64,000 bases of DNA, from the NCBI RefSeq assembly GCF_947581785.1, contig NZ_CANPVO010000036.1:15490-79489 (forward strand). Direction: 5' to 3'. Below the pieces are notes generated by a model that saw only the letters and a list, made by a program, of their open reading frames with translations, was not told where the DNA came from and did not search any database. Source of the DNA: Candidatus Palauibacter polyketidifaciens (GTDB lineage: Bacteria > Gemmatimonadota > Gemmatimonadetes > Palauibacterales > Palauibacteraceae). Below are positions 1 to 64,000 of the stretch, in pieces. Position numbers and translations under genes: made by a program. Numbering within the stretch: position 1 is the first letter of the stretch; each line of letters begins with the position of its first letter.

Positions 1-1
1 C

Positions 2-138
2 CTGACGACGATCGAACTCTTTCAGTCACCCGACGTGATCGCCGCCGCGTGGGAGGAACTCCGGGCGCACCGCGGCGCGGACTTCGAGTATTCCGCACTG
101 CTGGGCGACCGCCCGCCGCCCCTCGACTACCGCCGGTA
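2..138 (+). CDS. 3' end of an upstream gene of unknown product, running off the window start. Frame 2 reads ...LTTIELFQSPDVIAAAWEELRAHRGADFEYSALLGDRPPPLDYRR then TAG.
   Basis: Open frame from window edge to stop at 136-138. The amino-acid composition looks protein-like. There is no domain call. Confidence 0.35.
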
Positions 139-149
139 GCGTTTCCGGC

Positions 150-845
150 CTAGTCCTTTCGCGGCGAGAGGCGGTCGACGAGGTCGTTCATCCAGCGGCC
201 CGCCAGTTCCTTGCATCCGAGCCCGAAGGCGAGGGCCAGGCCGAAGCCGATGGACGCGAGGATGATCAGGAAGGCATCGCCCACGAACTGGACCTGAACC
301 TGCTGCAGGGCCACCACCACGGCGAAGATGACCACGACGACCTGTGCGAACTGCCCCAGCACCTGCGCTTGCACGACACCCGCGTTGCTGGCCACGGCGC
401 GGACGGTCGCCCCCAGAAAGCCGGCAGCCAGAATCCCCAGGATCAACACGACGATGGCCGTCACGATCGTGGGCAGGAATCCGACGAGCCGCTGGAGCAA
501 CTCGGCCGTGGCGGTGAGCTGTAAGGCGTTCAGCGCCGCCACCAGCACGACGAGCATGACGATCCAGTAGGCCAGGGCTGCAACCAACTGGGAGAACGTG
601 CGTTCGATGCCTCCCTTGGCCAGCATCTCCGCCAACTGGATCCTCTCGGCCAGGCTGTCCGCCTTCACGGCCCGGAGCAGCCGGATGAGCGCCGTCTTGA
701 TCAGCCTGGCGACGATCCAGCCACCGACCAGGATCGCCACCACAGCCACGAGGTTGGGCAGAAACCCGACCAATTGATCGAGGAAGGCGCGGATCGGCTC
801 AAGCAATATCGCGTCCCAATCCATGTCCATCGTGATTCCCTCCAT
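150..845 (-). CDS. Membrane protein with repeated conserved TM helices (TM_helix / MscS-like N-terminal repeat family).
   Basis: 231-aa ORF. It has four or five hydrophobic helices with a recurring motif: LVGFLPNLVAVVAILVGGWIVARL, LVGFLPTIVTAIVVLILGILAAGFLGA. It is not Arg/Pro-rich junk. Confidence 0.6.
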   Translation of the reverse strand: MEGITMDMDWDAILLEPIRAFLDQLVGFLPNLVAVVAILVGGWIVARLIKTALIRLLRAVKADSLAERIQLAEMLAKGGIERTFSQLVAALAYWIVMLVVLVAALNALQLTATAELLQRLVGFLPTIVTAIVVLILGILAAGFLGATVRAVASNAGVVQAQVLGQFAQVVVVIFAVVVALQQVQVQFVGDAFLIILASIGFGLALAFGLGCKELAGRWMNDLVDRLSPRKD

Positions 846-1033
846 CGCGAAAAACGGTTGCTGGTCAGCGCCGCGTCGCTACCCGCGGCTCCATTTATTC
901 ACGACGACTCGGGGGGCGGCCTCCGCCCGGGCCGATAGAAGACTTAGAATGATGAGCAGGAGCGCAGGTCACCAGCCCGACACCGTATCCGGCCGCGGTC
1001 CGGAGCGACGGCGGGCGGGTTCCGGGGGGGTCG

Positions 1034-1477
1034 TCAGCGGACCCGCACCGTACCCGCGGGCTCGACCCGGGCGCGGGACATCCGGCGCAGGATCTCGAAG
1101 TCCTCCGCGGCGAGAGCGATGACGGGCGGAGCGCGGTCGTAGAGCTGAGCGGCGACGATGGCGGCGAGCGCGAGGAAGGTGTCGGGCCCGCGGGTCAGGA
1201 GCGCCGACGGGGCCGTGCCGCGCCGGATGGCCTCGAGGAGGACGGCGGTCGTCGTGCTGGAGCCGCGGGTCGCCGGGATGGCGAGGATGCGGCCGGCGCC
1301 GACCTCGCCGGCCAGCGGATGGCGCCGGTCGATGATCTCTCCGGTCTCCGCGTCGTAGCCGCCCCAGAAGCTGAGCGGTTCGGAGGAGTACAGGACGGCG
1401 CCTTCCGCGGCGCCCGCGACGAGCGCTCTGCCGGTCAGCGGACCGAAGCCCGACGGGGCGGCGGGTCGATCGCTCAC
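1034..1477 (-). CDS. Aconitase X swivel-domain small subunit (DUF126, AcnX small subunit).
   Basis: The motif AEGAVLYSSEPLSFWGGYDAETGEIIDRRHPLAGE is the DUF126 signature. A GTG at 1477 overlaps the stop of the large-subunit gene as GTGA. An alternative GTG start lies at 1492. Confidence 0.8.
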   Translation of the reverse strand: MSDRPAAPSGFGPLTGRALVAGAAEGAVLYSSEPLSFWGGYDAETGEIIDRRHPLAGEVGAGRILAIPATRGSSTTTAVLLEAIRRGTAPSALLTRGPDTFLALAAIVAAQLYDRAPPVIALAAEDFEILRRMSRARVEPAGTVRVR

Positions 1478-2754
1478 GGCTCGGCGGTCCACGCGCCGTC
1501 GTCGCGCGTGACGCGGCCGGCGACGGCCGACTCCACGCAGTCGGCCAGGCTCCCGAAGGCGACGGCGCGCTCGAGCAGGCCCGGCGTATACCAGGCGTAC
1601 TTGGCGGAGTTGGTCATGAGCCGCCGGATGCTCGCCGGCAGCATGGGCGTCGTCAGGATGCAGGTGTCGACGGTCAGCTCCCCTCCAAACGATTCGATCG
1701 CGTCGAGGTATCCGGCCTCCCGCGCGAGCGCGCGCACGGCGCGGCCCGTGGTGATCAGCAGGCGCACCCCGGGGTGGAGCCGCCGGTCGTCGACGAGCCG
1801 CGCCAGGGCCGCGAACTCCGACAGCGAGAAGTGCGGGCTCCCCAGCACGACGAGGTCAAGGCCGTCGGCGTCGGACAGCCCCGAGCCGAGTTCGTCCCGC
1901 GCCTCCCGCAACTCGGTCGGGCCCGGACGCAGCCGAGTCGCCGGTTCCCTCGCCTGAAACGCCGCGCCCCGATCGGGCGCCTCGGGCGTGAGGCCGACCC
2001 AGTGGAACAGGCCCACGGCGCCCGAGGAAGCCATGGCGGCCCCGAGCGCCTTGAGGTCGTCCTCCCCCGGCCGTGCCCGGAGCCCGTCGAGCACCGGGAT
2101 CCGCCCCTCCACGCGCAGCCCGACCCAGTGTCCCAGCACCGGATACAGGGAGGGTTCATCCGCGAGCCGCCGCGGGACGCGGGAGAGATCGACGAGCACC
2201 TGCCCCGCGCGATTCCCGGTCAGATGAAGCCCGGCGGCGGGGGCCCGTCCCGTGACCGCGCAGCAGATGTCCAGCAGGTCAGGATAGCGCTCGGTGCGCG
2301 CGCCCAGCACCGAGTTCGCGAACACGATCGCGCTCGACTCGCCCCACGCGACCTGCTCTCCGATCCCCGGACGCGCCTGCGTCTGGTACGGCGCGCACGT
2401 CCAGGTGGGCTCGCAACCCATCGCCTCGTACGCCTCCATCTGGCGCCGCGCCGGTTCCGCCCATGATTCGTCCACGTCCCACTCGCGCCAGCCGTGTTCG
2501 TCCACGCCCGACACGTTGAGCGTCGTCCGCACCCGCACCCGCGCACCGCCATCGGCCAGCCGTTCCGCGAACTCGAGCGTCGCGGGTCCCTGATAGAGCG
2601 ACGAGTCGATATGCGCCGCCGTGATGTCGAGCAGTTCCCGCGCCCCGATCACGTCGGCCATGCGCGCGAGGATCGACATCGCGAGCCGGGCCCCCTCCCC
2701 CTCATCTCCCGCCAGGAACGCAAGATCCCGCTCGTCCAGACGAACGCTCGTCAC
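1474..2754 (-). CDS. Aconitase X catalytic large subunit (DUF521). The family includes cis-3-hydroxy-L-proline dehydratase and mevalonate-5-phosphate dehydratase.
   Basis: 426 aa. The N-terminus ...AMSILARMADVIGARELLDITAAHIDSSLYQGPATLEFAERLADGGARVRVRTTLN is typical of AcnX. It is translationally coupled to the DUF126 gene. Start codon is GTG. Confidence 0.8.
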   Translation of the reverse strand: MTSVRLDERDLAFLAGDEGEGARLAMSILARMADVIGARELLDITAAHIDSSLYQGPATLEFAERLADGGARVRVRTTLNVSGVDEHGWREWDVDESWAEPARRQMEAYEAMGCEPTWTCAPYQTQARPGIGEQVAWGESSAIVFANSVLGARTERYPDLLDICCAVTGRAPAAGLHLTGNRAGQVLVDLSRVPRRLADEPSLYPVLGHWVGLRVEGRIPVLDGLRARPGEDDLKALGAAMASSGAVGLFHWVGLTPEAPDRGAAFQAREPATRLRPGPTELREARDELGSGLSDADGLDLVVLGSPHFSLSEFAALARLVDDRRLHPGVRLLITTGRAVRALAREAGYLDAIESFGGELTVDTCILTTPMLPASIRRLMTNSAKYAWYTPGLLERAVAFGSLADCVESAVAGRVTRDDGAWTAEP

Positions 2755-2822
2755 GCTGCTATATTCCGGGCGCGAGCGAGACGATCATGATCGAGAACCG
2801 GCTCCAGACGGCAGGCGAGACC

Positions 2823-3557
2823 ATGCGCATAGTCTATTTCCTTCCCGGTCCCATGTCCCGCGGTCCCCTCGGGCCGCCGGAACTCGTCCGGCGCGAAGCC
2901 TTTCTCAACGCCGCAGCCTTCGGGGGCACCGAGGTCGAGGTTCGGGAGACGGACGACGGCCCTGCATCGGTCGAGTCTTCCGCAGAAGAATATCTCTCCG
3001 TCCCCGGCATTCTGCACGCCGCGCCGCGTCTCGAGGCGGAGGGGTTCGACGCCATGATCATCGGGTGTTTCGGCGACCCCGGCCTCGCGCCGGCCCGTGA
3101 ACTCGTAGGCTTCCCCGTCATCGGCCCGGGCCAGGCTGGAGCGCTCGCCGCGGCGCAGATGGGGCAACGCTTCGCGATCATCACGGTCGTGGACGAAGTC
3201 GTGCCCGCGATTCGCCGCCAGATGCGGGGGTACGGGCTCGAAGGACTGGTGGCGGACATCCGGGCGGTCGACGTACCGGTGCTCGAACTTCGGCAGCGTG
3301 CGGATCAGGTGCTCGAGACGCTCGAGACGGAGGCCCACGCGGCGCTGCGCGCCGGCGCGGACACGCTCGTGCTGGGCTGCATGACGATGGGATTCCTCGA
3401 CGTGGCCCGGAAGCTTTCCGAGCGCCTCGGCGTGCCCGTCATCAACCCCGTCCTCGCGGCGCTAAAGGCGGCGGAGTCGTTCGCCGCCACCGGCCTCCGG
3501 CCGTCCCCGCGCGCCTATCCCCCGCCCCGCAAGGAGATCTCGCCCGCCCCCGTCTAG
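2823..3557 (+). CDS. Asp/Glu/hydantoin racemase family protein (PF01177), like hydantoin racemase or arylmalonate decarboxylase.
   Basis: MRIVYFLPGPMS..., GFDAMIIGCFGDPGL, LVLGCMTMG: two conserved Cys-containing half-site motifs. An alternative ATG lies at 2787. It is divergent from the AcnX operon. Confidence 0.75.
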   Translation: MRIVYFLPGPMSRGPLGPPELVRREAFLNAAAFGGTEVEVRETDDGPASVESSAEEYLSVPGILHAAPRLEAEGFDAMIIGCFGDPGLAPARELVGFPVIGPGQAGALAAAQMGQRFAIITVVDEVVPAIRRQMRGYGLEGLVADIRAVDVPVLELRQRADQVLETLETEAHAALRAGADTLVLGCMTMGFLDVARKLSERLGVPVINPVLAALKAAESFAATGLRPSPRAYPPPRKEISPAPV

Positions 3558-3585
3558 CCTGCGCCCGTCCGGTCGACAGCCGGCG

Positions 3586-4986
3586 TCAGGGTCGGATGAC
3601 GCCGACGCCGTTCTCGATCGTCATCGTCGTCCCGAACTCGGCGGAGAGCTTCGCGAGACCCTCGAGGATCTCCTGCCCGTGCGCGTCGTCGGCCATCATC
3701 GGCCGCCCCCGCACCGGCCGCGGCAACTGCCAGCCCATGGTGATCGGGTGGAGCTGGACCTCCTTCAGCTTCCCGCCCTCGTACTCCACGACGGGGACGA
3801 CGCTCTCCCAGAACCCCTTCCCCGCCGGGAAGGATGAGGCGCCGGCCCGCTCGATCCGCACATCCTGGAACCGGCCCGGAAGGTCCTGGTACCCCAGCCC
3901 CTGGGCCTCGTAGTTGTCCTGCGGCTGGAACTCGATCGTCTCGTTCTGCATGGCGAAGTTCGCCAGCGAGTAGAAGATCGGCTTTCCCCGGTACATCTCG
4001 ACCGCCCGCAGGATGTGGGGGCCGTGGCCCACGAACATGTCCGCGCCGGCGTCGACGGTCGCCCGGGCGACGTCGACGAGGAAGTCCGCCGGCACCTCGC
4101 GGCGGTCCGCGCCTTCGTGCGAGTGGCTCGTGACGATGACCCACTCGGCCTGACGCTGCGCCTCCTTCACGACTTCGATGATCTCCGCCAGGTCCCCGGT
4201 GTGCGGCACCGTCTTCACGTCCGGCTTGTCGCCCACCACAAACGTCATGCCGCCGAAGTTCAGCGTCGAGCCGGAACCGCCGTTCCGTCCCGCCACAGAG
4301 AGCGCGTCGCGGAGGCCCGCCATTTGATCGGCGCTCACGGTCACGTGCCGCTCGTACCGGATCGGGCTCAGCCCCGGCCGCCCCCGCACGTCCGGCCGCT
4401 GGTGGCCGGCCCGCATCGCGTCGGCGAAGGTCGAGGCGATCGAAATCAGCGCGACCCGGCCGCCGGGCGTGTCCACGTAGGCCGGGGCCCTCGCCCGCGC
4501 GAGGTTCTCGCCGAAGCCGGCGACGGCGAGTCCCGCCGCCTCGGCCGCCGCCACGGTGCGCCTCGCCCCGCCGGCGCCGAAGTCCATCGTGTGGTTGTTC
4601 GCGAGGCTCACCATGTCGAACCCGAACCAGGCGAGTTCGTGCGCGATTTCCGGCTCCGCCCGCATGTAGGTGCCGCCGCTCGCCGCCGCCGGGATCACGT
4701 CGTCCTCGTAGTCGTGGAACAGGATCTCGAGGTTCACGAACGCGGTGGTCGCACTCTGGATGATGTCGCGCAGCGCGAGAAACTCGGGCTCCCGGTACGG
4801 AGACATCTTCCGGGAGATGATCGCGTCGCCCGCGAGGGCGATGGACATGTCCCCGCGCGCGTCCTCGAACGCCTGCGCTTCGAGTGCGACGGGTTTCGCG
4901 AGGGAGACTCCGGCCGCGAAGAAGACGGCGGCCGCGAACCCGGCCAGCGGGAGGGAGAGCGAGAGCGGAAAACGATACCGGCGCAT
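3586..4986 (-). CDS. CapA/PgsA-family metallophosphoesterase-like protein (poly-gamma-glutamate synthesis CapA family).
   Basis: Signal peptide MRRYRFPLSLSLPLAGFAAAVFFAAG. Motifs HSHEGADRREVPADFLVDVARATVDAGADMFVGHGPH and IFYSLANF. ATG at 4986; the upstream 57 codons of the listed ORF are read-through. Confidence 0.8.
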   Translation of the reverse strand: MRRYRFPLSLSLPLAGFAAAVFFAAGVSLAKPVALEAQAFEDARGDMSIALAGDAIISRKMSPYREPEFLALRDIIQSATTAFVNLEILFHDYEDDVIPAAASGGTYMRAEPEIAHELAWFGFDMVSLANNHTMDFGAGGARRTVAAAEAAGLAVAGFGENLARARAPAYVDTPGGRVALISIASTFADAMRAGHQRPDVRGRPGLSPIRYERHVTVSADQMAGLRDALSVAGRNGGSGSTLNFGGMTFVVGDKPDVKTVPHTGDLAEIIEVVKEAQRQAEWVIVTSHSHEGADRREVPADFLVDVARATVDAGADMFVGHGPHILRAVEMYRGKPIFYSLANFAMQNETIEFQPQDNYEAQGLGYQDLPGRFQDVRIERAGASSFPAGKGFWESVVPVVEYEGGKLKEVQLHPITMGWQLPRPVRGRPMMADDAHGQEILEGLAKLSAEFGTTMTIENGVGVIRP

Positions 4987-5089
4987 GAGTGCCTCCGATG
5001 AGGGTGCCTGCGGGAACCTTCTCCGTGCGGGCCCGCTTCGGGCACCGCTTTCTTGTGCGGGTCGCGTGCGATCCGACAGATTCGAGCGC

Positions 5090-6718
5090 ATGGACGACAA
5101 CATGCTTTCCCCAACCCCGCGCCGCCACGCCGGACGGGCGCTCCCGGCCGTCCTCACCGCGGCGGGCCTGCTTGCGGGGACGGCCGCCGCCCGGCCCGCC
5201 GCAGCCCAGAGTTACGACCTCGTCATCCGCGGCGGCACCCTCGTGGACGGTTCGGGTGGGCCGCCGCGCGCCGGCGACGTCGCGATCGACGGGGACCGGA
5301 TCGCGGCCGTGGGCGACTTGGGCGCGGCCACCGCCGGCCGGGTCATTGACGCGAACGGCCTGCACATCTTCCCCGGCTTCATCGACACGCATTCCCACGC
5401 CATGCCGGCGCTGCTGCGCGACGAACTGCGGACGGCGCGCCCCCTCCTCGCGCAGGGGATCACGACGATCTTCGCGAACCCCGATGGCGGCGGCACCGTC
5501 GACCTCGCCGACCAGCGGGCGCGGATTCGGGCCCCCGGCGTCGGGGTGAACGTGGGGCAACTCATCGGGCACGGGAGCGTCCGCCGCGCGGTGCTCGGGA
5601 TGCAGGCGCGCGAGGCCACGCCCGAGGAACTCGACCGCATGCGGACTTTCGTGCGCGACGGGATGGACGGGGGCGCCTTCGGGCTCTCCTCCGGCCTCTA
5701 CTATTCGCCGGGGTCGTACGCCCCCACCGGCGAGGTCGTCGAACTCGCGAAGATCGCGGCCGGGTACGGAGCCGTGTACCAGAGCCACATCCGCGACGAG
5801 TCGGACTATTCGATCGGCCTGCTCGGGGCCGTCGACGAGGTCATCGAGATCTCGCGGGGCTCCGGCATCACCGGCGTCGTCACTCACGTCAAGGCGCTCG
5901 GTCCCCGGGTATGGGGCGAGTCCGCCGAGGTCGTCCGCCGCATCGAGGCCGCCCGGGCGGAAGGTCTCCCGGTCTACGCGGACCAGTATCCCTACGGGGC
6001 CTCCGGCACGAGCATTATCGGAGCCCTGGTCCCCCGCTGGGCGCTCGCCGGCGAGGGCGGCGACCTGTACGAGCGCATCGAGGATCCCGGTGAACGCGCC
6101 CGGCTCGTGCCGGAGATGTGGGAGAACCTCGACCGCCGGGGCGGCGCCGACCGGCTCATGCTCCAGGGCGGCCCCCACGGGGGCCGGACGTTGGCCGATG
6201 TCGCGGAGGAGCGCGGGGTGGACGCGATCGAGACCGCGCTCGCCCTGCTCGTGGAGGCGCGCGGAGGCGGCGGAGGCACCGGCCTGACCTCCTTCAACAT
6301 GAACGACGAGGACATCGAGCGCTTCATGGCGCAGCCCTGGATGATGACCGCGTCCGACGGTTCGCTCTGGGTGCCGGGCGAAGGACACCCTCACCCGCGC
6401 GGCTTCGGCGCCTTCCCGCGGCGGATCCGCAAGTACGTGATGGAGGAAGGCGTCACCACGCTCGAACAGGCGATTCACGCCATGACTGCGCTCCCGGCCC
6501 GCGTGTACGGGATCGAAGGTCGCGGCGTGCTCCGAACAGGCGCGGTCGCCGATGTCATCGTCGTGGACCTCGAGCGGTTCCGCGACACCGCCGAATACGA
6601 CGACCCGCACGGTCTCGCCGAGGGGGTCGAGTACTCCCTCGTCAATGGTACGCTCGCGATCGACGGGGGCCGCTTCACGGACGCCCTCGCAGGCGAAGCG
6701 CTCGTCAAGGCACGATAA
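5090..6718 (+). CDS. N-acyl-D-amino-acid deacylase (D-aminoacylase) family amidohydrolase.
   Basis: TAT-like signal RRHAGRALPAVLTAAGLLAGTAAARPAAAQ. SYDLVIRGGTLVDG...DGDRIAAVG...FPGFIDTHSH. ATG at 5090. It is divergent from the CapA gene across a 103-bp intergenic region. Confidence 0.8.
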   Translation: MDDNMLSPTPRRHAGRALPAVLTAAGLLAGTAAARPAAAQSYDLVIRGGTLVDGSGGPPRAGDVAIDGDRIAAVGDLGAATAGRVIDANGLHIFPGFIDTHSHAMPALLRDELRTARPLLAQGITTIFANPDGGGTVDLADQRARIRAPGVGVNVGQLIGHGSVRRAVLGMQAREATPEELDRMRTFVRDGMDGGAFGLSSGLYYSPGSYAPTGEVVELAKIAAGYGAVYQSHIRDESDYSIGLLGAVDEVIEISRGSGITGVVTHVKALGPRVWGESAEVVRRIEAARAEGLPVYADQYPYGASGTSIIGALVPRWALAGEGGDLYERIEDPGERARLVPEMWENLDRRGGADRLMLQGGPHGGRTLADVAEERGVDAIETALALLVEARGGGGGTGLTSFNMNDEDIERFMAQPWMMTASDGSLWVPGEGHPHPRGFGAFPRRIRKYVMEEGVTTLEQAIHAMTALPARVYGIEGRGVLRTGAVADVIVVDLERFRDTAEYDDPHGLAEGVEYSLVNGTLAIDGGRFTDALAGEALVKAR

Positions 6719-6731
6719 CTCAGGAGCAGGC

Positions 6732-9700
6732 ATGCGATTCTCCGCCGCGATTCCCGGAACACGAACCGTTCTCGCACCTCTGGTTGCCGTCGCCGCCCTC
6801 GCGGGGCCTCTCGTCGCACAGGATGGCGCGAGCGCGGGTGAACTTCCCGCCGGCGTCCGAAACCCGGCCCCGTCTGCGGACACGGTCGATCCAAGTCTCT
6901 TCGGCGGCCTCTCCTTCCGCTTCGTCGGCCCGTCGCGCGGCGGCCGCGTCACGGCGGTCGAGGGGCACCGGTCCCATCCCCACACCTTCTACCAGGGGGC
7001 GACCGGCGGCGGCGTGTGGAAGACGACGAACTACGGGATGACGTGGGAGAATATCTCCGACGGATATTTCCGGTCTCCCTCCATCGGCCATATCGAAGCG
7101 GCCGACTCGGACCCGAATATCATCTATGTGGGCACGGGCTCGGACGGCATCCGCTCGAATATCATCATCGGGAAGGGCATCCATAAGTCGACGGACGCGG
7201 GAGAAACGTGGACCCACGTCGGGCTCGAGGACGGCGGCCAGATCGCTTCCGTGAAGGCCCACCCCGACAATCCCGACCTCGTCTATGCGGCCGCGATGGG
7301 TAACCCGTTCATCAACAACGAGACGCGGGGCGTCTATCGCTCGTCGAACGGCGGCCTCGACTGGGAGCGCATCCTCTTCACCTCGGACTCCGTCGGGGCG
7401 GTGGATCTCGAGTTTCATCCGGCGGACCCCAATGTCATTTACGCCGGGATGTGGCGGGCGCAGCGGCGTCCGTGGTCGATCATCTCCGGGGCGAGCGACG
7501 AAGACGGGATCTGGAAGACGACGGATGGGGGCGACACGTGGCGGCGGATCACGGCCGGGCTCCCGGACGGCCTCATCGGCAAGGTCGACTTTTCCGTCTC
7601 GGCGGACATGCCCGACCGGGTCTACGCGCTCGTGGAGGCGCCCGAACCGATCGAGGGCCTGTACCGCTCGGACGACGCGGGCGAGACGTGGGAGCTGGTC
7701 AACGACGACCCGCGGAACCAGCTCATGCACCGGCCCTTCTACTTCGCCAACGTGATTGCGGACCCGATGGATGGGAATGTCGTCTATGTCCTCAATCTGT
7801 CCACCTGGAAGTCGACGGACGGCGGAGAGACTTTCAGCACGATCCCGAACGTCCATGGGGATGACCACGATCTGTGGATCAACCCCGACGACTCGCGGAT
7901 CATGGTGCACGGGAGCGACGGCGGCGGAGTCGTGACGCTGGATGGCGGTCAGACGTGGTCGCCGGTCAACAACCAGCCCACCGCTGAACTCTACCAGGTC
8001 GATGTGGACGACCGCTTCCCGTACTGGCTTTACGCCGGACAGCAGGATGATGCCTATACGGTCGCGGTGCCGAGCCGGCAGCCCTCCCTCTCCGCGCCGG
8101 GCGGTCCCGACGCGTACTGGCGCTCGCCGGGCGGGTGCGAGACGGGTCCCGCCGTGCCGAAGCCGGGCGATCCCGACGTCGTGTACGCGAACTGCAAGGG
8201 GCGTTTCGGGGTCTACAACCAGCGTACCGGGCAGGAACAGCAGTACTACGTCGGCGCGGTGAACATGTACGGGACGAACCCCGCCAACCTCCCCTACCGC
8301 TTCCAGCGCGTCGTGCCCATCGAGGTGTCGCCGCACGACCCGAACCTTGTCTATCACGGCTCGCAGTACGTGCATCGCACGCGCGACGGGGGTCGCACGT
8401 GGGAGCGGATCTCGCCGGACCTCACGGCGTTCCCTCCCGAGCGGCAGATGGTGTCGGGCGGGCCGATCACGCGCGACGCGACGGGCGAGGAGCACTACTC
8501 CACGCTCTACGTGATCGAGGCCTCGCCGCACGACCCCGAAGTGATCTGGACGGGTGCGAACGATGGCCCGGTGTACGTGACGCTGGATGGCGCGGCGTCC
8601 TGGGAGAATGTGACGCCGGCGGACATGCCGCCCGAGGGCCGCATCAACTCGATCGACATCTCCCGGCACGATCCGGACAAGGTGTACGTGGCCGGGTACC
8701 GCTTCCTGCTCGGCGACTTCCGGCCGTACGTCTACCGGACGGAGGACGCGGGCGAGACGTGGACGCTTCTCACCGACGGGACGAACGGGATCCCGGCGGA
8801 CGTGCCCGTGCGGGTCGTGCGCGAGGATCCGGACCGCGCGGGCCTCCTGTACGCGGGGACGGAGTTCGGGCTCTTCATCTCCTTCGACGACGGGGCGACG
8901 TGGCAGTCCTTCCAGCTCGACCTCCCGCTGACGCCGGTGACGGACATCGAGGTGTACCGGCAGGACCTCGCGCTCTCGACGATGGGCCGGGGGTTCTGGG
9001 TGCTGGACGATGTCACGCCGCTGCACGAGATCGGCGCGGACGGGTCGGTCGCGGCGGGAGGCGGGGCCCACCTGTTCGAGGGACGGCCGCAGTACCGCAC
9101 GCGGCCCGGACGGAACTCGGGCTTCGAATGGGCCTCGAATACGGCGCGGCCGGACTACCGCGGCGGGGGTGCGGACATCAACTACTGGATCTCGCCCGAG
9201 CTGGGACCCGACGAGACGGTGCGGGTCGAGATCCTCGACGCGGACGGCGAGGTCATCCGGACCTACGCCAGCGGCGGGGGCGGCAGCGCGGGCCGGGCGG
9301 GGGGACCGGCGATGCAGCGCATGGCGCCGCGCGGCGGGACCATGCGAGGCGTCTCGTCGGCGCCGGGCGTGCACCGGCTGCGCTGGGATCTGCGTTCGCA
9401 GGGCGAGGGCCGCGGCGGGCCGATGGTGCCGCCGGGCGAGTACACCGTCCGCCTTTCGGCGGGCAACATGACGGTCGAGGCAGGGCTCGAACTGCGGATC
9501 GACCCGCGGGTGGCGGCGGAGGGGGTGACCGTCGCCGACCTCGAGGAGCAGTACCGGTTCAACCTCGCCGTGCGGGAGACGATGGCGGACGCCCGTGAGG
9601 TCGCGGACGGCATCGACGGCCTGCGCGATCAGATCGAGGAGGCGCGCGCGGACGCCGGTGGCGGTCGCAACGAGACGCTCGACGAACTCGCCGCGGAACT

Positions 9701-9911
9701 CGCCGAACTCGACGCTCGCGTGAACGACGCGGCGGGCAGCTATCCGCGCCCCATGCTCCTGAGCCAGCTCAACTATCTCGCCGGCATGACCGGGCGGGCC
9801 GACCAGGCGCCGGGGGCCGACGCATACGAGCGCCACGAGGAGCTCCAGGAGGAGGTCAGCGAGGTCGGCGACTGGTTGCAGACGCTGGTCAGGAGGCTGA
9901 CCGCAACCTGA
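6732..9911 (+). CDS. Large secreted BNR/Asp-box and sortilin-VPS10-type beta-propeller repeat protein (glycoside-hydrolase-like, 1059 aa).
   Basis: RBS AGGAGCAGG followed by ATG. Signal peptide MRFSAAIPGTRTVLAPLVAVAALAGPLVAQ. Repeated S-x-D-x-G-x-T-W Asp-box motifs (STDAGETW, TTDGGDTW, SDDAGETW, STDGGETF, TRDGGRTW, TEDAGETW, FDDGATW). Confidence 0.8.
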   Translation: MRFSAAIPGTRTVLAPLVAVAALAGPLVAQDGASAGELPAGVRNPAPSADTVDPSLFGGLSFRFVGPSRGGRVTAVEGHRSHPHTFYQGATGGGVWKTTNYGMTWENISDGYFRSPSIGHIEAADSDPNIIYVGTGSDGIRSNIIIGKGIHKSTDAGETWTHVGLEDGGQIASVKAHPDNPDLVYAAAMGNPFINNETRGVYRSSNGGLDWERILFTSDSVGAVDLEFHPADPNVIYAGMWRAQRRPWSIISGASDEDGIWKTTDGGDTWRRITAGLPDGLIGKVDFSVSADMPDRVYALVEAPEPIEGLYRSDDAGETWELVNDDPRNQLMHRPFYFANVIADPMDGNVVYVLNLSTWKSTDGGETFSTIPNVHGDDHDLWINPDDSRIMVHGSDGGGVVTLDGGQTWSPVNNQPTAELYQVDVDDRFPYWLYAGQQDDAYTVAVPSRQPSLSAPGGPDAYWRSPGGCETGPAVPKPGDPDVVYANCKGRFGVYNQRTGQEQQYYVGAVNMYGTNPANLPYRFQRVVPIEVSPHDPNLVYHGSQYVHRTRDGGRTWERISPDLTAFPPERQMVSGGPITRDATGEEHYSTLYVIEASPHDPEVIWTGANDGPVYVTLDGAASWENVTPADMPPEGRINSIDISRHDPDKVYVAGYRFLLGDFRPYVYRTEDAGETWTLLTDGTNGIPADVPVRVVREDPDRAGLLYAGTEFGLFISFDDGATWQSFQLDLPLTPVTDIEVYRQDLALSTMGRGFWVLDDVTPLHEIGADGSVAAGGGAHLFEGRPQYRTRPGRNSGFEWASNTARPDYRGGGADINYWISPELGPDETVRVEILDADGEVIRTYASGGGGSAGRAGGPAMQRMAPRGGTMRGVSSAPGVHRLRWDLRSQGEGRGGPMVPPGEYTVRLSAGNMTVEAGLELRIDPRVAAEGVTVADLEEQYRFNLAVRETMADAREVADGIDGLRDQIEEARADAGGGRNETLDELAAELAELDARVNDAAGSYPRPMLLSQLNYLAGMTGRADQAPGADAYERHEELQEEVSEVGDWLQTLVRRLTAT

Positions 9912-9919
9912 GATAGCGC

Positions 9920-10762
9920 ATGCCCGACATCAATCTCATCGCTCACCCGCTGAGGGGTACGGCCTTCGGCACGGCGCTCGACCTGTGCCTGATCCTCGCC
10001 GCGCTGGTCTGGCTCCTGGGCGTCGTCACCCGCGAGTTCTCGTGGATCGACCGCCTGTGGTCGATATGCCCGGGCGCGTACTGCCTCATCGTGGCCTTCG
10101 GGACGAACTTCGCGTCGCCCCGCGTGAACCTCATGACGTTCCTCGTCGTGCTCTGGGGCGCGCGTCTGACCTTCAACTTCGCGCGCAAGGGCGGATACCA
10201 GCCGGGCGGCGAGGACTACCGCTGGGCCATCGTCCGGGAGAAGGCGGGGCCGGTGGGCATACAGGTCCTCAACCTCACGTTCATCAGCTTCGGGCAGATG
10301 CTGCTGATCTGGTGGTTCACCTCCCCGGTGCACCAGGCTGCGGTGTGGAGCGAGACGCCGCTCGGATGGCTGGATCTCCTGACCGCCGCGGTGTTCCTCG
10401 TGCTCTTCGTCGGCGAGGCCGTGGCCGACGAGCAGATGTGGCGCTTTCAGCAGGACAAGAAGCGGCGGATCGCGGCCAGAGAAGATGTGGCGCAGCCGTT
10501 CATGACTTCCGGATTGTTCCGCTATTGCCGCCATCCCAACTTCTTCTGCGAATTGGGCATGTGGTGGGTGTTCTACCTGTTCGCCGTCTCCGCCTCGGGT
10601 CAATGGCTCCACTGGACGGGCCTCGGCTTCATCCTGCTCACCGCGCTGTTAATTCCGTCGATGCGCCTCACCGAAACGATCTCCGCGTCGAAATACCCCG
10701 GATACCGCGACTACCAGGCCACCACGCCGGCGCTGATCCCCCGACCTGTGTCCAAGGCCTGA
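9920..10762 (+). CDS. DUF1295 / steroid 5-alpha-reductase-like membrane protein.
   Basis: 280 aa, multi-pass. GLFRYCRHPNFFCELGMWW is the NAD(P)H-binding signature of this family. ATG at 9920. Confidence 0.75.
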   Translation: MPDINLIAHPLRGTAFGTALDLCLILAALVWLLGVVTREFSWIDRLWSICPGAYCLIVAFGTNFASPRVNLMTFLVVLWGARLTFNFARKGGYQPGGEDYRWAIVREKAGPVGIQVLNLTFISFGQMLLIWWFTSPVHQAAVWSETPLGWLDLLTAAVFLVLFVGEAVADEQMWRFQQDKKRRIAAREDVAQPFMTSGLFRYCRHPNFFCELGMWWVFYLFAVSASGQWLHWTGLGFILLTALLIPSMRLTETISASKYPGYRDYQATTPALIPRPVSKA

Positions 10763-10802
10763 TGGCCCCAGGGCCCCGATTGCCACGCTTCCCGTTCTAC
10801 TA

Positions 10803-11821
10803 ACTTGATAGTGGAATTACCAGGCGATCCGGCACGTGCGGACGATCTCGAGGAAAGGCGAGGGCCCCGGCGAGCTGGACCGGCCCGAAGGGTTGGCGGT
10901 GTTCTCCGACGGGCGCATCGGCGTCATGGACTTCGCGAAGGTCGGGCTTCAGATGTTCGCCCGCGACGGCACGTTCCTGGAAGGGATCCGGTTCGCGACC
11001 GAGGCGGGGATCCCGGGGATTCCGTTTCATGCGATGCCCGACCACAGTGTTGTGACGGCGAGTGCGCTTCCGTCCCGACGGGAGTGGCGCGTTGTTCCAC
11101 GCGGTGTGGCGGGGCCCTCCGCCTGACGACACGCGACTGGAAGACGTGGAGTCCGGAGGAATCTTCATGCAACTGCGCCCGATCCAGGCCTTCCCCCCTC
11201 CGCTGGAACTGGGTGTATTCAGGGATGGCCGGGTCGCCATCGTCGACTCGGTCGGCAACCGGATCAAGATCGTCGGCCCGGAGGGAGAGGAAGGGAAGCA
11301 AGTCACCACGCTCGAGCGCCCGGTAGCTCCCGTCCGGGTAACGGGGCGGGTCCGCGACGCCAAACGTCCGCGGCGGCTGGCGCTGCAGGACTCCGAAGGG
11401 CGCTGCAGGACGTGCTCACGGAGGGCATTGCGATGGTGGTCATCCGCCCACCGAGCGGGGCTTCCGGCCCCCCCCCGATCCGGCCGCCATGGAAGCGGCC
11501 CTGCGCGGAACCTATCGGCGACAGATCGAACGCCTGGTCTTCCCTGAGGAGATGCCGGTCATCGAAAGGATCGCCGTGGATTGGAGCGGCCGGATCCGGG
11601 TCCAGCGCGCGGCGGTGCCGGGCGAGAGCGGTCCCAGGGATGTCCTCACCGCGGACGGCCGGTACCTGGGAACGCATGCCCCCGACGGACTGCGCCTCCC
11701 GGCCCCCTTCGGGCCGGACGGACTGCTGGCGTACATCGAGACCGATCCCCTCGGCATCCAGCGCATCCGTGTCATCCGCCTCGCCGGAGATCAGCCGCTG
11801 GAGACTCCCGGCACGGAATGA
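10803..11821 (+). pseudogene. Decayed, 5'-truncated, twice-frameshifted copy of the NHL-like lipoprotein family that follows it.
   Basis: Three consecutive ORF pieces in frames 0/1/2 (10836-11126, 11062-11547, 11489-11821) align in order to residues ~105-436 of the 11908 and 13317 paralogs ([13 protein letters not shown]..., [16 protein letters not shown]..., EEMPVIERIAVDWSGRIRVQRAAVPGESGP...LLAYIETDPLGIQRIRVIRL). No signal peptide is present and no N-terminal ~100 aa. Confidence 0.6.
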
Positions 11822-11907
11822 CCGAGGACGTTCCCACGGGGACGCGCCTCAACTATCTTCATAGTCGGAACCCCGTCAACTCCCCCCCGCGCAAGGAGAA
11901 ACAACCG

Positions 11908-13218
11908 ATGCGCCGCTCGCACAGCCATACCGTCCACGCCGTACTCGCCCCGGTTCTTCTGTCGGCCGCAGCCTGCGGTGGAGACGGGGGATCCGCGGCC
12001 CGCGGGCTCGACAGTCCCGACGTCACGATCTCTCCCGCGACGGACACGCTCTTCGCCGTCGGCGTACTGGACGGGGCGGAATGGGAAATGTTCGGCCGGG
12101 TCGCGGATGTCGCGTTCGACGCGGATGGCACTCTCTTCATCCTCGACAGCGACGCCGGACACGTGGTCGTGATCGATCCCGCGGGAGCATTCGTCCGCAC
12201 CATCGCCAACAAGGGAGAAGGACCCGGCGAGCTCCGCTTCCCAGCCAGCCTCATCGTGTTTGGCAACGGACGGATCGGTGTGCGCGACATGGGAAACCGG
12301 GGCATCGCGCTCTTCGACCGCGAGGGAGAGTTTCTCGAGGACGTCGGGATCGATCCGGAGGGTGCCGTCCCCTCTGGACGACTCCGCGCCCTGCCCGATC
12401 ACAGCCTCATCGCGCCGGCCCGCCGGATGAGCTTCTCGCCGGAGGGGATCATGGACCGGGAAGAGGGCCGTCCGATCACGCGCTTCCGGCTCGACGGAAG
12501 CACGGACCCGTTTCATGAGGCCTGGGCGCCTCCGCCGCGCGAAACCCGAACCGACGAAGCGGAGGCGGGGAACATCCGTATACAGATGGAGGCCGGAGAG
12601 GCCTTTCCGCTGCCGCTGGCGCTGGGCGTGCTCAGTGACGGCCGCGTCGCGATCGCCGACTCGGTCGGCTACCGCATCAAGCTGCTCGATGCGGCGGGGG
12701 GCCGCCTGTCGACCCTTGAGCGCCCGGTGCCGCCGGTGGCCGTGACGCCCGCGATCGAGGCGGCCGAACGCGAACGTCGTCTCGCAAGCCTCGAGTCCGG
12801 TGGAAGCGGTGGAGGCGGCGGCATCATGACCTTGAGCATCACCGCAGCGGCCGGATCGAGCGGCGGTGGGAACCCCATGGATTCGGAGGGTATGCAGGAG
12901 GCCTTGCGCCGGATCCGCGAGGATCAGATCCGGGATCTGAGGTTCCCGGAGGAGATGCCGGTGATCACGAATCTTGCCGTGGACTGGAGCGACCGCATCT
13001 GGGTGCAGCGCTCCGCCCTCCCCGGCGAGACCGGTACGATCGACATCCTGAGCGCCGACGGGCGGTACTTCGGCTCGCTCCCCACCGACGGCCTGAGAAT
13101 CCCCAGAGCCTTCGGCCCGGGTGGCCTGCTCGCCTACGTGGAGCGCGACGACCTCGACATCCAGCGCGTCCTGGTGGTCCGGCTCATGGCGGACGAACAA
13201 CTGGAGGGCGCTCGATAG
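11908..13218 (+). CDS. NHL-repeat-like beta-propeller lipoprotein, paralog family member.
   Basis: RBS AAGGAGAA then ATG. Lipobox LLSAAAC. NHL-like units such as [42 protein letters not shown]. Gly-rich linker [10 protein letters not shown]-terminus ...[20 protein letters not shown]. Confidence 0.75.
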
Positions 13219-13316
13219 ACATGGGCACGAACGCGCGCGGCGGGCAACCGTGGTCCGGTCTCCACTGTCACAGCCGGTGTCCGGCCGGTCGCCCGCGTCA
13301 ACCTGGGGAAAACCTC

Positions 13317-14642
13317 ATGCGCAAGATCCCTTGCCGTACGTACCGCACGCGTCATCTCGCCCTGCTCGCCCTCCCGATTGTGGCCATCGGCTGCGGGGGC
13401 GACGCCGGACCGGGCGACGCGGGGCTCGACAGCCCCGACGTCTCTCTCGCGCCCAGCGTGGAGGAGGTGTACACCGTCGGCGTGATGGACGGGGCCGCGT
13501 GGGAGATGTTCGGCAGCGTGATGGGCGTCGCCTTCGACGAGGACGGCTCGCTCTTCATCCTCGACAATGACGCCGGCCACATCGTCGTCGTCGGCCCGGG
13601 CGGCGAGTTCGAGCGGACGATTTCGAACAAAGGCGAGGGGCCCGGAGAACTCAACCAGCCGCTGGGACTCGCCGTGCTCGGTGATCGGCGGATCGCCGTC
13701 AACGACATGGGTCGCGGCATAAAGGTCTTCAACCGCGATGGCGAATCGCTCCAGGAGGCCGGGTTCACCTTCGAGACCGGGATGCCCGGTGCCGAGATGC
13801 ACGCCATGCCGGACCACAGCCTCCTCTCCGCGGGACTCGCCGGCCGATCGCTCACCGCGCTCATGCGAGGGGAGGAAGAAGAGGAGCCCGAAGGCCGGCC
13901 CATCGGCCGGTTCCGGCTCGACGGCACACAGGAGGAGTTCCACCTGGCCTGGGCGGGACCGCCCGTGGAAGACGCCGAGACGCAGACCGGAAACATGCGG
14001 ATCATCATGTCGCGGATGGAGGCGTTTCCCCTTCCCCTGAGCTTCGGCGTGCTTCGGGATGGCCGCGTCGCCCTCGCCGATTCCGTCGGCTACACGGTCA
14101 AGATCCTCGATGCCTCGGGGCAGGTGACGGGCACGCTCGAGCGGCCGATCTCGCCCGTCGCGGTCACCGACGAGATCCGGGACTCGGAGCGCGAGCGCCG
14201 GCTCGCCGCTGTGGCGGAAGGCGGGAGCGGAGGCGGTGGAGGCACCGTCTTCATGACCCGGACGATTTCGGTCAGCGGAAGCACCGGCTCCGGAAGGCCG
14301 AGCGGTCCCGATCCGGAGGCGATGCGCCGCATGAGGGAAGACCGGATCGCGGACATGGTGTTTCCAGATGAGGTGCCGGTCATCTCGAGGCTGGCCGTGG
14401 ACCGGAGCGACCGCATCTGGGTCGAGCGCTCGGCCCTGCGGGGAGAACCCGGTCCCACGGACATCCTCACCGCGGACGGGCAGTACTTCGGCACCATCGC
14501 TCCGGACGGGGTTCGCATCCCGGCCGCGTTCGGGCCGGACGGCCTCCTGGCCTACATCGAGCCCGACGAACTCGGCATCCAGCGCGTCCGCGTCGTCCGC
14601 CTCGTCGGCGACCAGCCACTGGAAGCGGCGGAGGGCGGCTGA
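13317..14642 (+). CDS. NHL-repeat-like beta-propeller lipoprotein, tandem paralog of the 11908 gene.
   Basis: Lipobox IVAIGC. Collinear with the upstream copy ([42 protein letters not shown]; EGGSGGGGG; [20 protein letters not shown]). Confidence 0.75.
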
Positions 14643-14654
14643 CCGAGCGCCGGG

Positions 14655-14996
14655 CTAGCGCGACTTCTTCGCCACGAAGAGCGCGAGCAGCAGAGCCACG
14701 GTCGGAACCGCGGCCTGGGGCACCGTGCCCGCCCGCACGAGCGTGTAGATCGCGCCGGCCATGATCGGCACCACAACGACCGCCGCCATGAACCGCATCC
14801 TGCCGAGCAGGAAGCCGACTCCCGCCAGCGCCTCCACGACGCCGATCAGGTACTGGAACCACGCCGGGTAGCCCCACAGCGCAAACTGGTCGACCATCAT
14901 CCCGGCGACCTTCATCCCGCCGTTCAGAAGGAAGAGCAGCGCCAGCAGAATCGACGCCACCTTGACGGCCTTGCCTGCGTTTCCGTTGTTCGCCAC
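14655..14996 (-). CDS. DoxX family membrane protein.
   Basis: 113 aa with 3-4 TM helices. DoxX-like fold motifs LNGGMKVAG...FALWGYPAWFQYLIGVVEALAGVGFLLG. Confidence 0.75.
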   Translation of the reverse strand: MANNGNAGKAVKVASILLALLFLLNGGMKVAGMMVDQFALWGYPAWFQYLIGVVEALAGVGFLLGRMRFMAAVVVVPIMAGAIYTLVRAGTVPQAAVPTVALLLALFVAKKSR

Positions 14997-15059
14997 TGGA
15001 GGCTCCTCGCGTTGGAAGTACGTGGTCCGGCCCCGGGCCGATTCCTGAACCTTGGCCGC

Positions 15060-15887
15060 TCATCCGTCGATGGCCAGACCGCCTCCCTCGTCGCGAGGAT
15101 CGGCGAGTTTCCGCCCGAAGTGCTGCGCGCGCCACGTCGAGCGTTCGCACCGGAGGAAGCAGACCTCTTCCGACTCCGGGTCGGATGGTTGGTCACCCGG
15201 CCGCCGGGCGCCGCGGGAAGAGAGCGAGTCGGTCACCACGTCGGCGGCGGCGAGGCGGAGGCCCAACCAGCTGAAGAGAAGCTCCGGATCCTCCGGCGCC
15301 TCCGGCGCGTGGCGGGCCAGCCACTCGTCCCGGAGCGCCTCCCATTCCAGCCACAGGTTCTCCCCCCAGCCATCGCTCGTGGCGGCAATCACGGTGTCGT
15401 GGAGCTCTCCCGGCTCGTGCTCCCCGGGTCGCTCGTCCCAGTGCAGGAGGCCGGCCAGGAAACCCGCCATGATCCAGTATCGATGCGCGTCTCCGTCGTC
15501 CCGGGCACGCCGCGTTTCATTCAGGACGCCGAGGATCTGCAGGTAGCCCGCGTCCCAGTCGAACGCATCGCCCGCCGTCTCCTCGCCCCCGGTCCCGTCG
15601 TCTTCCGACCGCAGTCTCGACTCGACTAGGCTCCGGACCCGGCGCACCGCGTCCAGATCGTCCCTCTCCACCGCATCGGAGATGTCGTCGAACAGTGCCT
15701 CCGAGTCCATGCCCGGGAAGTGGGCGGAGAAGGCGATCCCGCCCGCCTCTCCGAGCCGAAACGTCCCCTGCCGCTCGGCGCCGGATTCATGGGGTTCGGC
15801 GGCGGGCACGCGCGCCAGCCAGAAGATCGCTTCGTCCAGCGCGGTCAGGAGTTCTCCATAGGCGGACCGCTGCCGCTCGGCGTCCAT
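15060..15887 (-). CDS. Acidic hypothetical protein (Asp/Glu/Trp-rich), no family recognised.
   Basis: 275-aa ORF starting 21 bp after the cyclase stop. Composition is not shadow-like (many D/E/W). No domain call. Confidence 0.5.
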   Translation of the reverse strand: MDAERQRSAYGELLTALDEAIFWLARVPAAEPHESGAERQGTFRLGEAGGIAFSAHFPGMDSEALFDDISDAVERDDLDAVRRVRSLVESRLRSEDDGTGGEETAGDAFDWDAGYLQILGVLNETRRARDDGDAHRYWIMAGFLAGLLHWDERPGEHEPGELHDTVIAATSDGWGENLWLEWEALRDEWLARHAPEAPEDPELLFSWLGLRLAAADVVTDSLSSRGARRPGDQPSDPESEEVCFLRCERSTWRAQHFGRKLADPRDEGGGLAIDG

Positions 15888-15908
15888 CGCGGATTCCTCC
15901 CCCGCCCG

Positions 15909-16688
15909 CTACGCCGGAGCCAGCGCGATCACGCGCAGCGGGCTCCCGCTTCCGCCCACGATCTTGAGCGGAGCGGCGATCGCGACGGCGCCCGTCGGGG
16001 GCAGCCGGTCGAGGTTGCACAGGCTCGCGAGGCCGAACCTCCCCGCCCCGTGCATGATCCCGTGGTTCGGGAACGGCGGATCGAACCCTCCCGCCTGACC
16101 CGCGTCGGTGCCGACCGTCTCCACTCCGACCCCGAGCACCGCGCGGTCGTGGGCCAGCACGGCCGAAGTCTCCTGGTGAAAGCCCGGCGAGTGCGGGCCA
16201 TCGTCCGACACGTTGAGAAACGCCTCCTTCCCCTCCCTCCGGCTCCACCCGGTGCGCAGGAAGACCCAGGCGCCCTCGGGCACGCGTCCGTGCTCCCCCT
16301 CCCACGCCTCGAGCCCGGCGGGCGTGAGCAGGAAGTCCGGATCCGCGTTCACCTCCGCCTCCACGTCGATGACGCACGCCGGCCCAACGAATTTGCGCGG
16401 CGGGATCGTGTCCGTCGTCCCGTCGGGCACGTCCTTCCCCGTCACCCAGTGGATCGGGGCGTCGAAGTGCGTCCCGGTGTGCTCGCCGAGCGTGAGGTTG
16501 TTCCAGTACCAGGCCGGCCCGTCGTCGTCATACCTCGAGATCTGCTCGATCGTCACTCCCTTCGACGGCGCGAACATCGGAGGAAGATCGATGACGACCG
16601 TATCGGGGCCGAGAGGGATCGTGAGGTCCACCACCCGGACGGTGCCCGCGTTCAACTCCTCCACGAGGCGGTTCAGTACGTCCGACAT
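15909..16688 (-). CDS. Cyclase-family protein (kynurenine formamidase-like, PF04199).
   Basis: EHTGTHFDAPIHW...GVGVETVGTD...HGAGRFG: typical metal-binding His cluster of this family. Confidence 0.8.
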   Translation of the reverse strand: MSDVLNRLVEELNAGTVRVVDLTIPLGPDTVVIDLPPMFAPSKGVTIEQISRYDDDGPAWYWNNLTLGEHTGTHFDAPIHWVTGKDVPDGTTDTIPPRKFVGPACVIDVEAEVNADPDFLLTPAGLEAWEGEHGRVPEGAWVFLRTGWSRREGKEAFLNVSDDGPHSPGFHQETSAVLAHDRAVLGVGVETVGTDAGQAGGFDPPFPNHGIMHGAGRFGLASLCNLDRLPPTGAVAIAAPLKIVGGSGSPLRVIALAPA

Positions 16689-16740
16689 TCGAAATCTCCC
16701 TGTGGTTGGTCGACCCGCGGGCGAGGCTGCGGTCCGCGGA

Positions 16741-18189
16741 TCACTTGTCCCCGAAGAACGGCTCCAGCGTCTGCCCCGGATTCGGCTTCGTCATCAGCGA
16801 AACCATGATGAAGAGGATGAGGCTCGCACCGACGCCCAGCTCGACGGAATCTATCCCGTAGAGAGGGAAGTAGTGTTCCTGGAACCAGAGCGTCCACACC
16901 AGGCAGGCGAGGAAACCCCCGATCATGGAGGCGACTGCGCCCTTCGCCGTCCCCCGTCGCCAGTTGAGGCCGATGACGATGGGGACGAAGAAGAAGGAGG
17001 CGATGAACTTCGCCTGCTCGAGGACGATGCCCTGCACATCCCCCAGCTTCTGCAGCGCGAAGAAGAGGGGGATGAGAGAGAGGACGACGATCGCCACCCG
17101 GTTCGCGTTCACGAGGTGCTTCTGGCTCGCGTCGGGCCGGATGAACTTCCCGTAGAGGTCGTGGGCGACGCCCGCACCGGTGACGAGGAGGATCGAGTTC
17201 ACGGTCGACATGATCGCCGACAGCATGGCGACGAGCAGCAGCGCGCCGACCACGGGCGGCAGGACGTGCAGCGCCATGGTGGCGGTGGCCTGATCCTGTG
17301 AGGGAAGGTTCGGGAACAGCACCCGCATGAGCATGCCGATGGACATGATGCTCGTAGCGATCACGACCTGGAAGCCGATCGCCACGAAGATCGCCTTCCG
17401 CACCGTGCGCTCGTCCCGCATCGAGTAGAAGCGGGTGAGTTCGTACGGCGCCGCCGCGATGGAGAGTCCGAACGCGATCGCGAAGGCAAGGAGTTCACGC
17501 GGCGAGTAGTACCAGCCCACAAGACGGTCGTCGAGCGTGTCGAGGAAGTCGAGCGACCGCTCGACCGCCGCCACCGGACTGCCGCCGCCCACCTGGTTGA
17601 GGAGGACGGGAACCGCGACGATCAGCGCCGCGACCATGATCAGCGTCTGCAGGAAATCGATGTAGGAACTGGACCGGACGCCGCCGAGAAGCGTGTAGAG
17701 CGCGGTCGAGGCGACGATGATGAGCATCGCCGTGAGCGGACGGATCCCGAACACGACCTCCGCAATCTCGCCGCCCGCCTGGAACTGGGCCACGAGATAG
17801 ATCGTGTAGGCGACGACGATGAGGATGCCCGCGAGGGCGCCGGCCTTCGGGCTGCCGTAGCGGGCGGAGATGTAGTCGGGGACGGTGAGCGCGCCGAGCC
17901 GCCGCAGTTTCGGGGCGACGAAGAAGGCGCAGACGAGCCACCCCGTCCACAGGCCGAGCCACGGGAAGACCCAGGAGACGCCGGCCAGATAGTGGCGGCC
18001 CGCGGTGCCGACGAAGGTGCCGGCGGAGATCTGCGTGGCCGCAAGGACGGCGCCGCCGACGATGGGGCCGATCGAGCGGCCGGCGGCGAGGAAGTCGACC
18101 TCGGTCTCGGTCCGGAAGTAGCTCCAGATCGCGATGCCCATGATGATGGCCACGTAGACGCCGAGGACGACGAAGAAGACGTCGCTCAT
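16741..18189 (-). CDS. Sodium:solute symporter family (SSS) transporter.
   Basis: 482 aa, ~13 TM. The N-terminus MSDVFFVVLGVYVAIIMGIAIWSY...DFLAAGRSIGPIVGG is the SSS signature. ATG at 18189 overlaps the stop of the small upstream ORF. Confidence 0.85.
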   Translation of the reverse strand: MSDVFFVVLGVYVAIIMGIAIWSYFRTETEVDFLAAGRSIGPIVGGAVLAATQISAGTFVGTAGRHYLAGVSWVFPWLGLWTGWLVCAFFVAPKLRRLGALTVPDYISARYGSPKAGALAGILIVVAYTIYLVAQFQAGGEIAEVVFGIRPLTAMLIIVASTALYTLLGGVRSSSYIDFLQTLIMVAALIVAVPVLLNQVGGGSPVAAVERSLDFLDTLDDRLVGWYYSPRELLAFAIAFGLSIAAAPYELTRFYSMRDERTVRKAIFVAIGFQVVIATSIMSIGMLMRVLFPNLPSQDQATATMALHVLPPVVGALLLVAMLSAIMSTVNSILLVTGAGVAHDLYGKFIRPDASQKHLVNANRVAIVVLSLIPLFFALQKLGDVQGIVLEQAKFIASFFFVPIVIGLNWRRGTAKGAVASMIGGFLACLVWTLWFQEHYFPLYGIDSVELGVGASLILFIMVSLMTKPNPGQTLEPFFGDK

Positions 18190-18410
18190 GTCCGCGCACC
18201 GGGTGGTTCGGCGCCGTCGGGTTCCTCGGTCTCCGCGCGCGCGGAGGGCGCAGAGGGTGAGGCGCCGCGCCGGGAGCGCGGTGCGACGACCTCGGCCCAG
18301 CGGCGGTCCAGTTCGTCGTCGGCGCTGATAGTCTTCCGGAAGAGAAGGACCATGGTGATGCCGAGGGCGAAGAAGCCCGCCGCGATCAGGAGGATCGCCA
18401 CCGGTGTCAT
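18186..18410 (-). CDS. Small single-TM membrane protein, probably a symporter-associated small subunit.
   Basis: MTPVAILLIAAGFFALGITMVLLFRK... It is wedged exactly between the stop of the upstream gene and the ATG of the SSS gene, with a 4-bp overlap. This context fits the small subunits that accompany SSS transporters. Product assignment is tentative. Confidence 0.5.
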   Translation of the reverse strand: MTPVAILLIAAGFFALGITMVLLFRKTISADDELDRRWAEVVAPRSRRGASPSAPSARAETEEPDGAEPPGART

Positions 18411-19114
18411 GGGGCGGCCCTCCCGCCCTCGCGGCGGACCCGCGCGTTCCGCCACGTCCAGATCGCGCCGGCCAGCAGGAGTGCGAGGACGGCGAAGTCG
18501 GCGATGCGCGCGAACGAGAGCGCACCCCCGCGGGATAGCCGGAGCATCCCCGGCACGCTCGACAGCGTGGCCGTCACGACATCATCGCCGGCCCGGACGA
18601 AGCGCGGCAGGCTGGTCGACAGATCCAGCGCATCGAGCACGTCGGGATCCCCTTCCAGCCGGATCAGCCACGGCGCCGTGACGTCCTGTACCACGGTCTC
18701 CTCGGCCTCCCGGCCGGCCACGAAAAAGGGGACCCGGTCCAGCCGCCCGCGCACCGTGTTCCGGACGGTGTAGGACACGACGACCGGCGCGTCGGAGGCG
18801 ACATCGATGCGGTACGCCCCGTCGACCGGGGTCAGCGCGGCATCGGCGACGGGCAGCGGCGCGCCGCCCCTTTCCATCTCCGCCAGCGACAGCGTCTGGT
18901 GCTCGATCCGGATGGCGAAGGCCCGAACCGCGCCGTCCTCCGGCTGGAGACTCTGTCGAACGTGGGCCGCGCCATCGGCGTCCAGCCGGACGAACACCGT
19001 GTCCGTCGTCTGCGCCTGCACCGGCGCCGCGACGGACAGGCCGGCCAGCGCCGCCAACAGCGCCGGTGCCCCCGGCGCGGACGCACGCCCCGGCTCTCGC
19101 CTCGCGCGTCGCAC
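18407..19114 (-). CDS. Hypothetical secreted protein with a C-terminal membrane anchor.
   Basis: GTG start 6 bp after the M28 stop. Signal peptide VRRARREPGRASAPGAPALLAALAGLSVAAPVQAQ. C-terminal helix IADFAVLALLLAGAIWTW. It shares a frame with a long shadow ORF but not with the M28 gene. Confidence 0.5.
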   Translation of the reverse strand: MRRARREPGRASAPGAPALLAALAGLSVAAPVQAQTTDTVFVRLDADGAAHVRQSLQPEDGAVRAFAIRIEHQTLSLAEMERGGAPLPVADAALTPVDGAYRIDVASDAPVVVSYTVRNTVRGRLDRVPFFVAGREAEETVVQDVTAPWLIRLEGDPDVLDALDLSTSLPRFVRAGDDVVTATLSSVPGMLRLSRGGALSFARIADFAVLALLLAGAIWTWRNARVRREGGRAAP

Positions 19115-19119
19115 GGCCG

Positions 19120-20913
19120 TCAGCCCGCCGGTGCCGAAGCCGTCAACTGCGCCAGCACGCGTCGCACCGCCCGGGCCGCCTCGTGGAACCCGTTCGCCAC
19201 GTGGTTCGCCTCGCGACGCACTTCGTTCACGAGGAAGGGCAGCATGTCGGCGCCGGCTTCCGCGAGGCCCGGCAACTCGGCCACCCGGGCCAGCCGCGGG
19301 ATCGGTGTCCTGGGCAACGCCGGGTCGTGGTCGAACGGCCCTCCCTCCGCGTAGCCGATCGGCACCAGGATCCGCGACAACTCGAGGAACAACTCGTTCA
19401 CGGCTCCGACCGCCGCCGCATCCGGCAGACTCCGCCCGAGCACGGCGTACAGGTCGTTCAGCGCGGCTCCCAGCGCTTCGAGTTCGGCACGGAGCGCGCC
19501 GAGGTCGAGCAGGCCCCCGGCCGCCTCCACGTAACCGTCGATGAATCCCGCGAGTTCCGAGACGGTCTCGCGGAAGTCGTACGGCAGGATGCGCGAGTTG
19601 AGCACCCGCGCGATCGAGGCGACGTAGACGCCCAGGTCGCGCTCGAGGTTCTCCCGTTCGGCGACGGCCATGACGTCGTCCTCGGTGTGCCACGCGATGT
19701 TGCCTCCGCAGCCGCCCGTGGCGTAGAAGCCGAGCGCCGCGCGCTCGTCCGCCGGGATGTTCGAGAGCAGCATGTAGAACGAGGTGAGCCCGATCTGGTT
19801 GAAGGAATAGTCGCCGGCCCGCAGCGGCCGCAGCCGTTTCGCGGTCTTCCCCGTGACGTCCGCGATCGCACGCGCGCAGAGCGGCCCCGCCTCCGCCATC
19901 CACATCACGTCGTCGTACTCCGTCGCATGCCAGCAGCCCGGCGAGTCGATGTTGATCGCGCCCACGCAACGCCGGCGGAGTTCCAGCGCGTGCGTGTCGG
20001 CATACCAGGTGGAGCCGCCGTAGCGCCCGGTGGAGTGCGCCGGCCACCAGGCGATCCGTAGCGAGCGCTGCAGCCGCCCCGCCTCTGCATGGAAGATCCG
20101 GGCGAGTTCCAGCAGCGTCGCATCGCCGACCGCGTTGTCGCCGATCCCTACATCCCACGAGTCGTAGTGTCCGTGCACGAGCATGAACTTCTCCGACGCG
20201 CCGGCGATGTGCGCGACGGGCAGCTTGCACGGGTACCAGCCTTCCTCCAGTCGAACTTCCAGCCGGACGGACTCGCCCACCGCCTCCTTCAGTCGCTCTC
20301 CGTCGGGGTTGTTGACCGCGACCACGGGTGTCCGGGGCTTCGTGGCAAGGTTCGCGGTCGTCGGTGTGCCCCAGATCGACGTGCAGATCCCCCAGTGGAT
20401 GTTCCCTCCCGGGTTGATGAAGACCTGCCCCGCCGCCCCCGCCGCCTCGAAGGCGGAAACCATGCCCGGCATCGCGAATCCCTCGCTGAGCACGATCTTG
20501 CCGGCCATGTCCGGCAGGTCGTCGCCGAGCCGCCTCGCGAACAGGTCTCGCTGCCCCGTCGCCGCCGCGGCCGGAACGAAGACGAGTTCTCCTTCGAGCC
20601 CGCCCTCCGCCGTCGGCACCGCGAAGGACGGCGGTTTGGCCCGTATCGACCCGCCGTTCCACTCCACCGAGGACTCGCGGGGCAGCGAGAGGTAGAGATC
20701 GGGCTCGTGCATCTCGAACGGCACGCCCATCCGGCTCAGTTCGGCGGCGATGTACTCGGCCGCGACGTGTTCGTCGTCGCTCCCGGACTCGCGCACGAGC
20801 GTCGAGAAGCGTTCGAGGAGGGACCACCCGGCATCGAAGGAAACGGCGCGCAGGAGGTCGGGTTCAAGGGCGTCGGGGCCCGTGGCGAGCCCCGCCGGAA
20901 TCATATTGTTCAA
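19120..20913 (-). CDS. M28-family aminopeptidase with PA domain.
   Basis: 597 aa. HGHYDSWDVGIGDNAVGDATLLELARIF is the M28 zinc-site signature. PA-domain insert present. Confidence 0.85.
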   Translation of the reverse strand: MNNMIPAGLATGPDALEPDLLRAVSFDAGWSLLERFSTLVRESGSDDEHVAAEYIAAELSRMGVPFEMHEPDLYLSLPRESSVEWNGGSIRAKPPSFAVPTAEGGLEGELVFVPAAAATGQRDLFARRLGDDLPDMAGKIVLSEGFAMPGMVSAFEAAGAAGQVFINPGGNIHWGICTSIWGTPTTANLATKPRTPVVAVNNPDGERLKEAVGESVRLEVRLEEGWYPCKLPVAHIAGASEKFMLVHGHYDSWDVGIGDNAVGDATLLELARIFHAEAGRLQRSLRIAWWPAHSTGRYGGSTWYADTHALELRRRCVGAINIDSPGCWHATEYDDVMWMAEAGPLCARAIADVTGKTAKRLRPLRAGDYSFNQIGLTSFYMLLSNIPADERAALGFYATGGCGGNIAWHTEDDVMAVAERENLERDLGVYVASIARVLNSRILPYDFRETVSELAGFIDGYVEAAGGLLDLGALRAELEALGAALNDLYAVLGRSLPDAAAVGAVNELFLELSRILVPIGYAEGGPFDHDPALPRTPIPRLARVAELPGLAEAGADMLPFLVNEVRREANHVANGFHEAARAVRRVLAQLTASAPAG

Positions 20914-20919
20914 TGGTCG

Positions 20920-21399
20920 CTAGCTCCGGGGAAGGACGGTGAGGGTGGCCTCGATGGCGTGAGGCTCCACCGTGGTGAGTGTGGCAATGACGCGGTAGAC
21001 GCCGGCCGGCAGCCCGGCTTCGATCCTCCCGGTCCAGCGCAGCGAGGCGCCGGGTTCGAGCGTCTCGCGTCCCAGCACCTGGGCGAAGAACCTGCCCTCC
21101 GCCCAGTGCCAGACGACGGCCCCATCCTCCGAGATCACCTCGAAGTCGTAGCGCTGGCCGTCGGGGAAATCGAGGATGAGCGTGGCCGGTCCGTCGTTCG
21201 TGCCCGTCAGTTCGAGGACGACGGGCGTGGCGGCCTCCGGCGACGCTTCGCCGGTCGACAGCGACAGTCGCAACTCCCGGCCGGACTCCCCTGCCGCGGG
21301 TCCCTCCGCCGATCCGGAAGCGCACGCGAAGGCCGCCAGCGCGAGCGGCAATACCGCTGGAGCCACCGCGCGCACCGACGCGTTCACGCGGGGGCTCAC
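20920..21399 (-). CDS. BsuPI-like intracellular proteinase inhibitor domain lipoprotein (PF12690).
   Basis: GTG start. Lipobox LAAFAC. Domain LELTGTNDGPATLILDFPDGQRYDFEVISEDGAVVWHWAEGRFFAQVLGRETLEPGASLRW matches the BsuPI pattern (T-N-x-S/D...YDF.V...G..VWRWSDGRMFTQ). The stop is 6 bp from the M28 start. Confidence 0.65.
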   Translation of the reverse strand: MSPRVNASVRAVAPAVLPLALAAFACASGSAEGPAAGESGRELRLSLSTGEASPEAATPVVLELTGTNDGPATLILDFPDGQRYDFEVISEDGAVVWHWAEGRFFAQVLGRETLEPGASLRWTGRIEAGLPAGVYRVIATLTTVEPHAIEATLTVLPRS

Positions 21400-21851
21400 A
21401 CGAGCAACTCGTAGTGGTCGGTACCGTCGAGCGCCCAGCCCAGCTCTTCGTACAGTCTCTTGGCGGGCGCGTTGTGGGTCTCGGTCTCCAGGATGAGGCC
21501 CTTGGCGCCGGTCTCGATCGCGAGTGCCCGCGCGCGGTCCATGAGGGCGCGCGCGACCCCGGACCGACGGGCGTCCGGCGCGACGAAGAGGTCGTTGAGG
21601 ATCCAGAGCCGTCTCAGCGATACGGAGGAGAAGGACGGGAAGAGTTGCACGAACCCCAGGGGCCATCCGTCCTCGGTCTCCGCCACGAAGACGCGCGATT
21701 CGCCGGCTCCGAGACGTGCGGCCAGGAACCGGCGGGCCCCCTCCGGATCCGCCGACTGGCGGTAGAACTGCCGGTACCCGTCGAACAGGGGCGCGAGGCG
21801 GTCGACATCTTCGAGACCCGCTTCCCTGACGACCACGGTCACTTCGGACAC
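21396..21851 (-). CDS. GNAT-family N-acetyltransferase.
   Basis: 151 aa. ...RLWILNDLFVAPDARRSGVARALMDRARALAIETGAKGLILETETHN is the acetyl-CoA-binding motif. It overlaps the inhibitor start by 4 bp. Confidence 0.8.
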   Translation of the reverse strand: MSEVTVVVREAGLEDVDRLAPLFDGYRQFYRQSADPEGARRFLAARLGAGESRVFVAETEDGWPLGFVQLFPSFSSVSLRRLWILNDLFVAPDARRSGVARALMDRARALAIETGAKGLILETETHNAPAKRLYEELGWALDGTDHYELLV

Positions 21852-21882
21852 GGCGGACGCGAAGTCCGGGTCGGGCGCGCCG

Positions 21883-23094
21883 TCAGTCGGCGACGCTCAC
21901 CCCCTCGTACGTGTGGATCCCGTCCGCGTTCGCCACCGTCATGCGCGGCGGGGTATCGCGGAAGGGCATCCAGGCGCAGCCATGGTCCCCGTCCTTGTTG
22001 ATCGCGACGAACTTCTCAGACGGGATGAACTCCGGATTCACGTTCCGGTACTTGTGGCGGATCATCGCCACGGCGTCCTCGCAGGCCTCCTGCGGCGTGC
22101 GCCCCGCGCCCATCCGCGAGACGATGAAATACCCCGCGCACGACTTGATCACGTCCTCGCCCCGTCCGGTCACCGCGGCGGCGCCGATGTCGTTGTCCAC
22201 GTACAGGCCCGCGCCGATGATCGGCGAGTCGCCCACGCGGCCGGGAACCTTCCAGGCGAGTCCGCTCGTCGTCGTGATGCCCGAGACGTTCCCCTGCGCG
22301 TCGACCGCGAGCACGTTCGTCGTTCCGTAGCGGTGGATGAGGGCCTCGGCCAGCACGTAGTCGCGGTCGGGGCCGTCCCGGCCGGGCAGGTCGAGCAGTT
22401 CGGCCCACTCCTCGGCCTCGCGCCTCACGGCGTCCTCGCCGGATCCGGCGCGGGAGAGTCCGCCGCCGTCGGAGCCGCCGTCGGAGCCGCCGCGCGGGCG
22501 CCGCAGGTGGTCCGGGGGACCCCAATCGTCCGTGTCGGACAGACCCTCGCGCCAGCGGAGCCAGATCTCCCGCGACTTCGGCGTCATCAGATCCTGAACC
22601 TCGAAGCCGAAGCCGATCGCAAATTCCTGCGCGTACTTGCCGACGAGCATCACGTGATCCGTGCGCTCCATCACGAGCCTGGCCACCGAGGCGGGAGTGC
22701 GGATGCCCTCGATCCCGGCGACCGAGCCAGCGTTGTAGGTGGCTCCGTCCATCACGGACGCGTCGAGCTGCACGACGCCGTCGGCGTTGGGCAGGCCGCC
22801 CCAGCCGACGCTCGTCCCGTCCGGGTCGAGTTCGATGATGTTCGCGCCGCGCTCGACGGCGTCCATCGCCGCGCCGCCGCCCGACAGGATCTGCCACGCC
22901 GCGGTGGCGGCCCGGCGTCCCGTGTCGTTCGTATGGCTCGTGATCATCATCGGCGTCATCGCTCGCCCGCTCGACGCCAGCGCCGGCCGTCCCTCGCGGA
23001 CCGAAGCGCGCGCGGGCACGGCACCTGCAACCGCCGCCGCGGCACCCAGGCTCAATCCCCGACCGATGAAACCACGACGATTCATCTCCGACAT
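21883..23094 (-). CDS. N4-(beta-N-acetylglucosaminyl)-L-asparaginase / isoaspartyl peptidase family Ntn-hydrolase (PF01112), TAT-secreted.
   Basis: TAT signal MSEMNRRGFIGRGLSLGAAAAVAGAVPARA. DTGRRAATAAW..., autoproteolysis/nucleophile region NVSGITTTSGLAWKVPGRVGDSPIIGAGLYVD. Confidence 0.85.
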   Translation of the reverse strand: MSEMNRRGFIGRGLSLGAAAAVAGAVPARASVREGRPALASSGRAMTPMMITSHTNDTGRRAATAAWQILSGGGAAMDAVERGANIIELDPDGTSVGWGGLPNADGVVQLDASVMDGATYNAGSVAGIEGIRTPASVARLVMERTDHVMLVGKYAQEFAIGFGFEVQDLMTPKSREIWLRWREGLSDTDDWGPPDHLRRPRGGSDGGSDGGGLSRAGSGEDAVRREAEEWAELLDLPGRDGPDRDYVLAEALIHRYGTTNVLAVDAQGNVSGITTTSGLAWKVPGRVGDSPIIGAGLYVDNDIGAAAVTGRGEDVIKSCAGYFIVSRMGAGRTPQEACEDAVAMIRHKYRNVNPEFIPSEKFVAINKDGDHGCAWMPFRDTPPRMTVANADGIHTYEGVSVAD

Positions 23095-23474
23095 CTCGAC
23101 CCCCGTAGGCTGGTGTGAGTCTTCCTGGCACTCAAACTGTCGCGACAGCGGTGCCTCCCGCCAGCGTTCGAGCGGGTGCCCGGCACACGTCCGCGCCGAG
23201 GGAGCGGAGGCTCTCGTCTACGGGTCGTCGCCGACACGGGAGAGCGGCTCCCCGTCGAGTCCCGCGCCGGGGCCGGCCGGGACGCCCAGGTGGTCGTGTC
23301 CGGGGATGGCGAGCACGCCCCTCCGCCCCAGCGCGATCGAGCAGACCAGCGGCAGCAGCAGGGCGGCCGGGACCTCGCGTGACCGCGCCCGCATTCGAGT
23401 CGTCATGAGGTCGGCCATGGGAACGAAGGGTCAATAACTGGCGGCAGACCCGCAAGCGTCGAAGATTGGATGCC

Positions 23475-23942
23475 ATGAACAGAATCGCACCGGTCGTCCT
23501 CACCGTACTGCTCGCCGGGTGCTCCACGGCCCCCGTCTCCTTCCAGGGCGTCGCGCCGTCCGAGCTGGAAACGGCCTACCAATGCGCGGTCGCGCAGCTG
23601 AACCTGATGGATTATACGATCGAGGACGGCAACCTCGAGGCCGGGTTCGTGCGCGGTCGCCGGCAGACTTCCGGCGTCGTACAGGAACTCATCACCGGGG
23701 CCGCCCATCACGACGTGCTCACGGCGAGCGTGTTCGACAATCCCGCGACGGGCAACACGCACATCAGGGTCGTCGCCTCGAGGGTCGCGGACCACGACAT
23801 CGGCCTGATCGCCGGGCTCGACGACGACGAGGAGCAGGGCCAGAACCAGCTCGGCCCCTCCGACTCCGGCAAGGCGGACGCGCAGCGTCTGCTCACCAAC
23901 TGCGGCGTGGTCGCGTCGACCGGAGGATCGGCGCCTCGGTGA
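23475..23942 (+). CDS. Hypothetical lipoprotein.
   Basis: ATG at 23475. MNRIAPVVLTVLLAGCS lipobox. 155 aa with an acidic, low-complexity tail. Confidence 0.6.
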   Translation: MNRIAPVVLTVLLAGCSTAPVSFQGVAPSELETAYQCAVAQLNLMDYTIEDGNLEAGFVRGRRQTSGVVQELITGAAHHDVLTASVFDNPATGNTHIRVVASRVADHDIGLIAGLDDDEEQGQNQLGPSDSGKADAQRLLTNCGVVASTGGSAPR

Positions 23943-24643
23943 TCCGCTTCGCCGTACGCACAACCCTCTTCGTCTGCCTCTCCCTACCGGCCACGCCGCC
24001 GGCCCGCGCCCAGTCCGAGTTAACCCTTCGGCTGGCGCCCGAGGCGAGCTGGCTCTCGGCGGAACACTCCAAGCGTGTGACGGCGGGCGGCGGGTCGAGC
24101 GAGAGCGCCACGACGGCCTCGGGTCCGACGTTCGCGGTCAACCCTTCTCTAGGGCTCCGCACACACGTCCTCGGCGGCGTGCTCGCGGGGGTGGAGTTCG
24201 AGGGGGTTCTCGCCAATCGGGGGATGATCGAGGGCACGATCGAGCCCACGCCGAACGGCGAACCACACGACGTGTGGCCCGGCGAGTGGGACCTCCGCGA
24301 CCGGTTCGGAGTCGGCGTCAACCTGCTCCTCGGCCTCGGTTCCGCAGACCGATCGACACAGGGCTATGTGTTCGGCGGGATCCGTCGGATGTGGAGCGAA
24401 TTCGCGACGAGCGGCGTCAACCCGGCAGACGGCGAACGCGGAGAGCGGCGAGAGCAACGCAGCCGACGCCCGGCGACGGTCGGCGTCGGGTTGCTGCTCG
24501 ACCGCGGCTGGAGCGTAGATGTGCGCATCGGCTACTCGCGTTCCCTCACGGAGTGGACGGTAGAGATACCCGGCGTCCTCCTCGACTACGGGTACTCCGC
24601 CAGCGCCGTCACGCTCTCCGTCGGGGTGGCCCCGCCCCACTGA
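23939..24643 (+). CDS. Putative outer-membrane beta-barrel protein.
   Basis: GTG overlapping the upstream stop (GTGA). Signal IRFAVRTTLFVCLSLPATPPARAQS. Alternating amphipathic strands (GVGVNLLLGLG, GYVFGGIRRMW, VDVRIGYSRSL, VTLSVGV). The upstream 140 codons of the listed ORF are shadow. Confidence 0.55.
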   Translation: MIRFAVRTTLFVCLSLPATPPARAQSELTLRLAPEASWLSAEHSKRVTAGGGSSESATTASGPTFAVNPSLGLRTHVLGGVLAGVEFEGVLANRGMIEGTIEPTPNGEPHDVWPGEWDLRDRFGVGVNLLLGLGSADRSTQGYVFGGIRRMWSEFATSGVNPADGERGERREQRSRRPATVGVGLLLDRGWSVDVRIGYSRSLTEWTVEIPGVLLDYGYSASAVTLSVGVAPPH

Positions 24644-24683
24644 CCCGGCCCGCGTCCCGCCTCACCGAACTTCGACATCCCGA

Positions 24684-26300
24684 TCAGTCTTTCAGGAGGT
24701 CCAGCGCGACTTCTCTCGCCTGATCCATGGTCTCGACGACATGCTCCGCGGGCAGCCTGGCGAGGATGTCGAGCGTGAGCAGCGTCTTCTCGACGGAGCC
24801 GGACACCGCCATCACGATGACGTGCGTGCGGCTCTTTGCGGCGACATCCAGGAGTTGCCGAATGAGCATGGCGGCGCTGTCGTCCAGGTACGTGGCGTCG
24901 GAGAAGTCGAAGATGACGATTTCGTGGTCCTTGATATCCTTCCCGATCACGTTCACCAGCTTGTGGGACGACGCGACGGTGAACGCCCCGCGGAGCGCGA
25001 CGAGGCCTACGCGCGCCGAATAGTCGTCCATCGTGGCCGTATCCTCGACACCCTCGAAGAACACCCGGTCCAGCAGCGGCACCGAGAGCACGTTGTCGAG
25101 TTCGAGGCTCTCGATCTGCCGCGCGTGCGCCATGCCCGCGACGATGAGCCCGATGGCCACGGCCGTCACGAGGTCGACGAACACCGTGAGGGCGAGCGTC
25201 AGCACCAGCACGAAGAGGTGGTCGCGCCGAATGCGGTGAAGGTGGGCCAGGAGGGGCCAGTCGATGATGTCCCACCCGACCTTGATCAGGATGCCGGCGA
25301 GCACGGCATGGGGGATCGGTTCCAGGAACCGGCCCAGGCCCAGCAGGACGCCCAGCAGCAGGATCGCACGGAGGGCGCCGGACATCCGCGTGAGACCGCC
25401 GGCGCGGATGTTGACGACCGTCCCCATCGTGGCCCCCGCCCCGGGCAATCCCCCGAACAGGCCCGCAATCGTGTTGCCGAGGCCCTGGCCGACGAGTTCG
25501 CGGTTCGAGTCGTGCTGCGTACCGGTCAGCGAATCCGCCACGAGCGACGTGAGCAGGCTGTCGACGGAGCCGAGGAGGGCGAGAACGAGCGCCGGATGGA
25601 AGGCGCGGGCGAGGAAGCTGGCGGAGGGCAGACTCAGCTGCAGTTCCGGCAGACCGGCGGGGATCGCGCCGATGATCGGCGCGTCGGTCAGCCAGAACAC
25701 GCCCAGCGCGGTTCCCGCGATCAGGGCGACGAGAGGACCGGGGAGCAGCCGGGAAAGCCGCTGCGGCCAGAAGATGCTCACCGCGAGTGTCGCCGCGCCG
25801 ATGGCGAACGCACTGCCGTTCAGGTTCGCCAGCGCTTCCGGGACCGCCCGCACCGCGGCCATGGGGCCGCCCTCCGCCGCGGGCGCGCCGAGGAAGGGCA
25901 GGATCTGGATCAGCATGACGATGACGCCGATCCCCGACATGAACCCGGAGATCACGGCGTAAGGCGTGTACACGACGAACCGGCCCGTCCTCAACAGGCC
26001 CAGCGCGATCTGCAGAAGCCCGGCCAGCACGACCACCGTGAAAGCTTCGCCCAGCGTCGAAGCGTGCGTCGTGACGATGACCGACATGGCGACGGTCATG
26101 GCCGGCGTGGGACCCGATATCTGGAACCGGTTGCCGCCGAATACGGAGGCGAAGAAGCCGACCGCGATCGCGCCGTACAGGCCAGCCTCGGCTCCGAGGC
26201 CCGAGGCCACGCCGAAGGCCAGCGAGACCGGGAGCGCGATGACGGCCGACGTGACGCCGCCGAAAACGTCGCCGCGGAAGGTCTTCAGATCGTAGTTCAC
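24684..26300 (-). CDS. SulP-family sulfate/anion permease with C-terminal STAS domain.
   Basis: 538 aa. FRGDVFGGVTSAVIALPVSLAFGVASG, QISGPTPAM, and a STAS-like C-terminus. Confidence 0.9.
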   Translation of the reverse strand: MNYDLKTFRGDVFGGVTSAVIALPVSLAFGVASGLGAEAGLYGAIAVGFFASVFGGNRFQISGPTPAMTVAMSVIVTTHASTLGEAFTVVVLAGLLQIALGLLRTGRFVVYTPYAVISGFMSGIGVIVMLIQILPFLGAPAAEGGPMAAVRAVPEALANLNGSAFAIGAATLAVSIFWPQRLSRLLPGPLVALIAGTALGVFWLTDAPIIGAIPAGLPELQLSLPSASFLARAFHPALVLALLGSVDSLLTSLVADSLTGTQHDSNRELVGQGLGNTIAGLFGGLPGAGATMGTVVNIRAGGLTRMSGALRAILLLGVLLGLGRFLEPIPHAVLAGILIKVGWDIIDWPLLAHLHRIRRDHLFVLVLTLALTVFVDLVTAVAIGLIVAGMAHARQIESLELDNVLSVPLLDRVFFEGVEDTATMDDYSARVGLVALRGAFTVASSHKLVNVIGKDIKDHEIVIFDFSDATYLDDSAAMLIRQLLDVAAKSRTHVIVMAVSGSVEKTLLTLDILARLPAEHVVETMDQAREVALDLLKD

Positions 26301-26383
26301 TGACTGAGCCGTTCCGGCATCCTCACCTCCCTCCTCGGTGCCCTACTCTGGACGGCGCTGCGTCCCCCGGCAACTCTTGGAGG

Positions 26384-27733
26384 ATGAGCACGCCGCGCGA
26401 ACGCTGGGGGAGCCCGCTGGGCTTCATCCTCGCCACCACCGGGTTTTCGGTGGGGCTCGGCAACATCTGGAGGTTCCCCTACCTAGCGGGCGAGAACGGG
26501 GGAGGCGCGTTCCTCCTCATCTACATCCTGCTTGCGGTCCTGATCGGAATCCCGCTCTTCACCGCCGAGATCAGCCTCGGGCGGAGGGCGCAGGCGACGC
26601 CGCTGGCCGGGATGCGAAAGCTCGCGGGACCAAGCCCCTTCCGCGCGATCGGCTGGCTCGGCGCGGGCGCCGCATTCCTCATCATGTCCTACTACCAACT
26701 CATCATGGGCTGGATCGCCGCCTATTTCGTCCGCGCGTTCCGTGGAGGCTACGATGCCGGAAGCGTGCAGGCCGCGGCGGAGTCGTTCGCGGCCTTCACC
26801 GCGCGCCCCGGGGAGGTTCTCGCATACACGATTCCCGTAATGCTGTTGGCGGGACTCATCATCACCCGCGGGTTGCGGCGGGGGATCGAGCGCGCGGCAC
26901 GACTCCTGATTCCCATCCTCTTCTTCTTCCTCATCGGACTCGGAATAGTCTCGCTCCAGTTGGACGGGGCGTGGGAGGGCGTTCGCTGGTATCTGGCGCC
27001 CGACTTCTCGGCCATCGGTCCCGAGACGTGGCTCGCGGCGCTCGGGCAGGCCTTCTATTCCATCGGGGTCGGGATGATGGGGGCCTTCGTGTTCGGGAGC
27101 TTTCTGCATCCGCGCCGGAGCGACGTCCCCGGGAGCGCCGCCTCCATCGTGGCCTGCGACACGCTCGCCGCCGTCCTTGCCGGGTTCGTCATGTTCCCCG
27201 CCCTCTTCGCCTTCGGCATGGAGCCCGACCAGGGCGCGGGCCTCCTCTTCATCACGATGGCGGGGCTCTTCGGCCGTTTGCCGGCGGGCGAGGTGGCCGC
27301 CGCGTTCTTCTTCTTCTTCGTGTTCATTGCGGGACTCACGTCGTGCCTCGCGCTGCTCGAAGCTCTCACGGCGAGCGCCATGGACTCGCTGGGCTGGAGC
27401 CGCCGGCGATCGCTCTGGGTCGTGCTCGGCGTCACCATCCTCGCGGGGGTCCCGCTCGCGCTCGGCGGCGGGCCATGGGCCGCGGTACAGGTTGGAGGCC
27501 GCGGGCTGTTCGAACTCGCCGACTACGTATCGGGGAACATCTTCCTCACGGTGAGCGGGCTCACGATCTCCCTCTACGTCGCGACCGTCTGGGGGTTCGA
27601 ACGCTTCCGCACGGAAACGAACGCCGGCGCGGGCCGCTTCCGCGTGACGGCGGCCTGGGGCCCGGTCATGCGCTTCCTCGTCCCGGTCGCCGTGGGTCTC
27701 GTCGTCCTCGCGGGACTCGGCCTTCTGAGCTAG
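26384..27733 (+). CDS. Sodium-dependent transporter of the SNF/NSS (neurotransmitter:sodium symporter) family.
   Basis: RWGSPLGFILATTGFSVGLGNIWRFPYLAGENGGGAFLLIY is the canonical NSS N-terminal motif. 449 aa, 11-12 TM. Confidence 0.9.
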   Translation: MSTPRERWGSPLGFILATTGFSVGLGNIWRFPYLAGENGGGAFLLIYILLAVLIGIPLFTAEISLGRRAQATPLAGMRKLAGPSPFRAIGWLGAGAAFLIMSYYQLIMGWIAAYFVRAFRGGYDAGSVQAAAESFAAFTARPGEVLAYTIPVMLLAGLIITRGLRRGIERAARLLIPILFFFLIGLGIVSLQLDGAWEGVRWYLAPDFSAIGPETWLAALGQAFYSIGVGMMGAFVFGSFLHPRRSDVPGSAASIVACDTLAAVLAGFVMFPALFAFGMEPDQGAGLLFITMAGLFGRLPAGEVAAAFFFFFVFIAGLTSCLALLEALTASAMDSLGWSRRRSLWVVLGVTILAGVPLALGGGPWAAVQVGGRGLFELADYVSGNIFLTVSGLTISLYVATVWGFERFRTETNAGAGRFRVTAAWGPVMRFLVPVAVGLVVLAGLGLLS

Positions 27734-27780
27734 CGGCAAACCTCCAGCTGCGTGCGGGCGGCGATCGCGAGACCGCTCGA

Positions 27781-28476
27781 TCAGGGCTGGAGGCGGGTGA
27801 CCTCCCAATGGTCGTCGGCTTCGCGGCCCCCGTCGAGGCTCCGGGCGCGCGGCGTGTATTCGAGGCGGTCGTGCAGCCGGTTGGCGCGGCCCTGCCAGAA
27901 CTCGAAGCGATCCGGAACCAGGCGATAACCGCCCCAGAAGTCGGGGAGCGGGACATCCCTCCCCCTGAAACGGGACTCCGCCTCCACCACCTGGGCTTCG
28001 AGCGCCGCGCGATCGGCGATCGGCCGGCTCTGCGCCGACGCCCACGCGCCGATCCGGCTCCCGCGGTCGCGCGTCGCGAAGTACGCCGTCGAGTCTTCCG
28101 CGGAGAGACGCTCGACACGTCCTTCAACGCGTACCTGCCGCTCGAGCACCGACCAGTGGAAGCAGAGCGACGCCCGCGGATTGTCGTCCAGTTCCGCGGC
28201 TTTGCGGCTGCCGAAGTTGGTGAAGAAACGGAAGCCGGCGGGGCCGACTCCCTTCAGGAGGACCATCCGCACCGAAGGCCGGCCGTCAGCGGTCGCCGTG
28301 GCGAGCGCCATCGATTCAGGCAGGAGCAATCCCGAGGCCTCGGCATCCCGGAACCAGTCGCTGAACAAATCATAGGGGTCCTCCGCCGCCTCGAGTACCG
28401 GTAGGCCGTGCGTCACGCCCTTGGTGAGCGTGCGGATCGCCCGCAGGTGGGCGCGAAGATCGTCGAGTTTGCTCAT
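27781..28476 (-). CDS. pdxH: Pyridoxamine 5'-phosphate oxidase.
   Basis: MSKLDDLRAHLRAIRTL...RMVLLKG...FRFFTNFGSRKAAEL...SLCFHW...RVEG. The C-terminal WEVTRLQP is typical of PdxH. ATG at 28476 overlaps the upstream stop (ATGA). Confidence 0.85.
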   Translation of the reverse strand: MSKLDDLRAHLRAIRTLTKGVTHGLPVLEAAEDPYDLFSDWFRDAEASGLLLPESMALATATADGRPSVRMVLLKGVGPAGFRFFTNFGSRKAAELDDNPRASLCFHWSVLERQVRVEGRVERLSAEDSTAYFATRDRGSRIGAWASAQSRPIADRAALEAQVVEAESRFRGRDVPLPDFWGGYRLVPDRFEFWQGRANRLHDRLEYTPRARSLDGGREADDHWEVTRLQP

Positions 28477-30182
28477 TCCGAACACACGCCTCCGCCGTCG
28501 TAGCGCGGAATGCTCCGGAGCCAATTCTGAAATCCGGCGTTGGGCGGAGAACACAGGCCGGTGAGGATCCAGTTGAACGTGGTGAGTCGCAAATTCACGA
28601 GTTCCTGCGGAAGCGGCCCGCGCAGATCCGCATTGGTAAAAAGGTACAGGTGCCGGAGCGCGGAAAGCCTTCCAAGCTCGGAAGGCACGGACCCGGAGAG
28701 TTCGTTTACCTGAAGTCCGAGAAACTCAACGGACGAAAGGTTGCCCAACTCGGGCGGAATCGGACCCGTAAATGCATTACAGCACAGGGACAACCGGGCC
28801 AGCCTGCCCAGTCTCCCCAGACTGGGCGGGATCGGCCCGGACAGCTGATTCATGTGGAGCTTCAGGTCGCGGAGATTGGAAAGGTCTCCGACTCCCGAAG
28901 GAATGGCGCCGGTGATTCGATTACCGGCGAGCGAGAGAACTTCAAGACCCGAGAGGTTGACCAGACCCGGTGGAATAGTGCCGCTCAGGTCATTCTGCTC
29001 AATGTCGAGAACGGTGAGGCTGCGCAGGCTTGCGAGCTCAGCCGGAATCGGTCCCGTCAAGCTGTTGAAGGCGAGGTTCAGCACCTCGAGATGGCCCAGT
29101 TGGACGAGTTCGGGCGGAATCTGCCCGGTGAGCCGGTTCCGACCCGCGAACAGATCGTTGGAGAGGTCCAGTACTTTCAGCTGGGTGAGACCGGACAGCT
29201 CGACCGGGATCGGGCCCGCGAGCGCATTCACGGCGAGGCTGAGTTCTTCAAGCTCCGTGAACTCCGCCAGATATGCCGGAATGTCACCGGTCAACTGGTT
29301 GTATGACAGGTTGAGACGCCGAAGATTCGTGAGGTGCGCAAACTCCTGCGGCAAGCGGCCCTCAAGCCCGACGCCTGGGAGCTCCAGTCCGGTTACCCGG
29401 CCCTCCGCGTCGGTCGTCACTCCGTGCCATTGGCCGGTCGGCGCGTCCGTCAGCCAGTTGTCGCTCATCGTCCAGCGCGGGCCGCCGGTCGCGTTGTAGA
29501 GCGTCACCAAGGCAAACCTTTCGGACACGTTCACTACGATCCGCGCGGTCGCGTTGAGGCCGGTTCCGGACGCCTGCACGGATATCACTACCGATCCCGG
29601 TGCCACCGCGGTCACCAGGCCAGCGGTGCTTACCGTAGCCACCGACTCGTTATGCGAGAGCCACGAGAAGTCCACGCCGGCGACCGGGTTTTCGTTCGCG
29701 TCCAGAGCCTGTGCGGTCAGTTGAAGCGTTTCCAGCGCGTCAATCGCGGCCTGATCGGGCGACACCGTCAGCGCGGTGACCGTCTGGGAAACAGTGATGG
29801 CCGCGCCTCCAGAGGCGCCGCCGCCCTGGACGGTGGCCGTGACGTTCGTGGCTCCGTTGCCTACCGCCGTAACCAGCCCGGCGGGATCGACCGTCACGAT
29901 TCCGCCGTCGCTGCTCGCCCAGTTCACACCGACGCCGGACATGACCGTGCCGGTCTGATCGCGAACGGTCGCCGTCAGTTGTACGGTCTGTCCCAATGCG
30001 GCCAAGACCGCGGACGAGGGGGTGATGGCGAGTGTGGTGGGTACGGGCGCGCCCGGCGGTGCGGTTCCGGGGTCGCCATCTCCGCACCCCAGAACCAGCA
30101 GCGGAGCGACGAGCAGGACCCGACAACGGCGAGGATGCGGCGCTCGCGGCCCGGGTTGTGTGCGGAGTCGAAAAGGTGCCAT
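28473..30182 (-). CDS. Lipoprotein with two Big_2 (bacterial Ig-like) domains followed by ~10 plant-specific-type leucine-rich repeats.
   Basis: Lipobox LVLGCG. Big_2 regions (LTATVRDQTGTVMSGVGVNWASSDGGIVTVDPAGLVTAVGNGATNVTAT; LTAQALDANENPVAGVDFSWLSHNESVATVS). Then 24-residue LRRs L-x-x-L-x-x-L-x-L-x-x-N-x-L-T/S-G-x-I-P (e.g. LRRLNLSYNQLTGDIPAYLAEF, LEVLNLAFNSLTGPIPAELASL). Confidence 0.8.
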   Translation of the reverse strand: MAPFRLRTQPGPRAPHPRRCRVLLVAPLLVLGCGDGDPGTAPPGAPVPTTLAITPSSAVLAALGQTVQLTATVRDQTGTVMSGVGVNWASSDGGIVTVDPAGLVTAVGNGATNVTATVQGGGASGGAAITVSQTVTALTVSPDQAAIDALETLQLTAQALDANENPVAGVDFSWLSHNESVATVSTAGLVTAVAPGSVVISVQASGTGLNATARIVVNVSERFALVTLYNATGGPRWTMSDNWLTDAPTGQWHGVTTDAEGRVTGLELPGVGLEGRLPQEFAHLTNLRRLNLSYNQLTGDIPAYLAEFTELEELSLAVNALAGPIPVELSGLTQLKVLDLSNDLFAGRNRLTGQIPPELVQLGHLEVLNLAFNSLTGPIPAELASLRSLTVLDIEQNDLSGTIPPGLVNLSGLEVLSLAGNRITGAIPSGVGDLSNLRDLKLHMNQLSGPIPPSLGRLGRLARLSLCCNAFTGPIPPELGNLSSVEFLGLQVNELSGSVPSELGRLSALRHLYLFTNADLRGPLPQELVNLRLTTFNWILTGLCSPPNAGFQNWLRSIPRYDGGGVCSE

Positions 30183-30287
30183 CGCTCATCCAGCCCCGTA
30201 TCGTCGACCACCATGGGCGACGCGCCCCAGGATGCGCCCGCCGGTTCCCGGCCGCAACGAATCCGGACACCCCGGAGGCCCGAGGCG

Positions 30288-31556
30288 TCAGGTGAAGCGC
30301 GCGGGATCGAAGGGCGCGAGATCGATGTCCGAGCGACCGTCGAGCACGAGTTGCGCGAGCGCGTGGCCGGTCGAGGGGGCCAGCGTGACGCCGAGCATCT
30401 GGTGTCCCGTGGCGACGCACACGTTGGGGAGACCGGGCAGCCAGCCAACGGCGGGGAGGCCGTCCGGCGTCACGGGCCGCATGCCCACCCAGTCGACGCG
30501 CTCCGCTCCCTCCAGCGCCCCGGGCAGGTAACGCCGCGCGGCCCGCTCAAGGATCGCTATGCGGCGGCGGTCAAGGCGCAGGTTGACGCCGGAGAACTCC
30601 ATCGTGCCGATCGTGCGCACCGCCCCGCGAAACGGGGTGAAGCCGATTCTCGCGGGAGTCACGTGCAGGGGCTGCGAGAGCCGGACCCGCGCGTTCCTGA
30701 CGGTGATGCTGTAGCCCTTCCCCGCCTCCACGGGAAGCTTCCGCCCGAGCGTCGCCGCAAGGGCAGCGGTCTCGGCCCCGGCGGCAAGCACGAAAGCATC
30801 CGCGCCCACCCTCGCCGGTTCCCCGTTCGCTGCGGCGTCGTTCCCCGCCGTCGACGTGAGCGCCATCTGGACGCGGCCGTGCGCGGGCGTGAAGCCGACG
30901 ACACGCTCTCCGGTCCTGATTTCGACGCCGCGTGCCTCCAGGCTCGCCGCAATCTCGGCGCACAGGGACTCGGGGCGCACATGCGTGTCCCCGCGCACCC
31001 GCAGGCCGATCAGGCTGCCACCGAGATCCGGCTCCGCCTCCGCGAGGGCCTCGCGGTCGAGAACGTCCACCGGCCCCACCCGGTCCTCTCCCAGCCGTGC
31101 CAGCAACTCCTCGGTCTGTCGGAGTTCGCTCTCATCGTCGTAGGCAAGGATGGTCCCGCTCGCCGCGCGCTCGAATGCCATGCCCTCGTTCGCGAGACCG
31201 CGGTAGAGCCGGTTCGTCGCCGCGTTGAGCGCCGCCAGCGCGGCGACCCCCGCCCGGTAGTTCTCGGCGTTGCAGTGACGGCGGAAGGCCCACAGCCAGC
31301 CCATGAGCCTGGGCATGGCCGACGGCTTGATGTAGAGGGGGCTGTCGGAGCGGAGCATCCAGCAGAGCGAGGTCAGCGTCAGCCCGGGGGCCGGGAGGGG
31401 GCGGGAGATCGAGGGACATACCCAACCGCCGTTTCCTCTTGAACACCCGCCGCCGATCTCGTCTCGTTCCACGAGCACGACCTCGGCTCCACGACGCTCG
31501 AGATAGTGCGCGACGCACAACCCGATGACGCCACCGCCGATGACCGCGACTCTCAC
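30288..31556 (-). CDS. FAD-dependent oxidoreductase, D-amino-acid dehydrogenase (DadA)-like.
   Basis: MRVAVIGGGVIGLCVAHYLERRGAEVVLVER (GxGxxG Rossmann motif). 422 aa. GTG start overlaps the sigma-factor stop (GTGA). Confidence 0.8.
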   Translation of the reverse strand: MRVAVIGGGVIGLCVAHYLERRGAEVVLVERDEIGGGCSRGNGGWVCPSISRPLPAPGLTLTSLCWMLRSDSPLYIKPSAMPRLMGWLWAFRRHCNAENYRAGVAALAALNAATNRLYRGLANEGMAFERAASGTILAYDDESELRQTEELLARLGEDRVGPVDVLDREALAEAEPDLGGSLIGLRVRGDTHVRPESLCAEIAASLEARGVEIRTGERVVGFTPAHGRVQMALTSTAGNDAAANGEPARVGADAFVLAAGAETAALAATLGRKLPVEAGKGYSITVRNARVRLSQPLHVTPARIGFTPFRGAVRTIGTMEFSGVNLRLDRRRIAILERAARRYLPGALEGAERVDWVGMRPVTPDGLPAVGWLPGLPNVCVATGHQMLGVTLAPSTGHALAQLVLDGRSDIDLAPFDPARFT

Positions 31557-32158
31557 CCGGCGGCTCTCCCGCGGGCAGCGTTTCCGTCGCGGCCCGCTTC
31601 GCGGGGCCGCATGTCGATCACCCCGCCCCGCCGGTCCATCTCGAAGTCGCAGCAGTCCATGAGCTGTCGCCTAAGCATCGCTCGCGCCCGCTGCACCCGC
31701 GATTTCATGCCGGAGACGCTCAGTCCCAGCCGCTGCGCCGCCTCGACCTGGCTCAATCCCCGGAAGTACGTCAGCAGCAGCGCCTCGGCGTACTTCGGCG
31801 GCAGGTCGAGCGCGAACGGCAGCAGACAGGCCTCCAGATCCCGGCGCAGCGCTTCATGGTCGCTGCCGTTCAGGCCCGGATCCGGCGCCTGGGCTTCGGC
31901 ACCCAGCTGCTCCAGGGTCCGCCGTTCGACAGACCGGCGCCGGTGATGGTCGGCGATCACGTTGGCCGCGACCCGGTAGGTCCACGCGAGCGGATCCCGC
32001 GCCTCGGCGAGACTGTCCTGACGTTGCAGCAGCCGCAGGAAGATGTCGCCGGTCACGTCATCGGCCCACGCCGATTCGACGCGCCCGCTCACGTAGCGCC
32101 GCATGCGTCGTTGAAACTCGGACCATGCCGGCATGGCCCGCGCCGAGCGATCAGGCAC
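31553..32158 (-). CDS. ECF (sigma-70 family) RNA polymerase sigma factor with a short Cys-containing C-terminal extension.
   Basis: Region 2 (DDVTGDIFLRLLQ...AWTYRVAANVIADHHRRR). Region 4 HTH (LPPKYAEALLLTYFRGLSQVEAAQRLGLSVSGMKSRVQRARAMLRRQL). Tail MDCCDFEMDRRGGVIDM. Confidence 0.8.
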   Translation of the reverse strand: MPDRSARAMPAWSEFQRRMRRYVSGRVESAWADDVTGDIFLRLLQRQDSLAEARDPLAWTYRVAANVIADHHRRRSVERRTLEQLGAEAQAPDPGLNGSDHEALRRDLEACLLPFALDLPPKYAEALLLTYFRGLSQVEAAQRLGLSVSGMKSRVQRARAMLRRQLMDCCDFEMDRRGGVIDMRPREAGRDGNAARGRAAG

Positions 32159-32597
32159 AGCAGGTCTCGGACTCGTCGAGACACGCGGCCGCCGACGGCG
32201 CGGTCGCGGACGGTGCGATCAGCTTCTCGCCGTCCGGCGTATCGTCGGTGACGCGGTACCACTCCCAACGCAGACCCTGCGGCTCGTCGGACCAGACCTT
32301 CGTCTGGGTCGCGTGACAGCACACCGTCTCTTCTTCCACCTCGCTGAGGATTCCGGCGGCCTCCAGCCGGTGGCCGGCCTCGCGGACCCGCGCGTCGTCG
32401 AACACTTCCACGCCCAGGTGGTTCACGCGTTCCGCCGCGTCCGGGTTCTCGAACAGCACGAGTTTCAGAGGCGGCTCGTCGATGGCGAAGTTGGCGTAGC
32501 CCGCGCGGCGCTTGTGGGGCGCCGCGTTGAAGAGCTTGCGGTAGTAGTCCACCGCTTCGTCGATGTCCCTCACGTTCAGGGCAAGTTGTAGTCGCAT
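32151..32597 (-). CDS. ArsI/CadI-family VOC (glyoxalase-fold) heavy-metal/organoarsenical resistance metalloenzyme.
   Basis: LQLALNVRDIDEAVDYYRKLF...GYANFAIDEPPLKLVLFENP...NHLGVEVFD...TVCCHATQTKVWSDEPQG: a vicinal Cys pair as in ArsI/CadI. Cys-rich C-terminus ACLDESETCCA. Confidence 0.8.
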   Translation of the reverse strand: MRLQLALNVRDIDEAVDYYRKLFNAAPHKRRAGYANFAIDEPPLKLVLFENPDAAERVNHLGVEVFDDARVREAGHRLEAAGILSEVEEETVCCHATQTKVWSDEPQGLRWEWYRVTDDTPDGEKLIAPSATAPSAAACLDESETCCA

Positions 32598-32840
32598 GGA
32601 TCCTTCTCTCCGGTTTCGTGGCTCGTCGTTCCTCCACTTCTTCTTCTCATCCTGTTAGACGAACGAGACGGCGAAAGGACGCAACGAGTCGAAGTCTCGC
32701 CTCAACCGGCCGCCGCCGCCAGCCGCTATCGCCGGCCCCAGCACCGTTGCCTGCACGGACCCCGGCGGCCCACGTTTCGTGCCCAGTCGAGACCGTTCGC
32801 CGCAACGGTCCCTCGTGTGAATCCGCGACCAGGAAGAAGC

Positions 32841-34145
32841 ATGCGTACTCGACGAACTCCGTTTGCCCTCGCATGGCTCGCCGGAACGCTCGTCACGCCG
32901 CTGGCGGGGCAGGATCCCGCCGTGGATGCCGCGGTAGACCGCGTGATCGACCGGATCGTCGACATGCGCCATCGGATCCACCAGTTCCCCGAACTCGGCA
33001 ACCGCGAGTTCGAGACCGCCGCGATGGTGGCGGCGCACCTTCGGGAACTGGGGTTCGACGAAGTCACCGAGGGCGTCGCGCACACCGGCGTGATCGGGAT
33101 CCTCAAGGGCGGATTGCCCGGCGATGTCGTCGCCGTGCGGGCGGACATGGACGCGCTCCCCGTCACCGAGAACACGGGGTATTCCTTCGCCTCCACGGTC
33201 CGCACCGAGTACGGCGGACAGGAAGTCGGCGTGTCGCACGCGTGCGGCCACGACGTGCACACCGCCGTGCAACTCGGCGTGGCCTCGGTCCTCGCCGCGA
33301 TGCGCGACCAGATCCCGGGCACGATCAAGTTCATCTTCCAGCCGGCGGAGGAAGGACCGCCTCCGGGCGAGGAGGGCGGCGCGGATCTCATGGTTCGCGA
33401 AGGCGCGCTGGAAGGCGTCGTGCCCTCCGCCATCTTCGGACTCCACACCTTCTCCTCGATGGACGTCGGGACGCTCGGCTACACGCCCGGCCCCGCCTTC
33501 GCGGCGGTCGACCACTTCAAGATCCGGATCATCGGGCAACAGGCGCACGGCGCGCAGCCGCACAGCGGCATCGACCCGGTCGTGATGGCGTCGCAGGCGG
33601 TGACGGCCTTCCAGACCATCCGCTCGCGGAACCTGTCGCCCCTCGAACCCAGCGTGATCACGGTCGGCGTGATGAGGGGCGGCGAGCGCTTCAACATCAT
33701 CCCGCAGGAGATGTGGCTCGAAGGCACGGTCCGCACGTACAACCCCGATGTCCGGGACGCGGTCGAACGGCGGATGGATGAGATCCTCGAGGGCATCACC
33801 CGCGCGGGCGGCGGGAGCTACGTGCTCGACTACGACCGCGGCACGCCGGCCACGATCAACGACCGCGGTCTCACCGCCGAGATGGCGCCGACGCTGGCGA
33901 AGATCGTGGGCGAGGCGAACGTGCACGTCATCGATCCCACGATGGGCGGCGAGGACTTCGCCTACTTCGCGAACGAGGTGCCGGGCTTCTACTACCGGCT
34001 CGGCTCGGTGAACCCCGAACTCGGCTCGGGCGGCCACCACACGCCGGACTTCCGCGCCGACGACGCCTCGATTTCAATCGGGATGCGCGCGATGTCGAAC
34101 CTGCTCCTCGACTACCTGAAGTCGCGACGCCCGTCCACCGACTGA
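32841..34145 (+). CDS. M20D-family amidohydrolase (N-acyl-L-amino-acid amidohydrolase / hippurate hydrolase-like), secreted.
   Basis: RBS AGGAAGAAG then ATG. Signal MRTRRTPFALAWLAGTLVTPLAGQ. SHACGHDVHT, FIFQPAEEG, GGEDFAYF. Confidence 0.85.
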   Translation: MRTRRTPFALAWLAGTLVTPLAGQDPAVDAAVDRVIDRIVDMRHRIHQFPELGNREFETAAMVAAHLRELGFDEVTEGVAHTGVIGILKGGLPGDVVAVRADMDALPVTENTGYSFASTVRTEYGGQEVGVSHACGHDVHTAVQLGVASVLAAMRDQIPGTIKFIFQPAEEGPPPGEEGGADLMVREGALEGVVPSAIFGLHTFSSMDVGTLGYTPGPAFAAVDHFKIRIIGQQAHGAQPHSGIDPVVMASQAVTAFQTIRSRNLSPLEPSVITVGVMRGGERFNIIPQEMWLEGTVRTYNPDVRDAVERRMDEILEGITRAGGGSYVLDYDRGTPATINDRGLTAEMAPTLAKIVGEANVHVIDPTMGGEDFAYFANEVPGFYYRLGSVNPELGSGGHHTPDFRADDASISIGMRAMSNLLLDYLKSRRPSTD

Positions 34146-34153
34146 CCGTCGGA

Positions 34154-34170
34154 GCCGCGGGAGCCGCGGC
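34154..34170. terminator. GC hairpin between convergent genes; possible bidirectional terminator.
   Basis: GCCGCGG-GAG-CCGCGGC (7-bp perfect stem) located 9 bp after the M20 stop and 7 bp before the stop of the minus-strand gene. No T-tract, as expected at this GC. Confidence 0.3.
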
Positions 34171-34176
34171 CAGGGG

Positions 34177-35904
34177 CTACGGCTCTACGAACACGTCGCG
34201 CCACGCGAGGCGCGTCGCAAGTTCGAGTTCCACGCCCTCGTCCACGCCCCGCGGCCGCAGGAGGACCGGTTCGCCGAGAGGGACGCCGCAGATCGCGAAT
34301 CGGCCTCGCTCGTCGGACGCCCCGCCGGCGTATTCCGACTGCTCGGACACCGAGGCGGTCCGCGCCGCGCCCTGAAGCCGGCGCACCCGCCACACGACCT
34401 CGATCTCGATATCCGGCACCGGGAGCCCGGTGTCCGCATCGCGTGCGATCCCGACCACGGCACCCGTACTCCCCCGGGGCGACGAACGGGGACAGATGCG
34501 CGCGAAGAGGGCGTCGGCGGACGGCGTCCACAGCTCGAGGGGCTCGCTGACCCGGTCGTCGACCACGACGCGGATCTCGTTCATCCGCACGCCGGCGGCA
34601 CGCAGTCTCGGATGGTCCACGCCCAGCGCGTATGCGCCGTCCGGGAGCCCGCCCACCTGGAACCGGCCGGCGTGATCGGTGACGGCGCTGAACGGGGCGT
34701 CGGCCGCATTGGGCCGGGGCACGAACGCTGCCGCGTCATCCCAGTCCCGAAGCACGACGTCCGCGCCGCCGAGCGGCTCGCCGCTCGCGCTGTCTCCGAG
34801 GACGCCCGCCACGACGCCTTCTCCCACCTCGAACGAGACGCCTCCGACGAACGCGTCGGACACCGTTCCGCCGGTCTGCCGGTACGCCACGAGCACGGCC
34901 CGCCGACGAGTCGAGAGGCCCGCGGTCCCGATGCGCCGGGAGTAGCCCCCGACCGGGAAGCGCAGCCACCAGTCGCGGACGTAGAAGGGGCCTTCCGGCA
35001 GACGGTCGAAAGTGAGGTCCGCGCCGACGAGTTGACGCCGCGCACCCTGCGGCAGGGGGACGTTGCGGTACCGGATCTGCACGCGACGGAGTTCCGCGCT
35101 CTCCTCGTCGAGCCAGAGCGTACCCTCGATATCGATGACGTCCCGATCATCCCTCGGGCGAAACGTGACGCCGAGCATCGGTTCGTCATCCACCTCATCG
35201 CGGCGGAGCCCGAAGCAGTGCGTGTTCCTGAACTCCCGGGACAGCAGCACGTTCGCGTCCGGCGCGTAGAAGACCGAGGAATCCGGGTCCACGAGCGCGT
35301 AGCCCGACGTCGTCAGCCGGCGCGCCGGCAGGCTCCGAAACGGCGGCAGACGCACATGTCGGCGGACGCGGCTCTCGGACTCCAGCGTCGAGAGATATTC
35401 GGGATCCAGCGTGCGCTCGTATTCCGTGACCGTGAACGTCACCTCGCCCCGGTCTTCGGCCCACACCGCAGTCTCGAGCGCCTTGCGAGCCTCTTCCCAG
35501 ACGGTGGCGAGCGCCGCTCCCTCGCTCGGATCGTCGAGGCAGGCCGCGGTGACTTCGACGCGGAGGTCCACGAGCCGCACCGGTCGCGGCGGGACTTCGA
35601 CAGTGACCGTCAGCGTCTGCCCCGCCGTCACTTCGTAGGCCTCGGTGACCCAGTTCGCGTATCCGATGCGCTGCACGCGGATGCGGTACTGCCCAGGGCC
35701 GGGCGCCGTCAGCGAAAAGAGGCCGTCCGCAGCCGTGAAATCGGCCTGCCCGGCCTCGCCGGCCGCGTCCAGAAGGCTGACGAAACCGCCCGAAATGAGC
35801 GGTCCGCCCTCGGCTTCGCGTACCGTGCCGTTGATCCGCTGGGCGGCAGCGGGCGAAGCGACCGCCGGGGCGATGATGGCCATCGCGAGCAGTAGCAGCC
35901 TCAT
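34177..35904 (-). CDS. Secreted protein with two carboxypeptidase-regulatory-like (CarbopepD_reg) beta-sandwich domains.
   Basis: Signal MRLLLLAMAIIAPAVASPAAAQ. RINGTVREAEGGPLISGGFVSLLDAAG...YRIRVQRIGY, and a second copy GVVAGVLGDSASGEPLGGADVVL...GAYALGVDHP. Confidence 0.6.
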   Translation of the reverse strand: MRLLLLAMAIIAPAVASPAAAQRINGTVREAEGGPLISGGFVSLLDAAGEAGQADFTAADGLFSLTAPGPGQYRIRVQRIGYANWVTEAYEVTAGQTLTVTVEVPPRPVRLVDLRVEVTAACLDDPSEGAALATVWEEARKALETAVWAEDRGEVTFTVTEYERTLDPEYLSTLESESRVRRHVRLPPFRSLPARRLTTSGYALVDPDSSVFYAPDANVLLSREFRNTHCFGLRRDEVDDEPMLGVTFRPRDDRDVIDIEGTLWLDEESAELRRVQIRYRNVPLPQGARRQLVGADLTFDRLPEGPFYVRDWWLRFPVGGYSRRIGTAGLSTRRRAVLVAYRQTGGTVSDAFVGGVSFEVGEGVVAGVLGDSASGEPLGGADVVLRDWDDAAAFVPRPNAADAPFSAVTDHAGRFQVGGLPDGAYALGVDHPRLRAAGVRMNEIRVVVDDRVSEPLELWTPSADALFARICPRSSPRGSTGAVVGIARDADTGLPVPDIEIEVVWRVRRLQGAARTASVSEQSEYAGGASDERGRFAICGVPLGEPVLLRPRGVDEGVELELATRLAWRDVFVEP

Positions 35905-35962
35905 GCCAAAATGTCGCGAGGCGCCGCCATCGGCGCCAATCCGGACCGCCGGAGGCCGGCGG

Positions 35963-37978
35963 TCAATCGGCGAGGCGCAGCGCGATCAGCGTGTTCGGCG
36001 CCTGGATGACGACGTGCTGACGTCCCTCGTGCATGTACGTCATCATCCCGTACCGCGGCAGCGCCGGCAGCTCCACCTGTCCGAGCCGCTCGCCCGTCGC
36101 CTTGTCCACGGCGAAGAGGTAGGAGGTCCCGTCACTTCCCTCCCCCGTGTACATGAGCAGGGTGCTCGTGACGATCTGCGCGGCTTGCCGTCCCGTGCCC
36201 GTGTTCGGGATGTCCATGCCCTGGAGCGCGTCATGCTCGAGCACGCTGTTCGGCGTGTCTCCCACCGGAATCCACCACAGGTGCTCGCCCGTGTTCATGT
36301 CGATCGCCGTGATCCGGCTGTACGGGGGCTTGAAGAGCGGCAGCCCCTGCACCCGCCGAACCCCCGCGAACCCGCCGACCGCGAACTTCGTGATCGTCGT
36401 CCCCGTCTGCGCGGGCTCCCGGGCGTCACGCTCCTCGCCCGGCACCATGATCCGCGACCCGCACCCCTTCTGCGACGTCACGTAGAGGATGCCCGTCTCC
36501 GGATCCGCCGCCGGCGTCCCGTCGATGTTCGTGCCGCCCACGTCTCCCGGACACCACATCGACGCCATCTTGCCGAGATCGTTGTCCCGGTGCAGCGGCG
36601 GCGTGAACAGCGGCCCGATCACATAGTCGTCGAGCGCCTCGATCGCGGCTTCCCGCAGTTCCGGCGTGAAGTCGATCAGGTCGTCGTGCGTCAGCCCCTG
36701 CATGTCGTACGGCGCCGGCCAGGTCGGGAACGGCTGCGTCGGCGAGAGCGCCTCGCCCGGCATGAGACCCTCCGGCACCGGCCGCTCCTCGATGGGCCAG
36801 ATCGGCTCGCCCGTCTCCCGGTTGAACGTGTACGCGAAGGCCTGCTTCGTGACCTGCACGACCGCTGGGATGTCCTTGCCATCGACGGTCACGTCCATCA
36901 GCACGGGGATCTGCGGCGTGTCGTAATTCCATATGTCGTGGTGCACGAGCTGATAGTGCCAAACCCGTTCTCCCGTCTGCACATCGAGCGCGATCAAGCT
37001 TGTGGAGAACAGGTTGTCTCCCGGCCGGAAGCCCCCCCAGAAGTCCATCGTGGCCCCGTTGGTAGGGATGTAGACGATGCCCCGCTCCTCGTCCGCCGAG
37101 AGCGGCGCCCACGACGAGATGTCGCCCGTCCATTCCCAGGCGTCGTTTTCCCAGGTCTCGTGTCCGAACTCGCCCGGGCCGGGGAGGACGTTGAACTTCC
37201 ACATGAAGTCGCCCGTGCGGGCGTCGTAGCCGAGGATGTCGCCCGGCACGTTCTCGCGCCGTGACTGGTTGTAGCCCTGCTCGGCGGAGTTCCCGACCAC
37301 GATCACGCCGTTGACGACGATCGGGGGGGACGAACTCGTGATGTAGCCGGTCTCGAGCGGGATGCCGTGGTACGGGTCGAACTCGTGCCCCAGCCCCGCG
37401 AGCAGGTCGACGACCCCCGACTCGGGGAAGCCCGGGACGCTGACGGGCCCGCCGAAGCCCTCCACATGCTCGCCCGTGTCGGCCCACAGCGCGTGCAGGA
37501 AGAAGGCCGGACTCACCATGTAGACGACCGCGCGACCGTCGATCTCCCCGTACGCGACGCCCTTCCCGTGGTTCTTCCGCATCGAGTATTCCCAGCGGAA
37601 GGTTTCGGGCTCGACGTACTCCCAGATCTTCTCCCCGGTGCCCGCGTCGATCGCGTACGTGTGCCGCTTCTCGCCCGCCACGGAGATCAGCATCCCGTCG
37701 ACGTAGATCGGCGTGGCGCGCGCGTTAACGGCCGGGTAGTCCGACCCGTCCCAGACCCACGCGATCTCGAGATCCCCGAAGTTCTCCGCGTCGATCTGGT
37801 CGAGGGACGAGTAGCGCTGGCCCATGTCGTTGCCCGCGATGTTCCTCCACTCGGCGCCGTCGGCCGCGCCCCCGCCACCTTCGGCGCAGCCCGCGGCGGC
37901 GACGCCGAACGCGAGCAGGACGGAGATGCGGCGCCACATGGATGGCGGCGCATGGGATGTAGAGCGCACTCTGCTCAT
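35963..37978 (-). CDS. PQQ-dependent dehydrogenase (8-bladed propeller, methanol/ethanol/glucose dehydrogenase family) lipoprotein.
   Basis: ATG at 37978 (alternative at 37939 giving MWRRISVLLAFGVAAAGC lipobox). AWVWDGSDYPAVNARATPIYVDGMLISVAGEKRHTYAIDAGTGEKIWEY, with W-rich PQQ repeats throughout. 671 aa. Confidence 0.8.
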   Translation of the reverse strand: MSRVRSTSHAPPSMWRRISVLLAFGVAAAGCAEGGGGAADGAEWRNIAGNDMGQRYSSLDQIDAENFGDLEIAWVWDGSDYPAVNARATPIYVDGMLISVAGEKRHTYAIDAGTGEKIWEYVEPETFRWEYSMRKNHGKGVAYGEIDGRAVVYMVSPAFFLHALWADTGEHVEGFGGPVSVPGFPESGVVDLLAGLGHEFDPYHGIPLETGYITSSSPPIVVNGVIVVGNSAEQGYNQSRRENVPGDILGYDARTGDFMWKFNVLPGPGEFGHETWENDAWEWTGDISSWAPLSADEERGIVYIPTNGATMDFWGGFRPGDNLFSTSLIALDVQTGERVWHYQLVHHDIWNYDTPQIPVLMDVTVDGKDIPAVVQVTKQAFAYTFNRETGEPIWPIEERPVPEGLMPGEALSPTQPFPTWPAPYDMQGLTHDDLIDFTPELREAAIEALDDYVIGPLFTPPLHRDNDLGKMASMWCPGDVGGTNIDGTPAADPETGILYVTSQKGCGSRIMVPGEERDAREPAQTGTTITKFAVGGFAGVRRVQGLPLFKPPYSRITAIDMNTGEHLWWIPVGDTPNSVLEHDALQGMDIPNTGTGRQAAQIVTSTLLMYTGEGSDGTSYLFAVDKATGERLGQVELPALPRYGMMTYMHEGRQHVVIQAPNTLIALRLAD

Positions 37979-38223
37979 CGAGACCTCTTGAACGGGGGAG
38001 ATGATCGACGCGGCCGCCGACGGGCGGCGGCTGGCGGGCGCTGAACATGAGCCGCCCCCAATTCGGTGGTCAAGCTCCGATCCCCTCCTGCGACGCTGCG
38101 GCCGCACGGAGATTCCTGCGTTGGAGCCGCCCGCCTTGCGGGCAAAGGCAAGCCCTCCCCGAGAAATCGATCCGGGGAGGGCTTGCGGGACTGCTGCGAA
38201 CGACCGAGCCCGGCTAGCCGTCG

Positions 38224-38712
38224 TTAGTGCTCGTGGACGTGAACGTGGAGCGGCGCGGTCACGAAGTCCGCGTGCCCCGACCCGACCGCACCGTGCATCA
38301 GGCTGAAGGTCACGTCCGTATCGCCCTCCGCCACTCCGTGCAGGTGTCCTCCGAACTCGCCGGGGGTGTCCTGCTCGAACTCCGCGACGGATTCGTCCTC
38401 GACCTCGACCATCAGGTAGAAGTCGCTGCCGAGCGTGACCGCCTGCGCGTTGTGATCTACGAACATGACCTGGATATGGGCGGTTTCCTCGCCGGGCTCG
38501 ACCTCGAGTTCTCCCGTCCACTGTCCGGTGTCTCCGTTGTAGGCGGCGATGTTCTGGCCGCTCAGCGACAGGATCACGCCCTCGACTTCTTCGGCATGAT
38601 CTTCCTCATCGTCATGATCGTGGGGTTCCATGGCGCTGTCGCCGCAGGCGGCAAGGACGAGCAGTCCCGCGGTCAGCAGGGCGAATGGCCGTTTCGGCTG
38701 AAAATGTCTCAT
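38224..38712 (-). CDS. His-rich metal-binding lipoprotein.
   Basis: Lipobox LVLAAC. N-terminal EPHDHDDEEDH, C-terminal GHLHGVAEG...HGAVGSGHADFVTAPLHVHVHEH. It lies 80 bp downstream of the TonB-dependent receptor on the same strand. Confidence 0.65.
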   Translation of the reverse strand: MRHFQPKRPFALLTAGLLVLAACGDSAMEPHDHDDEEDHAEEVEGVILSLSGQNIAAYNGDTGQWTGELEVEPGEETAHIQVMFVDHNAQAVTLGSDFYLMVEVEDESVAEFEQDTPGEFGGHLHGVAEGDTDVTFSLMHGAVGSGHADFVTAPLHVHVHEH

Positions 38713-38791
38713 CTTTCTTCACCTCGTTGTGTTGATGTTCCGGTCGCTCCCGTCACGAAGCATCTCCGCTTGCGGCTTCGTATGGCTCGCT

Positions 38792-41008
38792 CTAGAAGAC
38801 GACGCGATAAGCCACGCTAACAGATCTCCCGGCCTCGGGCATGATCTCCTTCACGCGCGACAAGTGGTTTCTGTACACTGCGTTGCCAAGGTTCTCCCCC
38901 CGTACGGTGATCACGTTCAGCCGCCCAAGAACCGTGATCCGGATGCCGGCGGAGAGATCGAACACTGTATATCCGTCAGTTGCGCTCTCAAAGGGACCCG
39001 TCCGGTCCTGGCCAGCCGCAACCCGCGTTTCCGCTTCGACGAACCAGTTGCGAGGCGCGTAGCCGACGGCGAAGTGCCCCTGCAGCGGCGGGATCAGCGG
39101 AAGCGGTTCGTCTGTCTCCACGATCCTGCCCCGGGTGTACGAAGCCACGGCCTCTACGGTCAGGTCCCCGACCAGCGCCCACTCGAGCGCGCTCTCGAAT
39201 CCCGTGAGCACCGCGTCTTCTCCCTGGAACTGGAAGATCGGCAACCGCACGCGGCTCAACTCTCCCGTCTCGAGCGGGAACACGTAGTCCGCGATGGCGT
39301 TATGGAACCACGTCACCTCGGCGTTCAGCCGGTCACCCACAAGACGCATGAACACGTCGATCCCTGTCCCGCGCTCCACCTCGAGCGACGGGTTCCCGAC
39401 CTCGAAGGCGTAGGCCGCCAGATGGGGACCCTCCGAGAAGAGTTCGTTGACGCTGGGGGTGCGGAACGCCCTGGCGACGGAAGCACCCACCGTGAAGCTC
39501 GGCGTGAGCTGCGCCAGGGCCCCAAGGGACCCGGATGCCGCACCGAACGATCTCTCGCGGATGTGGCCGATGTCGGAGGAGGGATCCTCCCGGTCGGGCC
39601 GCACGCGCACCCAGTCGTAGCGGAGGCCCGCCTCCACGCGTATCGGATTCAGATCGACCTCCTCCAGCACGAACACGGCAAAGGAGGTCTGCGTCGAGTT
39701 CGGCGTGAAGAGGGCGCCTCCGAATCCGAAGTCTTCCCGGGAACCCCGCGTTCCCACCCCTCCCGAGGAGAAGGGGCCCCAGCCGCTGTGGCGGGCGAGG
39801 ACCTCGCCGCTCACCGTCTGGCGCTCGAAGAGCGTTCCCAGGATGTCCGGGGGTTCGATCTCCCGGTGCTCGTACCACGTGTGTCCCGCGTCGACCTCGA
39901 TGCTCTCGAAAACCTCGGCGGGCCGGAGTACGCTGCGCAGCCTGGTCGCGGTCCGCTCCATCTCGACGCGCACCCCGGCGTCGTGACCCCCGACGAATCC
40001 TCCGGGGATGCCGTAGTCGTTGCCGTAGTAGCGGAAGGTCGCGCCGGCATGTCCCCAGTCGTCCACCCACGAGGTTCCGCCGGAAATCTCCCGGATATCC
40101 GTACTCGTATTCTGCAGGGGTCCGACCGGGGTCTCCAGATCGCCGCTGCTGCGACGGGAGAGCTCCAACCGCACCGGGATATGGTCCGTCACGCCATACG
40201 TGAGATTCAGGCTTCCGCTCGCCGCGTTGCTGACGCTCTGTCCCTGGAGGGTGAAGGCGCCCGTAAGGTGGTGCGGCACGGATGAGGGCACATCGTCGCG
40301 AACCACGTTGATGACGCCCCCCAGCGCGTTGCTTCCGTACAGAATCGCACCCGGTCCGCGGATCACCTCGACGCGGCGCGCCGACGATGGATCGATCGCC
40401 GTGGCGTGGTCGGGGCCGCTCGCAAACTCGTCGCCGACCCGTTCCCCATCCTCGAGCATCAGGATGCGGTCACCGCTGAGCCCCCGGATCACCGGGTGCG
40501 CAGAGGCCGGCCCCATGGTGCTCACCGCCAGCCCCGGCTCGGAGGACAACGTCTCCGCCAGGGTTCCGGCCAGACGACGCTGCAGATCCTCTCCCGCGAA
40601 TACGCTGGTCGGGCGCAGCACTTCGTTCGCCGCGCGGGCCACGACCGACCCCGTGACCACGAGGTCCGGCAGCGGGATGGGATTGGCCTCCATCGTCACC
40701 AGTACGATCTCTTCCGCCGATGCATCGACTTCCAGCGCGACCGTGCGGTAGCCCAGCCGTTCGACCCGCACCGTGTAGGTTCGCGGGCCCGGCACCGGGA
40801 GGTGGAACGTGCCGTCACCGTGCGAGACCGCCCGGCCACCCGAAGCAGCGATGGAGACCATGGCGCCGGCGAGAGGCTCGTTGGAGTCGGCATCGCGCAC
40901 GATGCCCTCGATCTCACCCGCGTGTTCCACCTGCGCGGACGAGTCGGTGGCTCCAACAGCCATTGCCAATGCGGCCGGGATCAGACCGGCCAGACGCCTT
41001 GTCACCAT
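38792..41008 (-). CDS. TonB-dependent outer-membrane receptor with N-terminal CarbopepD_reg domain.
   Basis: Signal MVTRRLAGLIPAALAMAVGATDSSAQ. CarbopepD_reg (EGIVRDADSNEPLAGAMVSIAA...YTVRVERLGY). Plug (PVIRGLSGDRILMLEDGERVGDE). 22-strand barrel ending ...SVAYRVVF (C-terminal aromatic). Confidence 0.85.
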   Translation of the reverse strand: MVTRRLAGLIPAALAMAVGATDSSAQVEHAGEIEGIVRDADSNEPLAGAMVSIAASGGRAVSHGDGTFHLPVPGPRTYTVRVERLGYRTVALEVDASAEEIVLVTMEANPIPLPDLVVTGSVVARAANEVLRPTSVFAGEDLQRRLAGTLAETLSSEPGLAVSTMGPASAHPVIRGLSGDRILMLEDGERVGDEFASGPDHATAIDPSSARRVEVIRGPGAILYGSNALGGVINVVRDDVPSSVPHHLTGAFTLQGQSVSNAASGSLNLTYGVTDHIPVRLELSRRSSGDLETPVGPLQNTSTDIREISGGTSWVDDWGHAGATFRYYGNDYGIPGGFVGGHDAGVRVEMERTATRLRSVLRPAEVFESIEVDAGHTWYEHREIEPPDILGTLFERQTVSGEVLARHSGWGPFSSGGVGTRGSREDFGFGGALFTPNSTQTSFAVFVLEEVDLNPIRVEAGLRYDWVRVRPDREDPSSDIGHIRERSFGAASGSLGALAQLTPSFTVGASVARAFRTPSVNELFSEGPHLAAYAFEVGNPSLEVERGTGIDVFMRLVGDRLNAEVTWFHNAIADYVFPLETGELSRVRLPIFQFQGEDAVLTGFESALEWALVGDLTVEAVASYTRGRIVETDEPLPLIPPLQGHFAVGYAPRNWFVEAETRVAAGQDRTGPFESATDGYTVFDLSAGIRITVLGRLNVITVRGENLGNAVYRNHLSRVKEIMPEAGRSVSVAYRVVF

Positions 41009-41168
41009 GGACAGCCTTCTTCGAGACGCAACGGCAACCGCTTCTGCTGGAGCGGCGCGGTGCATCTCGCTGAAAACGCTTCTGCGGGTAACGGGTGTTT
41101 CGGGAGACTTGCGATCCGCCTCCCACGGGACGATCGGGGGGCTTCCGGGACGACGGCCCGGAAGCGGG

Positions 41169-41663
41169 TCAGGCTCGAGGAGGGGCTCGGGGACCGCTCC
41201 CGCCGGGCGGTGTCGGGCGGCGTTGCCAGACGTTCGCGGTCGGGGTGTCGGGGCTGGTCTCGGATACCGCCGACAGCTCGATCGGTATCAGGGGAGGAAA
41301 CCCCGGCGACACGGTACGGGCCAACTGGCACAGCAGGTGGTTGTGCCCGGAGTCGCCCTCTTCGTGCTCCCCTTCAACGTGCACGACGGCGCTCGGCGCT
41401 TCGGCTTCAAGCACCGCATCCACCGCTGGCAGAATGGCGAACACCAAGGCCTGAAGGAGGACGATGGCGTGAACGCCGAGCCGGCGAAGATCCCGCGGCT
41501 GTTGAGGAGGAATCCGCTTCACAGCTATGCCGTCAGAGTATTCCGGGTGCCGCCAAAGGGCACTCCGGATCAAGTGCTGGAAGCTGCGTTCGGTGGCGGA
41601 ACGAGTCAAGTTGGCGGCCCGTCCGCATCGGGCGGTTGCCGCGGATCGCGGAACGGGTAGCAT
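41169..41663 (-). CDS. Possible small His/Cys-containing membrane protein upstream of the TonB receptor. Weak call.
   Basis: ATG at 41663. One TM (VHAIVLLQALVFAILPAVDAVL) followed by HVEGEHEEGDSGHNHLLCQ. It lies between the receptor and the divergently transcribed copC. Composition is partly shadow-like. Confidence 0.3.
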   Translation of the reverse strand: MLPVPRSAATARCGRAANLTRSATERSFQHLIRSALWRHPEYSDGIAVKRIPPQQPRDLRRLGVHAIVLLQALVFAILPAVDAVLEAEAPSAVVHVEGEHEEGDSGHNHLLCQLARTVSPGFPPLIPIELSAVSETSPDTPTANVWQRRPTPPGGSGPRAPPRA

Positions 41664-41773
41664 CCTGAAGGTGTACCCGGGACTTTTGAAGTCTCGGGAG
41701 GCTCGGGGGCAAGCGGCGGATGCGCCGTCGTTCGACCCCGGATGACTCAGCGTATCAGGATCGGGACGAGTCG

Positions 41774-42157
41774 ATGTCCAGATGGATTCGAAGAGGGGCA
41801 GCCGTCGTGGCGGCCGCCGCGTTCTCGACGGCGGGCGTCTTCGTCGGCGCGCACCTCGCCCTCGAGGCGTCGTCTCCGAAGAAGGACGCGCTGGTGACGA
41901 CCAGCCCCGAGACGGTCACGCTGTGGTTCACGGAGGCCCCGCAGATGGCCGGGACGTCCGTTCGGCTCCTGCCGAAGGGGGGCGAACCCCTCGACCTCGA
42001 GCCGGCGACCGCGGATCGGGACGACCCCAGCGTCGTCGTGCTGGAGGTCAGCGAGACGCTCGCGGACGGCGACTACGAGGTGATGTGGCGCGCCATGTCG
42101 CAGGACGGCCACACGATCCGCGGCGACTTCGGCTTCACGGTGCAAACCGCCCGCTGA
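41774..42157 (+). CDS. copC: CopC-family periplasmic copper-binding protein.
   Basis: Signal MSRWIRRGAAVVAAAAFSTAGVFVGA. The mature N-terminal HLALEASSPKKDALVTTSPETVTLWFTE is the CopC H-x-x-L-x-x-S-x-P signature. WRAMSQDGHTIRGDFGFTV. Confidence 0.8.
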   Translation: MSRWIRRGAAVVAAAAFSTAGVFVGAHLALEASSPKKDALVTTSPETVTLWFTEAPQMAGTSVRLLPKGGEPLDLEPATADRDDPSVVVLEVSETLADGDYEVMWRAMSQDGHTIRGDFGFTVQTAR

Positions 42158-42160
42158 ATC

Positions 42161-42188
42161 CCGGCCGGATCCCGGCCCCGGCCGGGAG
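42161..42188. terminator. Perfect 9-bp GC hairpin between convergent copC and the ArsC-like gene.
   Basis: CCCGGCCGG-ATCCCGGCC-CCGGCCGGG; stem 9 bp. Confidence 0.35.
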
Positions 42189-42194
42189 GCGACG

Positions 42195-42518
42195 CTACAG
42201 TTCCGCGAGCGCTTCGGCGTTGAAGCCGACCAGGAGCGTGGTTCCCGCCAGCACGATCGGCGCGCGGTACTTCCCCGTGGGCCCCTTGAGCGCATCGAGT
42301 TCGGTCTCGGCCGGGTCCAGGTCGCGCCGGCTCCTTCCCTTCGCAATGACCACGCGCTCGGCGGCCGCCAGCAGCGCCCGCACGTCGTCATCCGTGAGCG
42401 GCGACTTCGTGGTGGATCGTTCCTCCGCGATCGTCGCGCCGGTCTCGTCGAACACCGCACGGGTGCGTTTGCAGCTCGTTCAGCCCGGGCGCTGGTAGTA
42501 GAGCGTAACCTCGGTCAT
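42195..42518 (-). CDS. ArsC/Spx/YffB-family thioredoxin-fold protein with an in-frame TGA at the catalytic Cys position. Candidate selenoprotein (alternatively a nonsense pseudogene).
   Basis: GGAGA 7 nt before ATG 42518. MTEVTLYYQRPG-TGA(42480-42482)-TSCKRTRAVFDETGATIAEERSTTKSPL...RAPIVLAGTTLLVGFNAEALAEL ends at TAG 42195; the reading frame stays open across the TGA to that stop. The family motif is LYxxxxC-x-x-C (YffB NCDTCKKA; Spx CTSCRKA). Here it reads U-T-S-C. Confidence 0.6.
42480..42482 (-). other. In-frame UGA, candidate selenocysteine codon.
   Basis: It replaces the first Cys of the C-x-x-C redox motif of the ArsC-family gene. Confidence 0.5.
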
Positions 42519-42528
42519 CTCGGTCTCC

Positions 42529-43059
42529 TCAGTCTTCGGCGCGGGCGGCCAGGTATCGCTCCCTGAGCGCGTCCCGGTGGTGAAGCTCGTGGCCGGCGAT
42601 GATATGGATGAGCGCCCGCACCGTGCACTCGGCGCCGCTCGCGACTCCCCGGCGCGAGAGCGCGTCTTCGTCGAGCGAGGCGAAGAAGGCCGCGTTCGCG
42701 GTGCGCAGCGCACGGAATTCATGCAGCAGTTCCGGGATGGGACGATCGGCCGCGTTGGAGGCCGCGGCCCATTCAACCTGATCCATCCCCGGCAGCTCCG
42801 CCGAATCCGCGCGGGCGATGTGGAGCGCGCGATAGGAGAAGATCCGCTCGGTGTCGATCACATGACCCAGCACTTCGCGGCACGTCCACTTCCCCGGCTC
42901 GTACGCGAAGTGCTCGCGTTCGCCGGGGAGGCCGGAGAGAAGCGCGTCGAGTTCGTCGGGCGCCTCGCTGAGGACATCGACCAAGGGCCGGTCGGCCGGT
43001 ACGCGGTCGATGTAGGTGGAGTAGTACTCGCCGTGTTCGTCGGGTCCAGGTCGGTTCAT
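42529..43059 (-). CDS. DinB/YfiT-like (DinB_2) metal-dependent protein; the superfamily includes thiol-dependent S-transferases.
   Basis: MNRPGPDEHGEYYSTYIDRVP...WTCREVLGHVIDTERIF...IIAGHELHHRDALRERY: the His triad of the DinB_2 fold. Stop is 10 bp before the ArsC-like ATG. Confidence 0.8.
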   Translation of the reverse strand: MNRPGPDEHGEYYSTYIDRVPADRPLVDVLSEAPDELDALLSGLPGEREHFAYEPGKWTCREVLGHVIDTERIFSYRALHIARADSAELPGMDQVEWAAASNAADRPIPELLHEFRALRTANAAFFASLDEDALSRRGVASGAECTVRALIHIIAGHELHHRDALRERYLAARAED

Positions 43060-43105
43060 GGCCGGCAAGCTATCGACCTCGCCGTCCCGGCGACATCTTG
43101 TCCCC

Positions 43106-44026
43106 ATGAACCACCGCTCGATTCCCATCGCGACGGTCGTCTGTGCCCTGCTCGGAACGGCTTCGGCCGCCCTCGCGCAGGGGGCTCCGGGGGCGTGCGT
43201 CGCCCCGGGATCCTCGCTGCGCCTCGACCACGTGCCCATCGCCGTCGAAGACCTCGAGGCCCTCTCGCAGCGACTCACCGACGAGTTCGGTTTCCGGGTC
43301 CGGAGTCCCGAGCGGGACGAGAACGGTCTCGCGACGGCATCGATTCCGTTCGGCGACGGGACCCGGCTCGAACTGAGGACGATGAAACCTGCCCCTGCCC
43401 CCGGCCCCGACGCGCCGGGCACCGTGGAAGCGCAGCGTTACGCGGACCTCATCGCCGATGGCGGAGGCGGGGCGTATCTCGCGTTCTCCGGTCCGACGCC
43501 GGCGGGCGTCCTGGAGATCGCGGGCGAACTTGAACCCGAGTTGGCCGCGGTTTCGGGCGGAGCGGGCCCCCGGGTCGTCTTCCCCCGAGGCCACCCGCTT
43601 CACCCCGTGTTCTTCGTGACCTCCGATCCCGGGAGGGCGACGTCGGCGGACCCGGCGCCGCACCCGAACGGCGCCCGCGGACTCGAGGCGGTGTGGGTGA
43701 TGGTGGAAGACCCGGAGCGCCTCACGCGGTTCCTGCTCGCCTTCGGGGCCCGCGACTGCGGCCCGTCGCGACACCCCGAGCACCTGCATGGGCGCGCCGT
43801 CGGCATCCGCGGCGGCACCGTCTACGTCGTCGACGCGCGCCTCTGGATGGCCGATCCGGAGTCCGCCCCGGTCGTGTCGCTGACCGTGCGCGGCGGACCC
43901 GGGTCCGTCTCCGACAACATCGTGCTCGGCAACGCCGGCGGGCTCTGGATCGAACTGCGACCCTCCGACGCCGGCTCCGATCCGACCAATCCGGCCGGCC
44001 CGGCCGACCCCGAGGAGGACGGATGA
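43106..44026 (+). CDS. Secreted glyoxalase/VOC-like hypothetical protein.
   Basis: Signal MNHRSIPIATVVCALLGTASAALAQ. LRLDHVPIAVEDLEALSQRLTDEFGFRV resembles the VOC beta-alpha-beta-beta-beta N-terminus. Confidence 0.6.
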   Translation: MNHRSIPIATVVCALLGTASAALAQGAPGACVAPGSSLRLDHVPIAVEDLEALSQRLTDEFGFRVRSPERDENGLATASIPFGDGTRLELRTMKPAPAPGPDAPGTVEAQRYADLIADGGGGAYLAFSGPTPAGVLEIAGELEPELAAVSGGAGPRVVFPRGHPLHPVFFVTSDPGRATSADPAPHPNGARGLEAVWVMVEDPERLTRFLLAFGARDCGPSRHPEHLHGRAVGIRGGTVYVVDARLWMADPESAPVVSLTVRGGPGSVSDNIVLGNAGGLWIELRPSDAGSDPTNPAGPADPEEDG

Positions 44027-44967
44027 CGATCCACACGCTCGACGCGCGGACCTCCATCGTCGATCTGAAGTTCCAGGGCTTCGACCTCGCCATCGGCACC
44101 GGAGTCCTGGAAACCGGGGATGGAATCGCGCTCGTCGACCCCGGGCCCACGACCTGCCTCCCCGCGCTGGAGGCCGGGCTCGGGGAGGCCGGATCCGGCC
44201 TCCCCGACGTGCGCGCGATCCTGCTCACGCACATCCACCTCGATCACGCCACGGCCGCCGGGACCATCGTGAGCCGGGTGCCCGAGGCGCGGGTCTACGT
44301 GCACCCCGTGGGGGCGACCCACATGATCCGGCCGGAGCGTCTCCTCGCCTCGGCCGGCCGCATCTACGGCGACCGGATGGAGACGCTGTGGGGAGAGTTC
44401 CTTCCGGTGCCCGCGGAGTCCGTCACTGCGGTGGACGAGGGGGATGCCCTGCAACTTGGCGATCGTGCGCTGCGCGTCGCCTACACGCCCGGCCATGCGA
44501 AGCACCATGTCGCCTATTTCGAGGACGACGGAGGGACGGCGTGGGTGGGCGATGTGGGCGGCATCCGCATCCCGCCGGGGGGCGTGATCCCGGTCACTCC
44601 CGTACCCGACATCGACGTCGAAGGCTGGAACGCGAGCATGGAGCGGGTCATGGCGTGGGGTCCCGACCGCATCATCCCGACCCACTTCGGGGCGGTCGAG
44701 GACCCGGCCGCCCACTTCGCGAAACTCCGCGACGAACTCGCGCGCTGGGCCCGCATCGTGCGCGAGTCGCTGGGCGAAGAGGACGCGGCGGAGCCGGACA
44801 CGTCCGCCGACCCCGCCCGGGCCCGGGCCTTCGCGGCGTGGGTGGAGCAAGACCTGCGCGGGCGCATGCCGGCGGAGCCCGTGGACACCTACATCAACGC
44901 TTTCGGCGCCGGCGACTCGTGGTGGGGCCTCGCCCGCTACTGGCGCAAGCGAACCTCGGCCGCATGA
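44023..44967 (+). CDS. MBL-fold metallo-hydrolase.
   Basis: ATG overlaps the upstream stop (ATGA). LLTHIHLDHATAAG (HxHxDH). Later GHAKHH. Confidence 0.8.
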   Translation: MTIHTLDARTSIVDLKFQGFDLAIGTGVLETGDGIALVDPGPTTCLPALEAGLGEAGSGLPDVRAILLTHIHLDHATAAGTIVSRVPEARVYVHPVGATHMIRPERLLASAGRIYGDRMETLWGEFLPVPAESVTAVDEGDALQLGDRALRVAYTPGHAKHHVAYFEDDGGTAWVGDVGGIRIPPGGVIPVTPVPDIDVEGWNASMERVMAWGPDRIIPTHFGAVEDPAAHFAKLRDELARWARIVRESLGEEDAAEPDTSADPARARAFAAWVEQDLRGRMPAEPVDTYINAFGAGDSWWGLARYWRKRTSAA

Positions 44968-45206
44968 AGCTGACGCCGCCGGTCGCGGGCTTCGCGAGCC
45001 TTCTCGTCCCGGGTCTCGGCCAACTCCTGCAGCGCCGAGTCCGAGCAACAGGCGTCTCGCTGGCCAACGCCGCCCTGCTGGTGTATTCGATCACCCATTG
45101 GCTCGCGGACGGCGAGCCGCTCGACTTGATGTGCTCCATCGCCTGCGCGGCCGTGCATGTATTCCAGGCCCTCGAAGCCGTGGAGCACGACCGCGCGGAG
45201 CTATGA
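44964..45206 (+). CDS. Small membrane protein, 80 aa, hypothetical.
   Basis: ATGA overlap with the MBL stop. Two hydrophobic segments (AGFASLLVPGLGQLL; ANAALLVYSITHWLA). Confidence 0.5.
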   Translation: MKLTPPVAGFASLLVPGLGQLLQRRVRATGVSLANAALLVYSITHWLADGEPLDLMCSIACAAVHVFQALEAVEHDRAEL

Positions 45207-45223
45207 ACCCACCCGTAGTGGCT

Positions 45224-45673
45224 TCAGGATTCCACGACTTTGAGCCGGATTGAGATTTCGGGCTCGCGAAGATCGTACCGCAGGTGAATCCATGTTTTTC
45301 CGACCGCCAACCCCGTGATCGTCCAGGAGGAGTACAGCGCGGCGGTTGCGCTGTACTCCTCGATCCGAGCCACACTCAGGTCATCGATCGTCCAGTTCGG
45401 TCGCGCGACGAACAGATAGGAACAGTTTGAGTGGAATTCACGGTCCCTGCCCCACCGGCGCCGGTTCAGGATATGTACGCGAACCCTCTTCGATCCACCC
45501 ACTGGAACTACGATCTCATCGCCTGGTTCGAGATCTGGCTGGAGATCGATCACGGTCGAACAAGGAAACGGCAAATGCCCGGATACGACCTCGGCCCCGC
45601 CGCACGCCACCAGGAAGAGAAGCGCTACCGCGGACGGCTGCCGGACTCGCCACAAGCCCCTCACCCCGGGCAT
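45224..45673 (-). CDS. Small Ig-like (Big_2-like) lipoprotein A, tandem paralog.
   Basis: MPGVRGLWRVRQPSAVALLFLVACGG lipobox. Two Cys in the mature part. NWTIDDLSVARIEEYS...WTITGLAVGKTWI. Lower GC than genome background. Confidence 0.6.
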   Translation of the reverse strand: MPGVRGLWRVRQPSAVALLFLVACGGAEVVSGHLPFPCSTVIDLQPDLEPGDEIVVPVGGSKRVRVHILNRRRWGRDREFHSNCSYLFVARPNWTIDDLSVARIEEYSATAALYSSWTITGLAVGKTWIHLRYDLREPEISIRLKVVES

Positions 45674-45729
45674 ACGGTCTCGCCGCAGCCGGTGTCGACG
45701 GGGATCGTCCATGTGACCGAGGGTTGCTC
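45652..45729. repeat. Copy 2 of a ~77-bp direct repeat (about 95% identical to 46110-46187). It spans the stop of the upstream ORF and the start/signal-peptide codons of the lipoprotein gene.
   Basis: TCACCCCGGGCATACGGTCTCGCCGCAGCCGGTGTCGACGGGGATCGTCCATGTGACCGAGGGTTGCTC versus TCACCCAGGGCATACCGTCTCGCCGCAGCCGGTGTCGACCGGGATCGTCCATGTGACCGAGGGTTGTTC. There are 4 mismatches. Confidence 0.6.
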
Positions 45730-46131
45730 CACGACTTTGAGTCGCTTAGAGATTTCGGTGAACGGACTATGATGCCGCAAGCGGATCGATGTTTCGCCGA
45801 CTGCCAACCCTGTGATGGTCCAAACGCCTGTGCTGTATTCGACGATCCGAGCTACGTTGGGATCGTCGATCGTCCAGGTCAGTCGCGCGACTGACCACTC
45901 GGGGCAACCGCGGTAGTAGTTCGGCTCCCGGTCCGGAAGCTGCCGGATTTGCACGTGAACCCGCCGCACTTCAGCCACCCGAACTACGATGTCAAAGCGT
46001 GGTTCGACTTCGATCAGAGCCGAGCAAGGAGCCGGACTGCCCTCTAGCACCGCCTCGTCGCATGCCGCCAGTAGCGAGAGCGCTACCAGTGGTAGCAGCC
46101 GGAACCTCCGCAGCCCACTCACCCAGGGCAT
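45661..46131 (-). CDS. Small Ig-like lipoprotein B, paralog of A, carrying the same 22-aa C-terminal tail as the S8 protease.
   Basis: MPWVSGLRRFRLLPLVALSLLAACDE. TWTIDDPNVARIVEYS...WTITGLAVGETSI. C-terminus EQPSVTWTIPVDTGCGETVCPG. Confidence 0.6.
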   Translation of the reverse strand: MPWVSGLRRFRLLPLVALSLLAACDEAVLEGSPAPCSALIEVEPRFDIVVRVAEVRRVHVQIRQLPDREPNYYRGCPEWSVARLTWTIDDPNVARIVEYSTGVWTITGLAVGETSIRLRHHSPFTEISKRLKVVEQPSVTWTIPVDTGCGETVCPG

Positions 46132-46187
46132 ACCGTCTCGCCGCAGCCGGTGTCGACCGGGATCGTCCATGTGACCGAGGGTTGTTC
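46110..46187. repeat. Copy 1 of the ~77-bp junction repeat.
   Basis: See copy 2. The two copies are 458 bp apart. Confidence 0.6.
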
Positions 46188-47702
46188 GTCAAAGTCGTTC
46201 GTCACGGTCAATCGCAATGTCAGTGTATAGTTCTCTCTGCTGTTGAACGAGCGTGTGTATCGATCACCAGTACCGGCGGCGGTCCAGGTTGTTCCACCGT
46301 CGGTGCTGGTTTCCCACAGGTACGTCAGCGAGTAGCCGCCCCACCCTCTTCCGCTCCACGTTTGACTTCCGCTCGACGTGACCGAGGACGGTCCGCTGAT
46401 CCACGCGACAGAGCGCGGCGCGTAGAGGAACCTGTTCGGCCCGTTTACGTTCAACCTGCCCTCCGTCGCGCTCGACAGGATCACATCCTTGATGTGAGCG
46501 GGAGACGCCCGATTGTTTTCTTCGCGGAGTATCAGCCACGCTACGGCCGTTACATGTGGCGCTGCCACGGACGTGCCAGACCAAAGATGAATCTCATGCG
46601 TTTGGCTGTATACGGCGCGAACGTCGTTGCCGGGTGCCCAGATATCAACACATGCCCCGTAAGTTGCCGCGGGGTGCTCTTCCGAGTTGAACACGGAGCG
46701 GTTTCCGTTGGAATCTACGGCCGACACAGTGATGACTTCAGTCAGTCGAGCGGGTGACACTTTGCATGCGTCTTTATCGTAATTTCCCGCCCCCACCACG
46801 GTTGTAACCCCGTCAGCCACGAGTCGTTGTACAATCTCATCCACATCGGCGTCAACGGTGTCTGGAGTTGCGAAGCTTATGTTTGCCACCCCGAAGCCCA
46901 TATTGCGGGCGATCACCCATTCGATACCTGCGATGAACGTGCTTTCATCAGCTTCGCGATTATGTGTTATTCTGACGGGGACCAGCTGTACCGTCTTCGC
47001 CACACCGGTGGTGTTGCCTCCGATAACACTTGCAACCGCCGTACCATGGCCGCTGTAGTCGCCTCGACCGTCGCTTAATCCTACAAGATCCACGCCAGGA
47101 AGGACGCGTCCGCCGAACTCGCCGTGGGATATCGTTCCGCTGTCGATTACATATACGGGTACCGATGACGCTGTCTCTTCGTAACGATACGTGCCGTTCG
47201 TAGCGAATTCACGAGAATCCAGCTTATCCAGATTCCATCCTACCCCCGCCGTCTGCGTGTCCAGGCTCGTCTCCTCGGATGGCCGGGATGGAAACAGACC
47301 GGTCGCTTGCAGGATGCGCTCTTCGGACACTCGGACGATTCGCCGGTCCTCCAGCAGCTTGCTCAGGTCGGTGGGCTTGGGCAGATCGTCGGGGTTCGGC
47401 AGCGTGACCGCGAGCCCCGGCAGGCTCGGGTAGACGTACTTCACGGTGGCCGTATGCTCCGCCGCAAGCTGCGCGGCGACTGCGCGGGCATCCTTGTCCG
47501 TGTGAGTCTTCAGGATGTAGGAGTTCGGCACCTTCTCGCCCGGAGCGGGCACAAGCTTGGATGAGTCCGCGCGGGCGTCGAGGCTCGCGCGGGGTGCGTT
47601 CGCCGGAGCTCTGCTGGCCGCCGGATCAACCGTGTCGTTCTGGCAAGCGCTCAACGCGATGGCCAGGGGGATCAGGCGGGACCACTTGGGAGTTTTTGTC
47701 AT
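46119..47702 (-). CDS. S8-family subtilisin-like serine protease lipoprotein with N-terminal I9 propeptide.
   Basis: Lipobox IALSAC. Catalytic triad contexts VYVIDSGT (Asp), HGTAVASVIGG (His), GTSVAAPHVTAV (Ser). C-terminal beta-domain ending EQPSVTWTIPVDTGCGETVCPG. Confidence 0.85.
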   Translation of the reverse strand: MTKTPKWSRLIPLAIALSACQNDTVDPAASRAPANAPRASLDARADSSKLVPAPGEKVPNSYILKTHTDKDARAVAAQLAAEHTATVKYVYPSLPGLAVTLPNPDDLPKPTDLSKLLEDRRIVRVSEERILQATGLFPSRPSEETSLDTQTAGVGWNLDKLDSREFATNGTYRYEETASSVPVYVIDSGTISHGEFGGRVLPGVDLVGLSDGRGDYSGHGTAVASVIGGNTTGVAKTVQLVPVRITHNREADESTFIAGIEWVIARNMGFGVANISFATPDTVDADVDEIVQRLVADGVTTVVGAGNYDKDACKVSPARLTEVITVSAVDSNGNRSVFNSEEHPAATYGACVDIWAPGNDVRAVYSQTHEIHLWSGTSVAAPHVTAVAWLILREENNRASPAHIKDVILSSATEGRLNVNGPNRFLYAPRSVAWISGPSSVTSSGSQTWSGRGWGGYSLTYLWETSTDGGTTWTAAGTGDRYTRSFNSRENYTLTLRLTVTNDFDEQPSVTWTIPVDTGCGETVCPG

Positions 47703-47945
47703 TCCGGTTTTCTCTTCTCGGATCGACGTTCATCGGCGGACCTGAATCGGCGTGAAACAGGTCCAGGGCCGGGTCGGCACGCCCACGTCCAGGGCGAGGT
47801 CGAGTCGTGGCGAGCAGGACTCCGGCGTTTTCGGACCTGATGCTGGCCATGTGTCGGCATCGAAGGAAGAGACAGGATCGATGAATCAGGGGCGAAAGTG
47901 ATGGGAAGGAAACAACAACGATGGTAAGGCTTTACGGCAGCGCGG

Positions 47946-48743
47946 TCAGTCCGTCGGCGGCCGCTTCGCCACGGCCTCCGAGACGGTCTCTTCCAGCAGC
48001 GGCCGCAGGTACTTCGACACGAACGACGCGAGCAGGTGCTCCGGTGCGATCCGTTCGAGTTCGGTGAGCGTGCATCCGAGCCAGGCGCGGGATCTGCGAT
48101 TCAGGGTCGCGCGGGCAAGCCCGAGATGCTCGCTCACCTTCGTCCATGTGGAACCTGCAAGACGAAGCTGGAGCGCCCGGAGCAGCACGAGCCCGCCGAT
48201 GAACGAACTCAACGTCGTCACGCCTCCCGCGTGTATCCTGAACTGCTGCGAGATCGTGATCGGAGAGCGGCGTACGGCCTGCGCCAGCTCGGCGACGTTC
48301 CGCACAGGCATGCTCCTGGCCCTCTGAAAGCTATGGACGAGGCCCGCGCGGAGGGCCGGCGGCAGCCCGGATCGCCGGACCGTCTCGGACAGGCGTGACA
48401 GCGCGACGGTGTGGCGAGCCTCCTCGACCTGGGATTGGAGTTGGGTCTGAACATCATCGAACCAGACGAGAGAGAAGATATTCACACCGCGCAACAAACG
48501 AGGGACGCTGATATCGCGATCCGTCACCAGGATGACCGGAATCAACGGGAGTCTCCGCCCGATGTCCTTGATCAGTACGATTCTGTCCTCGATGAACCGG
48601 CTCCGGCAGCCGATAATCATACAGTCGGTCCGGCTGTCGGCTGAAGTGAGTTCGCTCGCGTCGCCGACTATGATGGCGGCGTCATCAACGGTTTGCCGTA
48701 TGCGCTCGGCATCGGCGCACGTATCCGCCAGGAGCAGGATCAT
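47946..48743 (-). CDS. Transcriptional regulator: AraC-type HTH C-terminal domain with a degenerate receiver-like N-terminal domain.
   Basis: C-terminus VAELAQAVRRSPITISQQFRIHAGGVTTLSSFIGGLVLLRALQLRLAGSTWTKVSEHLGLARATLNRRSRAW fits the two-HTH AraC pattern. N-terminal MILLLADTCAD...IPVILVTD is receiver-like but lacks a clear phospho-acceptor Asp. Confidence 0.65.
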   Translation of the reverse strand: MILLLADTCADAERIRQTVDDAAIIVGDASELTSADSRTDCMIIGCRSRFIEDRIVLIKDIGRRLPLIPVILVTDRDISVPRLLRGVNIFSLVWFDDVQTQLQSQVEEARHTVALSRLSETVRRSGLPPALRAGLVHSFQRARSMPVRNVAELAQAVRRSPITISQQFRIHAGGVTTLSSFIGGLVLLRALQLRLAGSTWTKVSEHLGLARATLNRRSRAWLGCTLTELERIAPEHLLASFVSKYLRPLLEETVSEAVAKRPPTD

Positions 48744-48895
48744 TGCGATGCATACTTTTCAGGAAAGAAGGCGAGACGGCCCGGCGGCTCAATCCGCCGG
48801 ACCCAGTTCGCCGGAAACCTGAGAACGACTCGGGAGCGGGAATCGTGACACCGGCCGCCCGCACGGCGCCCGCGTCAGCCGCACCCCGGTGGCCG

Positions 48896-49882
48896 TCAGC
48901 TGGCGGCGGGGCGCACCACGATGGTGATTTCCTCATCGGCGAACAGACCGCCGTCGTCGGCGCGGCCACGGAGGATATAGGTCCCCGGCTGCTGGAAGGT
49001 CGCGGTCACCGTCCAGCGGTCATCCTCCGGCAGGTCCGGGGGGCGCCAGAGCGGCGCCCACGGCGAGTTCGCGCCGGTGCGCGTGTCCTCCCAGACCTTC
49101 ACCTGCGGCGGATCGAACGCCACCTCCCCCTCTCCGCGGTAGACGAACCACGACATGAAGAGGCCGTTCACCTTCTGCACCGTCACGCGCGAGGGGGGCC
49201 GGAGCTGGCGGCCGCTGAAGCTGGGGAACGCGTTCGCGATCGAGTCGACGCGCGCGGAGTCCTCCGCGGTCTCCGGCGGGTCGGGCGGACCCTGCCGGAA
49301 CGCCCGCAGCAGGCCGTCGTCCTCCACGGTGACGCTCACCGTGACCGGCTGGCCGACGATCGCCTCGCGCGTCCGCTCGCCCTCGAGCGTGATCTTCGGC
49401 GGTTCGTTGGACCGCATCTCGGCGTTGCTGGAACCCGCGCCGAGCGCGCCGGTCTCCGACATGATCACCGTGTTGTCGACGATGTAGTCGGGCCGCAGCG
49501 TGGCGTACGCCTTCTCGGTGACTCCGTGGCTCGTGAGCGTCCACACGAGTTCCCTGTCGCCCCAGTCGGCGGGCACGCGAACCTTGAACACGAAGCGGTT
49601 GCGGCGCGGGAGGAAGTGGGTCGGCTGCCCCCGGTCGGCGGGGCCCGGCGAGAACACGTTGTCATCCCCCACGGGGACGTCGATCTCCTCGACCCAGTTC
49701 CGGTTCATGTAGCCGAAGAGAAAGTTGAACGACCCGTCCTCGTTCTGCTCCCATCCCTCGTACGCCGGCGCGACGTTCTGTCCCCGAGCGTAGGTCTGGG
49801 CGGCGGCGGGAAGCGCGGACACGGCGAGGATCAGCCCCAGAAGCGGCACGGCCAGCGCCCCGGGCCGCGCGACCCGGGGCAT
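48896..49882 (-). CDS. Secreted hypothetical protein.
   Basis: Signal MPRVARPGALAVPLLGLILAVSALPAAAQ. 328 aa, no family recognised. Starts 20 bp after the stop of the c-type cytochrome gene. Confidence 0.6.
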   Translation of the reverse strand: MPRVARPGALAVPLLGLILAVSALPAAAQTYARGQNVAPAYEGWEQNEDGSFNFLFGYMNRNWVEEIDVPVGDDNVFSPGPADRGQPTHFLPRRNRFVFKVRVPADWGDRELVWTLTSHGVTEKAYATLRPDYIVDNTVIMSETGALGAGSSNAEMRSNEPPKITLEGERTREAIVGQPVTVSVTVEDDGLLRAFRQGPPDPPETAEDSARVDSIANAFPSFSGRQLRPPSRVTVQKVNGLFMSWFVYRGEGEVAFDPPQVKVWEDTRTGANSPWAPLWRPPDLPEDDRWTVTATFQQPGTYILRGRADDGGLFADEEITIVVRPAAS

Positions 49883-49902
49883 GGAAACCGGTTCGGCCAC
49901 GA

Positions 49903-51507
49903 TCACCGTTCCCGGTGGTCGCCGGGATCGCGGCCATCCCCGGACCCCGATTCGCCTTCGCCGGAAGACTCGGCCTCGGTGGCGGCATCGGACTGCCACC
50001 ACTCGGCGTCGGCGAAGTAGCTCATGTCGCCGTTGGCCGGGATGACCATGCAGAGCGGGCAGCCGACGACGTGGTCGTTGGGGCCGAGCGCGAGCCGGTG
50101 CCGGCGCATCGCCATCTCCTCCACGAACTGTTCATCCGACATCTCCACGCGCATGCCGAGGTCGATGAACATGTTCGCCACGGAACGGTTCCCCGAACCC
50201 TGCCAGTTGCGCGTGTCCGGGACGTTCCGGTTCGCCTCCGAGGTGTCCATGTAGCCGATGATGTGGAGGACGGTCCCCTTCGGAAGGAGCGGCTGGTGGT
50301 CCTGCGCGTAGGTGTAGCCGCGCACCCAGTTGTGGTCGTAGCCGACGCAGTTCAGCGTCTCGACGTTGAAGCCCCAGATCGCCTCGAGGCACATGCGCAT
50401 GCCGGGCGCATGCAGGTGCGGCTCGAAGGTCACGAGCTTGGTGTGCTGGTTCAGCACCTTGTAGGCGTGAAGTTCCTGCCCCGCCACCCCGGGCCGGATG
50501 TCGATGTCGCTTCCGTTGCCGAGCCCGAAGACGCTCCGCCGGTATTTCGGCTCGTAGTCCTCCGGATGGAAGCGGAACCCGATCTCCAGGTGGGCGCGCG
50601 TGTCGCGGCCGTTGGAGTGGAGGTGGACGGAGTTCGACACCACCGAGGAGCCCGCCCTGAGCAGGCGGCCCGCGTCGTCGTCGAAGAGGTCGGGTTCGCG
50701 GCCGACCTCGTGCACCGGCCAGCCGGTGTCCGTGGAGGCGCGCCGCGAGCCGGGCCCCGTCTCCTGGCCCTCGAGGACGCGCGTGCTCCAGATCATGTGG
50801 TGGACGACGAACCGTCCGCCGACCGTATGGCGCCCGCCGTGTTCCCCGTCGCGCCGCTGCGGCACGTCGTTCACCTCGCGGATCTCGACGGACTTCACGT
50901 AGCGGTCCTCGGTGAGGCCCGTGGGCACGCTCTCGATGTCCCCCCACCAGTCGGGCGCGTCGCCCTTCACGAGCACTTCGGGGAGCCTGACGATCAGGTC
51001 CGGCTCGCCCGCGGCCCAGACCACGTCGTCGTCGAACTCGAGCGCGGGCGGCAGGTTCGCCGGGTCGCCCTCGGGGGTGCCGGCGCGCCGCCAGGCGTCG
51101 AGCGCCTCGATCTCCCACTCGTCGAGCGACATGTCATCCTTGAAGTGCTGGATGCCGATGTCCTTCTCCACGTACCACGGCGGCATCGCGCCGGCCCGGT
51201 CCCGGATCTGGGTGCGGCGGGCGATCATGCTCGCGTACGGCTGGACGTCGTCGTAGGTGACGAGCGGCATCGGGGCGACGCCGTTGTCGCGGTGGCAGCG
51301 AACGCAGGCCCGCTGCAGGATCGGCGCGATGTCGCGGCTGAAGGTCACGTCGTCCGCCTCGACGCCCGGCGTCCCTGTCGCGGCATGGCGTGCGGTCGCG
51401 GCGGGCCCGCCGTCCTGCGCCGCCATCCCGCCGGCGGAGAGCAACATGAGGACGGGCAGGACGGAAGATCTCCGGGCGAGAGACAAGATCCGCGTGGTGT
51501 GCGGCAT
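49903..51507 (-). CDS. Cytochrome c domain-containing secreted protein (single CxxCH).
   Basis: AAGGAG 5 nt before ATG 51507. Signal MPHTTRILSLARRSSVLPVLMLLSAGGMAAQ. Heme site DIAPILQRACVRCHRDNGVAPMPL. 534 aa. Confidence 0.6.
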   Translation of the reverse strand: MPHTTRILSLARRSSVLPVLMLLSAGGMAAQDGGPAATARHAATGTPGVEADDVTFSRDIAPILQRACVRCHRDNGVAPMPLVTYDDVQPYASMIARRTQIRDRAGAMPPWYVEKDIGIQHFKDDMSLDEWEIEALDAWRRAGTPEGDPANLPPALEFDDDVVWAAGEPDLIVRLPEVLVKGDAPDWWGDIESVPTGLTEDRYVKSVEIREVNDVPQRRDGEHGGRHTVGGRFVVHHMIWSTRVLEGQETGPGSRRASTDTGWPVHEVGREPDLFDDDAGRLLRAGSSVVSNSVHLHSNGRDTRAHLEIGFRFHPEDYEPKYRRSVFGLGNGSDIDIRPGVAGQELHAYKVLNQHTKLVTFEPHLHAPGMRMCLEAIWGFNVETLNCVGYDHNWVRGYTYAQDHQPLLPKGTVLHIIGYMDTSEANRNVPDTRNWQGSGNRSVANMFIDLGMRVEMSDEQFVEEMAMRRHRLALGPNDHVVGCPLCMVIPANGDMSYFADAEWWQSDAATEAESSGEGESGSGDGRDPGDHRER

Positions 51508-51591
51508 CACATCGCTCCTTGCGGGAGGACTCGTTCGCAAAAGGGTACGCAACGGGCGAAGCCCCGGTCAAACGCCGCGCTAACCACTACG

Positions 51592-53004
51592 CTAGCCACC
51601 GTCGTCGCCTGAGCCACCCGGGGCGGGCGACCCCAGCGCCATTGGGGTGGTCGGCGGCAGCCGCTTCAGGATGATCGTCGGGACATCGAACTCGTCCGTC
51701 TCCACGAAGGCGACGAGGCCGCCGGGCCCGAACGCGTCGGGCATGGGCGTCTCCTCCAGCGCCAGAGTGCCTATGTACTCGCCCTCCGGCGAGAGAACAT
51801 CGATCCAACCGGCCGCTGCCTCCTCCCTTTCCGGCCCTCCGGCCACGACTGGGGCCTCAGCATCGATCTGCGCCAGGGGGTCGCTCCCCCAGCGCTGAAC
51901 CCAGATCGCCCCCTCCCACGTCGTCCGCAGGTCCCGCACGATGGGCACTTCCGGCATGAAGTCCGCGTTCGCCATTGCGTCGCGCATCCCGGCCATCATC
52001 TCCTCCAGCATCGCCGCCACCTGCGCGCGAACCTCCGGCGGGAGATCGTCGAACGACTGGCCGTTGAACTGTCCGGTAGCCGAGGCTTCCAGAGCTTCCA
52101 GCATCCGGGCCCGGGCGCGCTCCCGCAGCGATTCCGTGACGGGCTCGGGCTGGAGGGGGCGGCCGATGACACGGACCGGAGCCCCGGGGGTCGGCTGGAT
52201 CTTGATCGCGTAGGCGGAGGAATCCGAGTACGCCACGCCGCCGCCTGGGAGGACATCGAACACGAGGTCCGGCACGAACCCCATGAACGCGTCGCCGAAA
52301 GCGTCGAACATGTCCGACGGATCCGCCGCCTCCATCGTGACCTCCTGCTCCGGCTGCGCCTCCCACCCTTCCGCGAAGGGCACCGCGGTGGCCTCGTCCG
52401 CGGTGGCCTCGGCCGCGTCGGCGAGCGACGTGCGGTAGATGGTGCGGTCGCCGGCCTCGATGGACGCTTCCCCGTTGCTGAAGCGCGCGTTCGGGCTTCG
52501 AGTCAGGAACAGGGTTTCCCCCTCCCGGGCGGCGCGCACGGTCTCCGCCGAGGCGGTCTCCGAGGCGCCCTCGATCGCGAACCGGACCGTGCGCTCGAAC
52601 GACCCATCGGGGCCGAACAGGAGGTAGGCGCGGTGACCGTTGTCGACGATCACAACCCCTCCCCCGGGCCGGGCCACCATGTGCCCCACGTCGCGAAGCT
52701 CGCCCGGACCGTCGCCCCTGCGCCCGAACTCGGCCACCAGGCCTCCGACGCCATCCACGACCACGATGCGGGTGGAGGACGCGGCTTCGTCGCGGACGTA
52801 GAGCCGCCCGCCCGCATCGAAGGCCAGGTCCGCGATCTCCGTGAACGCGTCCCACCCCTCGGCGGCGATCCCCCCGATCCGGTACACCTCCTCGAAATCG
52901 GCCTGGAGCGGACGGTCCTCTGCGGGCGACGGGGCGGACGTACCCCCGGTCTCGCCCCCGCAACCCGCCAGCAGGGTGATCCACACCGCGCGGCTGAATC
53001 TCAT
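51592..53004 (-). CDS. NHL-like beta-propeller lipoprotein, distant fourth member of the family at 10.8-14.6 kb.
   Basis: Lipobox MRFSRAVWITLLAGCGG. GRRGDGPGELRDVGHMVARPGGGVVIVDNGHRAYLLFGPDG. C-terminus WIDVLSPEGEYIGTLALEETPMPDAFGPGGLVAFVETDEFDVPTIILKRL is collinear with ...[26 protein letters not shown]. Confidence 0.7.
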   Translation of the reverse strand: MRFSRAVWITLLAGCGGETGGTSAPSPAEDRPLQADFEEVYRIGGIAAEGWDAFTEIADLAFDAGGRLYVRDEAASSTRIVVVDGVGGLVAEFGRRGDGPGELRDVGHMVARPGGGVVIVDNGHRAYLLFGPDGSFERTVRFAIEGASETASAETVRAAREGETLFLTRSPNARFSNGEASIEAGDRTIYRTSLADAAEATADEATAVPFAEGWEAQPEQEVTMEAADPSDMFDAFGDAFMGFVPDLVFDVLPGGGVAYSDSSAYAIKIQPTPGAPVRVIGRPLQPEPVTESLRERARARMLEALEASATGQFNGQSFDDLPPEVRAQVAAMLEEMMAGMRDAMANADFMPEVPIVRDLRTTWEGAIWVQRWGSDPLAQIDAEAPVVAGGPEREEAAAGWIDVLSPEGEYIGTLALEETPMPDAFGPGGLVAFVETDEFDVPTIILKRLPPTTPMALGSPAPGGSGDDGG

Positions 53005-53047
53005 CTAATCTCCTCTGAGTTCGCGCTTGATTTCACGCTGGTTGAAG

Positions 53048-54430
53048 TCAGTTGGCGAGGTTCGTGATGCTCAGATTGCGCCAGCGGACCCTGATGCCGC
53101 CGCCGTCATGAATCTGGAGCGCGACGGAACCCCCGGCGTCGCCGATCCGCTCGTCCTCGAAGTCCACCATCTTCGTGCCGTTCAGCCACGTGGCGACGCG
53201 GTCGCCGTCGGCCCGGATCCGCATCGTGTTCCAGTCGCCCATGCGGAGCGCGGCGTCGAGTTCCGGGTCGGGCTGCACGAGCCAGCCTCGGCCGTACGAT
53301 TCGTAGATGCCTCCGGTGAACAGGCCCGGGGGCGCGACCTCCGCCTGCCAGCCGCTGACGGTCGTGCCCTCCACGCTCGAGCGCAGGAAGACGCCGCTGT
53401 TCCCGTCCGCCTCCTGTTTGAACTCGACGGTGAGGTCAAAGTCGCGGTACGTCGCCTCGGTCGCGAGGTAGCCGTACTCGGCGTCGGGGCCGCTCTCGCA
53501 CACGATTTCCCCACCCTGCTCGCCGTCCTCCACGTACCAGAGTTCGGTCCCGTGCACGCGCCAGCCCTCAAGGTTCTCGCCGTTGAAGAGGGAGACGGGT
53601 TCGAGGGGACGGATCCGGATGTTGCGGTACCAGACGTTGCGCCCGTGATCCTGGAGGCCGATCGGCCCGGAGGCGGCACGGCCATAGCGGGGATAGGGGG
53701 CGAACTTGCTCGCGGCGACGAGCGCCTCCCATTCGGTGGACCCCAGTTCGTACTCGACGGTCTTTGCCCCGTTCAGCCAGTGTTCGACGAGGTGGTTCTG
53801 GACGCGGATCCGGCCTTCGTTCCACTCACCCGGCCCCCGCAGCGTCTTCTCGCCCGAGGCGTGGAGGTCGTAGTTGTCGCCGGTCAGGTGCGTGTGCATG
53901 TCCATCGTGCCCATCTCGATGTAGGCCGCGTCGTCGAGCACCTGGTACTCGGGCGCGTTGTGCCAGATCGCGGCGCCCTCCTCCTCAATCACCCGGTAGA
54001 GGACGCCGCTGTTGGCCACCTCCGAGAGCATGAACTCGAACCTGAGATCGAAGTCCGTGAAGGCTTCCGTGGTGACGATGTCTCCGCCGATGGCCACGTC
54101 GGGATCTGTGGCCGTCGCGCCCACGACGAGGGCGCCGTCGATCACCGCCCAGCCGGTGTCCGGGAAGGTCTCCTGGCCGTAGCCGCGCCAGCCCGCGGTC
54201 GTCTCTCCATCGAAGAGCAGCCGCCAGCCCGCCTCGCGCTCGGCGTCCGTGAGGGTGTTCGGCGTCGTCTCCGCCGCGTCCGTAGCCCCCGTGTCCGGCG
54301 AGGCCTCGGGAGCCTGGGCGCAGCCGAGCGCCAGCCCCGCCGCCAGCGCGGTCGGGAGGGGGACGCGGAGCGGGCGGGAGGCGCGGAAGGGGAGCCGTGC
54401 GCGGATCCGGGATCGTCGTGGGGCGGGCAT
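53048..54430 (-). CDS. Lipoprotein with two DUF1080 (3-keto-disaccharide hydrolase-like, concanavalin-like) domains.
   Basis: Lipobox LALGCAQ. Two repeats of the WR-x-Y/G...NSGV(L/F)(Y/L)R...IRVRN / IRIRP pattern. ATG overlaps the stop of the Gfo/Idh/MocA gene (ATGA). Confidence 0.8.
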   Translation of the reverse strand: MPAPRRSRIRARLPFRASRPLRVPLPTALAAGLALGCAQAPEASPDTGATDAAETTPNTLTDAEREAGWRLLFDGETTAGWRGYGQETFPDTGWAVIDGALVVGATATDPDVAIGGDIVTTEAFTDFDLRFEFMLSEVANSGVLYRVIEEEGAAIWHNAPEYQVLDDAAYIEMGTMDMHTHLTGDNYDLHASGEKTLRGPGEWNEGRIRVQNHLVEHWLNGAKTVEYELGSTEWEALVAASKFAPYPRYGRAASGPIGLQDHGRNVWYRNIRIRPLEPVSLFNGENLEGWRVHGTELWYVEDGEQGGEIVCESGPDAEYGYLATEATYRDFDLTVEFKQEADGNSGVFLRSSVEGTTVSGWQAEVAPPGLFTGGIYESYGRGWLVQPDPELDAALRMGDWNTMRIRADGDRVATWLNGTKMVDFEDERIGDAGGSVALQIHDGGGIRVRWRNLSITNLAN

Positions 54431-55851
54431 CAGACCAGCCTCATGGCGTCGGGGTCCCAGCGCACGATGCGGTCCTCGAAGTAGGAGAGGTTGCAGGCAA
54501 GCGCGGGGGCGGCCGCGCGCAGCCCGAAGGTCGCGTCCTCGCGCACGGCCGGACCGCCGCGAACCGCCTCGAACCAGTTGAAGAAGTGGTCGACGTGGGC
54601 GCCGCGATACCCGCGCTCGACCTCGTACCGAACCTCGGCCGGGGGAAGCATGCGGACCCGCGGGGGGAGCCCGTCCGCCGACGCCGCCGCCTCGGCCATC
54701 TTCTCCTGGGAGAAGGCGTCCATCGGGTCCACGGCGACGTTCTTGCGGAGGATGACCTCGGTCCACGTCACGTCCATCGCTCCCTCGCTCCCCACGAGGC
54801 GGAGGAAAGTGCTGCCGGAAGTCCCGTCCACGAAGTTCACGCGCAGCGAGAGGTTGAAGCCCGGATGCGTTTCCGTCTCCGGGTAGTCGAACACGCCCAG
54901 GAGCACGTCCGGCACCTCGCGGCCGTCCTTCCAGTACCGGAGCCCTCCGGCGGCCTGGATCCGGGTCGGGCCGCGCGAACTCACGACGAAGTGGAGGCTG
55001 GAGAAGAGGTGGACGAAGAGGTCGCCCGCCACCCCGGTGCCGTAGTCCCGGTAGTTGCGCCAGCGGAAGATGCGGAGCGGGTCGTACGGCCGGGCCGGCG
55101 CCGGGCCGAGGAAGCCCTTCCAGTCGACCGTCTCCTCGGAGGCGCCGGCCGGGATCGGGTACTGCCACGCGCCAATGGGATCGTTGCGCGCCCAGAAACC
55201 CTCGGCGTAGTTGAGTTCGCCGATGGCTCCGTCCTCGTACAGTTCCTTCGCCTTCTCGTTGCCGAGAGAACTCATCCCCTGGCTACCCACCTGAAAGGCG
55301 GCACCGGATTCCTGCTCGGCCCGGATCAGGTCGTGCCCCTCCTCGATCCGGTGGACCATCGGCTTCTCGCAGTAGACGGCCTTGCCGGCGCGCAGCGCGT
55401 CGACCGAGATCGGCTGGTGCCAGTGGTCGGGGGTGCCGACGATGACCGCATCCACATCGTCGCGCGCTAGGACCTCGCGGTAGTCGCGGGTGGTGAAGAT
55501 GTCCCCGTGACGCTCGCGGGCGGCTTCGAGCCGTCCATCGAACACATCGCTGGCGGCGACCAGGTTCACGCCCGGGATACGGAGGGCCGTCGCGACGTCC
55601 GCCATGCCCATCCCGCCCGCGCCGATCACCGCCAGGCCGATGTCGTCGGACAGCGCCGCACGACGGGCGGCGGGCCCTCGGGCAAGCGTCCGGCGCACGG
55701 CGGGACCACTCTGACGGCCGGGATCGGCTCCGGCCAGCAGCGAGGGCGCGCCCGCGGCGAGCACGGAGCCGGCGGCCAGGGATTTGACGAAGCTCCGGCG
55801 GTCGCGTTCGGGGGGCGGCCGGGAATCGGGTGCTCTCTTTTCTTCGCTCAT
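54430..55851 (-). CDS. Gfo/Idh/MocA-family NAD(P)-dependent oxidoreductase, TAT-secreted (glycoside 3-dehydrogenase-like).
   Basis: TAT signal RRSFVKSLAAGSVLAAGA. Rossmann motif GLAVIGAGGMG. AVYCEKP, EKP motif. Confidence 0.85.
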   Translation of the reverse strand: MSEEKRAPDSRPPPERDRRSFVKSLAAGSVLAAGAPSLLAGADPGRQSGPAVRRTLARGPAARRAALSDDIGLAVIGAGGMGMADVATALRIPGVNLVAASDVFDGRLEAARERHGDIFTTRDYREVLARDDVDAVIVGTPDHWHQPISVDALRAGKAVYCEKPMVHRIEEGHDLIRAEQESGAAFQVGSQGMSSLGNEKAKELYEDGAIGELNYAEGFWARNDPIGAWQYPIPAGASEETVDWKGFLGPAPARPYDPLRIFRWRNYRDYGTGVAGDLFVHLFSSLHFVVSSRGPTRIQAAGGLRYWKDGREVPDVLLGVFDYPETETHPGFNLSLRVNFVDGTSGSTFLRLVGSEGAMDVTWTEVILRKNVAVDPMDAFSQEKMAEAAASADGLPPRVRMLPPAEVRYEVERGYRGAHVDHFFNWFEAVRGGPAVREDATFGLRAAAPALACNLSYFEDRIVRWDPDAMRLV

Positions 55852-55954
55852 GTCGGATACACATTCATCCCATGGTTTCGAGGGCGAGGTTCGCCCGGGG
55901 CTGGCTCGAAAACGTAAGGTTGTGTCGATCCCGTCAGCAAAAGGAGGGACAGCC

Positions 55955-56569
55955 GTGCGAACACGTTGGGCTCGGTGGATGATTGCGGCCACCGCGGCGC
56001 CGCTCGGTGCGGGAGTCGCGAGCGTCGCCGCCGCCCCAGCCGCGTCCGGGGACCCCGTCATCGTCGTCGTCGAGACGGAGCTGGGCGCCTTCGAACTCGA
56101 AGTGGACGTCGACCGGGCACCCGTCACCGCGGCCAACTTCCTCCGCTACGTGGACGGCGGGTTCTACGACGGCGGCACGTTCTTCCGAACGGTGCACGCG
56201 GACAACCAGCCCGACGACTCCGTCCGGATTGCCGTCGTCCAGGGCGGCCGGAACCCCGAGATGGACGCCGAGTCCTTCCCGCCCATCCCACTGGAACGCA
56301 CCTCCGAGACCGGGCTCCGGCACGAGGACGGGACGGTCTCGATGGCGCGCGGCGGCCCCGACACCGCAACGCAGAGCTTCTTCATCTGTATCGGCGACCA
56401 GCCGTCGCTCGACTTCGGCGGTATGCGCAACCCCGACGGCCAGGGCTTCGCCGCCTTCGGACGCGTCGTGGCCGGCATGGACGTGGTGCGCGCGATCCAC
56501 CGCGCCCCCCACGACGCGCAACAACTCACCCCACCCGTCCGGATCACGAGAGCATACCGGAAGGAGTGA
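55955..56569 (+). CDS. Cyclophilin-type peptidyl-prolyl cis-trans isomerase, secreted.
   Basis: AAGGAGGG 6 nt before GTG 55955. FFRTVHADN...VSMARGGPDTATQSFFICIGDQPSLDF...FGRVVAGMDVV. An alternative ATG lies at 55979. Confidence 0.85.
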   Translation: MRTRWARWMIAATAAPLGAGVASVAAAPAASGDPVIVVVETELGAFELEVDVDRAPVTAANFLRYVDGGFYDGGTFFRTVHADNQPDDSVRIAVVQGGRNPEMDAESFPPIPLERTSETGLRHEDGTVSMARGGPDTATQSFFICIGDQPSLDFGGMRNPDGQGFAAFGRVVAGMDVVRAIHRAPHDAQQLTPPVRITRAYRKE

Positions 56570-56607
56570 GGAGCTTCCGGGCAACCATTTGTGAAGGGAG
56601 GACCGCC

Positions 56608-57726
56608 ATGCCGATCATTCGCCACGACGGAATCCGTTCATCGGCCCGTGTGAGCCGGGGGCGGAGGGGCCGCCGGGTTCTCGCCGCCGCGACGGCCGTG
56701 GCCGCCGCGACCGTCCTTGCGGTCGCCGGTCCCGTCTCGGCGCAAACGGAGCCGCCCGCCGAGCCGCCGGCCGACTGGGAGGTGACCGCGATCGACTACA
56801 GCAACGTCCCGTATCCGCACCCGGTGTCGTACCTCGACGTCGAGGTCTACGGGAACGGCTATCGGCTCGCGTACATGGATGTGGCGCCGGCCGGCCCCGC
56901 GAATGGCCAGACGGTCGTCCTCTTCCACGGGATGAACTTCTTCGCGGCGGGGTTCCGGCCCACCATCGAGGCGCTCCGGAACGCGGGATTCCGGGTGATC
57001 GCGATCGACCGGCTGGGCTTCGGCCGCTCCTCGAAACCCATCATCCACTACAACCTCCACATCCCGGCCCGGAACGCGAAGCGGCTACTCGACGCGCTGG
57101 GGATCGAGCGCGCCGCGATCGTCGGACACTCGATGGGCGGGATGGTGGCGACCCGGTTCGCCTCGACCTATCCGGAGACGACGACGCACGTCGCCATGGT
57201 GAACCAGATCGGGCTCACCGACTCCCGTCCCGGCCGGGGGTGGACGGACGCGGATGAAAATTATGCTTCGGTGCTCAACGGGACGACGTATCAGTCGGTC
57301 CTGCGCGGGCACATGCGCTATTACCCGAACGGCTGGCGCCCGGAATACCTCGAGTGGGTGAAGGTCCAGTACGGCCTCACGCTGAGCGGCGACTGGCCGC
57401 GCATGGCGCGGGTGCGGGCGGCGCAGCGCGCGATCCTCTACGAGGACCCCGTCGTTTACGAGTGGCAGCACATCGCGACGAAAGCGCTCGTCATCGGCGG
57501 CGCCGACGACCGCCTCGTGGCCAACTACCCGGTCCTCGCCCGAAACGTCGCCGAGGAACTTCAGAACGCGGAACTCTTCCTCTTCCCGGAGGTCGGACAT
57601 TCTCCGCAGTTCGAGATCCCGGAGCGTTTTCACGCGGAGCTGATCCGGTTCCTGCGGTCCGATCCCAACGAGCCCGCCGATCAATCGTGGCGGGCAACGG
57701 ACGTCGGCCGCCCGCCGGGCTCGTAG
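56608..57726 (+). CDS. Alpha/beta-hydrolase fold protein, secreted.
   Basis: GAAGGGAGG before ATG. VVLFHGMNFF, nucleophile elbow GHSMGG, C-terminal His in EVGHSPQFE. Confidence 0.8.
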   Translation: MPIIRHDGIRSSARVSRGRRGRRVLAAATAVAAATVLAVAGPVSAQTEPPAEPPADWEVTAIDYSNVPYPHPVSYLDVEVYGNGYRLAYMDVAPAGPANGQTVVLFHGMNFFAAGFRPTIEALRNAGFRVIAIDRLGFGRSSKPIIHYNLHIPARNAKRLLDALGIERAAIVGHSMGGMVATRFASTYPETTTHVAMVNQIGLTDSRPGRGWTDADENYASVLNGTTYQSVLRGHMRYYPNGWRPEYLEWVKVQYGLTLSGDWPRMARVRAAQRAILYEDPVVYEWQHIATKALVIGGADDRLVANYPVLARNVAEELQNAELFLFPEVGHSPQFEIPERFHAELIRFLRSDPNEPADQSWRATDVGRPPGS

Positions 57727-57761
57727 CGCGGGCGCCGACGGCGCGAATAGGTTGCCCCGCC

Positions 57762-58313
57762 ATGAACTCCAAGCTGCCGCTCTTCGCGCTGCCGCTCCTC
57801 GCCCTCTCGGTCTCCGCCGGCTGCACCGGGGAAGCGCCGGAACGGCCGGTCCCCGTCGCGGACATGCAGGAATTGATGGTCTCCGTAATGGAACCGGCGG
57901 CGGAGGCCTACTGGGACGGCGTCGGAGAGGTTCTCACCGAGGAGGGCGTGCACCAGTTCCGGCCCCTGACCGAGGAGGACTGGACCTCACTCCGCAACGC
58001 CGCCTTCGTCCTCGCCGAATCCGGCAACTTGATGATGATGGACGGCCGTGCGCGCGACCGCGGTGACTGGATGGACCACTCGCGAACGATGGTCGAGGCC
58101 GGGCGCGGGGCGCTGGAGGCCGTCGACCGCCGCAACCCGGACGCCGTGTTCGACGCCGGCGCGGAGGTCTACTACGCGTGCCGCGACTGCCACGCCCGGT
58201 ACGCGGCGGAAACCCTCAGGCCGAGCGATCCGCATAGCGCTCCCGGACCTGGAGAAGCTCCGGATGCCGGCGCGCCCGCGACGGACGGGACGGCCAGCCG
58301 GGACGGACGCTAG
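57762..58313 (+). CDS. Class II cytochrome c (cytochrome c'-like four-helix bundle) lipoprotein.
   Basis: Lipobox LSVSAGC. CxxCH close to the C-terminus (VYYACRDCHARYAAE) as in cytochrome c'/c556. About 160 aa mature. Confidence 0.65.
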   Translation: MNSKLPLFALPLLALSVSAGCTGEAPERPVPVADMQELMVSVMEPAAEAYWDGVGEVLTEEGVHQFRPLTEEDWTSLRNAAFVLAESGNLMMMDGRARDRGDWMDHSRTMVEAGRGALEAVDRRNPDAVFDAGAEVYYACRDCHARYAAETLRPSDPHSAPGPGEAPDAGAPATDGTASRDGR

Positions 58314-58322
58314 CTCCGGCGC

Positions 58323-58877
58323 ATGGAACGATTCCTGGAGTGGTTGGGGAGCACCCCGTGGAGCATCGCGCTGCTGGAGTCCACGCTCGCATGGCCGCTC
58401 ATCGAATCCTCCCACGTCCTGGCCGTGGCCCTCTTCTTCGGCACCGTGATGATGAACGATCTCCGGCTGCTGGGTTGGACGATGCGGCGCGTGCCCGTGT
58501 CCGAGGTCACCGGTCGCCTTCTCCCCTGGACCCGGATCGGTTTCGCGGTCATGGTCGTCACGGGGCTTCTCATCTTCTATTCCAACCCGGTCCGCTACTA
58601 TCACAACATCTTCTTTCGGGTGAAGGTGCTGCTGTTCGTGGTGGCGGGACTCAACGCCTTCCTGTTTCATCGGGGAATCCACCGGCGGGTGCTGGAGTGG
58701 GAGCGACTCCCCGTTCTGCCGGGCCGCGCGAAGGCGGCGGGCGCGATCTCGCTCGCGGCGTGGGCGCTCATCATCGTGGCGGGCCGACTCATCGCCTACA
58801 ACTGGTTCGACTGTGACATCCCCGGCCAGCCGGGCTGGGTGAACTGGGCGGCGGGCTGCCCCGTGGCGGGGGACTGA
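58323..58877 (+). CDS. 4-TM membrane protein with a conserved His in TM1; first of two tandem paralogs.
   Basis: ESTLAWPLIESSHVLAVALFFGTVMMNDLRLLG aligns with EAVHLLGLGLLGGAVLLADLRLLG of the next gene. It starts 10 bp after the cytochrome c' stop. Confidence 0.6.
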   Translation: MERFLEWLGSTPWSIALLESTLAWPLIESSHVLAVALFFGTVMMNDLRLLGWTMRRVPVSEVTGRLLPWTRIGFAVMVVTGLLIFYSNPVRYYHNIFFRVKVLLFVVAGLNAFLFHRGIHRRVLEWERLPVLPGRAKAAGAISLAAWALIIVAGRLIAYNWFDCDIPGQPGWVNWAAGCPVAGD

Positions 58878-59377
58878 TGGGCGGGCGTCAGTTCGCGCCG
58901 GAAGCGTGGCTCCCCTTCTTCGAGCGGCTGGAGAACACGGCCATCGGGACGGCCGTGCGAGAATCAATCTGGGCCTTCCCCATCATCGAGGCGGTCCACC
59001 TGCTGGGACTCGGGCTCCTGGGGGGCGCGGTGCTGCTCGCCGATCTCCGGCTCCTGGGGACGGGGCTCAAGCGGCAGCCGATCGCGAGCGTCGTGCGGTA
59101 CGCTCGCCCGTGGCTCGTGGCGGGGGTGGCGCTGATGTTCCTGACCGGGATCCCGCTGTTCCTGTCGGAAGCCGTGAAGTGCTACTACAACACGTCCTTC
59201 TGGGTGAAGATGATCTCGCTTCCCGTCGCGCTCGCGTTCACCTTCGGGGCCCGGAGGTGGGTGGTCGCCGCAGCGCCGGCGCGAGCGAACGGGCGGACGC
59301 GGCTCATCGCCGCGATCTCGCTCGGCCTCTGGTTCACTGTCGCCGCGGCGGGACGCTGGATCGGCTTCTCCGCCTGA
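58877..59377 (+). CDS. 4-TM membrane protein, tandem paralog of the 58323 gene.
   Basis: The start overlaps the upstream stop (TGATG). The YYH/YYN motif and TM pattern are shared with the upstream copy. Confidence 0.6.
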   Translation: MGGRQFAPEAWLPFFERLENTAIGTAVRESIWAFPIIEAVHLLGLGLLGGAVLLADLRLLGTGLKRQPIASVVRYARPWLVAGVALMFLTGIPLFLSEAVKCYYNTSFWVKMISLPVALAFTFGARRWVVAAAPARANGRTRLIAAISLGLWFTVAAAGRWIGFSA

Positions 59378-59385
59378 CCCGCGCC

Positions 59386-61038
59386 TCAGCGCCTGTCCGG
59401 AGGCTCCACTCGCATCAACACATCGTTATAACCGCCTGCCGTATCGACCCGAACCGACGCAGCCATGTCCCTGGAGGGCAGCATGTAGTCCTCGGCCACG
59501 GACATGTCCACGACCCACCCCAAATCGGCGAGCGCGCCCAGCGTGATGGCGGAAACGACGGTCAGTTCCTCGCCCGGGCAGTTGCCGCGGGTCATGATCT
59601 CGCCGCACAACACGCTTCGCCAATGCCCCCCTGCGTCGGCATCCTCGGCGGGATCGTTCGTCACCGGCACTTTGGCACCGGTGTAACCGCTCCCGCCCGC
59701 CGCATCGAACGCGACAACGGCGTTCGCCCCGGGGAAATGGGTATCCACTCTTCGCGTACTGCTCGGGAGGTTCACGAGCCGCACGTCGCCCTGGTACCAG
59801 TACGTCCCGATGCCGAACACATGGCCCAGTTCGTGCAGCATCACCTCGTACGTGAAGTTGTCCGGGACGCGGCCGAACGGCGCGACGTATGGACGGTCCC
59901 GGGTCCAGTAGATCCCGCCGGCGGAGAAGTAGAACCCGGCACCTGCCCGTCGGTTCACGCGTAGTCCGCGCGGTCCGCCGCACGCGAGACCCCCGCAGTC
60001 TTCCTCCCCGTCGAACACGAAGATCGGGAAGTCCTGCGGCTCGGCGTTGTCCTTCAATGCGGCTTCGTAGAATCCCGCCGCGTGATCGAACATCACTCTG
60101 GCGCAGCGCGACCAATCATCCGGTTCGTCGTACACCAGCTCAACCTGAAACCCCGTCGAGGCGCGGTCGTAGAGGGGGCGGTTCTCCAGCTCCGGAGCGT
60201 AGCAGTCATCGACCGCGGTCAGCATGCGCCCCGTGCTCAACTCGAAGGCGGACGACAGCGCCCGGTAGTGCAGATACCGCCGCCCGCGCCCAACCGCGGT
60301 GATCTCCAGCTCACCGCTATCGTTCTGCCTGAGGTCGAGGTTGGGGGGACCATCGACGGGGGTCTCCCCTATATGGAACTCGTCGACCGGGAAGGCGCCC
60401 ACGTGGAACTCGTAGGAGATGTCGGCGCCCGCGCGCGAGGCAAACCAGTCGAGCGGCGTGGACGCGCGATCCCCGATGTTGTCCAGGGTGACGCCTTCAG
60501 GCAGCGTCCCCGGCGCCCCGGCGGTGTCCAGGGCGGTGGGGAGAATCACCACGAGGCTGTCGGCCGCCCTCCCCACCCTTGCGGTCACCGTGAGAATCTG
60601 GGCCTCGGCGGGAGTCCCCAGGTCGAAGATGGTCCAGAACCGGGAGCCCTCCCGCTGCAGCCATATCTGTCTCAGACTGTCACCGACGAGCGTGCGATAC
60701 GTCACGTCATCCGTACCCGTAGTGAACCTCACGGTCGGCTCCACACCGGACACGACGTTCCCGTCCTCCTGCCTGGCCGTGACGCGGATGACCGGGGACG
60801 TGAGGCCGGGACGGATGATCAGGGTGTCCGTGCTCGCCCACTCGTTGAAGTCGAGTTCGACACCGCTGAGATAGTCCTGAACGATCTTCCGCGTCTCGAT
60901 GACCACGCTTGCCGCGATGGGCGCGGGCGGAGGTGCCGCGGGAGGGGTTGGCTGCGGCTCGGGGTCCAGCGTGTCGTCCCCGCCGCAGCCGGCGAGAAAG
61001 ACGACGAGCCAGGCACTGATCCGATATGGTCCCTTCAT
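59386..61038 (-). CDS. Zinc metalloprotease (HEXXH) lipoprotein, family unassigned.
   Basis: Lipobox MKGPYRISAWLVVFLAGCGG. TYEVMLHELGHVFGIGTYW. About 550 aa. Confidence 0.7.
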   Translation of the reverse strand: MKGPYRISAWLVVFLAGCGGDDTLDPEPQPTPPAAPPPAPIAASVVIETRKIVQDYLSGVELDFNEWASTDTLIIRPGLTSPVIRVTARQEDGNVVSGVEPTVRFTTGTDDVTYRTLVGDSLRQIWLQREGSRFWTIFDLGTPAEAQILTVTARVGRAADSLVVILPTALDTAGAPGTLPEGVTLDNIGDRASTPLDWFASRAGADISYEFHVGAFPVDEFHIGETPVDGPPNLDLRQNDSGELEITAVGRGRRYLHYRALSSAFELSTGRMLTAVDDCYAPELENRPLYDRASTGFQVELVYDEPDDWSRCARVMFDHAAGFYEAALKDNAEPQDFPIFVFDGEEDCGGLACGGPRGLRVNRRAGAGFYFSAGGIYWTRDRPYVAPFGRVPDNFTYEVMLHELGHVFGIGTYWYQGDVRLVNLPSSTRRVDTHFPGANAVVAFDAAGGSGYTGAKVPVTNDPAEDADAGGHWRSVLCGEIMTRGNCPGEELTVVSAITLGALADLGWVVDMSVAEDYMLPSRDMAASVRVDTAGGYNDVLMRVEPPDRR

Positions 61039-61057
61039 GGCGCGCCGGGCTCGTGGG

Positions 61058-61573
61058 TTAGTGCTCCTCGAGGATGCTGCGGCTCGTGACCTCCACGACC
61101 TCGCCTTCCCAGCCCGGCGGCGGCTGGCAGGGGTTGGCGTCGTAGGCGGGATCGTTGGGCCATGGCGCGCCGCCGGGAGGGGCGCCGGCGCCGGATGAGC
61201 CCATGAAAAACTTGCTGCCGTCGGTGAACGTGACGTCACGTCCGTTGGCGCGCTTGAGGGAGTGGTCCTTGGCCTGATAACCGTCCACGATGAGTTCGGT
61301 GCCGGGCGCGAGGCAGTCCCGCTGGAGGCCGCGGCGCAGGAGCGTGTTCGGCGTCCCGCCCTCGACCATCCAGACCTCGGATCCCGCGTCGGTCTCGACC
61401 TCGAGGTGAATCCATGTATGCGGGTTCACCCATTCGAGCCGCACGACGGCGCCTCGGAGCCGGATGGGGGCGTTCCGATCGAATTCCGCGCCGAAGGCGT
61501 GGTGCGCGATCAGCGGCGCGGCGGCGGCCAGCGCGACCCCGCCCGCGAGGAGGTACAGAGGCAGCTTCCGCAT
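61058..61573 (-). CDS. Secreted hypothetical protein whose mature N-terminus starts with a His-His motif.
   Basis: Signal MRKLPLYLLAGGVALAAAAPLIA followed by HHAFGAEFDRNAPIRLRGAVVRLEWVNPHTWIHLEV. No family assigned with confidence. Confidence 0.55.
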   Translation of the reverse strand: MRKLPLYLLAGGVALAAAAPLIAHHAFGAEFDRNAPIRLRGAVVRLEWVNPHTWIHLEVETDAGSEVWMVEGGTPNTLLRRGLQRDCLAPGTELIVDGYQAKDHSLKRANGRDVTFTDGSKFFMGSSGAGAPPGGAPWPNDPAYDANPCQPPPGWEGEVVEVTSRSILEEH

Positions 61574-61712
61574 AGATCTCACCCATGTCTCAACCAACGA
61601 TCCGGCGCCCCAACGCCGGTCTTTCACGATTCCATTCAGAGTAACAGGATCGCTCGACTCTGCGCGACCGGACTCCGTTACGTGGGATGCGCACCAACTA
61701 CCCGCCAGGAGA

Positions 61713-62783
61713 CTAGCGCTCCTGGGCGCGGGCGCCGCTGAGGACGTTGGAGAGGGCGTAGTTGCCCTCGTGGCAGGCGTACTCGTACAAGTCGCCGTCG
61801 AGGCGCGTGAAGGGCACTTCCCCGCCCCAGCTCTCGACGAACGTATCCGGATCCTCGACGGTGAACTCGTAGTGGATCGCGTGCTCGGCTGCGCGCGTGA
61901 AACGCTCCGTCACGGTCATGTTCTCCGAGCCGGGGCCGAACAGGTAGACGTACGCCGCCATCTGGTCCGGGTTCAGGTTGGTTGTCCGCACGACGAGCGT
62001 GTCGCCCGCCCAGCGGCCCCACGATTCGCCGAACCATGGGCGCACGCCCTCGGCGGCCGGCTTCGGCTCGCCCATGCGGATGATGCGCACATCGTGCACC
62101 ATCTCGGTCAGGATCATGATGTGTTCGGGCGTCTGCACGATCCTGTAATTATTGTTGTAGAAGTAGTTCGGGAGCATCGGAGGTCCGGCGTTGGAGCCGA
62201 AGGAGAGGATGCAGCGCTCGCCGATGGGCCGGTTCTCGGGGTTGTCGAACGCTCCCCCCAGCCGCGCGAACGCCTGCAGCCGGCGCCGCCGGCCCTCGGG
62301 AGTGAGGTCCGGGATGCGGCCGTCTTCCGGGTACGTGAGGAGAGAGCTTCGGGGCTCGCCGTCGAACACCGCGACCCGGTCGCCCGCGTCGATCCAGAAG
62401 TAGTTGTAGCCGCCAACGCCGCCGGCCGCGCCCGTGGAGCCGTCCCCTCCCACCGGCGGGGCCTCGCGATCCGGGTCGCTGGGCGCGTTCCGCTCGTCGA
62501 TGTATTCCTGGCGCCGCCCCTCGCGGACGGCCACCTCTTCCGCCGTGAGCACGAGCGCCTCGCCCTCGGGGCGCTGCAGCGGCGTCATGGTCCCGTTCGT
62601 CCAATCGCCCTGCAGGTCGGGATGCCCCTCCGCGGTCCGCGGAACGACCCACTCATTCCCCTCTCCCCGCGGCACGCCGCCTGTCCCGTCGCAGGCGGCA
62701 AGAGAGACGGCGCCGAGCAGCGCTCCGAGCAACGGAACGGCGCAGAATCCGCCCGGGCGTCGGCGGCGAATCGGGCGTCGCAT
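61713..62783 (-). CDS. Hypothetical lipoprotein, tandem paralog pair member 1.
   Basis: LGALLGAVSLAACDG lipobox. Post-lipobox motif TAEGHPDLQGDW. TVTERFTRAAEHAIHYEFTVEDPDTFVESW. YACHEGNY near the C-terminus. Confidence 0.6.
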   Translation of the reverse strand: MRRPIRRRRPGGFCAVPLLGALLGAVSLAACDGTGGVPRGEGNEWVVPRTAEGHPDLQGDWTNGTMTPLQRPEGEALVLTAEEVAVREGRRQEYIDERNAPSDPDREAPPVGGDGSTGAAGGVGGYNYFWIDAGDRVAVFDGEPRSSLLTYPEDGRIPDLTPEGRRRRLQAFARLGGAFDNPENRPIGERCILSFGSNAGPPMLPNYFYNNNYRIVQTPEHIMILTEMVHDVRIIRMGEPKPAAEGVRPWFGESWGRWAGDTLVVRTTNLNPDQMAAYVYLFGPGSENMTVTERFTRAAEHAIHYEFTVEDPDTFVESWGGEVPFTRLDGDLYEYACHEGNYALSNVLSGARAQER

Positions 62784-62811
62784 CAGTGCAGGCAAGCTTG
62801 GCTGCCCGCGG

Positions 62812-63699
62812 CTACCGGATCGGGTTCTTGCGGAGGTGTCCGTACATCAACTCCTCCACGAACGGGACGCACTTGAACTGCCCAAGCCGCGCGTCCGGAT
62901 CCACGTTTCGGTAGAGCGGCAGGCGGATCGTCCACGGCTCCGAGAACGTGTCGGGGTCCTCCATCGTCGCCTCGTACATGAGGTGGTCGGGCCCAAGCAT
63001 CGTCCACCGTTCCGTGACCACCAGCCGGTAGCTGTGGTGGTTCCCCGCGCGGTCGAACCAGGTCTGGCCGTTGAACCCGTTCACCGTGACGACGAAGGTG
63101 TCCTCCTCCCAGTGCCCCACCGACTGGCCCATCCAGGAATCCACCTGAGGCGGACCGGGATCTTCGAGATAGATGTCGCGCACCGCCCCGGCGTACTCGT
63201 AGGCGATGAAGAATTTCGACTCGCTCTGGAAGATCTGGAACGGGAGATGCATGTAGTTCGCGCGCGGGACGCCGGGCAGGTAGCAGCGGATCTCCGGGTC
63301 GCGCTCGAGCCAGCGCTCGCGGTTCTCGTCGCGCCGTTCCAGCGCTTCCGGGAGGTAGGGGATGCTCCCCCCGACGACGATGCCCTGCCCCGACGGCACG
63401 GACCCCACGGCGCCGAGGGCGACGACCTCGTTGGCGGGGACCGGCACGACGGGACCTTCCTGCATGGCGAGCGCCGGCCGCGCCATGTGCGGCTCGATGT
63501 CCCAGTACGCGTTTCCGAGGGCGGACCAGATGCCGTTGAAGTCGGGATGTCCCGAGGCGGTTCGCGGGATACCGTCGTTCGGCGCGCAGGCGGCGACCGT
63601 CCCCAGTCCCAGGGCGAGAAGGGCGGTCAGCACACGACTCCGACGACGGGCATTTCGCTCCGCGCGACGAAGCGCGCGCCTCCCCGGGAAGTTCGCCAT
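62812..63699 (-). CDS. Hypothetical lipoprotein, tandem paralog pair member 2.
   Basis: Lipobox LALGLGTVAAC. TASGHPDFNGIW. VVTERWTMLGPDHLMYEATMEDPDTFSEPW. Collinear with the 61713 gene. Confidence 0.6.
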   Translation of the reverse strand: MANFPGRRALRRAERNARRRSRVLTALLALGLGTVAACAPNDGIPRTASGHPDFNGIWSALGNAYWDIEPHMARPALAMQEGPVVPVPANEVVALGAVGSVPSGQGIVVGGSIPYLPEALERRDENRERWLERDPEIRCYLPGVPRANYMHLPFQIFQSESKFFIAYEYAGAVRDIYLEDPGPPQVDSWMGQSVGHWEEDTFVVTVNGFNGQTWFDRAGNHHSYRLVVTERWTMLGPDHLMYEATMEDPDTFSEPWTIRLPLYRNVDPDARLGQFKCVPFVEELMYGHLRKNPIR

Positions 63700-63856
63700 C
63701 GGTTCCGACCTCCTGGTTGATCTTTCCGCGTGCGTCGGGTCGAAACTGCGACCCGGCCTATTCTCTGGCCAGATCGACAGCTCCGAGACAGATTTCAAGC
63801 CAGGGGCGACGCAGGGCGGGGTACGGGTTGCGCAACACTGAACCGTCGGAGGAAAC

Positions 63857-64000
63857 ATGAAGAACCTGCGCGTAACCGGACTGGCACACCTCACCGCACT
63901 GGGGGCCGCGTTCCTCGGCATCGGGGCCTGCGGCGCGGAGGACGCCGCGGAAGGCGACGTGATGGCCTCGGCCGAGGTCACGGATCCGGCGGCGGAGGGT
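63857..64000 (+). CDS. 5' end of a lipoprotein gene running off the window.
   Basis: GGAGGAAAC then ATG. MKNLRVTGLAHLTALGAAFLGIGACG lipobox. Confidence 0.4.
   Translation, partial: MKNLRVTGLAHLTALGAAFLGIGACGAEDAAEGDVMASAEVTDPAAEG

Follow-up and report, generated by a model that had tools for sequence, protein, structure and literature searches.

Two neighbouring gene junctions on the minus strand of this 64-kb window (the whole stretch of DNA that was analysed) share a nearly identical piece of sequence, and the question is how that piece came to lie between genes whose bodies have long diverged. An S8 (subtilase) protease gene is followed by two lipoprotein genes, B and A (Table 1), and a direct repeat with copies spaced 458 nt apart places one copy, T1, at the protease/B junction and the other, T2, at the B/A junction. 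The first-pass annotation had described this element as almost unchanged between the junctions, with four mismatches, and as too well preserved for a simple old tandem duplication. The near-identity is confirmed, and four mismatches apply to a 69-nt stretch (94.2% identity), with 3 mismatches in the 66 nt from CAACCC to the stop codon; the wider pair for which the count was given (46110-46187 and 45652-45729, 78 nt) has 8, 4 of which fall in the 9 nt past the stop. The likeness stops precisely at the protease-frame stop codon. A 50-nt pattern derived from the repeat occurs twice in the window and in none of 100 shuffles, the other 60-nt windows of the aligned units are 45-77% identical, and the probability of at least 63 matches in 66 positions is 1e-5 to 3e-11 at background identities of 0.75-0.60. 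A and B share 45% protein identity, and a piece that is 94-95% identical beside such old, divergent paralogs is indeed more than a simple old tandem duplication can account for.

Table 1. Features of the protease-lipoprotein locus, in window coordinates
Feature	Position	Strand	Description
Lipoprotein A	45224..45673	(-)	149 aa; lipobox FLVAC; Big_2-like paralog of B
Lipoprotein B	45661..46131	(-)	156 aa from ATG 46131; lipobox LLAAC; P0001
T2	45661..45729	(-)	remnant of the protease 3' end lying between B and A
Novel junction GTGGAG/CAACCC (...VVE/QPSV...)	45727..45732	(-)	B's own stop codon absent
Repeat unit 1	45730..46187	(-)	458 nt (2 mod 3); T1 plus B body to ...KVVE
T1	46119..46187	(-)	last 22 codons of the protease plus stop; holds the B start ATG 46131-46129
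S8 (subtilase) protease	46119..47702	(-)	Pfam Peptidase_S8 8.7e-33; ends ...EQPSVTWTIPVDTGCGETVCPG-stop
265-aa protein	47946..48743	(-)	weak Pfam HTH_23 and HTH_18 matches (C-terminal helix-turn-helix)

The repeat units lie head to tail with a constant 458-nt period, four collinear repeat families span the unit, and a novel end-to-start junction separates the B body from T2; the locus thus carries the footprint of a tandem duplication. The novel junction sits at a short microhomology, GA[A/G]. At the matching position the B gene reads GAA TAG in L015 and GAA TGA in L018, two related strains in which the unit 1 block is 90 and 93.6% identical, respectively, with both matches stopping at 45728. 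The same junction type also precedes B in L015 and L016. With a unit length of 458 nt (2 mod 3), B reads into T2 in the protease frame, and its Big_2-like Ig domain is followed by 21 residues past the shared Glu codon (QPSVTWTIPVDTGCGETVCPG) that are read from T2. The protease and B consequently carry the same 22 residues, both ORFs ending ...EQPSVTWTIPVDTGCGETVCPG-stop, and lipoprotein A ends ...KVVES-stop without the tail, both as originally described.

Each repeat copy also contains the start of the next gene. The B start codon in T1 is built from the protease Val-Cys codons GTA TGC, and T2 holds both the B stop codon and the A start codon (ATG 45673-45671). These internal ATGs are the likely starts of B and A, giving a true ORF overlap of 13 nt including the stop codon at protease/B (ATGCCCTGGGTGA; ATG 46131 and TGA 46121-46119) and at B/A (ATGCCCGGGGTGA; ATG 45673 and TGA 45663-45661), and other assemblies have lipoprotein genes called from the MPxV start (P0001, P0002). 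As in translationally coupled pairs, the downstream gene starts inside the final codons of the upstream ORF, and the coupling is putative here. The short overlap is what stands of the proposal that the element is dual-coding. The longer overlapping ORF (MDDPGRHRLRRDGM..., start MDDP) is a +1 reading of the tail, with 3 non-synonymous and 0 synonymous differences between the copies compared with 0 and 4 in the tail frame, and was rejected as a coding sequence.

By its sequence relationships the tail is the last strand of the C-terminal Ig-like domain of the protease plus a Cys-x4-Cys end, and is ancestral protease sequence. The protease, which is 100% identical to P0005 from a Gemmatimonadales MAG, is itself a lipoprotein (signal peptide ...IALSAC) comprising an I9-like propeptide region, the catalytic domain and the Ig-like domain. 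This last domain is homologous to repeats in giant PKD_6/Ig_3-type proteins, and the tail aligns with the V-x-x-G-C-G segment at the end of those repeats. It is kept in 12 protease orthologues (about 50-90% identity; consensus end ...PSxTW[TED][IV][PS]V[DN][TI]GCxxxxC[PVT][GK]), and P0011 continues with further PKD domains downstream of it. Matches to the last 108 protease residues come from this protease family and from generic Ig-like repeats. A model of the full protease is poor (pLDDT 41) and weakly supports VTWTIPV as a strand. In the AlphaFold model of B (pLDDT 77.6) residues 36-134 form a beta-sandwich, for which Foldseek returns lambda gpV Ig-like, SbsC and Big_2-CBM56 domains, and the tail is a coil outside the Ig domain (pLDDT about 60-70).

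C-terminal sorting signals such as PEP-CTERM, MYXO-CTERM, GlyGly-CTERM and LPXTG combine a motif with a hydrophobic helix and a basic cluster, and T9SS substrates carry an 80-100 aa C-terminal domain; such signals are shared by many unrelated proteins of one genome, which also encodes the enzyme dedicated to sorting them. The tail resembles them as a short Cys/Gly-containing C-terminal motif on more than one secreted protein. Unlike them, it ends 2 residues past the second Cys (...GCGETVCPG-stop) with no hydrophobic, transmembrane or basic segment, forms part of an Ig-like domain, and is confined to one protease family and accidental fusions. Sorting-signal models in Pfam and NCBIfam (E <= 0.1) gave no match to the protease or B, and no relevant hit to A, B or the tail came from Pfam, NCBIfam or PADLOC models. 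The 64-kb window holds only two copies of the element. A search of 5.8 billion proteins for the tail yielded, as the tail-only match to B, a fragment of the same protease, and among about 26 family clusters the CPG ending is found only in B/P0001, one vestige and one C-type protein whose tail is partial. In L015 and L018 the B orthologues terminate at KVVE. These comparisons do not bear out a propagated sorting or processing tag, and the tail is not a stable feature of the lipoproteins.

We compared about ten related loci, mostly on short metagenome contigs. Related Gemmatimonadota strains carry 1-3 divergent Big_2-like lipoprotein genes (types X, B, C and A) behind the protease, in the arrays B-A, B-C-A, X-C-A, X-Y, X-C and C...A, and A orthologues occur in L002, L015, L020 and L023. 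Ahead of most internal lipoprotein genes lies a protease 3'-end relic whose length differs from junction to junction (16 junctions in 9 strains). The relic measures about 330 nt in L002, where it encodes a whole domain, 102 nt in L023, 66 nt in the window, L015 and L017, and 51 nt in L001 and L020; a 36-nt relic together with an internally deleted protease fragment lies at the C/A junction of L020, and the relic is about 0 nt at the C and A junctions of L015 and the X junction of L017. In L001 and L017 the relic lies behind an in-frame stop codon, and the L015 relic has no gene upstream. L021 provides an independent case in another clade: past the gene that follows the protease, which encodes an OMP beta-barrel, the protease 3' end recurs as a 110-nt, 93% identical copy. 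An ancestral order X-B-C-A with differential loss fits most strains, the exception being L017, in which a B/A-like 3' end precedes X.

The window protease gene is a mosaic in which the likeness switches from L001 to L018 within the gene. Its 5' two-thirds are 95-99% identical to L001 and its 3' third only 68-93%; the 3' third and B are 93-97% identical to L018 up to the junction at 45728, with flanks of 81-89%. A similar discordance is seen in L002, whose orphan fragment is far closer to the L001 protease (dS 0.33, omega 0.23) than to its own resident protease (dS 1.16). Upstream, the 265-aa protein accompanies the protease in every protease-bearing strain (seen in L001, L002, L018 and L022) and probably belongs to the same low-GC block. 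A promoter and terminator scan of 44.9-48.1 kb found nothing, and a scan of metagenome contigs returned as its sole match an unrelated subtilase locus.

All four differences between T1 and T2 are synonymous in the protease frame. The copies differ at 0 of 49 non-synonymous sites, compared with 74 of 246 (30%) in the A and B bodies (Fisher p = 2.7e-7), and their excess identity resides wholly at such sites. Synonymous divergence is 0.29 between the copies (4/16.7 sites) and 0.69 between the bodies, a difference that is not significant (Fisher p = 0.11, or 0.06 without the junction codon); the lower value fits the orthologous divergence between strains (0.24-0.35). Relic variants are largely the synonymous variants of functional tails in other strains, and changes unique to relics are mostly non-synonymous. 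This pattern fits selection in the protease frame.

We favour, with somewhat better than even confidence, the explanation that cassette-type recombination, anchored in the 3' end of the protease gene, left the repeat as its footprint, with the tail on B as a by-product. A unit comprising the 3' part of the protease gene and a Big_2-like lipoprotein gene would act as a cassette in this Gemmatimonadota lineage. Lipoprotein genes would be added or swapped by homologous recombination within the conserved protease gene and an illegitimate join downstream, possibly with a contribution from unequal exchange within the array, and each event would leave a relic of the protease 3' end ahead of the displaced gene. 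In the window, a block consisting of the protease 3' third, T1 and B may have been joined at ...VVE/QPSV... to a pre-existing T2 ahead of A. The join would have taken away the B stop codon, and the resulting read-through into T2 would yield the shared tail, which on B is most likely accidental. Strong purifying selection on the C-terminus of the protease may have shaped both copies, whether because both were functional alleles until recently or because the functional copy now and then converted the other. Had T2 drifted neutrally through the whole divergence, about 7 changes at non-synonymous sites would be expected and 0 are seen, so that either the join is recent or conversion or selection has acted on T2. 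T2 and the L015 relic have one derived site (among few compared) and the junction type in common, which suggests that the B/T2 junction predates the split of the window and L015 (about 10% nucleotide divergence) and puts strain on the version with a recent join.

That gene conversion contributed is possible; the first-pass annotation had listed recent conversion among its explanations. Intragenomic gene conversion alone, with T1 and T2 as old as the A/B split and T1 periodically overwriting T2, is quite unlikely. It would explain the sharp boundaries of the high-identity tract, its lower dS, and a derived CCC codon that window T1 and T2 share and L018 T1 lacks, although this is one site among few compared. 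The dS difference falls short of significance, however, and an end at the stop codon is equally predicted by coding selection or an allele boundary; in L002 the relic and the resident tail have escaped homogenisation (15 differences in 51 nt), and the L001 relic is decaying. Conversion moreover overlaps with cassette-type recombination instead of excluding it. Another view is that the tail is functional on B, for instance by forming a disulfide, as a processing site, or by docking B to a partner or to the protease itself, with T2 under purifying selection as the C-terminus of B. The absence of non-synonymous differences from T1, the synonymous nature of the changes private to T2, the persistence of the fusion in a second strain (L022) and a C-type lipoprotein in L020 that likewise ends ...VDTGCGKTVCPG would all agree with this. 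Yet the tail is missing from the nearest orthologues of B (dS 0.10 and 0.24), untranslated relics in L015, L002 and L017 show an equal synonymous excess, L022 is too close (98.6%) for independent retention, and the strand is removed from its domain and predicted as coil; we regard a function on B as unlikely.

It is very unlikely that the 66 nt act as a nucleotide-level element, be it a site-specific recombination (att/cassette) site or a required region for translation initiation or coupling. Such an element could account for the start codon of the next gene lying inside it at 15 of 16 junctions, for the stop/start overlap that recurs at B/A, for a left boundary (GAG/CAACC) common to three junctions and lying at most 6 nt from the same codon in L021, and for an integrase fragment that adjoins an orphan module in L012. 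The relic boundaries vary too much for a fixed recombination site, though, the common left boundary is explained by shared descent from one ancestral junction, the differences fall at third codon positions of the protease frame, unlike those of a DNA site, and the ORF list shows no recombinase gene between the flanking genes of the window locus; a site-specific cassette site was accordingly discarded as the main explanation. The suggestion of an RNA structure fared no better: among the five copies folded (MFE z-scores +2.05, +1.05, -1.0, +1.2 and +1.1) none is significantly stable, and an Rfam scan gave no match at E < 0.4 in 44.5-48.5 kb and two chance-level matches elsewhere. A region no more structured than shuffled sequence is what a translation start might look like, and T2 may plausibly help to start A. 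A general need for the relic in initiation is weakened by the three relic-less junctions, and the same lipoprotein genes in other strains start 14-45 nt past the upstream stop. A collapsed or chimeric repeat, finally, which the first-pass annotation had raised, is extremely improbable: the window does derive from a metagenome-assembled genome, as the annotation of P0005 as a MAG protein shows, but L022, an independent metagenome assembly from another sample that is 98.6% identical over 6.5 kb, has the same structure with T1 and T2 identical base for base, the two copies differ from each other at four positions within unique flanks, and homologous junctions recur in several other strains.

Arrays of orphan cdiA-CT/cdiI and rhs-CT/rhsI modules sit downstream of CDI and Rhs genes, where the displaced modules retain fragments of varying length of the main gene's conserved coding sequence, usually without a translation start of their own, and exchange was proposed to proceed by recombination between conserved pieces (Poole et al. 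2011, PMC3150448). In the locus described here, too, variable genes are arrayed behind a large conserved one, with conserved fragments of varying length, an abrupt drop of identity past the conserved piece (here at the stop codon) and mosaic exchange, the modules being shared and reordered among strains. In CDI and Rhs genes the conserved piece is a motif ahead of a variable toxin domain; here it is the very 3' end of the main gene, the protease C-terminus is itself conserved, and what varies is a separate gene for an Ig-like lipoprotein. Neither a toxin or immunity domain nor a secretion partner was detected, and toxin, immunity and defence models gave no match at the locus beyond the generic subtilase. 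Segmental tandem duplication, after which the copies diverge or evolve in concert, offers a second comparison, with head-to-tail units in the same orientation and a short tract more alike than the remainder; here, however, the paralog bodies are far older than the repeated tract and neighbouring strains differ in the combination and order of the four paralog types. Old bodies, differing arrays and mosaicism among strains make a single duplication in place an inadequate description.

For annotation, the last 21 residues of B are a probable fusion artefact of evolution that is worth flagging, the internal ATGs should be taken as the lipoprotein starts, and ORFs that start MDDPGRH... are frame-shifted readings of the protease tail. 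The Cys tail is no new sorting tag and the region no extensive dual-coding element. An apparently conserved shared motif can come from a recombination footprint, in which a relic bears the mark of the purifying selection on the gene beside it. Single-domain Ig-like lipoproteins of an unannotated family accompany a low-GC, strain-variable protease block at this locus, which reflects ordinary evolutionary dynamics with a mildly interesting architecture: a small documented case of orphan fragments outside toxin systems, in an uncultured phylum. A stronger reading, which we consider rather unlikely, is that the protease 3' end serves as the homology handle of a cassette-exchange system for swapping fast-diversifying surface Ig-like lipoproteins. 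If this were true, the array would be a non-toxin counterpart of the CDI and Rhs orphan arrays, and relics would be kept because they allow cassettes to be reloaded beside the protease. Marine Gemmatimonadota strains would then collect and swap lipoproteins that are partners, substrates or inhibitors of a co-transcribed surface protease, and the exchange might serve surface variation or strain recognition.

All genes relevant to the repeat lie on the minus strand of the window, as the ORF listing shows. A Gemmatimonadales MAG encodes a protein with 100% identity to the window protease (protein search), and more distant relatives come from MAGs of Candidatus Palauibacter, which is described as a marine group of the Gemmatimonadota (PMC10469786). 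GC content is 55-65% across the block that runs from the regulator through the protease to the two lipoprotein genes (window 45200-48800), against 70-73% in either flank. This block looks like a strain-variable islet, since three related loci (L015, L016 and L023) have a left junction in common and are missing the stretch from 48812 to 46188 or 46224, which holds regulator and protease.

Features of the protease-lipoprotein locus in the window, from the ORF listing and the repeat comparison
Feature	Position	Strand	Remarks
265-aa protein	47946-48743	-	upstream of the protease; weak helix-turn-helix match
S8 protease	46119-47702	-	527 aa; Pfam Peptidase_S8, 8.7e-33; lipoprotein signal peptide
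T1, 3' end of the protease gene	46119-46187	-	last 22 codons and stop
Lipoprotein B	ORF from 46170, likely start ATG 46131, end 45661	-	
T2, second copy of the 3' end	45661-45729	-	at the B/A junction
Lipoprotein A	likely start 45673, end 45224	-	
Small gene, convergent			downstream of lipoprotein A

The locus contains a direct repeat with a spacing of 458 nt, in which 46052-46187 pairs with 45594-45729. Its near-identical core, T1 against T2, is mismatched at 4 of 69 nt. The first-pass annotation had counted four mismatches over a 78-nt span; the near-identity is real, but that span contains eight, and as the additional four all fall within 9 nt past the stop codon, identity stops exactly at the stop codon of the protease frame. 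Outside the core, identity between the two units ranges over 45-77% per 60-nt window, and at protein level A and B are 45% identical. A tract of such identity is not expected by chance; the bodies are far more diverged, as first noted, and an old duplication on its own is indeed insufficient, so that something further is needed. An assembly artefact can be dismissed: L022, an independent assembly from another sample that is 98.6% identical over 6.5 kb, carries both copies base for base.

The differences between T1 and T2 (GAA/GAG, CCG/CCC, ACG/ACC and CCT/CCG) are all four third-position synonymous in the protease frame. Nei-Gojobori counting gives 0 non-synonymous changes over 49 sites and 4 synonymous changes over 16.7 sites (dS 0.29); the mature bodies of A and B have a dN of 0.385 and a dS of 0.69. 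Tail and bodies thus compared differ at non-synonymous sites (Fisher p = 2.7e-7), with no significant difference at synonymous sites (p = 0.06-0.11). A +1-frame reading (MDDPGRHRLRRDGM…) counts 3 non-synonymous and 0 synonymous changes among these differences; the long N-terminal extension is therefore non-coding, and we discarded it as part of the lipoprotein. Translation of the lipoprotein likely starts at the ATG made by the Val-Cys codons GTA TGC, from which the genes of P0001 and P0002, two database proteins, are called in other assemblies. The true overlap between the lipoprotein and the upstream ORF is 13 nt, including the upstream stop codon, and the extensive dual coding proposed before finds no support. 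T1 of the related locus L002 (L002 4282-4300) has RGAT in place of GETV for the four residues that separate its two Cys. The RGAT codons produce GAGGAG, a strong Shine-Dalgarno-like sequence, 5 nt ahead of the downstream ATG, a hint that translation initiation of the following gene also shapes the loop codons.

The tail shared by the protease and B had been considered a propagated C-terminal sorting tag. The C-terminus …PSxTW[TED][IV][PS]V[DN][TI]GCxxxxC[PVT][GK] is found in 12 of 12 protease orthologues, at about 50-90% identity. In one of these, P0011, PKD domains come after the motif, and a C-terminal position is therefore not required. With the 108 C-terminal protease residues as query, an exhaustive profile-free search returned 277 proteins, many of them giant, with 5-27 matching repeats; in the best giant-protein match, P0102, which has PKD_6/Ig_3 matches, each repeat ends in …YRVQVGSGCGGIV, aligned with …WTIPVDTGCGETV. 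Because the orthologues keep the motif and the giant-protein repeats align to it, the tail is the final strand, with the Cys-containing end, of the C-terminal Ig-like domain of the protease. The structure model of the full protease is poor (pLDDT 41) and weakly supports VTWTIPV as a strand. The tail matched no sorting-signal model and contains no transmembrane or basic segment; its reading as a sorting tag is not supported. A functional RNA structure of the repeat, also suggested earlier, found no support.

About a dozen related loci were compared, with lipoproteins typed as X, B (with a divergent form Y), C and A. The order protease-B-A is found in the window and L022, protease-X-Y in L001, …-X-C in L017 and truncated protease-X-C-A in L020; L008 has a protease, one lipoprotein and an OMP gene. 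In L002 and L003, protease-C is followed by a flank remnant, an orphan protease fragment and A. Without a protease, L015 and L016 read relic-B-C-A and L023 reads relic-C-A, while L018 has a degraded protease, B, and the start of C fused to mid-A. Alignment of the 75 nt upstream of every lipoprotein start revealed left-over protease 3' ends (relics) ahead of internal lipoprotein genes, with widely differing lengths: about 330 nt, containing the complete C-terminal domain, before A in L002; 102 nt in L023; 66 nt before A in the window, B in L015 and C in L017; 51 nt before Y in L001 and C in L020; 36 nt before A in L020, where an internal deletion joins it to an upstream protease fragment (…ASPTHIKNAIRS); and essentially none before C and A in L015 and before X in L017. 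The relics of L001 and L017 come after an in-frame stop codon, and no gene lies upstream of the L015 relic. Only in the window lineage is B fused in frame to the relic, since the B orthologues of L015 and L018 stop after …KVVE (TAG or TGA) and the C gene comes next. The junction GTGGAG/CAACC is also present upstream of B in L015 and L016, where it adjoins a degenerate lipoprotein 3' end; as one derived base there is shared with T2, the junction probably arose once and was later moved by recombination.

In some strains the protease is degraded and the lipoprotein genes behind it remain intact: the L018 protease (2056-2895) has an internal deletion and a frameshift, and that of L020 (5001-5873) is 5'-truncated beside IS1595-family transposase genes. 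In Candidatus Palauibacter rhopaloidicola (L012 5719-7094), where no protease gene lies close by, a degenerate orphan piece of the protease C-terminal domain is followed by a family lipoprotein gene and then by a C-terminal fragment of a tyrosine-recombinase-like ORF.

The lipoproteins form a very small family without annotation, for which 5.8 billion proteins yield 26 clusters. The family matches no Pfam domain and conserves two Cys, one Trp and a TITGLAVG motif. B is predicted to form a single β-sandwich (residues 36-134, pLDDT 77.6, fair confidence) resembling Big_2-type bacterial Ig-like domains such as the λ gpV C-terminal domain, SbsC, Big_2-CBM56 and LigA/B; its tail is predicted as coil (pLDDT about 60-70). 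Only two further family members, beyond B/P0001, have CPG at the C-terminus: a C-type protein whose tail is partial (P0078, from L020) and a vestige (P0080). The residue at +2 after the lipobox Cys is Asp in B (C-D-E, 46059-46061); A has C-G-G (45601-45603) and the protease C-Q-N. Under E. coli-type Lol rules an Asp there specifies inner-membrane retention, which may or may not hold in Gemmatimonadota. Lipoprotein A contains a perfect 14-bp inverted repeat with a 7-nt spacer (GAGGAGTACAGCGC / GCGCTGTACTCCTC, window 45327-45361), which coincides with an A-type-specific insertion (…EEYSATAALYSS…), is retained in the L002 A-type gene (matching in inverted orientation) and may be a templated palindromic insertion. 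Two hybrids, P0081 (a C-type signal peptide on an A-type body, with Trp in place of the lipobox Cys) and L018 3291-3345 (a C-type start joined to the middle of A), indicate that recombination or deletion between paralogous cassettes is frequent.

Sliding identity comparison showed the window locus to be a mosaic of L001- and L018-like sequence. The regulator and the 5' two-thirds of the protease gene are 92-99% identical to L001 and 69-89% to L018; for the 3' third (from about 47100) the values are 68-93% and 87-93%, the L018 comparison beginning at about 46500 as the part before is deleted there. B is about 50% identical to L001 and 93-97% to L018, and the downstream flank 87-96% and 81-89%, respectively. 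A recombination breakpoint is located at about 47100, inside the protease: upstream, identity to L001 is 95-99%, and past it L001 falls to 68-93% whereas L018 climbs, reaching 93-97% up to B's end. The L018-like block stops at 45728, which is the B/T2 junction.

The L002 orphan fragment has a dS of 0.33 and an omega of 0.23 against the L001 protease, and a dS of 1.16 against L002's own. A of L002 and A of the window differ by a dS of 0.29, the resident proteases by 0.84. Between C and the orphan lie remnants of downstream flank genes, and a segment added rather than replaced would leave them in exactly this way. The orphan (L002 5169-5434, also L003 3668-3933) encodes an intact C-terminal Ig-like domain and tail without stop or frameshift, and is preceded by remnants of a small membrane protein gene and of the 3' end of a metallo-β-lactamase-fold gene. 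The T1-T2 dS of 0.29 is at the ordinary between-strain level (0.24-0.35), well under the old paralog split. Synonymous variants in relics are mostly those of functional tails in other strains, and changes private to relics are mostly non-synonymous. L021, from another protease clade, has a 110-nt direct repeat (4089-4198 and 4849-4958, 93% identical), each copy comprising the last 20 protease codons with the stop codon, followed by a 48-nt spacer. It flanks the OMP β-barrel gene next to the protease, with lower-GC DNA carrying a PhdYeFM/ParE toxin-antitoxin pair past the second copy, and 3 of 3 coding differences are non-synonymous. Duplication of the protease gene end is thus recurrent.

The repeat is best read as a left-over of the protease 3' end that marks a cassette boundary. 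Homology for swapping the variable downstream genes would come from the conserved protease gene; the far end of each exchange would be an illegitimate join, leaving a protease fragment ahead of the displaced lipoprotein gene, which later deletions would trim. The extreme 3' end would tend to persist longest, because the next gene's start codon, and probably a part of that gene's initiation region, lies within it. In the window, the join …VVE/QPSV…, at GA[A/G] microhomology, would have taken away B's stop codon, and by chance this join is in frame, the unit being 2 mod 3. The high T1/T2 identity would reflect purifying selection on the protease C-terminus. For a T2 neutral over the full dS of 0.29, about 7 non-synonymous-site changes are expected and 0 are seen; T2 would have inherited the constraint either as an allele functional until recently or through occasional conversion by T1, and either route is possible. 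The acquired tail of B may have a use now.

In orphan cdiA-CT/cdiI and Rhs arrays, downstream modules keep varying lengths of conserved main-gene sequence, identity drops abruptly past a conserved motif, modules are common to several strains, and recombination between the conserved pieces has been proposed as the mechanism (PMC3150448). The architecture of the window-type locus works in the same way. It does not belong to the CDI/Rhs family, because here the protease has a conserved C-terminus, not a polymorphic toxin, the variable genes are Ig-like lipoproteins, and toxin, immunity or defence models gave no match. The finding is the evolutionary footprint of ordinary processes at a moderately interesting, strain-variable locus.
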